A program made the translations under genes and the position numbers. Shown here in pieces: positions 1 through 7,230 of a DNA stretch of 7,230 nt. The DNA comes from Zygophlyctis sp. KS116 (taxonomy: Eukaryota; Fungi; Chytridiomycota): the NCBI GenBank assembly GCA_054661495.1, contig BAAFSQ010000412.1, positions 1 to 7,230 of the forward strand, in the 5' to 3' direction. The notes under the pieces are model-generated. The model made no database searches. It saw only the letters and a list, made by a program, of their open reading frames with translations, and had not been told where the DNA came from. Positions within the stretch are counted from its first letter, which is position 1, and the number at the start of each line of letters is the position of its first letter.

Positions 1-461
1 AGAGAAACATCATCCAACTCTTTTAAATTTGAAAAATGATTTAGTATTTCTAGTCTATATCCCTTAACTAGAGAACAAGGATTCCCTCTTAAATTTAAAT
101 ATTGAATTCCTTTTGGTAAAGATTTAAAGTCTGAAATTGAATTATTTTCCAATTGTAAAACTTGTAAATTCTCTGTATTTAATTCTATTTGAATCAGAGC
201 ATTATTTCCAAGAGATAAAAACTTTAAGCATCCACTAGAAATTGTAATACTTGTTAGTAAATTATACTGAAGATATAAATGTGTGATATTTCTTGGTAAA
301 TCCAAATCAAAAATCTTTAATTTCTCTCTATCCAGCCTTAAATGTGATAATTCCTGTAATTGTTTCATAATATCAACCTTTTCTATTAAATTTCTTCTAG
401 CTATAATATCCATCAGAGTCTCCTTTTTAGAGATTGGTTTTAGAACTGGTTTCCTCAACAT
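1..461 (-). CDS. SDS22-type leucine-rich-repeat protein with LRRcap, LRRC46-like (3' end outside window)
   Basis: ATG at 461-459 and an open frame to the window edge, so it is missing from the ORF track. Translation: MLRKPVLKPISKKETLMDIIARRNLIEKVDIMKQLQELSHLRLDREKLKIFDLDLPRNITHLYLQYNLLTSITISSGCLKFLSLGNNALIQIELNTENLQVLQLENNSISDFKSLPKGIQYLNLRGNPCSLVKGYRLEILNHFSNLKELDDVS. It has LxxLxLxxN repeats followed by the GNPC...YR...L..LD cap. The LRRC46 assignment is from recalled motif similarity (RNL, RLDRE), not a search. Confidence 0.85.
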   Translation of the reverse strand, partial: MLRKPVLKPISKKETLMDIIARRNLIEKVDIMKQLQELSHLRLDREKLKIFDLDLPRNITHLYLQYNLLTSITISSGCLKFLSLGNNALIQIELNTENLQVLQLENNSISDFKSLPKGIQYLNLRGNPCSLVKGYRLEILNHFSNLKELDDVS

Positions 462-492
462 AACTTTGAGGGGATTTTAGTAAATTTCCTTT

Positions 493-900
493 CTAGATAC
501 TTCTAATCCACTTTTCCTGACTTGAAAGAAATCCTTCATAATCCCAATCCTTAATTTCCAATTCATGTATAGATTTATTCCAAATATAAACCCATGCATT
601 TATACTAGAGTCTCCAATTTGAATTTCTAAAAGTTCTCTCTTATACTCTTGTCCTTCGAAAACATCTAAAATCCCTAAATGATCCACTGGTACTTTTTTA
701 AGAATTCCAGTTACAGCAGAGTCTTGTTGTTGAATAATTGCAGGATATATTCTATTCTTGACACAAACTCTCTTGTAATTATTTAAAATTCCACTATGCT
801 TTACATAGTCATCATGGGTAGAATTGACAACATTATTATAAATGTATTCAGACATTAAACTTCCATAAACAAATATATTTTCCATTTTATAATTTTCCAT
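493..900 (-). CDS. AIG2-like / gamma-glutamylcyclotransferase (GGCT/GGACT fold) protein
   Basis: Intronless 135-aa ORF with family motifs IFVYGSLM, YPAI, LDVFEGQEYKR, AWVYIW and WDYEGF. The true start may be the second ATG at 885. Confidence 0.9.
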   Translation of the reverse strand: MENYKMENIFVYGSLMSEYIYNNVVNSTHDDYVKHSGILNNYKRVCVKNRIYPAIIQQQDSAVTGILKKVPVDHLGILDVFEGQEYKRELLEIQIGDSSINAWVYIWNKSIHELEIKDWDYEGFLSSQEKWIRSI

Positions 901-970
901 AAACTCTCGGACACTCTCACTTGAACACTGGATAGAAACTCTTAAAACTATCTATACTTGAATCAGCCTC

Positions 971-1002
971 TCAGTCAGTCGGTCGGTCGGTCGGTCGGTC
1001 GG
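971..1002. repeat. Tetranucleotide microsatellite (TCAG)2(TCGG)6 in a divergent intergenic region
   Basis: Read directly: tcagtcag followed by tcgg x6 at 979-1002, between ATGs at 900 (-) and 1032 (+). Confidence 0.95.
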
Positions 1003-1031
1003 ATCATTAGATCTAAGAACATAAGCAGACC

Positions 1032-2437
1032 ATGGGCAGACCAACGACCGCCGCGCGCAGTCAAAAAATGGAAAAACGAAAACGATTTGATGATGAGCTG
1101 ATAGATTTAGAGAATCCTGGAGCTGATGATTCTTTTCTAAATGAATATCTAGAAGATGAAGAAACTAAAAAGAAATTAAAGAAATCATCACCACCAAAGA
1201 CTATAAAGATATCGTTCAAGAAATTTGCTCCTCTTCAGTCTGTTGGGCAGGAACAGGCAATCCAGGAAACAGTAACAGAACAGACAGAACAGACAGAACA
1301 AGAAGAACAAGAAGAACAGTCAAGCATGATACAAGAAGAAAAAACTAGAGAAAAACAATTAATAGAGCCACAAAAGGAAAAAATCTCGTCTTCTCTGTCA
1401 TTGATGGCAGATAAAGAAAATGAGACTAAAGAGGAAAAATTAGTAAAAGATGCAGTTTCTTTAGATAAAATACAAGAGAATATACTAGAAATTCAGGAAA
1501 ATAAGGCTTTAAAAAAGGTTGTAAATGATAAAAGACTAAATTATGTACCAAAAGAATCTAGATTCTTGGGTAATTTTTCTTATTTAATCTAAATAGGTCA
1601 TGTATTGTATACAGGAGCTCATAAATATTCTCCAGGACTTGAAACAGATGAAAATTTAGAATTATTCTTATTACCAAAATTCTCGGTTTTAGAACATTAT
1701 GCATTGTTACAAGTTCGGATTCCAGCAGAATTTTTAGTTTTAAAAGATAATTTAGCTATAAAAGCAAATGCAGTTTGGGGAACAGGAGTATATACAGATG
1801 ATTCTGATGTCGTTGCAGGTATTTTAATAAAAATTTAAAAGAATTATTAGCACTCATTCATTCAGGAAGTTGGAAACATCAAGAACTCAAGCCTAGTCAT
1901 GATTTAAATGTAACTCTAAGAATTCTACCACGTCTTGAAAAGTATCAAGGCTCATCTAGACATGGGATTTCATCACGGTCTTGGGGTTCTTTTCATGATG
2001 GAGAGTCATTTAAAATTGAAAAAGTTGAAATTGCTCCTTTGGGATCTGCTAAAAAGTTGGGTAGGAAGAAAGGATCTAGAGAATGGATAGATCAATCTAG
2101 TAGTCTCAAGGATGAACCTATTTTAGTGATGACTTTAGAACAAGGTTGGAAAAAGTAAATAATTTTAAATAATATGTCTAGATATTCTCTAAAATCTCTA
2201 AATTCATCTACATGGACTCAAAAACTAAAATCCTATAATTTAATTTTTATGGGTAATGATGATTCTACAAAATTTGAATTATCGTGGAATCCAAACGACT
2301 CAGTATTCAAATTATCAGATCAATCCACTTTTAAAACTTTTAAGGCCTTGGAATTTAATGACAAGGGAATAGTACTCGATGATGAGGAGATAAATTTATC
2401 AAGGTATGTATGGAAACATCAAAATGAAAATTTGTGA
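1032..2437 (+). CDS. RXT3: Rxt3-domain protein (Rpd3L/Sin3 histone deacetylase complex subunit-like); exons 1032-1569, 1597-1818, 1851-2154, 2182-2437; ~439 aa
   Basis: Splicing GT-AG introns of 27, 32 and 27 nt joins three track ORFs and an unlisted exon in frame. The product contains LLPKF...VRIPAEFL...VWGTGVYTDDSDVVAALIHSG...DLNVTLRILPRLEKYQGSSRHGISSRSWGSFHDGESFKIEKV, which is characteristic of the Rxt3 domain. The last exon is less certain; without it the protein stops at 2158. Confidence 0.85.
1275..1319 (+). repeat. 9-nt coding tandem repeat x5 (TEQ TEQ TEQ EEQ EEQ)
   Basis: acagaacag acagaacag acagaacaa gaagaacaa gaagaacag in the acidic low-complexity N-terminus of the Rxt3-like gene. 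Confidence 0.85.
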
Positions 2438-2451
2438 AACTTGTCTTTTAA

Positions 2452-3116
2452 ATGTCTAATCTTTTGAATGAATCTAATGTTCCCAATGCAACCATGTACT
2501 TATCTGATTTTGAAAAGACTAAACAACCTCTCCCAGATTCGATTAATGACAACCATTTAGTCGTTGAATCTAATCAGACACCTGAATCTAGTGAAAATCC
2601 CATCAATGACTCTAATCAAAATTCAATCATCAGATCATGCGGTAAGTAAATTCTCTTAAAGATTAGACAATTGCACTAGAGTCGGACAAAGATGTGATCG
2701 TAAACTCCCATGCTCAAGATGCATTTCCTTCTCAATTGAAAGTGGTTGCAGAATTCCTTCAAGAACCATTCGGAATTCTGAAACTAAAGTCGATAAACTG
2801 GAAATACTTTCAATCGTTTGTTCCATGGTCCTATTAGAAGAATCTTCTCCGCCTTTAGACCACACAAAGAATTTTGGATTTACAGCTCAAGAATTAAAGT
2901 TTTATGAATCCGCATTTCTCTAGTATTAAAGACTTTGTCTATGTTAAGCCTATTGTTGGACAAAGACTTAATAAAAGAATCCGTACAAATCCAAAAATCG
3001 ATACAATTAATTTTAAAAATGAAACCAATAGTCAACCTGAGACACTTTTAAACAATTATAATTCAATTCTAGAGCAAGCAACTCTAAAAAATGTAAATCC
3101 ATTATTTAAACATTAG
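2452..3116 (+). CDS. Small Zn(II)2Cys6 binuclear-cluster protein; exons 2452-2641, 2667-2898, 2924-3116; ~204 aa
   Basis: Removing the 25-nt intron 2642-2666 (GTAAGT...TTAG) gives RSCDNCTRVGQRCDRKLPCSRCISFSIESGC, i.e. C-x2-C-x6-C-x5-C-x2-C-x8-C. A second putative 25-nt intron 2899-2923 (GTTTTA...TTCTCTAG, weak donor) joins in frame to track ORF 2904..3116. If it is retained, the protein stops at 2923. Confidence 0.8.
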
Positions 3117-3160
3117 ATGTCACTGACGAAAACAAGACTTTATTTCAAGAAACTACTAGT

Positions 3161-3701
3161 TTAATAAAAGAAGCCCAGAATCTTTCCTCCAACTTTCTTT
3201 CTTCTAGCTTCTTCATGATCCATAATACCAGCAGAAGTGGTCAACATTAAATAACCAAACTGACGAGATGGTAACAGATTTCTAATCCAGTTTTCAATAT
3301 CTTTTTGCTTAACAGAGAATCTAGGTGAGATTACACCACACTTGTTTAATCTTCCAATGAGTTGAACCACAATTTTTCCTGAACGATGATCATCAATAAT
3401 TTCAAATTCTCCAATATATCCTAAATTGTTAGTAATATTCTATAAATGTGGGCTTGTATAAAACCAGTAAAGTTACTTTAATGATCGTAAGACAAGACAA
3501 TAATATAGGAATGATTTAAAAGGCCTGAATACCATCAGTCCCAGTTATACATTCCAAAATGTAATACATACCATGTTTTTGCATGACAGATAAAAATTTA
3601 ACAATGACTTTAGAGGATGGTCTGATGAGAACCTGTCTTTTCCCTCTCTTTTCAGCATTGACAATGCATTTCAAGCAATCAGCTAGAACAGAGACTCGCA
3701 T
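3161..3701 (-). CDS. RPS22: 40S ribosomal protein uS8 (S22/S15a); exons 3701-3572 and 3420-3161; 129 aa
   Basis: [78 protein letters not shown]...GGKILGFFY is highly conserved eukaryotic uS8. Intron 3571-3421 has a GTATGT donor, a TACTAAC branch point (3434-3428) and a TTTAG acceptor. Confidence 0.98.
3444..3557 (-). ncRNA. Intronic box H/ACA snoRNA, probable snR44 ortholog
   Basis: Hairpin 1: GGAATG (3555-3550) pairs with CATTCC (3513-3508), with upper stem GGG-a-CTGA/TCAG-g-CCT. H box ATATTA (ANANNA) at 3506-3501. Hairpin 2: CTTGT/ACAAG, ATCA/TGGT, TAAAG/CTTTA. ACA at 3449-3447 followed by TTT. Pocket sequences are complementary to recalled rRNA targets (see findings). The ends are approximate. 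Confidence 0.88.
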
Positions 3702-3872
3702 TTTTTTTAGATTTTAAACCTTGTCAAGGACGGTTGATGGCGTAGTATTGTACACACCTCGTACCTAAGAAAGCACGGCCCTACCTTGGTGTCCAATGTT
3801 CCTTCCATGCAACCTACCGTACAACCTACCCAGGCTCCAGTATAGGCTCAATGTAGGCTTGTTGAACTTTAA
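3702..3872. promoter_or_regulatory. Probable bidirectional promoter RPS22 / SEC11 with CAACCTACC direct repeat
   Basis: 171-nt gap between divergent ATGs, visibly GC-richer than its flanks. CAACCTACC at 3810-3818 and 3822-3830, CCCTACC at 3779-3785, and AGGCT x3 between 3832 and 3859. Confidence 0.55.
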
Positions 3873-4453
3873 ATGGATTTAGGATCACTACTCTCTCTTC
3901 CTCCCAGAAAATTAGCCAGACAAGTTTTAAACTTTGTCATGGTTGTAGCCTCTGCATATATGGCTTGGAAAGCATTGTCCTTGTATACAAACTGTGAATC
4001 TCCAATTGTTGTTGTTTTAAGGTACGCCTGCAAGATAATATTAGTGAATCTATGGAACCTGCGTTTGCAAGAGGGGATTTACTCTTTTTAACTCTGGATG
4101 ATACTCCTTATCAAGTGGGAGATATTCCTGTTTTTAGAATCAAGGGTCATGAAATTCCAATCGTGCATCGGCTATTGGAACTTCATATTGATAATACTAC
4201 TGGAAAACATTATATGCTAACTAAAGGGGATAATAATAGAGTAGATGATCGTGGTTTGTATAATCCTGGACAATTTTGGATTTCACAAGATGAAGTTCTT
4301 GGAAGAGTTCAAGGGTAGTTTTCTTTTATAATATTTAGACATGCTCCTTATTTAGGAATGGCTACAATTCTATTGAATGATTATCCTCAATTAAAGGTTG
4401 CTGTCTTGGCAATACTAGGATTAACAACACTCTTGTCAAAAGATGAGACTTAG
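3873..4453 (+). CDS. SEC11: Signal peptidase complex catalytic subunit Sec11 (peptidase S26B); exons 3873-4021, 4045-4314, 4339-4453; 177 aa
   Basis: The spliced product has [44 protein letters not shown] and [20 protein letters not shown]. Introns are 23 nt (4022-4044) and 24 nt (4315-4338), both GT-AG. Stop TAG at 4451-4453. Confidence 0.97.
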
Positions 4454-5210
4454 TAACAAGTGATGTCAATATACTCTAGGAATGCAGAGGTAAAACTCTT
4501 GTTTCCCCAATGAATTGGTCCTTTTGCCCATTCATTATTACCAGCATCCCAAATTGAGAATTGAATCTGAGAAGGGGTGGTAGGAAACCATCTTTCGTTT
4601 GCTCCAATCATTTTTGAGGTTGAACTAGACTTTTTCAAGACTCGGACAGGGGAATTATTGATGGACCAAATAATTTGATCAGGACTCCAATCTATAGTGT
4701 ATGTATTGAATCCAGTAGAAATAAAGGGGCCTTGGACTCGAGTCCCATGAATTGCATACTCTGGGATTCCCTTATAAAACACATTAGTCTCGGCTGTTTG
4801 AGGATAAGCGCCTAATATTTCCCAATCAATTTCATCTTTTATATCTGACATTGTAATGAATGCAGTCACACTTCCAGGCATATGTGAAGCTCTAAATTTT
4901 GCAGATATCTTTCCGTACTGTATAAATCTAGTTGTAGATATTCTAGTACCAGTCGCCACCCCCTGTGATTGTTTTATTAACAACAATTCTGCTCCATTAT
5001 TAGACATCTAATGCATTAAAATGTAGATAATACTCTAATGTTTGATGATCCATAGTCAACAGTGAAATCATACTTTGTTGGATTCACATTCTGACCAACA
5101 ACAATCCTTGATTGGTTTAGATAATACCGACCAGCCTTGCAATTTGCATTATTCAATGCAAGTACCAGAAAATTTGTACATGTCAACAAGATCAATCTTA
5201 CCGTTAGCAT
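4450..5210 (-). CDS. GH16 Crh-like chitin/glucan transglycosylase, paralog A (secreted, no tail); exons 5210-5034 and 5007-4450; 244 aa
   Basis: Signal-peptide-like MLTVRLILLTCTNFLVLA and a 26-nt intron at 5033-5008. Motifs: YGKISA, GSVTAFITMSDIKDEIDWE (catalytic EIDWE), YTIDWSPDQIIW and FPTTPSQIQFSIW. Confidence 0.92.
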
Positions 5211-6312
5211 TTTGATGAAAGTAAAATTTGAAGCTGGTTGAAACATTTCCATTCAACAATCGTTTCTAAAAGAGATTGAATATAAATTATAGTCATAAAT
5301 TGCATTAGAGAGAAATCAAGAGGATATGAATTCGATTTAGGAGAGTATTTATCTAGACCAAATTGTCTATTGATTGATCCATTGATTAAAACGCTATCTA
5401 GCTCTGATCCACTCCATAATCTATCAGAAGGGGGATAAGTGATTGAATGATATGCTGATGAATATGGCCAAGAAGAAACCGGGTTATCTTCATCGTCATA
5501 GCATTGAATATCTATATTGCTGAAAGACGCTAAATAGCGCTGATTTTCGCCCCATTGAATCGGCCCTCCTGACCATGAAGACGTTCCCAAATCCAAACTA
5601 TCTCCTCCTCCCCATATTGATATTTGAATTAATGAAGGAGTTGTAGGAAACCAATTCTCTCCAGGCGGCGTCATTGGAGAAGTTGAATTTGATTTTAAGA
5701 CTGTTCGAACAGGAATATCATTGATCAACCATGTGAGTTTTTCGTGTCTCCAATCGATTGTATATGTCTGATACTGATCATAGCTATTATTAAGAGTATG
5801 CATATCTTCATGTGTATATTCTGATATTCCTCTATAAAAGAAATTGCTATGAGCCTTAAAAGGAAACTGCCCAGTGAACTCCCTATGCGTGAGTTTTTCA
5901 AATATCATACCAATCGATTTCATCCCGAGACTGGGATAAAGTAATGAATGCAGTCACAACTCCAGGTACAGTGGGAGCTTTGATTCTTGCTGATAGCTTT
6001 CCGTAAAGTATGTAGCGAATGGTGCTCAGGCGAACTCCTAGCGACGTTTTGCCGTTCCTAATAATACTCAGCTGTACACCTTCAGGATTTAACTGTTTTC
6101 ATAAAGTGGTGCATAATTACCAAGACATTTTCTGGTGAATAATCAATGCTAACGTCATAAAGTTCTGGATTAACATGAGTTGAATTAAATGGATTGCTTA
6201 TCACTCGAGAGGGGCTAAATTTAATAATCCCAGAGACACAATTCCCAGTTATTGATGGATCAGATACTACACGACTCATTGAATATATTAATGTTGTTAA
6301 TATAAGGTTCAT
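5204..6312 (-). CDS. GH16 Crh-like transglycosylase, paralog B; exons 6312-6121, 6092-5911, 5882-5204; ~350 aa
   Basis: Two 28-nt GT-AG introns (6120-6093 and 5910-5883) restore ...ENVL|LNPEGVQLS...YGKLSARIKAPTVPGVVTAFITLSQSRDEIDW|EFTG...YTIDW...FPTTPSLIQISIWGGG...GTSSWSGGPIQW. The C-terminal end is less certain. Confidence 0.9.
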
Positions 6313-6394
6313 CTCGTTAATGCGGAAATGGAAAACGTCCGAAACTTCTCATTATCTGCAAAGTGTATCAAAAAGATTTACGTACTTAATGTCT

Positions 6395-7230
6395 TCAAAG
6401 ATATAATAAAAACAATGATAAAACACAAAATAATGGCATGGGATTGGAAGGAGCTCCACTATCATCCAATGTCTTATTTCCATTCATTTCTGCGTTATAA
6501 GTTGCTGTAGCACCTAAAGTTGAACTTTCATCTTTTGTCATCGTCTCATGCTTGTTAGAATTGTCAGTTGTCTTCGAGCTTTCAGAACTTGAAGCGGAAT
6601 TATTGCCCTGCGTGGTAGTGGTTCCATTCTTATCAGTAACAATTGCTATTTTTGATCCATCAATTTCTGATGTTTCAGGAGGAAAGTCAATTGATGAGCC
6701 TCTAGGCTGGGTAGGCCATGACTTGACAGGTTTATCTTTATCATCATAGCACTGAATATCAATAGACTTATAGGTGACAGAAAAATTTGTGGCAGATCCC
6801 CAATTAATTGGACCTCCTGCCCAATCTGAGGTTCCTTTATTCGGACTGCTTCCACCATCCCAAATAGAAATTTGAATCCGAGAAGGAGTTGAAGGGAACC
6901 ATCTTTCTCCTTGAGGAGTCTATAATATGAGTTTGTAAAAAATACCATGGGTGAAATAGAATTCTCTCTTAAAATTGTTCTTGCGGGTTTTCCGTCAATG
7001 ATCCAGGTCAGAGAGTCCCTTTTCCAATCGATTGTATACAGATGCGAACCTACTATTCCATCTCCTGGAACTGGAAGGAGTTCATTGTGAATTCCAAACT
7101 CTTCTATTCCCTTGTAAAAGACATTGCTATGAACTTTATCTTTGTGCTGACCAGTGAATTCCCTATTGAGTCAAAATCTAAAGCAAATTACCAATCAATT
7201 TCATCATGCCTTTCAGACATTGTAATGAAA
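6395..7230 (-). CDS. GH16 Crh-like transglycosylase, paralog C, with S/T-rich linker and predicted GPI signal (5' part outside window); exons >7230-7192, 7162-6946, 6919-6395
   Basis: FITMSERHDEIDW|EFTGQHKDKVHSNVFYKG...YTIDWKRDSLTW...SPM|TPQGERWFPSTPSRIQISIWDGGSSPNKGTSDWAGGPINW...DIQCYDD..., ending DDSGAPSNPMPLFCVLSLFLLYL* (TGA at 6397-6395). Introns are 29 nt (7191-7163) and 26 nt (6945-6920). Confidence 0.92.

Follow-up and report, generated by a model that had tools for sequence, protein, structure and literature searches.

The 151-nt intron of the RPS22 gene in the window, by which we mean the whole 7,230-nt stretch of DNA that was analysed, very probably encodes a box H/ACA snoRNA of the snR44 family. 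This RNA is a new, unusually compact and currently unannotated snR44 member residing in its ancestral host intron, and it represents the ordinary biology of a well-known class. Our understanding of H/ACA RNAs is left unchanged; what is added is a snoRNA gene missed here by Rfam-based pipelines, together with the prediction of two conserved rRNA pseudouridines in an uncultured freshwater chytrid. All features lie on the minus strand and are given from the 5' end of the host gene to its 3' end.

3572–3701, minus strand: exon 1 of RPS22/uS8, ending in K-H-G at phase 1 (Pfam Ribosomal_S8; junction in RNA contigs).
3421–3571, minus strand: the sole RPS22 intron, 151 nt (joint in RNA contigs; GTATGT 5' splice site, TACTAAC branch site at 3434–3428, TAG 3' splice site).
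3444–3555, minus strand: predicted mature H/ACA snoRNA of about 112 nt (fold; match to covariance model R1 at 3444–3560; inferred ends, from the base of hairpin 1 to 3 nt beyond ACA).
3508–3555, minus strand: hairpin 1, with lower stem 3555–3550 paired with 3513–3508, a 7+7 pocket, and upper stem and loop at 3542–3521 (minimum-energy fold; covariation).
3543–3549, minus strand: 5' guide strand of pocket 1, UAUAACU, pairing with the organism's own 18S AGUUAUA just 3' of U107-C108 (rRNA pairing; invariant in 7/7 sequences).
3516–3520, minus strand: 3' guide strand of pocket 1, UUUAA, pairing with UUAAA of the organism's 18S immediately 5' of U107 (first base 14 nt ahead of the H box; invariant).
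3501–3506, minus strand: H box AUAUUA, fitting ANANNA (first and third A invariant in the alignment).
3451–3498, minus strand: hairpin 2, with lower stem 3498–3493 paired with 3456–3451 (one mismatch), a pocket, and upper stem and loop at 3485–3463 (folds; helices 3 and 4 co-vary).
3486–3492, minus strand: 5' guide strand of pocket 2, UCUUACG, pairing with own LSU CGUAAGA, its 3' G matching a C of the LSU (rRNA pairing).
3459–3462, minus strand: 3' guide strand of pocket 2, UUUA, pairing with UAAA of the organism's LSU immediately 5' of the target U (first base 13 nt ahead of ACA; UUU invariant).
3447–3449, minus strand: ACA box, followed by UUU (ACA in 6/7 species; AAA in Powellomyces).
3161–3420, minus strand: exon 2 of RPS22/uS8, 260 nt with the stop codon (Pfam Ribosomal_S8; 85–92% identity to chytrid S15a/S22 proteins).

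The RPS22/uS8 (S15a) gene spans 3701–3161 on the minus strand, and both of its exon halves match Pfam Ribosomal_S8, which agrees with the host gene named in an earlier annotation of this DNA made from its letters only (hereafter the sequence-only reading). Among the protein matches listed, the best are all from Chytridiomycota, and the early-diverging fungus of that reading can accordingly be narrowed to a chytrid. Direct evidence of splicing was found in assembled RNA contigs from three metatranscriptome runs (X8, X15 and X17), in which 3572 is joined exactly to 3420 on the minus strand with 151 nt skipped and GT..AG ends; the intron had been placed at 3571–3421 to the exact base. The interior of the intron was covered by 0 RNA contigs in four runs, all of them low-depth assembled metatranscriptomes whose libraries were not aimed at small RNAs, so that the lack of coverage carries little weight in either direction.

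Folding of the intron RNA yields the box H/ACA layout of a hairpin, an H box of the form ANANNA, a second hairpin and an ACA tail, with an inferred 3' end. Taken alone, hairpin 1 has a minimum-energy fold of -14.7 kcal/mol (z = -3.4, with 0/200 shuffles as stable), in which a symmetric internal loop of 7+7 nt separates a lower stem of 6 bp from an upper stem of eight pairs with one A/G mismatch; the H box AUAUUA begins one base beyond the hairpin. Hairpin 2 is weaker (z = -1.8), as its lower stem contains one mismatch and its minimum-energy fold partly closes the pocket. Each pocket brackets an unpaired U-N ahead of a box, where a distance of about 14–16 nt is expected of the class; the distance is 14 nt to the H box and 13 nt to ACA, the latter one short by strict count. 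Folding of the entire 151-nt intron gave a z of -0.96, no better than its own shuffles. The pocket and box coordinates of the sequence-only reading (TATAACT at 3549–3543, TTTAA at 3520–3516, CTTACG at 3491–3486 and TTTA at 3462–3459) were exact in every case, with the 5' strand of pocket 2 extending further to TCTTACG from 3492, and its proposal that a hairpin-H-hairpin-ACA structure fills most of the excess length of the intron is borne out by a folded layout of about 112 nt.

In order to estimate how often such an arrangement would arise by chance, 200,000 shuffles of the intron were generated, of which 20,000 preserved dinucleotides, and a pocket of at least 6+4 bp was required for each of the sites named a priori, along with an H or ACA box 13–16 nt downstream; stems were not required. 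An 18S pocket was present in 1,306 of the shuffled introns and an LSU pocket in 315, while both occurred together in only 7 of the 200,000.

The targets were examined in the rRNA of the organism itself, of which the assembly (G000; 12.7 Mb in 1,175 contigs) contains two pieces: the end of contig C28 carries the 5'-terminal 158 nt of nuclear 18S, and contig C637 the greater part of the LSU. Pocket 1 fits 18S U107 with 7+5 = 12 Watson-Crick pairs and no wobble, bracketing U107-C108, and this is the only site for pocket 1 with at least nine pairs in the H/ACA arrangement in these 158 nt of 18S and the LSU of C637. U107 lies in what we take to be the context of yeast U106, the offset of one base presumably resulting from a one-base insertion upstream. 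Pocket 2 fits position 784 of the LSU on C637 with 7+4 = 11 Watson-Crick pairs, again with no wobble and bracketing U-A in the context ...UAAA-U-A-CGUAAGA..., which was the best site found. From snR44 homology and the yeast sequence, we infer that this position is the equivalent of yeast U1056. Hairpin 1 is thus a predicted guide for the 18S psi106-equivalent site (12 pairs) and hairpin 2 for the 25S psi1056-equivalent site (11 pairs), the guide strands of the latter matching the Rfam snR44 consensus. Yeast snR44 targets 18S-psi106 and 25S-psi1056 (PMC7641733, PMC5699541), the same two sites that the sequence-only reading had assigned to this RNA, and both pockets do pair with the 18S and LSU of the organism itself. 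The snoRNA is therefore predicted to direct two conserved rRNA pseudouridines, at 18S U107 and at the LSU site.

A closer fit to the organism's own rRNA than to the yeast-type sequence is seen in both pockets. The sequence-only reading had matched pocket 2 to a yeast-type LSU, and the organism's own LSU pairs with it better: the LSU has a C in ...AUACGUAAG, and the pocket 2 guide carries the matching G. The LSU reads ...AAAUACGUAAG; the C occupies a position that is variable in the Rfam eukaryotic LSU consensus (a lower-case g), and it pairs with a helix G inside the rRNA. Yeast LSU presumably has U where the chytrid LSU has C. G at this 3' end of the guide is peculiar to the window copy; A takes its place in all six chytrid relatives and in the Rfam snR44 consensus. 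Likewise, the first base of the pocket 1 guide is U, the complement of the final A in the organism's 18S sequence AGUUAUA; G stands there in the Rfam yeast-family consensus, and we take yeast 18S to read AGUUAUC. The two guide bases that depart from the Rfam snR44 consensus (U for G in pocket 1, G for A in pocket 2) are thus found where the chytrid rRNA differs, the G:C change having been assessed against the Rfam consensus guide and yeast rRNA. We argue from these matched guide and rRNA changes, as read in the aligned sequences, that the guides are under selection against the organism's own rRNA, and pocket 2 illustrates clearly a guide base that has changed along with the rRNA base it pairs with.

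Membership in the snR44 family was examined with covariance models. The Rfam snR44 model (RF01262) produced no match to the window or to the intron alone at E up to 10, and the window copy does not reach the Rfam gathering cut-off of 33 bits. The same model matches the ortholog from Polyrhizophydium end to end at 40.4 bits (E 5e-05), above that cut-off. Furthermore, a model built from six chytrid relatives with the window left out (model R1) matches 3444–3560 of the window on the minus strand with a score of 42.7 bits (E 8.4e-07; about 17 kb from five sources were searched). The window RNA appears to belong to the snR44 family, a well supported assignment that is transitive because the Polyrhizophydium ortholog passes the Rfam threshold and aligns with the window copy. 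The search with the Rfam model that had been proposed with the sequence-only reading thus left the window copy unmatched and succeeded for the Polyrhizophydium ortholog; the label snR44-like was upheld indirectly, through the 40.4 bits of that ortholog in Rfam and the 42.7 bits of R1 on the window copy, and "likely unannotated" was a fair description given that Rfam returns no snR44 match on the window.

The likeness to yeast snR44 is extensive. Both are double-hairpin box H/ACA RNAs in which hairpin 1 is directed to the 18S U106 equivalent and hairpin 2 to the 25S U1056 equivalent, the Rfam consensus has corresponding guide strands (AUAACU / UUUAAG and UCUUACA / UUUA) in the same hairpin order, and the host in both cases is a coding-region intron of an RPS22 gene. 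Yeast SNR44 sits in the second, coding-region intron of RPS22B (PMC5291244, PMC9068511), and the window copy is likewise hosted in the coding-region intron of RPS22. They differ in that the Rfam model has 211 positions compared to about 112 nt for the window copy, and in that yeast RPS22B also has a 5'-UTR intron whereas chytrid RPS22 has a single intron.

Two broader searches returned no significant match. R1 was run over the assembly with 150 of 1,847 candidates scored, a search that did not return the window locus itself, and gave a single match on contig C319 that was not significant (22.5 bits, E 3.8). A pattern scan of metagenome contigs for three guide motifs gave 107 stretches, 80 of them recovered as loci, of which 78 were analysed, two loci from human-gut metagenome assemblies (L062 and L082) being left out as a precaution. 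None of the 78 was scored by R1 at E up to 0.01 and none adjoins RPS22 exons, and these matches were rejected as homologs since they look like chance occurrences in AT-rich DNA.

In all eight named chytrids whose RPS22 locus was examined, K-H-G is followed by a phase-1 intron as in the window; a homologous RNA is present in six of the eight (Boothiomyces, Globomyces, Entophlyctis helioformis, Polyrhizophydium stewartii, Rhizoclosmatium globosum and Powellomyces hirtus; introns of 176–354 nt). These orthologs share the intron position, guide strands and architecture of the window RNA, and their stems co-vary. They differ in length, measuring 138–156 nt as extracted with a few flanking bases included, compared to about 112 nt in the window, where the upper stems and flanks are the shortest; the gap to ACA, counted from the first base of the 3' guide strand of pocket 2, is 13 nt in the window copy and 14 nt in all but one of the six relatives. 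When the seven sequences are aligned, all four guide strands are near-invariant, as are the boxes, of which A1 and A3 of the H box and the A-A of ACA never change. The stems, by comparison, change on both sides: in the lower stem of hairpin 1, where 6/7 pairs co-vary across the seven species, the window copy reads GGAAUG/CAUUCC, Boothiomyces CGCAUG/CAUGCG and Rhizoclosmatium UCGAAG/CUUCGA. Over the 26-pair structure, 84% of cells are paired, compared to 36–54% when the 3' partners are slid by 1–3 columns, and compensatory change on both sides is seen in 16 of the 26 pairs, with 0/500 column shuffles attaining the observed values. The sample for these figures is seven related sequences; the shuffle control ignores relatedness, and the slid-partner control keeps it and still separates clearly. 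RNAalifold recovers the same two hairpins from the alignment. The structure is therefore conserved with covariation among homologs, and the alignment of the RPS22 K-H-G intron across fungi that the sequence-only reading had called for gives, among chytrids, conserved boxes and co-varying stems.

The reading that competes best, though we regard it as improbable, is that of a genuine H/ACA snoRNA in which only hairpin 1 works, on 18S, with hairpin 2 being structural or guiding some other site. The weakness of hairpin 2 speaks for it, with 4 bp on the 3' side, a spacing of 13 nt, a lower-stem mismatch and a z of -1.8, and a second, weaker LSU candidate at position 1640 also fits pocket 2 at 5+5 bp with one G-U. 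A total of 11 bp is nevertheless within the working range of H/ACA guides. Changes confined to the second hairpin do occur: an RNA in the same intron of Phycomyces, described below, keeps the guide of hairpin 1 with altered guide strands in hairpin 2, and lineage-specific second-hairpin targets are described for six fungal H/ACA families in a 2018 survey (PMC5824354). Against this stand the conservation of the hairpin 2 guide strands across chytrids and the pairing of its 5' strand with the organism's own LSU at 7/7 positions, including the G that matches a lineage-specific C. Two working pockets remain the favoured reading.

A structured cis-regulatory element of the RPS22 pre-mRNA, either autoregulatory or of the RNase III type as in the yeast RPS22B intron, would be an alternative to a trans-acting guide, and it is far less likely still. 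The introns of yeast RPS22B do include a regulatory structure (PMC9068511), for which RNase III-mediated degradation is cited in PMC8476143, and no stable intron-derived RNA was seen in the RNA contigs of our low-depth metatranscriptomes. The yeast regulatory element, however, is in the 5'-UTR intron and not in the intron containing snR44 (PMC9068511), and one chytrid ortholog scores above the Rfam snR44 threshold. Invariance is moreover confined to the box positions and the four guide strands, and the stems differ between species by compensated changes, as is characteristic of a guide RNA and not of a protein-binding stem. A fortuitous resemblance within AT-rich intron sequence, or a relic that is decaying and no longer functional, could draw on the unremarkable fold of the whole intron and on the missing Rfam match in the window, and is refuted for practical purposes by the rarity of both pockets with boxes among shuffles, by covariation, by the match of a model built from other species alone, by boxes and stems that are intact in the window copy, and by a guide that has tracked a substitution in its own LSU.

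As a guide RNA, the transcript would be expected to follow the route established for intronic H/ACA RNAs. During transcription of the RPS22 pre-mRNA, Cbf5/dyskerin, Nop10, Nhp2 and Gar1 would assemble on the two hairpins; a Cbf5/dyskerin gene is present in the same genome (DKCLD domain, 114 bits). The intron would then be spliced out and debranched, and exonucleases would degrade it as far as the bound proteins allow, leaving an RNA of about 112 nt whose 3' end lies 3 nt beyond ACA. Hairpin 1 would pair with 18S around U107 (yeast U106) and hairpin 2 with the LSU around the U equivalent to yeast U1056, and in each pocket the unpaired target U would enter the Cbf5 active site to be isomerised to pseudouridine. 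By this route the RNA would accumulate with these ends and direct both modifications.

Beyond the chytrids, the intron at this site in Phycomyces blakesleeanus (Mucoromycota) measures 260 nt and contains an H/ACA RNA to which R1 gives 41 bits. The 18S guides of hairpin 1 are retained in it and, because the guide strands of its hairpin 2 are different, this RNA has probably switched its second target, as judged from the sequence. No such RNA is present in the intron at this site in Gaertneriomyces (71 nt long), Gonapodya (68 nt) or the blastocladiomycote Paraphysoderma (68 nt), and the RPS22 copies examined from Yarrowia and Basidiobolus have no intron. From this distribution, it follows that the intron position is older than the current spread of its cargo and that the RNA has been lost or moved several times. 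Chytrids and budding yeast share the pairing of snR44 with RPS22, and Phycomyces has a modified version of it, so that most fungi probably inherited it from a common ancestor. The main text of the 2018 survey traces only seven H/ACA families to early-branching fungi and does not name snR44 among them (PMC5824354). Deep fungal pairs of snoRNA and host intron have been described for RPL7 with snR59/39 and NOG2 with snR191, in a study where RPS22 with snR44 is not described (PMC8476143). Those pairs resemble the present one in having a ribosome-related host whose intron, at a fixed position, contains a guide RNA across most fungi (PMC8476143), and differ from it in the genes and RNAs concerned.

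The length of the RPS22 intron also appears to be explained by its cargo. In the neighbouring SEC11-like gene, a 23-nt intron at 4022–4044 is spliced out in an RNA contig, and a frame-joining scan of the window gave candidate introns of 25–33 nt at 2155–2181, 2642–2666, 5910–5883 and 267–235. The impression of one long intron among tiny ones is real because that 23-nt intron is removed and these candidates measure 25–33 nt; the check on the twelve other introns of 23–32 nt counted in the sequence-only reading covered one spliced intron of 23 nt and four candidates of 25–33 nt. The non-cargo part of the RPS22 intron is 39 nt, with 16 nt upstream of the RNA and 23 nt downstream (branch site included), which is close to the 23–33 nt of its neighbours once room for a branch site is allowed. 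Introns at the same site without the RNA measure 68–71 nt in three relatives, compared to 176–354 nt for those with it. The RPS22 intron would thus approximate a minimal intron wrapped around a snoRNA, and it would be the only long intron in the window because a minimal intron surrounds the RNA. It is plausible, on the evidence of a handful of loci, that the cargo spared the intron from shrinkage or sets a floor on its length.

Taking distribution and length together, we lean towards the view that the RPS22-snR44 pairing is older than the split of chytrids and Dikarya, held at one fixed phase-1 intron site after K-H-G that is also filled in Mucoromycota and Blastocladiomycota, and that here nothing but the cargo determines how long the intron is; at about 112 nt, surrounded by only 39 nt of other intron sequence, the RNA would then rank among the most compact double-hairpin H/ACA RNAs. 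If this is true, long introns in such intron-minimised genomes would amount to a near-direct readout of snoRNA genes. As a practical rule, in a genome with introns of about 25 nt, an outlier intron is a good spot to seek a non-coding RNA.

Two further Rfam results concern hairpin 1. A match to mir-4000, obtained when the window and the intron were searched, was set aside as spurious. The 3' hairpin of human SNORA50 (RF00407) has pocket sequences, AUAACUGGG ... CCUUUUAAA, that align with hairpin 1 of the window, and its match to the window of 11 bits (E 9.3, cut-off 90) indicates resemblance and not membership. SNORA50 presumably guides the equivalent 18S site, psi105. It differs from the window RNA in its host gene and in that the matching hairpin is the 3' one, where in the window it is hairpin 1.

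Two RNAs from the corresponding RPS22 intron of other fungi depart from the H/ACA RNA carried by that intron in the window, one in its second hairpin and one in its boxes.

L020:1182-1316, H/ACA RNA in the RPS22 intron of Phycomyces blakesleeanus, at the same intron position as in the window
L017:1245-1393, orthologous RNA of Powellomyces hirtus

The Phycomyces RNA contains 18S guides in hairpin 1 (UAUAACU and UUUAA) that are identical to those of the window, whereas the guide strands of hairpin 2 (UUUUGCA and UGUAC) are unlike them. Because these strands differ, the second target of this RNA has apparently been switched. Against Rfam, the Phycomyces RNA yielded a weak match to SNORA84 (23 bits, E 0.37). 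The Powellomyces RNA carries AAA in place of the ACA found in all other aligned orthologs, and its H-box region has no clean fit to ANANNA; the box may have degenerated in this RNA, or the assembly may be wrong at this point.

The intron following K-H-G is retained at 68-71 nt in the RPS22 loci of Gaertneriomyces (L011), Gonapodya (L018) and Paraphysoderma (L023), and the snoRNA is absent from this intron in all three. The intron position is thus retained in the absence of its cargo, and the snR44-type guide must be located elsewhere in these lineages or have been lost.

Within the organism's own assembly, a second LSU site for pocket 2 was detected at position 1640 of contig C637 (...AUAGA-U-C-CGUAAC...), where 5+5 pairs, including one G-U, give a weaker fit than the main LSU site. 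Nuclear 18S rRNA is represented by its first 158 nt only, at a contig end (C28:1-160), and the remaining SSU-like matches, on contig C172, look organellar.

The genes adjoining RPS22 were compared with three other chytrid RPS22 loci (L013, L014 and L015).

Window 3873-4318 (+) and 4450-5923 (-), SEC11-like signal peptidase gene and GH16 genes adjoining RPS22

A Peptidase_S24 gene adjoins RPS22 in Entophlyctis, as do GH16 genes in Polyrhizophydium and Globomyces; this neighbourhood is local synteny among chytrids.

Metatranscriptome assemblies contained RNA contigs (X8 record 12 and X17 record 5) 90-95% identical to RPS22 exon 2 over window 3239-3421, which break at 3421, the same exon junction, with a diverged exon 1 beyond; a third, X18 record 8, has 16 differences. 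These are related chytrid strains or species that share the splice position and are expressed in the same lakes. At least one quarter of the words sampled from window 3100-4400 were present in 14 DNA runs, three of which may be the source sample. Roughly twelve studies, with the labels freshwater, lake water, aquatic or wetland, supplied these runs, and Zygophlyctis sp. KS116 or a close relative seems to be widely distributed in freshwater habitats.
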